From positions 124,001 through 188,000 of the forward strand of contig NIVC01002792.1 in NCBI GenBank assembly GCA_002269645.1: a stretch of 64,000 nucleotides of DNA, read 5' to 3'. The notes beneath the pieces are model-generated. The model saw only the letters and a program-made list of their open reading frames with translations. It made no database searches and had not been told where the DNA came from. Shown here piece by piece: positions 1 to 64,000 of this stretch (position 1 is its first letter; the number at the start of each line of letters is the position of its first letter). Source of the stretch: Macrostomum lignano (lineage: Eukaryota). The translations under genes were made by a program, and so were the position numbers.

Positions 1-1829
1 GCCACCGCCGGCGCCAGGCCACCAGCAAGGCGGCGCAGAATGCAGACCACAGATTCGGGACAAAGCCGCGATGGGCCGCAGGGTCGTTCACCAGCCGCCG
101 CAGGTGGTCAGGCTCGAGCGCAGTCGCCTGCTTGGTCCGAAGCCCCAGGAAGAGCCGAGCGCCCCTCGCAAGGAACTGCAGCCGTGCCGCCTCTCGAGCT
201 AGGTCTGGCGAGCCGGCCAGCTGGTGGAGCACCGAGACGGAATTGATGATGGACCGCTGGGCTAAGAAGGCGTTGATCCGTGATTGCACCAGGTGAACCA
301 ACGTACTGACACAGGTCGCTCTCGCTGGCGGTGGTCGGACCGATGCCCGCCCGATCACAGAACGCATGCCAGGCCTTGAATTGGCAACGGCAGGATCTCC
401 AGGAGCTGTCTGCGAGAGCAAGGCGGCAGCGGAGACTGCTTTCTGGGGCGGCCCGTCCCGAGAGCGGAGGCGACCTGAAAGCGGAGGGCGGAGTGAGAAG
501 ACACCGAGAGCGCGTGCATGGAAAAATTTGTCAGGCAAAAGGCAGATATGACCGTAAAAACAAAAGCAAAAGTTAAGCAATCCAGCACGAGAGCCAAGCA
601 TATGAGACGCGGCGTCACGTCTCATATTTTTATAATTTTCATAAGTCCTGGCAGGTGATAAGCCTCAATACAAAGAGGTTGGGATGACTGCAGAACAAGT
701 GATTAACCATGCTAACAGCGGCGGTACTATTAGACCAGAATCGAGCCAAACTTCGAAACCGTCAACAGTAGAGTCATGGCTTCCTTGAAGTTAATGTGTA
801 AATTCATTAACTGGCCATCAAAGTCTCTCTCCCAATGGATTTAGACCCAGTCAGAGACGGTTGAGGTCCTCAGAATGCCTGCCGCACCTTCGGTGCAGCT
901 GTCAGACTCAATCGCTGCAAGCTCTGGTACGAGCGTAGTTTGGCCAGAGACTACTAAGCGGCAACCAGGCCAGCGCTTTCTGCCATCAATCTAGGTGCAT
1001 TTTCAGCTCAGACCTAAGCACAATTGGAGCCTTGTAGTCATAATCCATTGAGGTGATCACCTTCATGAAGGAAATGCCGCAGCTGACAATTTATTTGACA
1101 CAGCCAACCGAGCTTCCTCGACAGCTTCTGCATGCGACCGCAGTCCCTCAGTAGGTTGTCGATCTCACTGGCTTTGACAGCAGGAAGGCTCATCGTACCC
1201 TTGCGTGTATCGATGCCTATTCCCAGAAAAGCCAGCTGTTGCACAGGTTGAGTCGACTCAACCTGTTAATAGTAAGTTAAAAACTCCAGTTAATAGTAAG
1301 TCCCAGCGGCTGCAGCAGATTAGTCAGAAAAATCATAGGCCCGCCGGGCCCCGCTCTCCGAGTCAACTGCCATTGTCAAATCGTCCAGGTAGTTGACGGT
1401 GGTGTGAAAACCGCACCGCACCATGTAGCGCTTCACCGCTGATGAGAGCCGATGAAAAATCTCACAGGAGGCGCACGAACCGAAAGGCAGCCTGGTGTCG
1501 AACATCGCAGTCTCGCAGTCCTGACCGTGAAAGCGCCACTTCAAGCCAGAAAGACGATGGTCATTGGGACTGATGGCGACGGACCTGTAGGCATCTTTCA
1601 GATCCATTTTGGCCATGTAGGAACCGGGCTTTAAATGCTTTTTGAATTCTCGAACAGAGCCAAAACGGATGCCTATTTCCTGCTGATAGTAGTCATTAAC
1701 AGAGTCGCCGAGCGGAGCAGACAGATCGTGAATGAGGCGGACTTTCCCGTTGGATTCAGGCAAGGACTCAATGGGGTTTACTTTCACAGGCTCCTTGGGT
1801 AACGGTGTAGCGGCCCGCTGAGCTTTCAC
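1..1829 (-). mobile_element. Decayed Ngaro/DIRS-type tyrosine-recombinase retrotransposon (RT-RNase H-YR), runs off the window start
   Basis: Minus strand. RT at 1829-1040: VRLIHDLSAP..SVND, MAKMDLKDAYR, LPFG, NYLDD, then LAFLGIGIDT. RNase H-like remnants at ~1000-700: IESDSCTEGAAG, IHWERDF, LHINFKEA. YR N-terminal-like segment at ~400-1: FKAWHAFC..ASESDLCQYV, SVLHQLAG..RLQFLARG. Multiple frameshifts and stops. Confidence 0.8.
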
Positions 1830-1989
1830 CTTGGCGGCATTCTGGCTAGAATATTTAGTTATCTCTCAGAGCAGTAATATTAGGTTGCTTATCTTTAACC
1901 AAACGAAAGCCATGAACGATACCATTCATCAAATACTGCTTGTCTGGGTCGTAATTCAGCAGCTTCTCCCAAGCGAAGCCTTCAAATCT

Positions 1990-2560
1990 CCAGCAGAGGA
2001 GTTTAAGCAGACTATCAATCCGCAACTAGCTCAAGACAGTTTTCCGATGCCAACACCGGAGGAAGCTCTCTCCACAGTTGCCACAGGTGCACGAGGTACA
2101 GCATACTTGATTTAGAGAAAGCGTATAACCAGATAGAGCTGGGTGAAGAATCGAAGGCCCTTACTGAAATGTCGACTCTGTTTGGTAACTTTCGCTATAA
2201 TCGTCTGGTGTTTGGTTTAAAAACAGCACTTAGAATTTTCCAGCGCTACATTTCCCAAGTCATCCAAGGTATATCTGGGTCGATTACTTATATTGATGAT
2301 GCGCTGATTGGAGGCAAAGACGAGGCTAAGTTGCAATGTCGAGAAGAGCAGGTGCTCAAACGGCTAGTCAGTGAAATCGTAGCAGGCTGTGGTTCCTAGG
2401 CCACACTCTAGACAATGGTCGCATCTAGTCGAACGACGAGAAAGTCAGTGCAATCAAGGAGATGAAGCCACCAAAGAGCTTGGCAGAGTTAGTCATTTCT
2501 GGGATTAGGGATGTTCTGTTCTCGTTTCGAGCAGATTACCAGAAATACAAGAACAGGACT
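1990..2560 (+). pseudogene. Ty3/Gypsy reverse transcriptase relic
   Basis: Frameshifted pieces read FKQTINPQL..FPMPTPEE, EKAYNQIEL, FGNFRYNRLVFGLK..IFQR and TYIDDALIGG. No LTRs seen. Confidence 0.7.
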
Positions 2561-3535
2561 GTTCACGTGATCTTGAGCGCGAGTGAGCCACAGAGACCCA
2601 CGATTCTCAAGGAATCGATTCTTTAAGTTGCTATGCTCATATGAGCCTATTTTGAATTATTTAAATTAAGGTCTCATCAAGGAGTCTCCAGGCTAGCAAT
2701 CCAAGTAGCTAGTGTATATTGTGGTCAAGCGGTTCGCATTAGACGAAAGAAATTGTACCACGACTACGTGGCTGTCTGGTGGTCTTCGATTTTTTGTTAC
2801 CACAGACATTTCCATTTGTACTATGATGTCAAAATAAGCGACGTCATCTATTGCACCGAAATGGAGACTCACGTGAATTTACATTGGGGACTAACACACG
2901 AGGTGTCTATGGCCCAAGATAGACAGTTGGAAGTGTAAAGAGTCGGGACTAACCTAGAGGTTTTATCGGACAATTGGATTAGCGACAATCGGACTGCATT
3001 TGCGGACCCTTAAAAATCCCTTACAAGCCTTTAATTTGGCTACAAACTTTCAGTCATACGAGCCAAAATTAGAAATTAAAAATAAAATAATGTTTAAAAC
3101 AATTAATTTTCACAATTTAATAGTAAGGTAAGCTTCCATTGAACTACAGGCAAGCACAGAATGAATTATGAAGCTGTCAGCCCATCCAATACCAAGCTAA
3201 ACAGCTCCTGTCCAGTTCCACTGTACACTTGGCTGCGTACACAGGAGGAGTGAATGTACACTGCCTGTCTTCTCTTCTTATTCGTAGCCTCCGCCAGCCC
3301 TGTTCTCTCCTCTCGGTCGTCCTCAGGCCTTTCTCACCCCAGCCCCACAACCCACAGCTCCGTTGCCATTGGCAACGCTATGAGGCAGGCGGCTCAGCGT
3401 ACAGCAGAGAGGGCAGAGGTAGGTATGGAGGCATAACTAATGAAAGAGTGTAAAGGAGAGTCGCAGGAATGCGCAGGCTTTGAATAACTAACTAGTTTGA
3501 GAAGTCTGTCAAGAAGGAGCAGATAATTGACGCAA

Positions 3536-6500
3536 ATGCTTGATCGGCATCGAATCATTGGCCTGCTGCGGCTGCTGCTGCTGCTTCTTCCGCTTCCGGC
3601 TGTGCTGGCCCAGTCGGAGACGCAGCTGCTCGACCCGCAGTACTACAACATCGCCCCGTGCCCCTGCGACCTGCAGCCCAGCACCTGCGACGTCGGCTGC
3701 TGCTGCGACACGGCCTGCACGGACAACGATAAGACCCTCTTCGACTGCGCTCAGGGCTTCTACGGCGGAAACACCAGCTCCCTCGAGCTGTACAGGAGGT
3801 GCAACTCAACTGACAGCGGTAATCCGGATTACCACCCCTTCACCTGCGTGCTGATCGAGAATTACAATGCCTACCTCGGCCGGTATTTCACGGTGCAGAC
3901 CATCGCCACCGACTGGCAGGCGAAGAGGAGCAGCGGCTCCGCTGCGAGCCTGGCCGGCCAGTTTCCCGTGCAGACCATCCTGGGACTGCAGGTGCGTGGT
4001 TCGCGCCCCGAATCTCATGAAGATGTATTAGAGATTGCTCTGAGATTGGAATGCATAGTGCACTACCGATTGTATTTTTGATATTCAATTGATTGTCTAC
4101 TTTGTCTGTAAATCTCGAATGTGTCTGTATAGATCTAGAATGTTTCTGTATAGATCTCGAATGTTTCTGTATAGATCTCGAATGTGTCTATAGATACTAT
4201 ATTATATCAATAGACTGTCTGTAGATACCTAGCGACTGTCTGTAGATACCTAGCGACTGTCTGTAGATACCTAGCGACTGTCTGTAGATACCTAGCGACT
4301 GTCTGTAGATACCTAGCGACTGTCTGTAGATACCTAGCGACTGTCTGTAGATACCTAGCGACTGTCTGTAGATACCTAGCGACTGTCTGTAGATACCTAG
4401 CGACTGTCTGTAGATACCTAGCGACTGTCTGTAGATACCTAGCGACTGTCTGTAGATACCTAGCGACTGTCTGTAGATACCTAGCGACTGTCTGTAGATA
4501 CCTAGCGACTGTCTGTAGATTCATTCACCAGCACGTTCATCCGCCGCGGTTTCCAGGAATCGTCACCAGCCACTGAGCAGCGCGCCGGCCTGCTGCTGCT
4601 GGAGGTGCCGGGCGGCGTCAACCCTACCTGGTTGAACTCCGGCCAGGCCGCCAACAACCGCCTGGCCCTGCCGCAGCGGAGCCTCGCTGGCGGCTGCGAC
4701 CGCAGCGCCGGAATCGCCTACCTGCAGGACTCTTCGGACAGCTGCGACGTTGCGGTGTCGGCCGCCGTCTGCCAGGGCGGCGTGGCCTCGCCAATCGATG
4801 CGAACATCTTCGCCATCGCCTGCGCTGGCGGCAGCGCCTCCTGCAGCGTGTCGGTGCGCACAAACAGGTCGGCCTCCGCCCAGTCGGTGCCGATCACCGT
4901 CACCTACCTGACTCTCAGCTCTGCCGTCGGCTATCAGAAAGGCCTGACGGGCTCGAGTCCCACGACCTCGCCTGGCAGTCTGGCGCCGCCCAGCCAGACC
5001 AGCACCACCTGCAACAACGCCGTTCTGGACGTCCAGTACCGCTTCGTGTGGAGCGGCAGCAGCATCGTCAGCCTGACGGCCACCATCTACATGGCGGACG
5101 TGACTGTCGACTCGACTGTGTCGCAAAAGTTTAGCGTCACTTTTGTACACCAATCGGCAGCGTCGTTGGCAACGGTTACTAAGCGCTCGGGACTGGTCGG
5201 ATACGACACGGGGGCGCCGCTGATCGGTGGAGTTCGCGGCTCCAGCGGCCCGGTGAGCCGCCGACTGACCAGCTTTGGGGTTTCTGCTGGGTAGCTGGAT
5301 GAACAGGCAGCTTGCGTGGTGCAGAGAGTTGTCTCTGATCTGTGGATGATCTGTGAGCCTCAAGGTGCAGAGAGTTGTCTCTGATCTGTGGATGATCTGT
5401 GAGCCTCAAGGTTCAGAGAGTTGCCTCTGATCTGTGGATGATCTGTGAGCCTCAAGGTGCAGAGAGTTGTCTCTGATCTGTGGATGATCTGTGAGCCTCA
5501 AAAGGTTCAGAGAGTTGTCTCTGATCTGTGAAGCGTCAGTGACATCAAGCCTCAAGGTTCAGAGAGTTGTCTCTGATCTGTGAAGCGTCAGTGACCTCAA
5601 GGTTCGGAGAGTTGTCTCTGATCTGTGATGCGTCAGTGAGCCTCAAGGTTCGGAGAGTTGTCTCTGATCTGTGATGCGTCAGTGAGCCTCAAGGTTCAGA
5701 GAGTTGTCTTTGATCTGTGAAGCGTTAGTGACCTCAAGCCTCAAGGTTCAGAGAGTTGTCTCTGATCTGTGAAGCGTCAGTGACCTCAAGGTTCGGAGAG
5801 TTGTCTCTGATCTGTGAAGCGTCAGTGACCTCAAGGTTCGGAGAGTTGTCTCTGATCTGTGAAGCGTCAGTGACCTCAAGGTTCGGAGAGTTGTCTCTGA
5901 TCTGTGAAGCGTCAGTGACCTCAAGGTTCGGAGAGTTGTCTCTGATCTGTGAAGCGTCAGTGACCTCAAGGTTCGGAGAGTTGTCTCTGATCTGTGAAGC
6001 GTCAGTGAGCCTCAAGGTTCAGAGAGTAGTCTCTGATTTGTGAAAAGTCAGTGAATACAGTCTTCGCAGAATACAGGTTTAATACAGCATTTTGGTTGAT
6101 TCAATCTAGGAGGTTTTAGGCAGAACACGCCACAAGTAGTTTTACAGTCGGTTCACACCTGCTGAACTCCCGCAGGTGAACGCCAGCTCCAGCTATTGGC
6201 CAACCCTGTGGCGGGCGACCTCAGGCGGAGCATGTCCCGCTGCCGGAGCCACCGGCGGCGACCCGGTGCTCTTCCAGTTCGACGCGACTTCCTACTGCAC
6301 CGAGACGGTGTCGAACTTTACCAACTGCTTCAGCCTTCGGCAGCAGCTGCAGGCCCGGCTGAGGCAGCAGTTCTCAGCCGGGGTCATCGGAGTGTTCGGC
6401 AGTGCCAACACCACCACCGCCAATGACTGGGTGAGCGCGCTGACCTTTGCGACAGGGACACAGGCTCTGGGGTTGGGTCACTACCATAGCCGTCACACCA

Positions 6501-7042
6501 TCGGGTAGTGAAATGAGTTTCCCATGAAGACCCTTTCGCAATCGCAGGTGAACATCCTGGAGCAGAACCTCACCGACTACACGGGTCTGGACTTTGCCAT
6601 CAGCAACAACAACGTGACCCCCGCTTGGACCGAGATGCCGGACCTGTGCCTCGGCCTGCCCACCGAGATCGTGCTGTCGGTGCTGTACGCCCAGCAGGGC
6701 AAGGCAAACGACTCCAGCATCTGGCAGGTGGTGGGCGCCTACTTGAGCTACAAGCAGGTGCACGTGGCCGCCACCTGCGGGCCGACTGGCTGCAGCGGCA
6801 CCCAGCTGCTGCTGTCCACCGGAGTGAAGTTCGTCCGCGTGCCGCCGGACTGGGCGGACAACAGCCAGGCCGGCCTCGGCCCGTACAAGACGCCCTGCTG
6901 GTGGGGCATCTGCTGGGACGAGCTGGCCTTCCCGCTCACCACCGACTTTGAGGGCGACAGTCGGGCGTCGAGCATCGCCTGGGTGCTGTTCATCGTGCTG
7001 GTCGCGGTGTACGCCTTCTGCATTTCCCGGCCCTGGTGGTAG
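3536..7042 (+). CDS. TCTN2: Tectonic (TCTN2-like) ciliary transition-zone protein, 633 aa, 4 exons
   Basis: join(3536-3991,4557-5252,6176-6430,6548-7042); all junctions GT-AG and phase 0. Signal peptide, then the tectonic Cys motif CPCDLQPSTCDVGCCCDTAC. The C-terminus CWDELAFPLT..FEGD + TM helix + SRPWW resembles TCTN2 rather than TCTN1/3 (paralog call from memory). Confidence 0.88.
4085..4520. repeat. TCTN2 intron 1 minisatellite: degenerate ~22-mers, then 21-bp unit GACTGTCTGTAGATACCTAGC (~14.5 copies, 4213-4520)
   Basis: Read directly; gives the 7-aa periodic ORF YLQTVAR. Confidence 0.95.
5315..6050. repeat. TCTN2 intron 2 minisatellite, 45-46 bp unit, two subtypes
   Basis: TCAAGGTTCGGAGAGTTGTCTCTGATCTGTGAAGCGTCAGTGACC; the early units carry GGATGATCTGTGAGCC instead. 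Confidence 0.95.
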
Positions 7043-7074
7043 CTGCCGCCCAGACTGCTGAGCGCGTGCACAGT

Positions 7075-7428
7075 GAACACAACGATGCGGTCCAGCGTCT
7101 GTCTGATACCCACCCACCCGAACACAATGATGCGGTCCAGTGTTTGTCTGATACCCACCTACTCGAACACAATGATGCGGTCCAGTGTTTGTCTGATACC
7201 CACCCACCCGAACACAATGATGCGGTCCAGTGTTTGTCTGATACCCACCCACCCGAACACAATGATGCGGTCCAGTGTTTGTCTGATACCCACCCACCCG
7301 AACACAATGATGCGGTCCAGTGCCTGTCTGATAGAATACCCACCCACCCGAACACAATGATGCGGTCCAGTGTTTGTCTGATACCCACCCACCCGAACAC
7401 AATGATGCGGTCCAGCGTCTGTCTGATA
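7075..7428. repeat. 45-bp minisatellite just after the TCTN2 stop
   Basis: CACCCACCCGAACACAATGATGCGGTCCAGTGTTTGTCTGATACC, about 8 copies. Confidence 0.95.
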
Positions 7429-7846
7429 GATAAAAAATGCTAATTTTCGAATCACTGGCAGAGCCAACTAGTATATAATGTTTACAAAAATTATATCATT
7501 ACTATATCCATTCCTGTGCTACGTTTCAAGGTATTAAGTGTTCTTACGTGATGAGTGCTAAATATGCACTTTAGTTAAGAGACACTGTACTTTAGTTAGA
7601 ATTTTATAATCCTTTTTGGGTTTTTTTCTATTTATTTGTTGCGTCTGTGTCTGCAGCGAGCTGTTGGTTGGGAAACTGCCAGCTCTGCCTCTGCAGGCTC
7701 ATTTCGCAGTTGTAAAGTACACACCGAATTGAACAGCAACTGTGCCAAGTGTCAGGGTAGGGTTCTGCTTTTGCAAAGACAATGGGGAACCGTTTTAGTT
7801 GGGAAATTTATATATTAAGCTATAAACCTGAGTGCGTTTTGTGGCT

Positions 7847-8370
7847 CGAGTGGACACCCTCTCCTAGATCTCCAGGTTGTGGACACCCTCTTCTAGATCT
7901 CCAGGTTCGAGTGGACACCCTCTCCTAGATATTCGGGCTCGAGTGGACACCCTCTCCTAGATATTCGGGCTCGAGTGGACACCCTCTCCTAGATCTTCGG
8001 GCTCGAGTGGACACCCTCTCCTAGATCTTCGGGCTCGAGTGGACACCCTCTCCTAGATATTCGGGCTCGAGTGGACACCCTCTCCTAGATCTTCGGGCTC
8101 GAGTGGACACCCTCTCCTAGATCTTCGGGCTCGAGTGGACACCCTCTCCTAGATCTTCGGGCTCGAGTGGACACCCTCTCCTAGATCTTCGGACTCGAGT
8201 GGACACCCTCTCCTAGATCTTCGGGCTCGAGTGGACACCCTCTCCTAGATCTTCGGGCTCGAGTGGACACCCTCTCCTAGATCTTCGGGCTCGAGTGGAC
8301 ACCCTCTCCTAGATCTTCGGGCTCGAGTGGACACCCTCTCCTAGATCTTCGGGCTCGAGTGAACACCCTC
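7847..8370. repeat. 32-bp minisatellite between the convergent TCTN2 and sGC 3' ends
   Basis: GAGTGGACACCCTCTCCTAGATCTTCGGGCTC, about 16 copies. Confidence 0.95.
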
Positions 8371-8527
8371 TTAATCTACACAATCAGAAGGGAGTGCAGC
8401 AAGCAGAAGTGCAGAGAAAAACCAGTGTCACCTGAGGCAGCAGCCGCAGTTTGAATTACAACAGAAAAACAGGATTTTCAGTCTCTGGCGCATCTCAGGA
8501 AAGTGCAAACTGGGAGCGCGAAGCGCC

Positions 8528-23668
<15,141 letters not shown>

Positions 23669-23756
23669 GCTGCTGATAGTGCTGCTTCCGTAGCTCAACG
23701 CTGCTCTTCGCTCGGGTTTTCCCTGTCACTTTTTAACCCGCGCGTTGCAAAGCTGG

Positions 23757-23864
23757 CCTGATTGGCCCGCTAATTATCTGAGCAGCGATTGGTCGCAGCA
23801 GCCAGTCAGCAGCAGCAGCAACAGGGCTGCAGCGTGTCATTCAGTTGAAAAAAAAAAAAAAAAA
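23757..23864 (-). promoter_or_regulatory. Upstream region of sGC: T-tract plus orphan 3' splice acceptor (candidate trans-splice site) and two CCAAT boxes
   Basis: Minus strand reads T17-18 (about 23864-23847) CAACTGAATGACACGCTGCAG|, AG at 23828-23827. ATTGG motifs at ~23761 and ~23789. Confidence 0.45.
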
Positions 23865-24106
23865 ACTGATTTGAAAATTGAGCCAGCCGGAGCTCATTAA
23901 TTTTCCCGCCAGCAGCCAGCATGGAAACGGCGACAGGAAATCGAGGAAGCGGAAAGCTGGATTTTAATTTCAGCAGTGAGCACCCTCTCAGTTCATGGAC
24001 AAGCAGCCCTTCCCAGGCCGCAACAAACAAATCAAGACTTCTGATCGATTGCCTGCATAGCTTTGATAAATTAGCCAATGCGGGTTAAATGTTCAAGTAT
24101 AATCGA

Positions 24107-24112
24107 TTTATT
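24107..24112 (-). promoter_or_regulatory. Candidate poly(A) signal of the Prx-like gene
   Basis: AATAAA on the minus strand about 215 nt after the stop codon. Confidence 0.55.
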
Positions 24113-24327
24113 TAGTTATACTACTCGAACCATCTTTAATGATGGCTAGCAGGTAACTGTTGCATGCAGCACTGTATGACTCAAAGGTTATTAAAGGCAA
24201 AAGCTTACGAAATAAAATTGCCTGATTCGAATGCATAGAATTTGGCCCTATACTACGTGTAGCTAAAATGCGAGCGGTGTTTCCAGAGTTTTCCATCCGA
24301 CAGTCGAGTCCAAGCTGCAGCCCGGCA

Positions 24328-27141
24328 TCACTTGTTGTCCCCGCTCTCCGCCGCCTCGGTGGGATATTTCTCCCGGAAGTAGGCCCGGCTGGCCTCCGGG
24401 TCGGGCGCCAGGCCGGCGTCCCCCGAGTTCCAGTCGGCCGGGCAGACCTCGCCGTGCTCGTCGGTGAACCGGAAGGCCGTCAGCTGGCGGTACAGCTCGC
24501 CGACGCTGCGGGACACCTGCGGGCAGGCGATGAAGGGTGCCCGAGGGTCAGGGTGCACCGACCCGCATCCGGGATACATTTCCCATTCTTGGTTCGGAAA
24601 GTCCCCATGCAGATAAAGATCCGCCAATCAAGGCGAACCACGAACTCTCACAATCGCACGAGCTGTCTGCAATTTCCTTGGGTAGCCGATCAACCTTCAA
24701 GTAGCCCCGGCCAATTTAATAGATTAATCATTTAACAACAATGAATGACTGAGGCCACTGTTGAACCGTTCGATTTGGCAAATTAATGCAAATTTAGCGA
24801 GTCTATAGAAACAGAGAACGCTCGGGTGCCCACGCAAGATGAAGCTTGAAGCGACGAGCCATGCAATGCACTGAGGGAGGCCCTGCAATATCAGCAAATC
24901 CGAGACAACGGCAAGCCTAATCAAGCAGAGCAGGAAGAGTTACCTAGGCTACGGGGTTGTAGCCTAGTCGTTAGAGCATTGGACTCACGATTGAAGGGTC
25001 GGGGGTTCGATTCCCAATCCCACTGGAACAATTTGCGTCCTTGCATTTAACTCTGCATTGCTTCAGTTCACCCAGCGGTAGAATGGGTGCCGGCATAAGC
25101 TGGGGTAATTGAGGATGTGTGTGGCGACCCTCTAATCTGTGGACTGAACAGCCGCACGCAGCCTTCAGATGCGCCTCGCGCTAGCTGCGGCTGAGCTGTC
25201 GGTTGCACATCTGCCCATTAGGGCAGGCGTAATTATTTATAAAAATAATTATTCCTAAATAAATGTACTCCTTCATCTACATTCAAGAGTTGGCAATAGT
25301 TCACAAAACATATTTTTTAATTCTGCCAAAGCATTTACCAGCAAACAGTGCAAGTCGTAAATAACATATTTTTTCGGCAAGTGCAAAAATATATGAATCA
25401 TTTTTTATTCTGCGCAGAGACGAAGGCGGTGAGATGAAAAGCACCAACGGCTCAGGTGAGCCCCGAGTGCTGATCAACAGTAAACACCGGCTTTGCAATC
25501 GAATTTCTTTGACAAGCTGCAAGGGGATTAGCAGGCGGCAGTCAGGAAATAATGCAGTGATCGCCGTCAGGCATTTTCCCGAATTCAAGAGCTGCAGCGG
25601 CCTGAAGCTGCAACTCAAAGGCCTCTGTTTGTTTTGCTGATACTGGACAGACTGCAAAACCTTCCGGACAAAAGCTGCCATATCCGATTGCAGAAAACTA
25701 TACGGGTCAACAACTGACGGAGAGGCGTTCCACTTGAGCTTGGAGCAATTTATACAGAAGGCTGGGTAAACACAGGCGTTTATGGCCTTTCAAATGCCAA
25801 AGCATTGCTTCAAGACTGCGCGCAACCTTGAAAACGGAAAATAAAAAGCCCCACAAAGTCTCCTTGCGAAAGAGTGTAATCATGCCAAGAAAGTGCTGTG
25901 TTGCAGGATGCAGCCCTAATTATGTCATCAAAGAAAGGTGCATGCATTGTCTTATGTCTTCCCGAAAGAGGCCAAATGGCCCGGCCGACGCAAGTTACGT
26001 AAATAGCCCAAGCCGACTGTCTGACCGTTTGAAAGCAGCTTCTGCTCGCCCCGTTTCTATAAAAAGCTGTCGATTTTGTTTGTCGTAACGTTTGAATGAA
26101 TAAACTTGTTAACGTGACAGCATGCAGCTTCAGTTTAACTTTGTCAGCCTGGATGCATCAGTGATGTCTTACATGAAAGTCCAGGCCTCGAGATAAAAAA
26201 TTACACAAGACGTCATGCACTCTCGTAGCTCCTCACGCCCCAAAGCACCTTTGAACTGAATCTGGGTGACAATTGGCCATCCAGTTTCTTTCTCTTCTGG
26301 AGCGCTGATTGGCTGAATGGAAACTGCCCACTGTACATGTTCGCATAAGCACCGGTTTCCTTTCTACCCTCCGCTCCACCAACTCTGAGCGTAAACGACC
26401 GTTTACCGTATTTGGGACCCTGAGCTCTGTTCTTAATCTTACGTTTTTTTCAGTTTTGCAAGCGTCCCTGCTAATTCCCAGGGCCCCTTCCCTGCATGTC
26501 CGCCTCTGCTAAGCATGGAGAGTAGCTACAACCTTCGAGTTACTGGAGCCCAAGTTCAGTGGCGCTCTTGTGCAACCATAAAAGTCTCAAACTTTCGTCC
26601 GCAAAGTCGCTCGCAAGCCCCTCACCATGGCATCGTTGATGGTGAGCTGGCGCACCACCCCCTTGTCGTCAAGAATGACGTGGGCTCGGTGCAGCAGCTC
26701 CGCCTTGGCGTTCCACACACCGGCGAAGTGGCAGCTGAACCGGCCGGCGCCATCGCAGATGACGGGGAACGGCAGTTCCTGCAGGCCGCCGCGGCTGGCC
26801 GGCGTGTCCATCCAGCGCTGCACCTGGTCGACGCTGGCGTCCACCACGCCGACAACGTAAGTCTTGTGCTGATCGTGCAGCTCCTTGACCATGTCCGCTG
26901 AGACGGCGTGAAACTCATCGAAAAGGTCGCTGCCAGAGTCGGACAGGCGGTCGACGGCCGGGCCGTGGGTCGGCAGGAACAGCAGCAGGAGGTAGCTGTG
27001 CGACAGGCGGTAGGTGCGAAGGCTCACCTCCTGGAGACTGCCGCCGGCAACCGCGACTGCGGTGGCGTCTTCCGGGGCGACTTGGCCAACCGAGACGGGC
27101 TGGCTGGAGCTGCCGCTGGCCGGTTTGCGATAATTCGACAT
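24328..27141 (-). CDS. Peroxiredoxin-like protein (Prx1/AhpC fold) lacking the peroxidatic Cys, 234 aa, 2 exons
   Basis: complement join(27141-26626,24516-24328), ATG|GTGAGG..CGCAG|GTG. Collinear with typical 2-Cys Prx: VGQVAPE, WMDTP..GGL, HRAHVILDDKGVVRQLTIND, VSRSVGE, AFRFTDEHGEVCPADW, SRAYF. Confidence 0.88.
24953..25250 (+). mobile_element. tRNA-derived SINE in the Prx-like intron
   Basis: A box TAGCCTAGTCGTTAG, B box GGTTCGATTCC, poorly paired acceptor stem, SINE-like body TTCAGTTCACCCAGCGGTAGAATGGGTGCC, AT-rich tail. Confidence 0.65.
25881..26090 (+). pseudogene. THAP-domain relic (probable DNA-transposon remnant)
   Basis: MPRKCCVAGCSPNY, then in a shifted frame YVFPKE..W and CSPRF (CxxHF-like). 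Frameshifted with stops. Confidence 0.4.
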
Positions 27142-29179
27142 TTTTGTAACTTGAATTACAGATTTACGAGTATTCTGCCGTAGTGTACGTGCTGTTGTGT
27201 AGTCACCAGGACTTGCGAGTGTGATCTGTCAGGATATATGCACTTGTAGGTCCTGGTGGCAATTGGCACAAATCCCGAGTCTATGGCCCAAGTAAACTCA
27301 CCGCTTTGAAAGTACTTTTTTACGCAGCGAAAGGCAAGCAGAGCAAAAAAATGTGATCACGATGTCACGCGCGAGCCTATCTAAACAATCTATTTTTGAG
27401 TTAAACTGACGAGCTGCACTTTCTACCGCAGCGAATCGGCACGCACAATGTTACAGTTGTGCCATACCTCGACAACAGTTATTATAAATAATGTGATGGT
27501 AAAGCTGAGACAAGATGTTTTTGGAAGGCTTCCACGCTATCGTGATGCAGAATATTTTTGTTAGGATCAAAGGGAAGAAGAGTGATGGAATTAATTACAG
27601 TCTCGATTTCCAGCCTCGAAGAAGCGTAGAGCATCGGCAGGTCGGTCGGGAATGGAAATAATTGCTGCATGCAATTCAAGGCAGCAAAAGAAGATCCGTG
27701 TTAATCAAGCTTCCTTTTGCGGGCGTGATAACCAGACCCAATTTGGCATAATTGTTCGAGGCTGTGTTGCTTTTGGTGTCAAAAAAGCATCCTGAGTATG
27801 TCTTGATGAACGCGGCATTTAAATCTCAGTGATGATAAGTGAATGAATTATTGAATCGATATTTCTTTCATTTTTTTCATTGCTTGCGGAGGCATCGCCA
27901 CCGGGAGGGGGGCGCAGGGTCCCCCAGTAAAAGAAATGGAGGGACAAGACAATGCTTTAGACATTTAGACATTTCTTGGGTACAATTTTGAAATGCTCAT
28001 AACTTTTGGCAGGTACATTGGTATTGCTGTGAAATTTTATGCTTCAAATAAAAACCAGCGTGAAAGAGAATATGGGTAAAGTTTTAACTTATTTAAACAA
28101 TCCTGCTGTCCACGGTGAACAGAGTCCGGGAAACTGTTTTTCAAATTTTAGCACGGAAAAAGTCCGAGAGTCAATAAGGACTCGGTGTCAATCAACAACA
28201 GGATGAACACTGGCTAATGATCACGCACTTATTTCGCTTTAATTACTGCATGATCGACAGCTGAGTTAGTTGCATGCCGCATGACGCAGAACAACATCGG
28301 TACTGCGAAGACTAAAGGTCGATCTCAAACTCAAGCTCAGTAGGAGGTCAATCGATCTCAGTGAACACCCTTATAAAAGGATGCTGTGTACCGACTAGCC
28401 GACCAGCAGCTCCTTCGGGAGCGGATGCATTTGCGGACTGGGGCAGGGATTGTACCGATTCACTGCAGCTTTAATCCACTGTAGCAATCCAAGCAAGATG
28501 TGCACAAAAGGACGAAGCTAATTTCCTGTTGGTGCAGCTTTAATTCGCTATAATAAAACATTGAGTTGTCCATTGGTGTAATAAAAGTAAGAGTATATTC
28601 GCCTCAATGGCACAGGACAAAGTCCGGGCTGCACAGCCTTACACAGGATGCACTTCTGCGCCGATAATTCTTGTTGACAGTGTCAGAGTGGGCGTTGCAC
28701 ACCTACGCATTAGGGGTTGGCCCTCTGCAGCAGCGGGAATCGGATAGGCACCAAGCGATGTCTCCAAGCTTGTATCAAACGAAGAATCCTCTACGAGGAA
28801 ATTACTCGTAGGAAAACGGAGCCTAAAGAATTCGTGGACAGGCAAGGCGATGATGGATAACGGGCATGCAGGAAAGTACTGAGCAAACTAAGGATTATCG
28901 CGGCATGTTAAGCTGAGTGACACGTTTGATATTAGGAAGCCTTCTTAATTACCCGAACCAATTTACAAGCGATCTTATCAGAACTACCCTTATTTAAACA
29001 TTTAGAGTTTAATTGCAGAATCAGATCAAGGCCGCACTGCCTTACTATAAGCAGTATGAGGCGGTCGATGTTAGTCAACGATTTTAAATCTACACTGTCT
29101 CGAAGTCGAATGGCTCATGCTTTGTAAGTACATCATATTCTCATGGCGCATTAGGGGGCATCCTTCCAGTGTCGTCATG

Positions 29180-29505
29180 ACCCGATTACGGGCGATTCTT
29201 CTGATGTTCTCGTGGCGGATTACGGGCGATTCTTCTGATGTTCTCGTGGTGGATTAGGGGCGATTCTTCTGATGTTCTCATGGCGGATTAGGGGCGATTC
29301 TTCTGATGTTCTCGTGGCGGATTAGGGGCGATTCTTCTGATGTTCTCGTGGCGGATTAGGGGCGATTCTTCTGATGTTCTCGTGGCGGATTAGGGGCGAT
29401 TCTTCTGATGTTCTCATGGCGGATTAGGGGCGATTCTTCTGATGTTCTCATGGCGGATTAGGGGCGATTCTTTTGATGTTCTCGTGGCGGATTAGGGGCG
29501 ATTTT
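29180..29505. repeat. 34-bp minisatellite downstream of RPL19
   Basis: GGATTAGGGGCGATTCTTCTGATGTTCTC[G/A]TGGC, about 9 copies. Confidence 0.95.
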
Positions 29506-29840
29506 TTGTTCTCATAACGGATTCGAGACAATCATTTGCTACTTTCAGGGTATAAAAGGGTATCCTTTCAATGTTCAAATTAAGGATTAAGGGCAGTTCT
29601 CAGCGGACTTTACTTAGGTGACTTGACTTGAAGATGAGCCAACGCAAAGGAAAATCAATGAAATCAGCAACATCAAAACACGGAGAACAGAAAAAGTATT
29701 TCCAGTGAAAGCAACAGCCAAGTGAAACATGGGGCTTCAGCCAATTAGCATTCAATTATATTGTCCTAACAATTCCAGTCCTGCAAGTTCAGGTGCGGTC
29801 TCAGTGAACGCGCACCAAAAGTTGATTGATTTGAACAAAT

Positions 29841-32800
29841 TCACTCCAGGACCTCCGCTCGCTTCTGCGCCACGCGCTCCTGGCGCCGCTTCCTGGCCTC
29901 CCTGGCGCGGGTCCGCCTGGCCTCGGCCTGGTCCATAAGCTGCTTAGTGCGAGCCCGCTCCGCCTTCTTCCTGTGGATGTGCTCAACCAGGACGCGCTTG
30001 TTCTTGAATCCGTTGCCCTTGCAGCTCATGTACAGCTGGTGGTACAGGTGCTTGTCGAGCTTCTTGGCCTCGCGGTAGCGCTTGAGCAGGCGGCGAAGGA
30101 CGCGCATGCGGCGCATCCAGAGCACCTTCTCGGGCATGCGGGCGTTAGCCGTGCCCTTGCGCTTGCCCTGGCCCATGTGGCGGCCCTTGCGCCTGGCGAT
30201 CAGGTTCTTGCGGCAGCGGGCGCGCGAGTGGACAGCTACCGGCTTGCGGATGATCAGGCCGTCCTTGACGAGCTTGCGGATGTTCTGCCGGCTGTTGGCA
30301 TTGGCGATTTCGCTGTTCTCGTTGGGGTCCAGCCAGATCTTAGCTTTGCCGCACTTGAGAACCGCGGCGGCCAGGCGCTTCTGTAGGCGCAGGTTGCTAG
30401 GTGGTGGAGAGGGCAGGGGCGATTGGGAATGAGGATTAATATGATTGCAGCCTGAATTACAGTGGCATTTGCGATCTTGAGTACAGTGTTGAACAATAAA
30501 ACAGAATACAACAATATATAAAAATAAGATATAATTTAATTTACAAACCAGCCAGTGTTTTTGTCTATCAGCTATGCTAGCCTATAGTGCAAGACCTTCA
30601 CTATAGCAAAGCACTAAATTAGATACCAAAAGTACCAAGCATAAGATACAATAGAATAAAAAATTTGCAGCCATAGCTAAAACCAAAAGTACAGCAAAGC
30701 TTTTGAGTATTTTTGAAATCATATCCTATGATTTTATCCTAGCTTGGAAAGAAGTTTGAATTTATAATTTATAATATTTTGATATAGTAAACCTAAACTA
30801 CAAAACATGAAAATGTAATCTTTTTCAGTTACAGAGTGGCCTAAAGAGCTTTTTAAGAATCTGGGCAGTGTGGTAATTACTGTTTTAGCAGCTGTTTCTT
30901 GTTAGTTATATTATCATTATATACAGTCTATTATGCATACTAGAACAAAAATCTATATTAGGCAAATAAATGCCTGTTTATGCAAAAAACAGAACAATTC
31001 CTTAAAACACTGTATATGCAAAAATCTCTTAAAGGAAATCAGCTGACTTTTTTATGAGAACAAAACTAAATGAACTCTTGGCTAGGTGAATCCCAAGGTT
31101 GCACATGTATGTGCACAAGCTTAGGAATCACCTGATTATTTCTATTGGCAACATGCACATGTAAGTTGCAATTGGTTAAGAGTAATCATGTGACTACCAA
31201 CTATTTTGTCCAATAGTAGCATGTTAATTTAGATTATATAATAAGACACACACAGAGTTTTGATTTTTATAGGTTGAGATTTTTGTTAGCTTTAGTAGAC
31301 TGAATACTAACTAAATAAGAAATCGATTGTCAAAACTGCTTTGTGTGACTTTTACTTTAATTGACTTGATTTGAATGTTGAATTACAAGTGCTATAATTC
31401 ATATTATTGAAACAAAAAAGAGCTAGCCTAGAAGTGAACATACATGCGCAACAGTCGGCCGAGTCAGCCGATCTGGCTGACTGATTTGGCGGCCAACCAA
31501 GGAAGTCGCAAAAATGCCCACCCGAAAAATACCGAAGTATTGGTACTAAGTAGCTGACGAGGCATTTTGACTTAATAAGACAGTCATAGTTACTCCTGCC
31601 GTTTACCCAAAGTTGCCTTAATTTTGCGTTAGGGTTTTTTACATGTAAGTTGCATTTTTGACCAAAAACTATGTCGCATTTTTGTTAAAACTAAGTCGCA
31701 TGGCCGACCGAATTTTAGAGGCTGCGCATGTATGGAAGGGAATAGATTGAACTGCTAATGTAGCAAAATAGCAATGCAGATTTGAATACTAAGGGAAACT
31801 TGCTATAGGAGGAATGCTAGCTATCTGGGGTTGCTTGCTTTATATAAGGGTTGTTTGCTTTTGGGGATGCTTGTTTGGGAGAATTGCTCAAATGTCGAGA
31901 CTTACTAAAATAATAACCTGAATAACTGAGATATCAAGGCTTACTAGAGAAATTGCTAAGATACTCTCCGAATTTCCCTTTGTAATATTTTCCCAATCCC
32001 TTCTCTTCGTAAGTTTCTGAGCACTGTCACTCCCTTTTCCTTAAAATAACTAACTCAACAAGATTTCAAAGTTTATCTGAGAATATAGAACGAACCAATA
32101 TTATAGCGCACGAATATTTCAAGAGCAAAAAAAGGTTACTTTTATTTGGCAAAAATCACTCGTATATATACTGTTTTAGATGGCTATGTTTATAACAAAA
32201 ATATTTATCGATAATATTTTGCGTGGTAAAACAAATGCTAAAATTAGTTTCTAGTTTGCGCGCGAATTTAACATGGTTATAAATCAGCTAATTTACATGT
32301 ATGAATCGTAATAGGCATTTTATTAGGCACAAAGAATAGTAAAGGTAATTAACAGAAACATACACTAGCACATATATAAAACTAAACACAAACAACTGCA
32401 CAATCTTAGCTATAGGGATAAGCTAAACATTATTGACATGGATCTATGTGGATAAAATTGGAATTATTGACATGGCCTATAGACTTGAATGGTACAGTGG
32501 CAGCTATTATAATAAGCTGCCATGGGGATAACCTAGAAATTATCGACATGGATCCATGTGGATAAAATTATAATTATTGACATAGCCTATAGACCTGAAT
32601 GGTGGCAGCTATTTCAAAAAGCTGCTGTGGGGATAAGCTGGAAATTATCAACATGTATACGTATAGATAAAATTGGAATTATTAGTATGGGACTGGCTTG
32701 CTAAGGGAATTGCAAAAATGTCAAGTCTTAAAGAGTCTTAGGGTGGGAATAGCTGATGTCGGGCTTTAAATTGCTTAGATTTCAAGGCTTAAGCTACTTG

Positions 32801-34688
32801 GGGAATTGCTAAGATATAAAGGCTAAGGTCAGAAGCTATATATATAGATATTAAAAAATTATTATATCCTTTTTTGCTCCCCAATAGGTAAGAAGAGATT
32901 GCTTGTTTTATTCTAGACACTTTAAATAAATAGCACTTAGGCCTATTATATTATGCAATTTAAACTCCTATATATCTCATTGAAAGAGGGTAAATATTAG
33001 GAGGTTAATTAACTAATAGCCTGAAAGTTAATTAACACAATTTTAGACAAATAAGTTTCCAGTTTATTTGTCTGCTGAAATATTTTCTTTTAAAATTGTT
33101 TGCTAAAAATTGCAGGAACCAAACAAATACAAGATCAAAAAGTTCTGCAACCTTTTGTTATAGCTTTTTAGTTATAGAATCGGCAAAAGCCAAAAACTTA
33201 CACATATGTGGCTATATCTGTTTGCTATATTTATATGCATTTTTGGCTTCCAAATGTGCTCCAGTAAAATTTCACAGCGATATATTTTCCATGTGATTTC
33301 AGTAGCTGATGGAAACAACAAAAGACAGTGTTAGCTTCTTATATCTTTATGTATATGCAACTTGGTTGCAAAGTGACTGAGATTCATACCAATCTGGTGA
33401 ATGTTTTAGCTGACTCTGCTCCATCATTTGACATGGTTGCCCACTGGCTATGCCATTTCTTGGAAGGCTGGGACAGCTTCAACAATGAACTGAGGTCTAG
33501 CCAACCTTGGACATCTGTGACCAAAGATGTAGTGGCCCATGCCGATGCAATAATTTATGAGGATTGGAGCATTACGCTAAGATTCCTTGCTTATGAGTTT
33601 AGTATCAGCTATAGAAGTGCTCATAACATCATGCATGAGCAACTGGGCCGCACAAAGACCTGCACTCAGTAGGTATCCCATCTTCTCACTCTGGAGCAGC
33701 AAGCAGTGAGGGTGCGCATCTGTTGCTTGTGGGTGCAAATGTTTGAGCCCTATGGCCCACGACGACTGTCATATATCATCACAGGAGACGGATTTTGGAT
33801 CTCCTTCTTTTACCATGAAAGATAAGCAGTCCAACATGGTCTGGCTGGCAGAAGATAAGCCCGAGGCCCAAGGTGCTGAAAACCAAATTATGCAGTCGGC
33901 AGCGGATATTCACCATTTTTCAACTTTCAGGGTGTTGTATCAGTAAACATCCTTCTAGTGGGTGCCACAGTGACTGCCAGGTACTACATAGACACTGTTC
34001 TACCAGGCGTGCTGCAAGAGCGGCAGGAATGTGCGCGAACCAGTCATGGACCTTGACTCCTGCTAGGCCTACACCATAACAATATAGCATTGCATAAAGC
34101 AGCATCAATCATGGTGTACCTGGAGCAGCAGGGGGTCCGGCTGCTGCCCCATCCACCCTACTCTCCAGACTTAGCACCATGCAACTTTTGGCTGTTCCCG
34201 AGGATCAAATCCGTCATTTCTGGGAGGCCATTTTCACACATACGACCTTGCCCAAGCAGTACATTTAGCTCTACAGGGAATAGGCTACCAACTTCGGAGT
34301 ACTATGACTGCTTTCAGACATGGTGCATACACATTGCGATGGTGCATAGTCACATAGATAGTGGTGGAAAGTACTTTGAGGGAATGTGACACTGATTAGA
34401 TGCCGTGGCTACTGTAACACTGAGTTGTGAGGTCACTTGCAGAACTTTTTGATCACCCCTCCTATTTTCAGTGAATGTCAGTGGACATTGGTATATTGCA
34501 TTAGAATACAAATATAATATGGATGGGGACGAAGTGTAGGCTAGGCTATGATAAAAAAATTAAAAAATATTTAAATTGGACACTTATTAATTAGATATCA
34601 GACTGGCAGTTTTCACAATAGACCCTAGTTAGGCCTAATTCAACATGTAATTTAAGCAAAAAATAATGAAAGAGCAGTCTTACCTCAT
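29841..34688 (-). CDS. RPL19: 60S ribosomal protein L19 (eL19), about 186 aa
   Basis: complement join(34688-34684,30396-29841): ATGAG|GTAAGA..CCTAG|C gives [44 protein letters not shown]-type [15 protein letters not shown]. The 3' end is uncertain: the TGA overlaps a possible GA|GTGAAT donor. Confidence 0.95.
31439..31734. mobile_element. hAT-type MITE, copy 1 (RPL19 intron)
   Basis: TIR CATACATGCGCA..TGCGCATGTATG; 8-bp TSD GAAGTGAA/GAAGGGAA; homologous to 55276-55572. Confidence 0.8.
32410..32700. repeat. Degenerate ~110-bp tandem repeat (about 2.7 copies)
   Basis: Recurring GGATAA..ATTATTGACATGGATC..GTGGATAAAATT..ATTATTGACAT..CCTATAGAC.TGAATGGT. Confidence 0.7.
33128..34464 (+). mobile_element. 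Decayed mariner transposon in the RPL19 intron
   Basis: TIR core GATCAAAAAGTTCTGCAA at 33133 and inverted at ~34438-34455, TA flanks, 1.34 kb. Transposase remnants ITGDGFW and [16 protein letters not shown], with stops and frameshifts. Confidence 0.9.
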
Positions 34689-34692
34689 TCTT

Positions 34693-34701
34693 CAAAAGAA
34701 G
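34693..34701 (-). promoter_or_regulatory. TCT/5'TOP-like start of RPL19
   Basis: CTTCTTTTG lies 4 nt before the ATG, as is typical of ribosomal-protein genes. Confidence 0.7.
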
Positions 34702-35269
34702 TATATGGCCAAATCAGGGCCTTTGCTAAAGAATGTATTTTACTCCTAATTATACAGTCAGCGCTCACCAATGCTAAATTTAATAATATTTACATGTAAA
34801 CGTTCCGTCATTTGTCTTGCACTAAGGTAATTTTTTTCCTTTACAAAGATAAAAAAGTTTAATTTAATTTATTTATTAAAAAACATTAAAACTTTTAAAC
34901 AATTTTAGCTGAGCAAAGTGTCGTATCTTTTGTTAATATTGTTGGTCCTTAAATTTAATGTGGCCGCAGTTTTTTAAATATTATCATAAATAAAAATTAA
35001 AAAAACTACTTATTATATTGCCAGATATCTCTTTACAATTCGATATTTGATATTGACTGATTAATACCTATATACGTATTTTTATCACCTACTAGATGCA
35101 TTGCCCTCCATCAAGTTTATGCAGTACCCGTTTTATAATTCCTTATATACTTTTCGTTTAGTTAGCCGTTAAACTTAAAGTTCGTCCGAAGATTCTTAGA
35201 ATTTTTTTACAAAACTCTTACTTTAAAGGTACCCTACTGGCCTCCTCTTGAATTATTATTAAATTCATA

Positions 35270-35335
35270 GAATTATAGCCCGGGCGAAACATGCTTTTTG
35301 CCTGAGCCAAACTTACTACTACTACCACTACTTTC
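35270..35335 (+). mobile_element. Solo 3' end of a (TAC)n-tailed LINE
   Basis: TTGCCTGAGCCAAACTTACTACTACTAC matches the tail at 48548-48578. Confidence 0.6.
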
Positions 35336-35912
35336 AATCCTAGTTTGAACCATGAACTGTCTGTTCATATAGTATAGGCCTAGCCTGAGCCACTAAATCT
35401 AATTCTTATCTACTAAAAAAACTTTAAATAATTTTTATTAACTAAGGCTTTGCCATTTTTACTTTATTCGCTTTGCTTTTAGTATTAATGCTTCAAAGTT
35501 ATATTTGTTTACTGGAGCAAGCTTTTTGTCAAAGCTATTCTTTATTGGCATTGATATTCAGTTCAGGCAAATTGTGGCAATCATCTAGTTTTGCATGTTT
35601 AGTTATTTTTCAAAAAGTGGCTTTATTAGTTATTGCAAGTAAATATTTTAACTTGCACAAGTGTAAGTACTAAGATGTGGCAGTGATATGGCAGATGTTG
35701 ATGTTATGTCTATGGTTATTATTTATTAGGCCTAGTTTAAGATTGCTAAATCCAAGTGTAAAAAATATTGTCTGGAGGACGTTGGTATTTATGAGTCTTG
35801 ACTTACTTGACTTAGCTGCAGGGGGCGTCCGGCGGATGCAGCGAGGAGGCGGAGGAGACCGCCCATTCCGCTAGCCCCTGGCAACCAACGACTTCCGTTG
35901 AAGTGGTGTCGC

Positions 35913-38900
35913 TCAGGGGGACCCGTCGGTCTCGCCTGCAGCGCGGTCCTCCTCACCGACAGTGGGGAAGAAATCAGCTCGTCCGGTGTCCCTGAGGTAC
36001 CGGGCGAGCAGTGGGATGCTCTTGGGCCTGCAAACGTCGGAGAGAACCGGGTTTGGCCCGAGGTGAGTAAGCCTGGCCTTGGTGAAAACCGGGCAGTGGC
36101 AGATAAAATGCTCGGCGTTTTCACTGCCTGAGCGGCAGAAGGGGCACCGCTCCTCGGGTACTTGGCCCTGAAGGAAGCGGTGGCGAGAGAAGCAGCCATG
36201 CCCGGAGAGGGCCATGCTAACTGCTCTGAGGTCTCTGCGGTTGAGCCTGAGGAGGGCTCTACGCAGGAGAGGAGAGGGACAGGGGACGGCAGCACGGGAT
36301 TGCCTACGGGTCATTCCAGATAAGGACGGTCGTAACATGTCACTGTATTTGGTCATATTTTTTCTAATAGGCGAAAGTATTTGAAACAAAAAACATGTGG
36401 TCTTGAAAGCACTTCGTATGGTCTTTCTTTTGCAAAAACAGTTGGCACAAATTGTTGTTTTATTAGGAGAATAATTAACAAAACATTCACATCCCGGTCG
36501 TAACCAGTGAAAAACGTAGATCACGTTTTTAAAAAGTAAACTAAAAGTTTACTCAACATATTCATTGGAACCACAAGCGAGTGACAAAAATATGCTACAA
36601 AGAAATGAAACAACAGGTAAGCAATGTGATTCGCTTCTATTTTAGTACTTTTGATAGTTTAAAGTCAGTTTGTTAAAATCCCGGTCGTAACATCCCGGTC
36701 GTAACACTTTTGTCTCCCCGCAGTCACACTCGGGAATTATCAACAAAGTGGCGGTGAGTCAAGTAATATCGTTCTTTTCTTGAAAGGTACATGTCTTATG
36801 ATCGTTTGAAATGATAGTTAAACATTTGGTAAAAACTATTAAAACTTGTTTTGGACTTCAAGGTCAACGATAGCATTTTTTCAACATCTTTTATGACCTA
36901 CAAAGTGACATTGAGTTTGATGGTACCCAAACACGCTAGATTTTGCATGCACTATTATAACACTGACAAATTAAATTTTCCCATTTCAGATCAGCAAAAA
37001 CGTCGAAGTAAAAGCAGTAAAGTGAACACAATAAACATGGATGCAGAACCTGGAACCCAGAAAAGTAACATCCGGGTTCCAGGTTCTGCATCCATGTTTA
37101 TTGTGTGGCAGTTGCTGTTGTTGCCCATCACTCAAAGTTGAATTTGAAGTGGCCACGGGCATCCAAGGGCACAGGGGGATCCAACAGCTTCTGGATGTCA
37201 GCCAGTGGGTAGTAAATACAGTCCTTGGACTTTGGCCAGGCGTAGTTCGTGTTGCCGCTTTTCACCATCACATTCACTTTGTATTCAAACACCCCCTCAG
37301 TGTCGTCCAGCTGCCGGATCTTCACAACCTGGCCAGGGAAAACCTCGCTTCATCATGCTGAAGCTTCATCATGAAACGGTTCTTGAACTGTGAAGCTGGG
37401 CCATCACTCCAGAAGTGGACCACCTTGGGCTGCCGAGACTCACAGAACTTCTGGGAAGGAAAAGCAAGGGAGAAAGGGATGGGGATTGAGACAGAGAGAC
37501 AGAGAGAGAGAGAGAATGGACTGGGACAAATGGAATTCCTGTAAAAAGTACATAACTATGCCTTACCTGCATCAGGTGCCGCAGGAAAGTTGAAATGGCC
37601 TCCTTGGAATGATGAAGGTGGTCGCTGACGATGGCCATCATCTTGCTGCCACCTGGCCAGTAAGCAGCAACAGTGAAAAGTGTTACCTGCGCCTGATTCC
37701 AGTAGGCGCTTTGGGCCATGTCCTGCTGGGAGCACGTGTAATTCTCGCTGAAATCGAAGTGCAGCAGGAGCTCTCCGTCGGCCAGCGCGTCCTTCTGGTT
37801 GCGAAAGAAGCTGGCCTGCACCTGCTTCGTCTGGTGGTGAAGGACGAAAGCAGGCAGCTGCTCAACCAGCATCTTGAACGTGTCGGCCACGGTGAGCTGC
37901 ACTGGCTGCTGCTGCACGCGGCCGTCCGCCCCGAAATCCCACTGGTGAAAGCGGACCACGTGCTCCTTCTCCTCATCAGTTGGTGACACCAGGCGGTGGT
38001 TGTCACCTGAAGCACAGCGCTGGCATTGGCCATTGTTGCAATCCAGAGTCGCCGGGTTGCAGAGGATGAATTCGCCTACCCAGCGCGACGAGTAGGACGG
38101 CATGCCAGTGGCACCAGCCAGGGCACTGCAGAGACTGTTTTAATAGAATAATTTGAAATGGGTGGCAGTTTGTTAAGAAGTAATATTTAAGTATATGTAA
38201 CTTAGTACATCTGTCATAATTATGTCGAACTACCTTTTGAAGTTCTCGTGCAGCTTGCAGCAGCAGGCCTCCAGCGGTGTCTTGGAAAATGTCAGGATGT
38301 GACGTGGCCGCAGCTCGCAAAACTTCGACAGCGAGAGCTTGTGCTCTACATGCTCGTGGATGAACAGGTGGTGCAGCTCCTTCATGCCGGCCACCAGGTA
38401 GCGCTTCTGGATCTGCTGACCATTGACTTTGACGTACTCCTTCCGCCCAGGAGTCCAGCGGGAAACGTCTTCGCGATCAAAAAAGGCAGCCACAGCATCG
38501 ATGGTCTCGAATGGAATCCGCTCCCGGGAGATCTTCGGGGGTCAACCAGCTGCACGCCAAGGTTTTTGGCGAGCTGGCGAACGACTACGCGCTGGTGATC
38601 TAGTGATCTTGGCAGACCCTTCCAGGCGCTAGAGTGAAAGAAAGAAAGGGGAATGTTCTACAAAAAACATCTAGATACACATGTCACACATTGTTACAAC
38701 CTACAAACATAACTACCTAAAGGTGTCAAATTCAAATGCCAACTTACCGGTTCACAGCACGATTGAGTGTTTTGCTGCTGCTGTAGGTGGTGCTCTCAAG
38801 TGACTCAGCCTCCTGCTGCTGCTGTTCCACCAGTTCACGCCGCCTCTGCCGCATGGCTTGCATCCGAGCTAGAGCTTGCTTCCGCTGCTTCTCAATCTTT

Positions 38901-41900
38901 GCAGGGTCCTTCTTCGCCTCACTCCTCCTATCCCGACTCCTCTTCTTCTCCTTCTCACGCAACTCGTCTCCCTTCCGAATCCTATAATCACGCTTGACTT
39001 CTTTTGATGGCTTTACCATAATGAATTCAAGTTAGAAAGTCACTTGGCTGTAAGAAAAATAACACACGGTCAGTATTTTGAATGAGGGAATAAAAATCAA
39101 CATGAAAAAACAAATGGTATCATTGTGTTACGACCATGTTACGACCAGGATATCCCGGTCGTAACCTAACTTTACACATAAAATAGAGTACAAAATGCAT
39201 ATCGAACTGTGTCAATACTTCTGTATCACACCAATATACATGTGTTTCAAATGAAAACCATTCCCGATGTTAATTTTTTCAAAGAGACAGTCACCAAAAA
39301 AACTTTTCAACTTTCTATATCCCGGTCGTAACACATGAATTACATCACAATAAACTGTTTCATACTATCTTTCAAGCTATGTTTAAACTGCTAAAAACGT
39401 TTTTTTTTACTTTCATATACTGAAACATTAGTTATATGCCAGAAAACGACTTCTATAGTTAGTAACTATTAAATTGCAAAGCTTAAAACTTTATACCTAT
39501 CAGCGTACCTATTCAGAATGTATGCATTACATAGACTTTGGAGTAGAAAAAAAGGAACAAAAATGCCATATCTTCATTAAAGTTCAATAAAAACATAAAA
39601 TATAGACTCTCACTAAGCACTTTAAGCAAAGTTGGTGCTTCTACATCAGTTTTAATTTTTTTCCCATTGTGTCCTTTTCTCGTGGAATGACCCCTACAAT
39701 TCCGGGTGTCGTGCCACCTGTGGAGATGCTCGGAGTCAGCCCAGCGCTTAACGCGAGAATTGATCACCGAGGCGGGGATGGGGGCACCCGGGCCCGGCCC
39801 CAATAGCGCGCCGGCGGAGCCAGCCTTGGCCAGCAGGTCAGCGCGCTCGTTGCCGAGGAAGCCGGCGTGGCCCGGGATCCATCTGAGCTCCACCTGGTTG
39901 CCTAGCGCAAGCCCGTTGAGCTGGGTGTTGCAGTCCAGGACGGACCTGGAGCTGGCGGTGCTGCGGCAGAGGGCCCGAAGGGCTGCTTGGCTGTCAGAGT
40001 GAAAAATAAATTTCCGGCCGCTAAGCTGCCTTCGGCGCAGCTCTGCCGCGCAGGAGCTGATGGCAAGCACCTCGCTCTGAAAAACACTGGAGTTGAGCCC
40101 AGTGTGCTGGGAGTAGCTCCACACCACTTCTCCCTTGAAGAAGACGCAAGCTCCGAAGCCTGAAAGACCATGCCTCATAGAGCCGTCAGTGTAACAGTGG
40201 ACTTCAGAGTCGCTCCAGCTGTCACTCGCCTCGTGTCGAGGCTGAATGGTGACCTTATACCTTTGGCTCAGGAGAAGGGTGGCTGGGATCGAGTCCGTGA
40301 GGATGTTGAGCCCGCCACACTCCTCGAGAGCCTTGAGGCAGAGGTCAGAGTGCGGGATAAGCGACCGCTTCTTAAAGGCCCGCACTTTCTTGAAGGCCAC
40401 CCCAGCATCCAGAAGACGCCGGGTGCTCTTCGCCGCCTCTCCTTTGATATAAATATCCAAAGGAGGGGCACAGAGAAAGGCATTCATGCCTTCAAAAGGA
40501 GCAGAGGGTGGAGCGCCCATAGTCATGCGGCAGGCTCTGCCCTGGATTTTGTAGAGAGCGTCGAGGTTGCTCTTGACGCTCAGGCCGCTAGCCCACACGA
40601 GGCTGGCGTAACTGATCGAGGGGCGGATGATGGCAGTGTAAATCCACCACAGCTTCCTGGGGGTGAGCCCCCAGGTGGTGCCCACGGCGCGCCTGATCTG
40701 AGCCAGTACAGCCAGGGCTTTTTTGGCTTTAGTTTGAATGTGCGGAGTCCAGTTAAGCCTGTGGTCCAGAGTGAGGCCCAGGCAGCGGACCTGCTTCTCC
40801 ATGGAAATATTCTTTCCATAGAGGGTGAGGGGCTTAATGGTCCAGAGCAGTTTGTTGGTAAACATGACTGCTGTGGTTTTCGACTCTGAGAGTCTAAGGC
40901 CACATTGGTCTGCCCAACGCTCCGCTCGTCCCAGAAAGCCCTGCAGAAGGTCTCTGATGGTATCAACCGAGGGGCCCGCGCATATCGCGGTCACATCATC
41001 GGCATAGCCCACCTTGAGAATGGGGTCGTGGAGATCACTGCAAAGCAACTCATCCATGACCATGTTCCAGAGAACGGGGGTGAGAACGCCGCCCTGGGGG
41101 CCCCCTTTCAGGACAGGCACCGAAAGAGAGCTGCCGCTCAGGTGGGCCACAACAGTGCGGTTTCGGATCATGAACATGATCCACCGGACAAGGTGAGGGT
41201 GCGTGGCCCTGGATTCCAGGGCTCTGCAAAAGGCCTCGAAGATGACGTTGTCGAAGGCCTCCTCAATGTCCAGGAAAAGCGAGAGGGCAAAGCCGCTGCC
41301 AAGAACGGCCCTCTCCAGGAAGTCAACAATGACATGGAGAGCACTCTCGGTTGACCTGCCCGCGCGGAAGGCGTGCTGGTTCTGCGAGAGTGGGAAGCGC
41401 TTCAGCTCGACCGAAAGTAGGCGCCAAAGCACCAGTCTCTCGAGGAGCTTGAGGCAGAAAGAAGTGAGGCTGATAGGCCTGAAGGCCTTCACCGATTGGT
41501 AGTCGCTCTTTCCAGGCTTGGGGATAAAGACCACCCGGGCCTCTCTCCATGCAACTGGTACATAGCCCAGCTCCATACAAGCTCGAAGGAGACGACAGAG
41601 CAGGTCCAGGAAGCGGTGGTTTTTCACCGCCTCGTGCAAGAACGCTGGGTAGATGCCGTTGGGCCCAGGCGCCTTGAACGGGTTAAAGGACCTTGCCGCT
41701 CTAATAATGCGGTCTTTGGTGATCATAGACTTTGCTAGGCCTTGCCCTCCCACTGTGTGGTCGGGCGGGCCCTGCTGAGTCGGAGATTTAGGGAAAAAAC
41801 TGTTGAGCATGAGCTCTAGAGTCTCTTCCGAACTCTCTGTGACCGAGCCGTCAGTTCTCTTCACAACAGAGAGTTTAGAAAAACGGTCATTAGTGAGTGC

Positions 41901-43007
41901 CTTAACCACGCGGGCTACGGGGCGAGAGCCCTCAAACCCTTCGCAATATTGGCGCCACTTGGCCGTCTTGGCCCTTCTGACTTGGCCCTTAAACTCGTGG
42001 ATCGCACGGGTATAGGCCTCTCTGTCAGATGGGTCTTTGGTTTTGAGCGCTCGCCTTTGGAGGGTCCTGGCTCGGCGCCGAAGGGCCCCGAGCTCTGGGT
42101 TCCACCAGGGAGCAGATTTCTTGCCTTTATAGGCCTTTAGGGGGCAGGCTGCTTCAAAGGCAGTGGTGATCGCCCCGCCCAGGGAGGAGGCGAGATCGTC
42201 CACCACCTGGCAGTCAGAGAGGTCACTGGGGGGGTCAAGATCCCGAAGGCCGCGGCTCAGCTTCGAGCCAAAGGCGGCCCAATCGGTGTTTCTGACGTTC
42301 CGACTCCAAGTGACCTTAGGCTTTTGCTTGGTCGGCCCAATGCAAAAGCGGATAAAGCGGTGGTCCGAGAGTGAGTCCTCGTCCCACACTCGCCAGCCCG
42401 TAACTGCGGAAAGCAGTCCGGGTGAGGCGATGGTGGTGTCGATGACTTCGGCCCACCGCCCATTATTGAACGTTGGTGCATTGCCCACGTTACAGAAGTT
42501 GAGGTTAGTGCTGCTGACATAGGCCAGCAGCTCCTCGCCTCTGCTATTGATGTTCTTGCTGCCCCAATGCAGGTGGTGTGTGTTCACATCCCCTGCAATG
42601 AGCAGCTCGAACCGATGGGACGCAGCATAGTCAGTAAGGTTGACTAACGCGTCGCAGACAACTGGGGCATCGCCCGGGAAATAGGCAGAAGCTACCAGCA
42701 TAGGTTTATTGGGAATGAGGTTATTGATTTGAACAACACAGATGTCCCCAGTCGAGAGATCAGGTCTCATCCATGCCTCAAAAGCTTTTGCAGCAAAGAC
42801 CAGAGATCTTGGGCGAGGCTGAGAGCCCGCCATGCAAAAACAGTGGTAGCCAGATGGCACATTATTTGGCTTACCTTTAGTCATCCAGGGCTCCTGTACG
42901 AAGACCAGGCCCGGAAGCTGTTGCTCTGCCGTGCGCATCAGGTTGACCGACGCCGCCACGCAGTGCTGGGTGTTGATCTGCAGACACCAGGTAGTCGTTG
43001 GCATCAT
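35913..43007 (-). CDS. LINE ORF2 (AP endonuclease-RT-RNase H-CCHC), interrupted by Sola2; 1234 aa when rejoined
   Basis: 43007-39694 joined to 36303-35913 = 3705 nt, in frame (..TRNC|RQSRAAVP..). Motifs: [72 protein letters not shown]. Confidence 0.9.
36308..39693 (-). mobile_element. Sola2-like DNA transposon (3386 bp) nested in the LINE ORF2
   Basis: TIR GGGTCATTCCA..TGGAATGACCC, 4-bp TSD CTAC, repeated subterminal motif ATCCCGGTCGTAAC. GRG termini with a 4-bp TSD fit Sola2 (family call from memory). Confidence 0.8.
37128..39019 (-). pseudogene. Spliced Sola2-type transposase, disrupted
   Basis: Exons 39019-38748, 38628-38234, 38125-37567, 37450-~37128 with GT-AG junctions. Motifs [36 protein letters not shown]. 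One frameshift at the G5 run 38537-38541, and the segment with the third catalytic Asp is missing. Confidence 0.75.
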
Positions 43008-43328
43008 TGCAGATCGGATGTTGCAGCCGCCAGGAGTTCCTCCTCCTCCTCGGCGCTCACCGGCTTCGGGTCGGGGTCGCCGGTGTCCATGGGCTCTTCT
43101 TCAGCAAAAAGGCCCCCGATTGGCCGGAAGGCAGTAGGCAGCGTTCGCCGCCCTTTGCCCACCATCCATGGGGTCCTCCGCCTCAGATTGGCCCAATGCC
43201 CTGGAGCAGCCAGCCGCCTGGGCAGGCGGGTCCGTCTCCAGTCGGCCCTGTCCCGAGGGGTTGGGCCCAGCTGGGACGTCCCCACCCTCCCTGGACGAAC
43301 TGGTGCGCCTAGGCGTCCCGGCGACCTC

Positions 43329-44525
43329 TCACCTCAGCTGGGAGATTTTGGCGGTACGGACTGCCTCAGCTGCACGCTGGTACAGGCTGCGCCGCTTGGT
43401 GCTACGCGCCGGGCGTCGGTCGCCTCCGCCCTCAGCAGTGCGCTCAGCTTTGCCCGCGCGGCCGTGCTGCCAGGCAGGGCGGTTTGCTTTGGCAGTCTGA
43501 GCAGAGGCTTGCGCCTCGGCCCCGGCCGCCTCCGCATCCCGCCCGCCCTGCTCACTGCCACGGGGAGGGTCGGCCTCGTAGGAGCGGATGCGCAGCTTCC
43601 AAAGGCCGACGTTGATGAAGCTGCCGTGTGGATAACGCCTCATCCAGGCGTCCGACAGCCCCAGGATGGCTGTGAAGCCAGTGCCGTCGGTGCGCTTAAG
43701 GGTGTCATGCACCACTAGGCCCGCGGCGGGAAGCTCCCAGTTGACTGCTAGCAGTCCTTTCCGGAGCTCGTCAGCAGAGGTAACAACGCTCCTGGCCAGG
43801 ACCCAGATTCGATGCCTCTTGGTCCGGGGGCGCTCGTCCTCTCTGCAGAAGGCTAGGTTGAGGTCCCAGCTCTGCTCGGGCAGCAGCTCAAGGAGCCGCC
43901 GACCCGAGTCAGCATCACTGGGCCAAATGAGAAGGCACGAGTCCCTCGTCGCATTCGAATGAATGTTCAGAGGCGTGCCCTTCAGAGTTTGCTTCCACAG
44001 GAGGCCATCAACGGCACTTCTCACCTGCTTCAGCTGATCGGGAGACAGGCGCGCGTCCTTTCCCAGGATGACAACCGCCGGTTGCCTCTTTGCCGCATCA
44101 GCGTAGGAGGCCCGGGGGTCAGTGGAGCTTTCTTCAGGTGGGCTGTCCACCCTCCCGGCTGCATCGGCCTCCCTATCCTGGGCAGGGGCTTCCGTGGGCT
44201 CGAGGCCCTCTTCCGCCACCGCCCCAGACTGGGAAGCTTCCGCTGCCGCGGGCCGTTGGCCCCTGGCACCGGTTTGGCTTCCACCCTCCTTGGCCCGCCT
44301 CGCCTTGTTAAGTCGACGGCGGGCAGCTCCAGAGGTGGTGCTGCGTTTCTTAGCAGCTGGAATAGCAGGTGTCTTCTCAGAGGCACCGCTCAGAGTTGGC
44401 TCCACGGGTCTCGCCGAGGCGTCCCCGATGGTAGCAGGTGGTATGGCCGAGGAGTCCACGGCCCCAGCCGAGGCCGGAGGCACTGTGTCATCCACAGCCG
44501 GTTTGTTACTTTGGTTAGAAGCCAT
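43329..44525 (-). CDS. LINE ORF1 (~398 aa from ATG 44525), probably continuing after a frameshift to 43004
   Basis: MASNQSNKP.., basic low-complexity N-terminus and a central globular domain; no CCHC knuckle seen. Confidence 0.7.
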   Translation of the reverse strand: MASNQSNKPAVDDTVPPASAGAVDSSAIPPATIGDASARPVEPTLSGASEKTPAIPAAKKRSTTSGAARRRLNKARRAKEGGSQTGARGQRPAAAEASQSGAVAEEGLEPTEAPAQDREADAAGRVDSPPEESSTDPRASYADAAKRQPAVVILGKDARLSPDQLKQVRSAVDGLLWKQTLKGTPLNIHSNATRDSCLLIWPSDADSGRRLLELLPEQSWDLNLAFCREDERPRTKRHRIWVLARSVVTSADELRKGLLAVNWELPAAGLVVHDTLKRTDGTGFTAILGLSDAWMRRYPHGSFINVGLWKLRIRSYEADPPRGSEQGGRDAEAAGAEAQASAQTAKANRPAWQHGRAGKAERTAEGGGDRRPARSTKRRSLYQRAAEAVRTAKISQLR

Positions 44526-45805
44526 TGGCTGGAAGTAAAAAGGTGGGACTTCCTGCAGAACACAGGCAAAGAGCCGCAAGGCCGCAACCCCAAACCAAGT
44601 GGCAGGCCCCCAAAAAGCAAAATACCACCCTGCGGGGGGACCCAAAAGCGCAAGGGGAACTGTTAGCGACCAGACTACTCCCTGGCTAAGCGTCCATCAG
44701 CACGGAGTTACACTGGGACATTAGAGGGTGCGTTTATGGTCACACCAGGACCCGGCGCCAACGAATCAGCTCGGCAGGGCCCAAGGGGGCCTGCCTTAAC
44801 ACCCACGGGATGAGTACCCTTCGAAGTGCACCTTGCAAGGTGAAAATCAGGAGACAGAGTCTCTTGAGCTATCAGCCCGCCAGGGGAGGCAGGTGTGAGC
44901 ATCGCTGGCTGGGATAAAGGCCATACCAGTCTCATACTGCACAGATAGTTCACCACGCCATTACGTGCAGGACCCGGGGTCCTGGGGGCAACAGCCCCGG
45001 CGGTATTTGTGAGTCTAATAGATATACTATGTACAAAGTTTTTGCATTGATAGGACATCTGTGGATTACTATTTTTAGACTATTAACAGGCCAAGCATAT
45101 TTGCTGCAATTCTACTTGTAATAGCATAATGTGCAAACCAAAATTTGGCTTCTAAATCTAAAGTTTTTTATCCAATTTTTTTGTTTTTTTTTGCAAATTT
45201 AAAACAAAACTAGTTTGTTTTGGAATTGCTATTCATAGAAAAAAATTATTGTTATAATAAGTGCTAATAATAATTTATTATGTTTTATTTACTTAAATTA
45301 TGATTATTCATTTGTATATAATAACTTTACAAACTAAACCAAGTGGTATGAATGTATCAAAAAGTAATAAAATAGGTAGCAAAGGTATAGTAAAAATAAA
45401 ACTATTATTCTATGAGCTCGTAGATATAACACAATGTAAAAAAGTAAACAAAAAGCATCTTAAATTTTACAATATGTACTAATCAATAGTCCTGACAAAA
45501 AGCAGTTGCGCAGCCAAAGGAGGGCATAGCCTCCCAAAGCCCTAAAATTTTAAAAATGCCATTGCTGTTTATATAAAATACTGCTGTGGTATCATTGTGG
45601 ATAGCCTTGTCCCTCCCCTCCCAAAAAAATCCTGGCTATGCCACTGACAAAGTAGTATGAAACAAAGAAAAATACATGTGATAAGGTATACAAAAAGTAA
45701 ATAATTTTAATAAGCTTAGCCTTCATTCTTTATCCTTATAGCTATTGCTGTTGCTAAATATATAAGAATATCTTGGCTTAGGGTGCTGGGAAGCTTAGAG
45801 TGCAG

Positions 45806-46047
45806 TTGGTCTACATGACAGCCTGACCCCAGTTAATCCGGCACTGTATCTCTGGGGCCAGGTACTTGTTCAGCATTCTTTTACACATGTCATGCACTGT
45901 TGCTAAACAGCAGGCATAAAGGCTTAGAATGTATTAAAAGTTGAATTAGAATATTAAAATTTTAGATTAAATTTCCATTAGAAAAAATACAATGCAACAA
46001 ATTTAAATTTCTAAAAATCTCTCTTTAACAGCTGTCATGTAGACCAA
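45806..46047. mobile_element. Possible small MITE (17-bp inverted ends)
   Basis: TTGGTCTACATGACAGC at 45806 and GCTGTCATGTAGACCAA at 46031; no TSD recognised. Confidence 0.4.
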
Positions 46048-48578
46048 ATCCCTCAAACAACAGAGTAACAATTGATGAAAAATTTATCATACACTTTCAA
46101 AATCTTGTAACTGAACAAGACAGCAGCATTAGACTTTCATACAATCTTCACCTTGACAACCCTATTCTGGCTGATTTAGAGGATTTCAATGCCCCATTCA
46201 CCAAAGAAGAAGTTATAAAACATATTAAAAAGCTCAAAACCGACAAAGCACCTGGGCACGATAAAGTATATGTAGAAACACTCAAATACCTCGAGAACGA
46301 ACTTGCTGACCTCCTATGCTCACTTTTCAACGAAGCACTCAAACAAGGAACCTTCCCAACTAGTTGGATAACAAATACACTTCATCCGATTTATAAAAAC
46401 AAAGGCAGCAGTGCCGACCCCAACAATTACAGAGGAATCTGCATTCAACCAATTCTTGGCAAGCTCTTTTGCCAAATTATTAAATCCAGACTCGAAAACC
46501 TAGCATACGCAAACAATCTTATATCAAAATACCAATACGGTTTCAAGCCCAATCACAGCACAATCGACCAATGTTTTAATCTTTACAACATTATAAACCA
46601 ATCCATCTACAACAAAGAAGAACTCTTTATTGGATTTGTTGACTATGAAAAAGCCTTCGATAGCTTAAATCAACCGACCCTTTGGCACAAAACGGATAAC
46701 CAGGGTATTAAAGGTCAAATGACGGAACTTATCAAGAACATGCATAAAAATGCCTGCTTCATTCTAAAAAATGATGATGATGATGATGAAACCCAGCCAA
46801 TCCCAATATCAAAAGGTGTTCTTCAAGGCAACCCTCTCTCTACCATCCTTTTTGAACTATATATTGACGACATTGTTGAATATCTTGAACTCTCTAGCGC
46901 TAGGCGCTCTCTTACGAGATCTGCTTTCCCACTCATCCTACTCTTTGCAGACGATCAAGCCATTCTAGCTAAAAACAAAGACGAACTTCAAGACACATTT
47001 ACGACTATGGAAAATTACTGCAAACAAAATTACTTGAAAGTAAACGCAAGCAAAACAAAGTTCATGCAGGGCAATACCAGACAAAAAACGACGCAGAAAG
47101 CATTGCTACAAAAATATACTACGACAACCAAGAAATAGAGGAAGTAAATGAATTTAAATACCTAAGAATTATTTTTGAACCAAAAAACAGCTTTAAAAAA
47201 TGTATTGAACACCAAACTAAGCAGGGATATACAGCCATGTTTTCCCTACTCCATAGGGTAAAGAATACGTCCCTAGACATCACACTCATTCGCAGACTAT
47301 TTGACGCGCTTGTTACCCCCGTTATCACTTACGGTTGTGAGCTCTGGGGCCCTCTGGCTACCATGTCTGATACAAAAGCTATTGATAATATTCAGCTGAA
47401 GTTCTACAAATATCTCCTCAATCTACCAAAATTTGCTAGCAACAGTATGATATCATCAGAACTTGAGCTTACTCCAATCTCTCAACAAATCGCTAAAACC
47501 TACCTCATCTACTGGCTGAAGATTAGACACAAAAAACTCTGCCAAACGACTCTAGAAATTTTCTACTCAAACACCAGCCAAAAAAATCCATGGAAAACAA
47601 ATGTACTAAAGAAACTGGAAAGTATAGACTTAAAAGCACTAACTGAAGATAAACTTTCCCAAAGCTTTAATAACGATAAATACCTAGTGAAAAAGCACCT
47701 CAAGATACACAGAGAAAGAGAACTTAGCCAAAAGCTAGAGAATCAGCAACATATTAAACTCTACAAAAATGCCTATCTCTACAAAAAAATCTGCAAGCCC
47801 AACCTTTCAGATTACTTTCCATGCACTTTTAGAAACAAAAAATTCTTAACAACCCTCCTAAAACTGAAATGCGAAATTACACCCAACATTTTCTCTCATG
47901 AAGCATGTAGACTGTGTGGAGCGAGAAATGGTTCCGATATCCTACACTACTTGACTGAATGTCCACAAACTGAAAAGATCAGAAAAAAATACTTCTGTCA
48001 GTACCTCTTAAATGACAAGCAAGTACACAAGTTAGGATATGCTACAAATGAAAAAAGAGTCAGAAAAGAGCTCACTGGTGTAGCTAAAATATATGAAGTC
48101 ATGAATAGCTAAAACAGTTATGCAAACTGAAACAGACATATCAGCAGTGTAATAAATCCGCTTTTCTTTTCTTTTGTTTATTCATTTACTGTCTTTTTAA
48201 TTTCCTATTTAATTAGCATTTAATTAATATTTAATTAGTTTCCTATCTAATACCTATTTAAATCGTCGCTATTCGTTTAACGTAAATTTCTTTCAAAGTT
48301 CGTTTTTGTTCATTTTTCGTTCGTTTTTCACGCTTTGAAATATTGCGCGCTTGCAAAATACTATATCTTTTTACAAAAAACGCTCTTTCAAATACCTTAA
48401 TAATTTTACAAATATCGTAACTCACATCGTAACTCGTGTAAAAATTTAACCTTTTGAACAAATTTAACCTTTTGAACTTAATCGTAATTAAACAACTAAT
48501 GCTAAAATAACTTAAATACACAGAAATATACTGGCCAAACAGGCTTCTTGCCTGAGCCAACTTACTACTACTACTACT
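46048..48578 (+). mobile_element. 5'-truncated decayed LINE (RT domain, (TAC)n tail); clade uncertain
   Basis: KAPGHD, NYRGICIQPILGKLF, QYGFKPNHSTIDQ, FVDYEKAFD, GVLQGNPLS..LF, LLFADD, CRLC; frameshifts present; tail CTTACTACTACTACTAC. Confidence 0.85.
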
Positions 48579-51500
48579 AACAGTCAGTCTCTAATACCTT
48601 GACTGTTCAAAAAATTTATATAGGCCTGCCAGGTGTTGATGGGCTTGAATCTTATTGTGCTCTATTATTGCTCTGACAATGGCAACAAAGCAGTAGGTTG
48701 TTGGTGTAGCAAGGGCTGTAATTTGAGCTAAAACACCCTCAATTAGTGTTTTCAGCTCCATGCCAAGTGGCCTCATAACTCTCACAGCTTATTCAAGCTG
48801 CAAGGGTTGACAGATAGATGGTGCTGCATATTGAGTTAGGATTGACTCCTATCTCCACTAGTGTTAAGTTGCCTGGATGCCATGGAGCACTACTAGTAGA
48901 GGTTGGACGGGATCCCAATCCATGTCTATGTCTGTGTCTATATACATGTCTCACAGAGATAGAGATAGTGATATAGATACTGTGAGTGCCATCAGCAGAA
49001 ACTGTTCACTTTAAACAAGCAACAAAAACAAGATGTAAACACAACAGCAGACAAAAAGTAGGCAATATTTTACTTTCGCACATTTAATTATTTACTTTGA
49101 ATTAGTGTTAAAGTAGGACATTGTGATCCAACCTTATAAATATTGATAAATGAGTATTGTGTTATATTTTAAAGGCTAAAATTTCATATCAAATCTACAA
49201 ATTTGTTTACTATTCAATATCCTCATGCATTTATTGCTTTTTATAATGTGGATCACAATATCTTATTTAAGCACCAATTTAAGTTGAAAAAAAGTAACTG
49301 CGTAAACCATAAAGTAAAAAAGCCTAAAATCCATAACAAATGTCTCTAGCATTAGCCAATTATTTTTCGGCACTGAAGTCAACAAATGGCAAATTAATCT
49401 TATACCAAACAATCTTTTCTAGCAAATCAGGTTGTCTATTATCTATTAATTGATTATTATGAAATGCAAATAAATAGAAATTTCTAATCCAATATACTAA
49501 AATAGAAATCTAATATTTTTATTTATTTATTTTTTTATTTTCAGTTAGGCCCAGCTATTTCATTTCATATGATAAACTTGATAATTAACACTTATAGGCC
49601 CTATATTTTGTCTAGCATAAGTTTCAACTTTTCTAGATTTTTATGCTAGAATATTTTAGGCCAAGGCCTAGATTATACATTGTTTTTCTCTATTTATTTA
49701 ATATATAAAATAGATTAAATTAAGACATTAATTGTCTAATGTCTGTCTCCACTAGGGCCTACTATGTTTATAATTACTTTTATATTATTTACTTAAAAGA
49801 AATTGATTAGTTACTTTTAGCTTTATTGTAAATTCAAAATTTTCTATTTATATGCATTTATATAATAGTAAAAAATAAGACTAATAATATACAAAACATT
49901 AAACTTAAGGGCCTAGACTAACTTTTTGTTTATGTTATATTGTGTATCTATTCTTTATAGCTGTATATGAATATACAAATATACAAACAACAATATATTT
50001 TAAATTCAAAGACTTGATCCCAATTCCTAGATCCCGATCCTGATTTCAATTTTCTCAATCCCGATCCCGCCTAATAATTTCAATCCTGTCTGACCTCTAG
50101 CTATTAGTCTAAAGAATCCAGCAGAATCTGCCGGACGCTGTGCTGCTAGAGCTGGCGGCAGCTCTGGTACAATGATAGCTTGCGGTGTCTTAGGCAACAT
50201 GCTGGCATCAGCAATGCTAGATAACAATGGCACAGAATGCTGGAATGTCATATTAGAAGGTGCCTGCAGTGGTGGATCAAGGCATGTCCCCCCTCCCCAG
50301 GCTGTTATAAAAAACTGTAAGGATACAACCTGAATTTGGCTTCTCCCAGACCCCCCAGTTGGCATCCTAATTTGGTGTCTAGACCCTCAATTGGGCACTC
50401 AAATGCACAATTAGAGTAATAAAGTTTGCCCCCCTAAAAATTTTTGGATTTGTGCCTGGGTACAAGTATCAAAGTTACTCAACTACCACTGTGAGTAGAA
50501 TGTCAGGGTTTGAAATTAAAGTCAAACTATACAGTCTTACCTCCACCAGTGATAGTCTTCTGGATCTTGGTGTTTCAGTGGTCTTAGCTGTAGTGAGTGG
50601 TGCAGTTTGATTGCCTATAAAATATGTTAAGCATAGATTAATCAGAGCCTAGTAGCTCCAGGCATTGACTGCACCTTGGCATCGGCATCATAGGTATTTC
50701 TAATGCGTTGTCACATTGCACCTCATTCTTGGCAGCTTCACTCTCAGAAGTTGTAACCTGCTGTTAGTATAGAGTGCAAACAATTTAACAATTAAATTGC
50801 ATTTGTTGTCCGTATAGTCTGTCGCCTAAATTCCCAAGATTTTGCTATGGACTTCTGTATACCTGGATGGAAGCAACTTGAAAAATGACCAAAATCCTAT
50901 ACCTAAAACATAATACAGAGAGATGGGTGAAATCCTCATGCTCAAATCCCATTAGTTCATAAGTGTAAATGGATAAAAATAGTTGTCCCCATGTGGTAAA
51001 GACTGAAAAAGCCCCTTGAAACTATACTTTTTTATTCTTTAAAATATAACTTATACCAGTACACACAGGCATGGTTCATTAGCAGTTTGTGTAGAAATGA
51101 AAATTAAGAAAGGCTATGTTTCCATTTCTTTAGCAAATGACTGAATAATAATGATTGCTAAATTACTCACGTCAATCCTATGTATCTGGTTTTGCTTTGT
51201 TTTATTAATATATTTTTCTTCTCTTTCTAGAGTCGTCAGAGGGCTTGAATTGTTGGCATAGCATCAATGTCCAGGTTTAAGATCACTTAAGGTAGCACTG
51301 CGTTGTACTATTCACTGCAGTACTCCGTGCGCACTTCAATTCTCTCAACATCCAATGATTGGCCCATGCCTCTCCAATTGGCTTCAGTAAAGGACTGATA
51401 CTCACCTAGCAGGATATCGTTATGGTCCACTTCTATTACCTTTCCGTCAATTTCAAAAATAAAAATTTAGCAGGGAGCAGTCATTACAAAGAATTTAGAG

Positions 51501-52004
51501 ATAAACAAGAACTAAGAGTTTGAAAATTTAAAGAAAATGCAGAGCAGTAAGTAAAACTCTGAAGGACTAATTGTATGGCTCCCCTTCATCCAACCCTCCT
51601 CCTGTGTGCTGATTCGTTGCTGCATTGTCTACCAAACCCCTCCCTGTCTCCTACTCCCAATCCACTGCCCAATTGGCTTCTCTCTACCTTTCTTGCCAGT
51701 TGCTACTTCTCTCCCTTTTGCCACCCTCTCCCTCTTCTGTCTTCCCTACAGTAGAGGCTATATCTATGGTAAAAGCCTGCAATTGCTCCCTGTTTTTTAA
51801 AAGGGACTGGGATTCTGAGAGATTTCTTGCCTTGCTTGCCTTCCTGAGCAATCTTGATTGTTAATCTTAGGCAACAACTTTTCTTGATCATAGTTGGATG
51901 CCTTGCAGCACTTACTAGCATAATTCCAATTGCAATGTTTGACCTGTAGTGCCATTGCCATTTCTATGGTGCCATTTCAGTGTCACTTCATTGTCAAATT
52001 AGTT

Positions 52005-52220
52005 TGCCATCTAATTGCGTGAGCAACTGTCAGAGCCAAAATGAATCACTTCATTATCAAATTGGTTTGCCATCTAATTGTGTCAGCAACTGTCAGAGCC
52101 AAAATGAATCACTTCATTGTCAAATTAGTTTTGCCATCTAATTGTGTCAGCAACTGTCAGAGCCAAAATGAATCACTTCATTATCAATTTCGTTTGCCAT
52201 CTAATTGTGTGAGCAACTGC
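52005..52220. repeat. ~62-bp tandem repeat upstream of the ZNF gene
   Basis: AAAATGAATCACTTCATT.TCAAATT.GTTTGCCATCTAATTGTGTCAGCAACTGTCAGAGCC, about 3.5 copies. Confidence 0.9.
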
Positions 52221-52279
52221 TCCAACCAATGCATGCCCAGTGCAAGACTCAATCGAACAGTTATGCCAGGCACTAAGCT

Positions 52280-55200
52280 ATGTCTGACAGCGATGACCTT
52301 GTAATCCTGAGTCCGCCAACTGCCCGGAAAGGATTTCAAGGCCACCTGCTAATCAGCCCCGAGCGGGTCAAGAAGGAGCCAGCTGTGCAGATTGGCATGG
52401 TCAGGCCCTCCCTGTCAGCAGCATCCACTAGCAATATTAATACTCAGCCAGGTCTGTCAGTTCCTCTACTGAACTCTCAGTCTGTCTCCAGGACTTTGAG
52501 CATTCCTAGTTCGCGTGTTCCTGTTACCTCCAGGTGAGGAATTTAGTTTAACTGGGGGGTCACAGCATTCCAGGCCCACGGTGGGCTCATTAGAAGTACA
52601 ATAAGTACTGTGTTATCCAAAGCCACCAACCCCCACTCCACCGCAGGCACCCCGCTATCGTATCGGCAGCAGCTGCAGGCGGCCCCAGGCTCAACCCGGC
52701 TCTGCAGACCCCCGGCCCAGGACTGTATTATCGCACTGTGAATCCTCGAGAGCAGCAGCTCGACCCGCAGCCTCATCAGCAGCTCCAGCAGCAGCAAGCA
52801 GCCAAGAGCTCACTAATTCAACCCGGAATGCCTGGCCCTCCAACCGCTCAGCTTCCCGGCCAGCCGGCCAGTTCCTTCGTCATCAACAGCCAGTCTGGGG
52901 CGCCTCGTGTTGACCAGACCGCCCCTGTGCTGCTGGACTCCCGCCTGATCCTGTCTCACGTGTCCCCGCTGGAGAATCACGACTCGCACCAGCTGCTCAA
53001 CCAGATCAAGTATCCGCACGAGCCCTCGGCCATTATCAAATGCATCGAGTGCTGCGACCAGTTCTACTTCCGGCACTGCTACCAGCATCACAGGTTTGCT
53101 CTTTGTCTGGGAGATTTGAGTATGGTGGATTGCTAACCTAACCAATTTCAAATGAATTAAAATCCAATGGATTGCTAACCAATCCATTTAATTGCTAATT
53201 ATAACCTAATGGATTGCTAGTCAGTCCGTCCATTTAATGCCCTTTAATCCCTTTCCCTCGTCGCCAGGGAGCGCCAGGTGGTGTCCATCACCTACAACTG
53301 CGAGATCTGCAACCGCAAGCTGGCCTTCTACAACAAGTGCGCCCTGTTCGCCCACGTCCGCACGCACAAGCTGGGCTCCGTTGACCCCAGCAAGCTGACC
53401 ATCTGCAGCCTACCGCTGCCCAAGCTCAAGACCCTGAGCGAGGTCAGCCTGAAGCAGGGAGTGTCCCAGCTGGAGCAGGCGCACGCCAAGTACCAGGAGG
53501 CGTTGAAGGCTCTTAACGCCTGCCTGCCGCCGGGCAGTCAGCAGCAACAGCAGCAGCTGCTGCAGCAGGTCGGCCAGCTCGGCGCCAACTTGAACCTGAC
53601 CGGCGCCGGAGCGTCCACTGCGGCCGCCTCAGCGTCCGCCACTACGGCTTCTGCCCCCGCCTCCACAGCTGCCGCTACCGCCGGGCTTCCCGGGACGTCG
53701 TCAGGCAGCGCCGTGGTGCCGATCACCATCGACCTTGAAGAGGGCAGCGGCGCCGGTGGCGGCTCCGACTCCGCTGCCAACTCTGTTGCTGGCGATGTCG
53801 CTGCGACTGTCGCCACCGACATGAGCGCAGCTTCGACTGCCTCTGGGGCGGCCGGCCAAGAGGCCAAGGACTCCCGTCCGACTGCCGTTGTGGAGCCGGC
53901 TGTTCTCCAGGTTGGCGCGGGCTGAATGATATGGGGGAAAGCATGGTGGCGGTGCCAGTCCCACCCAGATCACTCATTCCCCACTGCTCCCCTGTCCCGC
54001 AGTCCCACCCTCATCACTCATTCCCCACTGCTCCCCTGTCCCGCAGTCCCACCCAGATCACTCATTCCCCACTGCTCCCCTGTCCCGCAGTCCCACCCAG
54101 AGCACTCATTCCCCACTGCTCCCCTGTCCTGCAGTCGCTGGTCGTCTTCGGCCAGGGCGACGCCGCCCCGGCCGAAGCAGCGGCCTCCTCGGCTTCAACG
54201 ATTCCTCGGCCGCGCCAGCAGCAAACCTGCGGTGTCTGCGGCGGCTCATTCGACAGTCTGGCCGTCCACCTGGGCGACAGCCTGAAGGAGTGCCCGCTGT
54301 GCAAGAAATTCGTGCCCGACAGCCGCTGCGCCCTCCGAGCCCACTTCCGGCTGCACTTGTCCGCCCCGGGCCCGTGTCCGGAGTGCGGCGAGGAGGTGGC
54401 CCCGGCCACCGCCACCCAGCTGGAGCGGGAGGTGGCCATGCGGGTTCACCTGAGGTCGCAGTGCTTGCACCTGCAGCGCTCCAAGGTGTTCATCTGCCTG
54501 AAATGCGAGTACCCGCCCAGGGCTTTCTCAGCTCTGAGGCAGCTGGCTGACCACATCATTCACAGTCACACTGAGAAGTTCTTCAAGTGTACCGTGTGCA
54601 CCCTGGCCTTCAGGCACACCAACCAGCTGGCTGCCCACCTGGAGAAGGAGCACAACTCGCAGCTAACTGGTATGCGGCTTCTTCTTTAGCGGCCGTTCCC
54701 CAGTACTGCCCCACTGGATATGGTCCTATGAGCATGTCCCATTGACCCTATAGATATGTCCCCATTGATCCTTTAGATAAGATGTGTCCCCATTGATCCT
54801 TTAGATAAGATGTGTCCCCATTGATCCTTTAGATAAGATGTGTCCCCATTGATCCTTTAGATAAGATGTGTCTCCATTGATCCTTTAGATAAGATATGTC
54901 CCCATTGATCCTTTAGATAAGATATGTCCCCATTGATCCTTTAGATAAGATATGTCCCCATTGATACTTTAGATAAGATGTGTCCCCATTGATACTTTAG
55001 ATAAGATGTGTCCCCATTGATCTTCAGGTCCCTTGTTCTTGTCCTATGTACATCCCTCGGTCTTATGGACATGCCACCTCAGTCCTATGTACATGTCCCC
55101 TCGGTCCTATGGACATGCCACCTCGGTCCTATGGACATGCCACCTCGGTCCTATGGACATGTCCCTCTCGGTCCTATGGACATGTCCCCTTGGTCCTATG

Positions 55201-56201
55201 GACATGCCCCCTTGGTCCTATGGACATGCCCCCTTGGTCCTATGTACATGCCCCCTTGGTCCTATGGACATGCCCCATACATGCGCAACAGTCGGCCGAG
55301 TCGGCCGATCTGGCCGACCGATTTGGCAGCCAACCAAGGAAGTCGCAAAAATACCCACCTGAAAAATTACCCAAGTAGTAGTATTAAGTAGCTGACGAGA
55401 CATTTTGGCTCAATAAGACAGTCATAGTTACTCCTGCCGTTTACCCAAAGTTGCGTTAATTTTGCTTTAGGGTTTTTTACATGTAAGTTGCATTTTTGGC
55501 CAAAAACTACGTCGCATTTTTGTTAAAACTAAGTCGCATGGCCGACCGAATTTTGGAGGTTGCGCCTGTATGACATGCCCCCTTGGTCCTATGGACATGT
55601 CCCCTTGGTCCTATGGACATGCCCCCTTGGTCCTATGGACATGCCACACCAGCTGTCTCTATGCTAACCAGACAAAATGGTTCCAACTGCTGTCCGCAGG
55701 CAAGCCGGCCAAGATCTTCAAGTGCCCTATCTGCGACCTGATCTTCAACGACTCCAGCAACCTGGGCAAGCACCTGCTCACCCACCTGCCCCACCAGCTG
55801 TTCTGCAAGTCTGCCATGGCCTTTCGCTGCCTGGACAGTTGCCGCCAGATCTTCCTGGAGAAGAAGGGCCTCAAGCGTCACCTGAACACCTGCCGCAGCA
55901 CGGTGGTCACCGACGCCAACCTGCCCTGTGTGCTCTGCGAAATCAACGTCAGCTTCTTCAACAACGTCGCCGAGCTGCGTTCGCACGAGGAGACCCACCT
56001 GAACCAAACCGCCGGCGGCTGGTGCCCCAACTGCGAGACCGAGGTGCCCGCCAACCTCCTGGACCACCTGCGCCAGGAGCAGAAGGCCAAGGACATCAAG
56101 GAGGGCCGCATCCAGGAGGAGCAGCAGAAGCAGGAGAAGCCGCAGAAGCAGCAACAGCAAGTGCAAGAGCCAAAGCAGCAGAAACCGGATGCAAAGCAGT
56201 C

Positions 56202-56232
<31 letters not shown>

Positions 56233-56999
56233 GTCAAGGTCACGTGCCACTGCGGTCGGGAAATGTCAGGCGCATCCGAGGTGGCCAAGTGAGTCTGGGA
56301 GTCTGAAATTTGAAATTCGAAATTTCTTCGTAAGCAAAGCTTTAAACTAATTAGGTGGCGAGGCATTGACCCACCATAAAGGAGTTATATTTTCTCCCGC
56401 CTTGTACCCATGCAATAACCGTAGCGCATGATTGAAATTGAACACCCATCGCCAGGCACACCTCGGAGGCCGCCCATCCCATCGTGCCGGAGGCCCAGCT
56501 GGTGAATCCGCAGTCGGGCCCCAGCGTGCTGTACCGCTGCCGCGACTGCCCGACTCAGCTGCCCTGCACTGAGCTCACCGAGCACATCTTTGCTCAGCAC
56601 CCCGGCCTGTGCTACCTGTGCAACTCAGCTCAGCGCAGCTCCGCCCACCTGCTGGCCTGCCTCCTGGCCGGTGCTCGCATGGAAGGCAGTCAGCTAGACG
56701 ACGACGCCGGCGCCTCGTCCGAGGGCAGCGTCGGCGGCGCGAAGCCGGCCGCCAGGTCGGGGTTCAAGCGGCCAGCCGAGCGGGAGCAGCAACAGCAGCG
56801 GGAGCAGCAGAAGCCGGAGCCGGCCAAGATTGCCCGCGTCTCCTCGTCGGCCGCCGCTGAAGAGTCGGCGTCTCCGCCAGCCTCGGCCTCGGCCGCCACC
56901 GCGACATCCAGCGGCCTGGCCTGCGGCGAGTGCGGCATGCGCTTCCTGACCAAGTCCGCGCTGCAGGTGCACCGGGTGGCCACCAGGCATGATTTGTAA
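52280..56999 (+). CDS. Multi-C2H2 zinc-finger protein of the ZNF532/ZNF592/ZNF687 family, 1003 aa, 6 exons
   Basis: join(52280-52533,52647-53093,53268-53910,54135-54669,55700-56288,56456-56999) = 3012 nt, in frame, GT-AG. Family-type motif C..C...L.FYNKCALFAH, then CPLC..H..LH, CPECG..CLH and further C2H2 fingers. Confidence 0.85.
53955..54134. repeat. 44-bp tandem repeat in ZNF intron 3; each unit ends in a splice-acceptor-like sequence
   Basis: TCCCACCCAGATCACTCATTCCCCACTGCTCCCCTGTCCCGCAG x4; AG at 53957, 54001, 54045, 54089 and 54133. Confidence 0.9.
54730..55642. repeat. ZNF intron 4 minisatellites: 28-bp GTCCCCATTGATCCTTTAGATAAGATGT, then ~22-bp CCCTTGGTCCTATGGACATGCC, split by the MITE
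   Basis: Read directly. Confidence 0.9.
55276..55572. mobile_element. hAT-type MITE, copy 2
   Basis: TIR CATACATGCGCAAC..GTTGCGCCTGTATG; perfect 8-bp TSD ACATGCCC (55268-55275 and 55573-55580). Confidence 0.85.
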
Positions 57000-57193
57000 C
57001 TCCCTGATTGATTGATCGAATCGTCTTGAACTGAATGGGACAGAATTCTGCCCAAGCCAGAGACGCGCAGAAAGAAGCGCGTTAATACTTGAGCGGCTGG
57101 TGGCACCGTTGCGGCACTGTAAAATGCAGAAGTCAAGTCATTCTGATCAATTTTGAAGACTAAATAAACTTGTCAACGCGACAACCATTGTTC

Positions 57194-58685
57194 TTTACCT
57201 GTTTGTCCGAGTCTGTCAGCTGATGATGGACAGACAGGTAGCTGTTTACCTGTTTGTCCGTGTCTGTCAGCTGATGATGGACAGGTAGCTGTTTACCTGT
57301 TTGTCCGAGTCTGTCAGCTGATGATGGACAGGTAGCTGTTTACCTGTTTGTCCGTGTCTGTCAGCTGATGATGGACAGGTAGCTGTTTACCTGTTTGTCC
57401 GTGTCTGTCAGCTGATGATGGACAGACAGGTAGCTGTTTACCTGTTTGTCCGTGTCTGTCAGCTGATGATGGACAGGTAGCTGTTTACCTGTTTGTCCGT
57501 GTCTGTCAGCTGATGATGGACAGACAGGTAGCTGTTTACCTGTTTGTCCGAGTCTGTCAGCTGATGATGGACAGGTAGCTGTTTACCTGTTTGTCCGTGT
57601 CTTTCAGCTGATGATGGACAGACAGGTAGCTGTTTACCTGTTTGTCCGTGTCTGTCAGCTGATGATGGACAGACAGGTAGCTGTTTACCTGTTTGTCCGA
57701 GTCTGTCAGCTGATGATGGACAGGTAGCTGTTTACCTGTTTGTCCGAGTCTTTCAGCTGATGATGGACAGACAGGTAGCTGTTTACCTGTTTGTCCGAGT
57801 CTGTCAGCTGATGATGGACAGGTAGCTGTTTACCTGTTTGTCCGTGTCTTTCAGCTGATGATGGACAGACAGGTAGCTGTTTACCTGTTTGTCCGTGTCT
57901 GTCAGCTGATGATGGACAGACGGGTAGCTGTTTACCTGTTTGTCCGTGTCTGTCAGCTGATGATGGACAGGTAGCTGTTTACCTGTTTGTCCGAGTCTGT
58001 CAGCTGATGATGGACAGGTAGCTGTTTACCTGTTTGTCCGTGTCTGTCAGCTGATGATGGACAGGTAGCTGTTTACCTGTTTGTCCGTGTCTGTCAGCTG
58101 ATGATGGACAGACAGGTAGCTGTTTACCTGTTTGTCCGTGTCTGTCAGCTGATGATGGACAGGTAGCTGTTTACCTGTTTGTCCGTGTCTGTCAGCTGAT
58201 GATGGACAGACAGGTAGCTGTTTACCTGTTTGTCCGAGTCTGTCAGCTGATGATGGACAGGTAGCTGTTTACCTGTTTGTCCGTGTCTTTCAGCTGATGA
58301 TGGACAGACAGGTAGCTGTTTACCTGTTTGTCCGTGTCTGTCAGCTGATGATGGACAGACAGGTAGCTGTTTACCTGTTTGTCCGAGTCTGTCAGCTGAT
58401 GATGGACAGGTAGCTGTTTACCTGTTTGTCCGAGTCTTTCAGCTGATGATGGACAGACAGGTAGCTGTTTACCTGTTTGTCCGAGTCTGTCAGCTGATGA
58501 TGGACAGGTAGCTGTTTACCTGTTTGTCCGTGTCTTTCAGCTGATGATGGACAGACAGGTAGCTGTTTACCTGTTTGTCCGTGTCTGTCAGCTGATGATG
58601 GACAGACAGGTAGCTGTTTACCTGTTTGTCCGTGTCTGTCAGCTGATGATGGACAGACAGGTAGCTGTTTACCTGTTTGTCAGCT
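57194..58685. repeat. 50/54-bp self-complementary minisatellite (~28 copies) after the ZNF poly(A) signal (AATAAA 57163)
   Basis: CAGCTGATGATGGACAG(ACAG)GTAGCTGTTTACCTGTTTGTCCG[T/A]GTCT[G/T]T. Confidence 0.95.
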
Positions 58686-59289
58686 GGTGTCTCAACTCAC
58701 GAAGAAGATCATACATGTAACGCCCGCCTGCTGACTTGAATGCGCGGGCGATCACTGCACAGCTGTTTGAGAAGAGGCCTCTTGGCTGGGTTCAAGCCGA
58801 ATCCAGTAAAAGACCTGCAAGACAATGTGACGCAATGAGACTCCTGGAATACGCGGCTCGGCTCCCATAGACCGGCCGGATTCTCCCCGGCAGTCCCAAG
58901 AGGCCGGCCACAATGGTAAATCATCGCGTCGCTCCGCCGGCAGCAAATCATGACTGTTTCATGAGGCAGGCGAGGCGGTAGGTGCGGGCGAAATTAAATA
59001 AATCACTGCGCCCCAGCTGCCCCACCCCGAGTTTCTTACAAGCTACTGGTCCCCCCAGACACAGATTTGTCTAAGCTTTCAGCTTCTGCGCCCCATCACT
59101 GAGAGCTCTCCGCTCTTCCAGCCGCTGCCCGGAGTCGCCACCGATGTCTCCAAGGGGACTCGGCGAGCCACAATTGGATTATGGGTGGCTTGTGAGAAGG
59201 GCTTGTAAATTGTAGCTCTTTGCCTAATTCAGCGGCTTGTGTGGCGGCGGCCTGGCCAGCGCCTTGGCCTGCCTCTGCCGCGGAATTGC

Positions 59290-59390
59290 CGAGCAAATTG
59301 GCGGGCATTGGCTCTCATTCAGCCAATAAGGCGGAATCAATACCCGGCCCGCCTGGCCCGCCTCTGATTGGCTGGGCCGCCTGCCTGCCC
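59290..59390 (+). promoter_or_regulatory. Candidate promoter of the CA-like gene (clustered CCAAT/ATTGG and GC boxes)
   Basis: Four ATTGG/CCAAT motifs and two CCCGCC motifs within 100 bp, 130-230 bp upstream of the ATG. Confidence 0.45.
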
Positions 59391-59522
59391 ATCATCTGCG
59401 CAGCGTACATTCATAATGCGATTCCCTCGGCCTCGAGTCCCGCAATAACTCTGCGCGGACTCACCGCCGCCCTGCTACTGGGAGCCACAGGCCAAGGCAG
59501 GCAGACAGACAGACAGCCAAGG

Positions 59523-62500
59523 ATGCCGCTGGGATATCCAGCTGGTGCTGTGGGAGTTTTCAACGGCGGCTGGGCAACTCTGCTGCTCCTGATGGCCACG
59601 CTGCCAGCTGGTGAGTAATTTCACTTTGAGTCGATTCTCGCTGTTCAAGTAAATTCTCACATTTGCGTCCGCCGCTTGCAGCCCTCAGCGTCTGGAAGGA
59701 CAAAAACTGGAATGATCAGCTGGACGACTGGTGGCACTACAGGACTGGCATCATCGGGGGTGAGTCTTGCCCTATTAGGCCATTAGACTACTTCTAGTGA
59801 TAACAGTTTCACCATATTAGGCAATTAGACTACATGTATTTCAACTGATAGCAGTCTTGCCCTATTAAGTCTCCTTCTATTAGGCAATTAGACTTTTTCA
59901 ACTGATAAAAGTCTTCTTGTATTAGGCAATCAGACTATTTCAATTGATTAAAGTCTCCTTCTATTAGGCAATTAGACTATTTCAACTGATAAAAGTCTCC
60001 TTCTATTAGGCAATTAGACTTTTTCAACTGATAAAAGTCTTCTTGTATTAGGCAATCAGACTATTTCAATTGATTAAAGTCTCCTTCTATTAGGCAATTA
60101 GACTATTTCAACTGATAAAAGTCTCCTTCTATTAGGCAATTAGACTTTTTCAACTGATAAAAGTCTTCTTGTATTAGGCAATCAGACTATTTCAATTGAT
60201 TAAAGTCTCCTTCTGTTAGGCAATTAGACTTTTTCAACTGATAAAAGTCTCCTTCTATTAGGCAATCAGACTATTTCAATTGATTAAAGTCTCCTTCTAT
60301 TAGGCAATCAGACTATTTCAATTGATTAAAGTCTCCTTCTATTAGGCAATCAGACTATTTCAATTGATTAAAGTCTCCTTCTATTAGGCAATTAGACTAT
60401 TTAAACTGATAGCAGTCTTGCCCTATTAGGCAATTAGACTATTTCAACTGATAAAAGTCTCCTTCTATTAGGCAATTAGACTATTTAAACTGATAGCAGT
60501 CTTGCCCTATTAGGCAATTAGACTATTTCAACTAATAAAAGTCTCCTTCTATTAGGCAATTAGACTATTTCAACTGATAGCAGTCTTGCCCTATTAGGCA
60601 ATTAGACTAATACAACTGATAGCAGTATTTCCCTATTAGGTCATTAGAGCATTTAAACTCTCTTATTAGGCATTATTAGCCTCACATCCATAGTAACTGC
60701 TAGCTTTGCGAGTAAAATGAAATTATGAAATTTGCACTCACTGGTTTCTGGAGCTGACAAGAGCACAAATGTACAAAACTGCTCACTCGCCCAGCTGCAG
60801 TGCCAATACGATCGATTCTGCAATCGAGGCCACCCGAGGTGCGAGTTCGGGGAGAAATTCGGGGGGGGGCACCCCAGGACACAAATATGGGAATAAAAAC
60901 ACTGAGATATCCTGAGCACAGATTCCCAGCTCACCCATGACTGCCCGGTGCGGCCAGCATTCATCGCCAATAAGTATAATTTTCCCTGCTCATGCAGAAT
61001 CCCCCACTTGTCCCAGCCATTGATTTGAGACCTGCTCAGATCTGCCTTGGCTCCGTCCGCGCCTCCTTCATCCCTTACAGCCTCTCGAACTCTCCCAGGC
61101 CGCCCCAGCTGGCCAGGAGGGTCAGTTATATAAGTTGAGGATCTGGGATTTCAAAGCTGACCAAATTTGAGGCGCCTCATCGCCTATCAGCCTCCGCGGC
61201 TCTAATTGAACTCGAATGGCCGCGGTATTCGCGCCCTGAAATCTCATTCGGCACGAGTTCCCCCACTCGCCTCCTTGATCCGCTGCCAAGAGTCTCTCCG
61301 TCTACGAGTGGCTGCGGGACTGCGATTTTCATTTTTTCCGCGATTTAATTACGAGACTTTCGAGTGGGGTTGCGGAAGTGCTGGGATCGCCGCCCGCGCA
61401 TGCAGCCATAACTCTGCTGGAGATTTTTCTAATTTTCCCCAATTTCGATTCGGCAACTGTCAGCGTCTCTGGTTCGCTCTGGCACTCAAATCACTCAGTT
61501 CTAGTCACTCCGTTCTAGTCACTCCGTTCTAGTCACTCCGTTCTAGTCACTCCGTTCTAGTCACTCCGTTCTAGTCACTCCGTTCTAGTCACTCCGTTCT
61601 AGTCACTCCGTTCTAGTCACTCCGTTCTAGTCACTCCGTTCTAGTCACTCCGTTCTAGTCACTCCGTTCTAGTCACTCCGTTCTAGTCACTCCGTTCTAG
61701 TCACTCCGTTCTAGTCACTCCGTTCTAGTCACTCCGTTCTAGTCACTCCGTTCTAGTCACTCCGTTCTAGTCACTCCGTTCTAGTCACTCCGTTCTAGTC
61801 ACTCCGTTCTAGTCACTCCGTTCTAGTCACTCCGTTCTAGTCACTCCCTTCTTAGTCACTCCCTTTTAGTCACTCCGTTCTTAATCACTCCCTTCTAGTC
61901 ACTCCCTTCTAGTCACTCCCTTCTAGTCACTCCCTTCTAGTCACTCCCTTCTAGTCCCTGCCATCTAGTCACCTTATTTTTCGACACTTTGTTCTAATCG
62001 TTCCATTCTCGTTAACCTATTCTATTCACCCACATTTCTGTTCCTCTTTTCTTGTCACTATTCGATTATGCTGTCAATCTACGACGCTGCAATCACTCTA
62101 TCCTAGTCACTCCATTCTACTTACTCAACTCTAACCCTACTTTTCCGGTCACTATTCTCGTCACCCTACTCTAGTCACCCTACTCTAGTCACCCTACTCT
62201 AGTCACCCTACTCTAGTCACCCTACTCTAGTCACCCTACTCTAGTCACCCTACTCTAGTCACCCTACTCTAGTCACCCTACTCTAGTCACCCTACTCTAG
62301 TCACCCTACTCTAGTCACCCTACTCTAGTCTACTCTAGTCACTCTACTCTAGTCACCCTACTCTAGTCACTCTACTCTAAGTCACCCTACTCTCCGCAGG
62401 CCCGGAGCAGTGGGGCCGCAAGGCCTACATGACCTACAATCTGTGGCAGATCTGCCATCGAGGCAGGCACCAATCGCCCATAAACATATCGACTGCTAAC

Positions 62501-62554
62501 CTGGTCTACGACTCGAACCTGGGACCTCTGACCCTGACCGGAGCTGATGAAGCG
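59523..62554 (+). CDS. Secreted alpha-carbonic anhydrase / CA-related protein (CA10/11-like), 5' partial
   Basis: join(59523-59610,59682-59759,62400-62554): signal peptide, DDWWHY..GPEQWG..WQICHRGRHQSPINI..LVYDSNLGPL. No further exon recognised inside the window. Confidence 0.8.
59790..60650. repeat. 42-bp minisatellite in CA intron 2
   Basis: TTAGGCAATTAGACTATTTCAACTGATAAAAGTCTCCTTCTA, with subtypes. Confidence 0.95.
61497..62390. repeat. Two related 14-bp arrays in CA intron 2: (CTAGTCACTCCGTT)n 61497-61960 and (CTAGTCACCCTACT)n 62158-62390
   Basis: Read directly; the second array ends about 10 nt before the acceptor at 62399. Confidence 0.95.
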
Positions 62555-62605
62555 GTAAGGAGAATCGAAGCTTCGTTGGTTAGTTGATCAACTCACGAAG
62601 CACCC

Positions 62606-63070
62606 ATTCCCATTGAACACTGTGGGTCAGCACGCATTCCCATTGAACACTGTGGGTCAGCACGCATTCCCATTGAACACTGTGGGTCAGCACGCATTCC
62701 CATTGAACACTGTGGGTCAGCACGCATTCCCATTGAACACTGTGGGTCAGCACCCATTCCCATTGAACACTGTGGGTCAGCACGCATTCCCATTGAACAC
62801 TGTGGGTCAGCACCCATTCCCATTGAACACTGTGGGTCAGCACGCATTCCCATTGAACACTGTGGGTCAGCACGCATTCCCATTGAACACTGTGGGTCAG
62901 CACGCATTCCCATTGAACACTGTGGGTCAGCACGCATTCCCATTGAACACTGTGGGTCAGCACGCATTCCCATTGAACACTGTGGGTCAGCACGCATTCC
63001 CATTGAACACTGTGGGTCAGCACGCATTCCCATTGAACACTGTGGGTCAGCACGCATTCCCATTGAACTA
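62606..63070. repeat. 30-bp minisatellite in CA intron 3
   Basis: CATTCCCATTGAACACTGTGGGTCAGCAC[G/C], about 15 copies. Confidence 0.95.
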
Positions 63071-64000
63071 TAGGCAGAGAACAGACTCAAGAATGACATC
63101 AGCTAGCAAAGGGCTGATGTGCTCTATAAATATTCTTATTTGATCTTAGCGCTACAGAGAGACTCCAGTCAAAAGGGTATTGACTTTCCCAGCTTCAAGG
63201 TAACTCTGCAGCTCTGCCGCGCTACCTTGCTTTTGGAGTCTCTTTGACGCAAACAGCTTCTCCATTTTCCTCGTCGAAGGCGTGGCGTGGCTCTCTGCTC
63301 AAATCGATGAAGCCTTCTCTGACTCCATCAGCGATCAGCGATGGGCGGAACCACCCGGAAGCTGAGCTCCAAGTGCTCCGATAACGACTCTGGGGGAAGA
63401 TGCCGCTGCTCGCCCACACCCAGCCTCCGCAGCCTCTGTTTTACAATTCTCCATCATCTACCCAGATTCCTGCCCAGTCAAGGACCCGCGGCCCTTGTCA
63501 GCACTGATTGGGGAGGGGGGATGAGGCTGCCAGACTCCTCCCAGATCGAGTCCGGGCAATTTTAGAGGCGAAAACTCGTGGCGGCTTTAACGAAATTTGA
63601 GTTACGGCCCGACTTATTCATTCTCCCGCCTCTAATGATTTGAAACGAGCCAGCCCAGTTGATGAAGCTGCTGCTGAGAGGCTGGGGGAGGCTGCGCAGA
63701 GCTGATGGGGCAGCTCTAGCAAGGCCGCACTTGGCACACTGAGGAGCAATGATTGACACATTCGCTGATGATCCGTGAAATGTGGATCCGGGAGTTGTGA
63801 AGTCCTCAACTGTTGCAATGAGTTTGGCGTATCATTTGGAATGGCTTTGGACAGTGGCCAGCCCATTAGAGAGGTGTGCGCACGAGAATGAGGGGGGCTG
63901 CACGCTTGACAGGCGTGAGATTGGAGGGTGGGAAGTCAGGAAATGCAACCGGGATGATGACAAACGATGCTGGGATAGAGGATAAATTGGGAAAAGAGGA

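What the first reader, a model, noticed from the sequence alone, without database searches (positions are those of the whole stretch)
23668..27141. Candidate redox/O2-sensing module: Cys-less peroxiredoxin in operon-like tandem with an O2-type cyclase
Seen: same strand, Prx stop 660 bp from the sGC ATG. The spacer reads, in order, AATAAA (24112-24107), a long T tract (~23864-23847) and an orphan acceptor CTGCAG| (23827) with no upstream exon found. Known: this order resembles SL trans-spliced operon spacers, and trans-splicing occurs in flatworms. Inference: a non-catalytic Prx may be co-expressed as a redox adaptor or chaperone for the heme/O2 cyclase. I know of no described pairing like this. 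Counter-evidence: CCAAT boxes at 23757-23795 could be an independent sGC promoter.
Basis: inference. Interest (0 to 1): 0.72.

Follow-up and report, generated by a model that had tools for sequence, protein, structure and literature searches.

The report
Dead peroxiredoxin beside oxygen-type guanylate cyclase
In the flatworm Macrostomum lignano, a peroxiredoxin-like gene that has lost its catalytic cysteine lies 659 bp upstream of an intact oxygen-type soluble guanylate cyclase gene; the sequence cannot show whether they share a transcript, and nothing links their functions.

Summary
The window is Macrostomum lignano contig NIVC01002792.1. All reported motifs are present on the minus strand.

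**Corrections**
- The peroxiredoxin is not Cys-less. Its peroxidatic Cys is replaced by Asp and its active-site Thr by Pro. The catalytic Arg, the resolving Cys (EVCPADW) and two other Cys remain.
- It is a lineage-restricted, well-folding pseudo-peroxiredoxin.

**The cyclase**
- I rebuilt it as an intact 11-exon Gyc-88E/GCY-31-type gene with complete HNOB, HNOBA and cyclase domains, the heme His, YxSxR and a distal Tyr.

**Operon reading**
- It is unproven. That motif occurs at chance frequency in the spacer, and the candidate acceptor has a poorer proximal pyrimidine tract than all ten confirmed acceptors.
- Two NF-Y-type CCAAT boxes and a TATA-like element lie between the acceptor and the ATG.
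- The deposited (NCBI) gene calls include the peroxiredoxin in all three locus copies but never the cyclase.

**Other**
- UniProt A0A1I8GK59 fuses the two genes through an implausible intron.
- No evidence supports a functional module.
- I favour two neighbouring genes with separate promoters (about 0.5) over an operon (about 0.3). Interest is low to moderate.

The parts
26626..27141 (-). Prx-like gene, coding exon 1 (172 codons). It contains the degenerate active site LPTHGPAVDRLS and a 12-aa insertion, ADMVKELHDQHK.
   Evidence: Translation. The spliced product is identical to PAA55184.1/P0057. Alignments to PDB Prx1/2 and to 21 homologues are.
24517..26625 (-). Prx-like intron (GTGAGG...CCGCAG, 2109 nt). 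It holds a tRNA-like element on the + strand at 24953-25022.
24328..24516 (-). Prx-like coding exon 2 with the stop codon. It encodes VSRSVGE...HGEVCPADW (resolving Cys kept) and the 1-cysPrx_C domain.
24204..24208 (-). Donor-like GTAAG in the Prx 3'UTR, about 380 nt upstream of the candidate acceptor. It occurs at chance frequency.
   Evidence: 0.77 expected in the spacer, 1 found.
24107..24112 (-). AATAAA, the likely poly(A) signal of the Prx-like gene, 216 nt after the stop. It is identical in all three locus copies.
23848..23865 (-). T18 tract, the only homopolymer of 10 or more in the window. The two other copies carry T8CTGT3-4 at this position.
23827..23832 (-). CTGCAG, the candidate 3' splice or trans-splice acceptor, with the first exon base at 23826. 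It fits the published [T/C]TNCAG motif but has a weak proximal pyrimidine tract.
23788..23792 (-). Distal CCAAT box (GACCAATCG).
23761..23765 (-). Proximal CCAAT box (GGCCAATCAGG), 27 bp from the first.
23729..23736 (-). TTAAAAAG, a TATA-like element about 25 bp downstream of the proximal CCAAT box and about 60 bp upstream of the ATG. It implies a TSS near 23705 (inference).
23343..23668 (-). sGC coding exon 1, the N-terminal two thirds of the H-NOX domain from MYGLILD to LHEYL(R).
8937..17299 (-). sGC coding exons 2-11: 17299-16828, 16656-16530, 16445-16322, 16253-16124, 12968-12822, 12742-12596, 11516-11360, 10832-10723, 9650-9561 and 9489 to about 8937. The C-terminal tail is uncertain. All introns are GT..AG.
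   Evidence: Pfam on the 794-aa model gives HNOB 6e-43, HNOBA 2.6e-61 and Guanylate_cyc 2.1e-52, all essentially full length.

Best explanation
Two intact, separately recognisable genes of Macrostomum lignano lie head-to-tail on the minus strand.

(1) The Prx-like gene is a lineage-restricted, strongly diverged paralogue of typical 2-Cys peroxiredoxins.
- The peroxidatic Cys is replaced by Asp and the active-site Thr by Pro, so it cannot reduce peroxides by the Prx mechanism.
- The fold, the catalytic Arg, the C-terminal resolving Cys and the YF motif are kept.
- My inference is that it acts, if at all, as an oligomeric holdase or scaffold. This follows the engineered Cys-to-Asp 'hyperoxidised mimic' of plant 2-Cys Prx, which lacks peroxidase activity but is a constitutive chaperone.

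(2) The cyclase is an 11-exon Gyc-88E/GCY-31-type soluble guanylate cyclase with complete H-NOX, HNOBA and cyclase domains. It is most likely a homodimeric O2-modulated sensor, inferred from family membership.

The 659-bp spacer carries the Prx poly(A) signal. Immediately upstream of the cyclase ATG it carries a conventional promoter-like cluster: two NF-Y-type CCAAT boxes 27 bp apart, followed by TTAAAAAG. I consider it most likely that the cyclase is transcribed from this promoter of its own, and that the T-tract/CTGCAG upstream is not used. On this view the adjacency is a neighbour relation with no dedicated functional coupling. An ab initio predictor has already mistaken the pair for one gene (UniProt A0A1I8GK59).

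Shown: gene structures, residue changes and motif positions. Inferred: promoter use, absence of co-transcription and all biochemical roles.
For: Species and locus:
- P0001/P0057 are M. lignano BOX15_Mlig020987 proteins.
- L003 matches window 37141-14328 at 100%.

Prx-like gene:
- Pfam gives AhpC-TSA plus 1-cysPrx_C. The best PDB hits are Prx1/2 at 6e-28.
- Asp aligns at the peroxidatic Cys and Pro at the Thr; the Arg and VCP are kept.
- Exhaustive HMMER over 1.84 billion representatives finds only its own cluster below 1e-30. The next hits are at most 43% identical.
- The AF2 model has pLDDT 84.3 and pTM 0.81. Only residues 1-3 and 61-70, the former active-site loop, fall below 50.
- The coding sequence differs less between copies (0.2-1.1% substitutions, no indels inside the two coding-exon segments, one in-frame 3-nt insertion next to the ATG in L001). 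Flanking non-coding DNA shows 1.2-4.7% substitutions and many indels.
- Engineered Cys-to-Asp At2-CysPrx is chaperone-active and oligomeric (PMC3733160).

Cyclase:
- The 794-aa model has three full-length Pfam domains.
- Most of the 120 best hits that carry a name, including most of the top-ranked ones, are 'soluble guanylate cyclase 88E(-like)' or 'gcy-31-like'.
- His105, YxSxR and Tyr144 are conserved; Tyr144 aligns to Met144 of Nostoc H-NOX.

Promoter reading:
- Two CCAAT boxes lie within 127 nt of the ATG against about 0.11 expected. Both fit RRCCAATSR (consensus from my own knowledge). TTAAAAAG follows them.
- All are identical in three copies.
- The candidate acceptor is weaker than all 10 confirmed acceptors, and its motif is at chance frequency.
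- The NCBI gene calls include RPL19 and the Prx in all three copies but nothing in the 10 kb downstream.
- No M. lignano NCBI protein matches the cyclase.
Against: - In M. lignano, 45% of conserved genes are SL trans-spliced. A same-strand neighbour under 1 kb away is the published operon criterion. A 659-bp gap is short for a genome averaging about 10 kb per gene, which on its own favours an operon.
- CTGCAG fits the published trans-acceptor motif exactly and follows a pyrimidine tract in all three copies.
- CCAAT and TATA-like elements are consensus matches only. No TSS data were available.
- Absence of the cyclase from the deposited gene calls may reflect only low expression in a few neurons.
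- The chaperone role is extrapolated from an engineered plant protein. Here the Thr is also lost, and a 12-aa insertion and a low-confidence loop replace the active site.
Confidence: 0.5

Rival explanations
1. SL-resolved two-gene operon. Transcription starts upstream of the Prx-like gene and reads through its poly(A) site. The cyclase mRNA is released by trans-splicing of the 35-nt M. lignano spliced leader to the acceptor at 23827|23826. The two genes are therefore co-transcribed, though not necessarily functionally linked.
For: - M. lignano has 30% of genes trans-spliced (45% of conserved genes) and 15% in operons, of which 75% are two-gene operons. The operon threshold is 1 kb and the acceptor motif is [T/C]TNCAG (PMC8629364).
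- Almost 7% of assembled transcripts (transcriptional units) are multi-gene precursors (PMC5730564).
- The order in the spacer is AATAAA, about 240 nt, a pyrimidine tract, 20 nt, then CTGCAG. The pyrimidine tract, AATAAA and CTGCAG are present in all three copies.
- The gap from AATAAA to the acceptor is about 280 nt, within the published range.
Against: - No SL or read-through evidence could be obtained.
- The motif is at chance frequency (2 found, 2.4 expected).
- The proximal pyrimidine content is below all 10 confirmed acceptors.
- The resulting 158-nt 5'UTR would contain two CCAAT boxes and a TATA-like element. The SL's terminal AUG would open the out-of-frame uORF MPCCCCC* (read).
- The cyclase is absent from the deposited gene calls that include the Prx three times.
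- Published SL-trans-spliced genes are enriched in neoblast and conserved housekeeping genes, not sensory genes.
Confidence: 0.3
2. Dedicated redox/O2 module. The non-catalytic Prx-like protein is co-expressed with the cyclase and binds or chaperones it. It might use its remaining resolving Cys or its Asp-mimicked 'hyperoxidised' conformation, coupling peroxide or redox state to O2/cGMP signalling.
For: - The only direct evidence is adjacency on one strand, kept in three copies.
- There are precedents that thioredoxin-fold proteins modulate guanylate-cyclase-dependent gas sensing. One is TRX-1 in C. elegans ASJ (PMC6066330). Thioredoxin-1 and PDI binding to mammalian sGC is from my own knowledge.
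- Cys-to-Asp Prx is chaperone-active.
Against: - The three copies are 95-99% identical duplicates within one genome, so nothing is known about evolutionary conservation of the pairing.
- No orthologue of the Prx-like protein was found outside M. lignano, whereas the cyclase family is pan-metazoan. The cyclase therefore works without such a partner elsewhere.
- No literature on such a pairing was found.
- Operon membership in animals does not predict shared function (established knowledge).
Confidence: 0.06
3. A single fusion protein, Prx domain plus sGC, as in UniProt A0A1I8GK59 (940 aa). It would be made by splicing from a donor just before the Prx stop codon (CAA|GTGATG, 24331) to an acceptor 38 nt upstream of the cyclase ATG (GCGAAG|A, 23706).
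For: A public gene model does exactly this. P0059 joins ...AAESGDNK to [19 protein letters not shown]..., and the junction is GT..AG and in frame (read).
Against: - The donor lacks the +5 G of the species consensus GT[G/A]AG.
- The acceptor is preceded by a purine-rich stretch (GGGAAAACCCGAGCGAAG) with no pyrimidine tract, unlike all confirmed acceptors.
- The model starts without an ATG inside the Prx 5'UTR and mis-frames the coiled-coil exon. These are typical of an ab initio merge.
- NCBI's gene calls end the Prx at its TGA in all three copies.
- The cyclase begins with the canonical MYGL N-terminus.
Confidence: 0.03
4. The acceptor at 23827 is used in cis. The cyclase would have an upstream non-coding first exon or an alternative promoter further 5'. 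For example, the GTAAG at 24208 in the Prx 3'UTR, or a donor beyond the Prx gene, would splice to 23826.
For: A donor-like GTAAG exists 380 nt upstream. CTGCAG plus an upstream pyrimidine tract is a usable 3' splice site. The cyclase's in-frame upstream stop (TGA about 23727) shows that anything spliced on would be 5'UTR only.
Against: GTRAG is at chance frequency (0.77 expected). No transcript evidence exists. The same weaknesses of the acceptor apply as above.
Confidence: 0.08

Closest known systems
Typical 2-Cys peroxiredoxins (Prx1/AhpC subfamily; human PRDX1/2/4, PDB 1QQ2, 2Z9S, 1QMV)
   Same: - AhpC-TSA and 1-cysPrx_C domains are present.
- About 35-43% identity over the C-terminal two thirds.
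- Conserved Arg (HRAHVILD), resolving Cys in HGEVCPADW, a YF motif near the C-terminus and a confident predicted thioredoxin fold.
   Different: - PxxxTxxC is replaced by PTHGPAVD, so there is no peroxidatic Cys and no Thr.
- A 12-residue insertion follows helix alpha2, and GGLG reads GGLQ.
- No close orthologue exists outside M. lignano.
- It therefore fails the defining catalytic feature and should be called Prx-like or a pseudo-peroxiredoxin.
Engineered Cys(P)-to-Asp 2-Cys Prx (Arabidopsis At2-CysPrx C54D, a 'hyperoxidised mimic') and the Cys-independent chaperone function of Leishmania mTXNPx
   Same: There is a negative charge at the peroxidatic position. Those variants lack peroxidase activity but are oligomeric and chaperone-active (PMC3733160; PMC6368585).
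   Different: Here the substitution is natural and is accompanied by loss of the Thr, an insertion and a low-confidence active-site loop. Oligomeric state and holdase activity are untested.
Atypical O2-binding soluble guanylate cyclases (Drosophila Gyc-88E/Gyc-89D, C. elegans GCY-31/33/35/36)
   Same: - The HNOB-HNOBA-cyclase architecture is complete.
- Proximal His, YxSxR and a distal-pocket Tyr are conserved.
- Metal-binding Asp residues, the E/C guanine-specificity pair and the Asn/Arg pair sit in one chain, as expected for a homodimer-competent subunit.
- The best hits are 37-48% identical '88E-like' proteins.
   Different: The last 50 residues of the cyclase domain are unusually divergent ([23 protein letters not shown]...). 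The predicted tail runs into a 31-aa tandem repeat. O2 binding is inferred, not shown.
SL trans-spliced operons of M. lignano (Ustyantsev & Berezikov 2021) and C. elegans SL2 operons
   Same: Same-strand genes lie under 1 kb apart. The upstream AATAAA is followed by a U-rich tract and a YTNCAG acceptor.
   Different: - The modal intercistronic distance is about 100 bp, against about 280 bp here from AATAAA to the acceptor.
- Trans-splicing of the downstream gene is undemonstrated.
- Promoter-like elements sit inside the would-be 5'UTR.
Thioredoxin-fold regulators of guanylate cyclase signalling (C. elegans TRX-1 in ASJ NO sensing; mammalian Trx1/PDI-sGC interactions)
   Same: A small thioredoxin-fold redox protein is conceptually paired with a cyclase-based gas sensor (PMC6066330; the mammalian cases are from my own knowledge).
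   Different: Those partners are catalytically active thiol oxidoreductases, are not encoded next to the cyclase, and were shown genetically or biochemically. Here there is only adjacency.

Membership tests
Typical 2-Cys peroxiredoxin (Prx1/AhpC subfamily) | AhpC-TSA thioredoxin-fold domain plus the C-terminal 1-cysPrx_C domain | tested here: met
   Pfam PF00578 at 38.1 bits (cut-off 26) and PF10417 at 38.8 bits (cut-off 21.1). AF2 pLDDT is 84.3.
Typical 2-Cys peroxiredoxin (Prx1/AhpC subfamily) | PxxxTxxC motif with the peroxidatic cysteine | tested here: not met
   PTHGPAVD aligns to PLDFTFVC in the PDB Prx1 alignments and in a 22-sequence MAFFT alignment, giving Thr to Pro and Cys to Asp.
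Typical 2-Cys peroxiredoxin (Prx1/AhpC subfamily) | Conserved active-site Arg | tested here: met
   R152 (LLHRAHVILD) is a nearly invariant column (90% or more) in alignment A3.
Typical 2-Cys peroxiredoxin (Prx1/AhpC subfamily) | Resolving cysteine in the C-terminal VCP motif | tested here: met
   HGEVCPADW is present; C197 and P198 are invariant columns.
Typical 2-Cys peroxiredoxin (Prx1/AhpC subfamily) | Thiol peroxidase activity | not testable with these tools
   Expected to be absent given the loss of the peroxidatic Cys. This needs a recombinant enzyme assay.
Atypical (Gyc-88E/GCY-31-type) soluble guanylate cyclase | HNOB + HNOBA + class III cyclase domain architecture | tested here: met
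   Pfam on the 794-aa model gives HNOB 1-161/163, HNOBA 2-216/216 and Guanylate_cyc 4-182/183.
Atypical (Gyc-88E/GCY-31-type) soluble guanylate cyclase | Heme ligation residues: proximal His and the YxSxR motif | tested here: met
   H105, Y134 and R138 are invariant, and S136 is present in LLYRSRR, in alignments to Nostoc H-NOX and 88E-like proteins.
Atypical (Gyc-88E/GCY-31-type) soluble guanylate cyclase | Distal-pocket Tyr at the position of Tt H-NOX Tyr140 / beta1 Ile145, associated with O2 binding (position mapping from my own knowledge) | tested here: met
   Y144 aligns to Nostoc Met144 and is invariant among the 88E-like sequences aligned.
Atypical (Gyc-88E/GCY-31-type) soluble guanylate cyclase | Closest relatives are members of that clade rather than alpha/beta1 NO-type subunits | tested here: met
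   Most of the named hits among the best 120, including most of the top-ranked ones, are '88E(-like)' or 'gcy-31-like'. PDB beta1 scores lower than cyanobacterial H-NOX.
Atypical (Gyc-88E/GCY-31-type) soluble guanylate cyclase | O2 binding or O2-modulated cGMP synthesis | not testable with these tools
   Needs spectroscopy of the heme domain and activity assays.
SL trans-spliced operon of M. lignano | Adjacent genes on the same strand with intergenic distance under 1 kb | tested here: met
   659 nt from stop to ATG. The criterion is from PMC8629364.
SL trans-spliced operon of M. lignano | Downstream gene carries the 35-nt SL at its 5' end | not testable with these tools
   No M. lignano transcript data were reachable. 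No cyclase protein or transcript appears in the searched collections, and supplementary tables gave nothing.
SL trans-spliced operon of M. lignano | Acceptor matching [T/C]TNCAG at the outron-exon junction | tested here: inconclusive
   CTGCAG at 23832-23827 fits, but the motif is at chance frequency (2 found, 2.4 expected) and the site scores below confirmed acceptors.
SL trans-spliced operon of M. lignano | Polycistronic precursor spanning both genes | not testable with these tools
   Needs RNA-seq or long reads across 24328-23668.

The most novel reading that the evidence does not exclude
A naturally 'hyperoxidised-mimic' pseudo-peroxiredoxin (Cys(P) to Asp) has been recruited in Macrostomum as a dedicated partner of an O2-sensing soluble guanylate cyclase. 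It would be co-transcribed with the cyclase from an SL-resolved operon and would tune or stabilise the heme sensor according to redox state. That would be a genetically hard-wired peroxide/O2 integration module not described in any animal.
Probability: 0.05. Interest if true: 0.7.

Novelty: new member of a known kind. Interest (0 to 1): 0.25.

Why it matters
**If the neighbour reading is right**
- The finding is ordinary genome content: a diverged pseudo-enzyme paralogue beside a sensory cyclase.
- The practical value lies in annotation. The Prx-like protein should not be named 'thioredoxin-dependent peroxiredoxin'. UniProt A0A1I8GK59 is a merged model. The cyclase, missing from the deposited NCBI gene calls, now has a complete 11-exon model.

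**If the pair is an SL operon**
- It adds one more to thousands in this species.
- Only a demonstrated physical or functional coupling would be notable. It would give a tractable, transgenesis-capable flatworm system for asking how peroxide and O2 signals converge on cGMP.

**Independently of the cyclase**
- A natural Cys-to-Asp 2-Cys Prx is a neat test case for the idea that the hyperoxidised conformation, not the chemistry, carries the chaperone function.

Tried and rejected
1. **Transcript evidence.** I hoped the protein collections would hold M. lignano cyclase proteins whose locus tags would reveal transcriptional-unit membership. Two searches returned nothing above 48% identity. The only public model is the fused UniProt entry, hidden inside the Prx 90% cluster.
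2. **Expression data.** Supplementary tables of four M. lignano papers were searched for Mlig020987; there were no occurrences. The full-text search also returned none.
3. **Conservation of spacer elements.** The three copies differ by only 1-4%, so identity of the motifs says nothing about constraint.
4. **Truncated cyclase.** I briefly suspected a 3'-truncated pseudogene, because tblastn, an HMM of homologue tails and regex scans all failed to find the end of the catalytic domain. Reading three frames by eye found two further exons (9650-9561, 9489-...) with a divergent but alignable tail. Pfam then covered 182 of 183 positions, so the pseudogene idea was rejected.
5. **tRNA in the intron.** ARAGORN found no tRNA, while Rfam gives a weak tRNA match in the Prx intron. 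I treat it as a tRNA-like relic, not part of the finding.
6. **Alternative fusion.** A frame-preserving fusion through the 23827 acceptor was checked by hand. Joining the pre-stop donor to 23826 runs into TAA after 30 codons, so it was rejected.
7. **Unsuitable tools.** The bacterial promoter/terminator scan and the phage, plasmid and E. coli collections do not apply to a flatworm locus and were not used.

Full report
**Where the window comes from.** The spliced Prx-like protein is identical to Macrostomum lignano PAA55184.1 (BOX15_Mlig020987g2). Locus L003, from contig NIVC01002792.1 of assembly GCA_002269645.1, matches window 37141-14328 at 100%. The same assembly holds two more copies of the locus: L001 (NIVC01001389.1) and L002 (NIVC01000319.1). 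They are 95-99% identical to the window, and both have the same order RPL19 > Prx-like > cyclase on one strand. M. lignano is a hidden polyploid whose sequenced line also carries a chromosome duplication (PMC8629364). These three copies are therefore recent duplicates, not independent evolutionary samples.

**Checking the observation.** Everything lies on the minus strand.
- The Prx stop is at 24330-24328 and the cyclase ATG at 23668.
- AATAAA is at 24112-24107, the T18 run at 23865-23848 and CTGCAG at 23832-23827.
- The CCAAT boxes are at 23792-23788 and 23765-23761, all as reported to within a base.
- I add three features: TTAAAAAG at 23736-23729, a donor-like GTAAG at 24208, and a second CTGCAG just after the stop codon.

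Against rates measured over the whole window, only two features stand out.
- [CT]TNCAG occurs twice against 2.4 expected, GTRAG once against 0.77, and AATAAA once against 0.31. None of these is remarkable.
- The T18 is the only homopolymer of 10 or more in 64 kb.
- Two CCAAT boxes fall within 127 nt of the ATG, where about 0.11 are expected.
- In the other two copies the T tract reads T8CTGT3-4. A pyrimidine tract is common to all copies, but its length in the window is a local expansion.

**The peroxiredoxin.**
- Pfam finds AhpC-TSA and 1-cysPrx_C. The best solved relatives are mammalian Prx1/2 at 6e-28.
- In those alignments, and in a 22-sequence MAFFT alignment, the motif YPLDFTFVCPTE is replaced by LPTHGPAVDRLS. 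The peroxidatic Cys is Asp and the Thr is Pro.
- The active-site Arg, the resolving Cys (HGEVCPADW) and a YF motif are retained. There are three Cys in all, so 'Cys-less' is wrong and 'peroxidatic-Cys-less' is right.
- A 12-residue insertion follows.
- An exhaustive HMMER scan of 1.84 billion cluster representatives found only the protein's own cluster below 1e-30. Everything else is a generic 2-Cys Prx at 43% identity or less. This is a fast-evolving, lineage-restricted paralogue.
- Two other hits (P0082, P0140) also lack the peroxidatic Cys, so such losses occur sporadically.
- AlphaFold2 predicts a confident fold (pLDDT 84.3, pTM 0.81). Only residues 1-3 and 61-70, the former active-site loop, fall below 50.
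- Between the copies, the coding exons show 0.2-1.1% substitutions and no indels inside the two coding-exon segments compared (L001 has one in-frame 3-nt insertion next to the ATG). Surrounding non-coding DNA shows 1.2-4.7% substitutions and many indels. This argues, on small numbers, for an expressed and constrained gene. It is called in the deposited NCBI annotation in all three copies.
- An engineered Cys-to-Asp plant 2-Cys Prx mimics the hyperoxidised state: it has no peroxidase activity but is oligomeric and chaperone-active (PMC3733160). That is the best available analogy for what this protein could do. It remains an inference.

**The cyclase.**
- Exon 1 is an H-NOX start.
- I rebuilt the gene as 11 exons from 23668 to about 8937, all introns GT..AG. 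I used the fused UniProt model, full-length homologues and reading of frames.
- The 794-aa product has essentially full-length HNOB, HNOBA and Guanylate_cyc domains.
- It keeps the proximal His, YxSxR and the catalytic Asp, Glu/Cys and Asn/Arg residues.
- It has Tyr at the distal-pocket position, which aligns to Nostoc H-NOX Met144 and is invariant among the 88E-like sequences aligned.
- Most of the 120 best database hits that carry a name, including most of the top-ranked ones, are 'soluble guanylate cyclase 88E(-like)' or 'gcy-31-like'.
- 'O2-type cyclase' is therefore a fair family assignment, although O2 binding itself is untested.
- The extreme C-terminus is uncertain because the reading frame runs into a 31-aa tandem repeat.

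**Operon or not.**
- M. lignano has a 35-nt SL (CGGTCTCTTACTGCGAAGACTCAATTTATTGCATG). Thirty per cent of genes are trans-spliced (45% of conserved ones), and 15% are assigned to operons using a 1-kb threshold. The trans-acceptor motif is [T/C]TNCAG (PMC8629364; PMC5730564).
- The pair meets the distance rule, and CTGCAG fits the motif.
- A 659-bp gap is short for this genome, which raises the prior for an operon.

Several points weigh against it.
- The motif is at chance frequency.
- The candidate acceptor has a pyrimidine fraction of 0.47 at -18..-4. That is lower than all ten confirmed acceptors of these two genes (0.60-0.93). It ranks third of 38 AGs in the spacer on a crude PWM.
- The two CCAAT boxes are 27 bp apart and both fit RRCCAATSR (consensus from my own knowledge). 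With TTAAAAAG they lie between that acceptor and the ATG, in the textbook order and spacing for a promoter with a TSS near 23705.
- If the SL were added at 23826, its terminal AUG would open the out-of-frame uORF MPCCCCC*, and the 5'UTR would be 158 nt.
- The NCBI gene calls, which I take to derive from the transcript-based Mlig_3_7 annotation, include RPL19 and the Prx in all three copies. They call nothing in the 10 kb downstream, and no M. lignano NCBI protein matches the cyclase.

This last point means whole-animal RNA-seq supported the Prx but not the cyclase. That is easier to reconcile with separate promoters, though low expression in a few neurons would also explain it. No RNA data were reachable with the tools, so the question stays open. 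My estimates are:
- independent promoters, about 0.5;
- SL operon, about 0.3;
- cis-spliced 5'UTR exon, about 0.08;
- fusion protein, about 0.03.

**The fused public model.** UniProt A0A1I8GK59 (P0059, 940 aa, 'guanylate cyclase') sits inside the Prx 90% cluster because it contains the whole Prx-like protein joined to the cyclase.
- The join (...GDNK|[16 protein letters not shown]) requires an intron from CAA|GTGATG at 24331 to GCGAAG|A at 23706. The donor lacks the +5 G, and the acceptor has a purine-rich run instead of a pyrimidine tract.
- The model begins without an ATG in the Prx 5'UTR and mis-frames the coiled-coil exon.
- It is most likely an ab initio merge of neighbours. It shows how close and co-oriented the genes are, but it is not evidence for a fusion.

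**Functional coupling.** Nothing beyond adjacency supports a Prx-cyclase module.
- The cyclase family is pan-metazoan, while the Prx-like gene appears confined to M. lignano.
- I found no literature on such a pairing.
- The nearest precedents are thioredoxin-fold proteins that modulate cyclase-based gas sensing, such as TRX-1 in C. elegans ASJ (PMC6066330). Those are active oxidoreductases encoded elsewhere in the genome.

**Verdict.**
- The gene identities are right. The operon is plausible but unproven, and I judge it somewhat less likely than independent transcription. The functional module is speculation.
- Novelty: new members of known kinds, namely a pseudo-peroxiredoxin and an atypical sGC, possibly one more SL operon.
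- Interest is low to moderate. A single look at the species' SL, T-fill and RAMPAGE tracks would settle the transcription question.

Noticed in passing
window 24953-25022 (+ strand), inside the Prx-like intron: There is a tRNA-like sequence antisense to the host gene. Rfam RF00005 scores it 33.7 bits (gathering score 29), but ARAGORN does not call it. It is single-copy in the window, so it is probably a decayed tRNA gene or a tRNA-derived relic.
   Followed up: partly
window 17527-22938 (sGC intron 1): A 5.4-kb tandem array of a 22-bp unit (GATTAAGATACGCCAGGAATCT; 246 copies, 97% matches) inflates intron 1 to 6 kb in this copy. The array is absent from the two other genomic copies (L001, L002), where the flanks are almost contiguous.
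   Followed up: partly
window 13280-16123, 11528-12212, 9677-10710: Very long tetranucleotide microsatellites lie in the sGC introns: (ACAG)n about 2.8 kb, (AGAT)n about 0.7 kb and (TCTA)n about 1 kb. They begin directly at or near splice donors (GTCTGT..., GTGAGTTGGAGTGATAGATAG...). They create huge spurious ORFs and the extreme AT skew seen at 14-16 kb.
   Followed up: no
P0059 = UniProt A0A1I8GK59 (maps to window about 27378-10726, - strand): This public 940-aa 'guanylate cyclase' model merges the Prx-like gene and the cyclase through an implausible stop-skipping intron, and it mis-frames the coiled-coil exon. UniRef also names the Prx-like protein 'thioredoxin-dependent peroxiredoxin' although it lacks the peroxidatic Cys.
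   Followed up: yes
window about 29841-31960 (- strand), upstream of the Prx-like gene: A ribosomal protein L19e gene (186 aa, multi-exon) lies on the same strand, about 2.7 kb upstream of the Prx-like ATG. A 34-bp tandem repeat (29184-29503) sits between them. The distance is too large for the published operon threshold, even after subtracting the repeat.
   Followed up: partly
L002 10027-10032 versus window 27185-27143: Copy L002 has a 43-nt deletion in the Prx-like 5'UTR, which leaves the upstream frame open (…TTARIMSNY…). This explains why NCBI labels PAA85546.1 'partial' with an N-terminal extension; PAA68523.1 (L001 copy) carries the same kind of extension, which I could not reconcile with the L001 sequence. 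Copy L001 instead has a 5-nt deletion and an extra Ser codon after the ATG.
   Followed up: yes
window 8827-9258 (- strand), 3' end of the sGC model: A 31-bp-period tandem repeat (14 copies, 86% matches) is in frame with the last cyclase exon. It would add a repetitive [31 protein letters not shown] tail. Whether this is translated or removed by a further intron is unknown.
   Followed up: no
window 26270-26315 (- strand), inside the Prx-like intron: Two more extended CCAAT motifs (CAGCCAATCAGCG and TGGCCAATTG) lie about 35 bp apart inside the intron. No gene or RNA family was detected downstream of them.
   Followed up: no
window 1323-1865 (- strand): An ORF of 181 aa has a reverse-transcriptase-like sequence (…YLDDL…), indicating a retroelement fragment downstream of the cyclase gene.
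   Followed up: no
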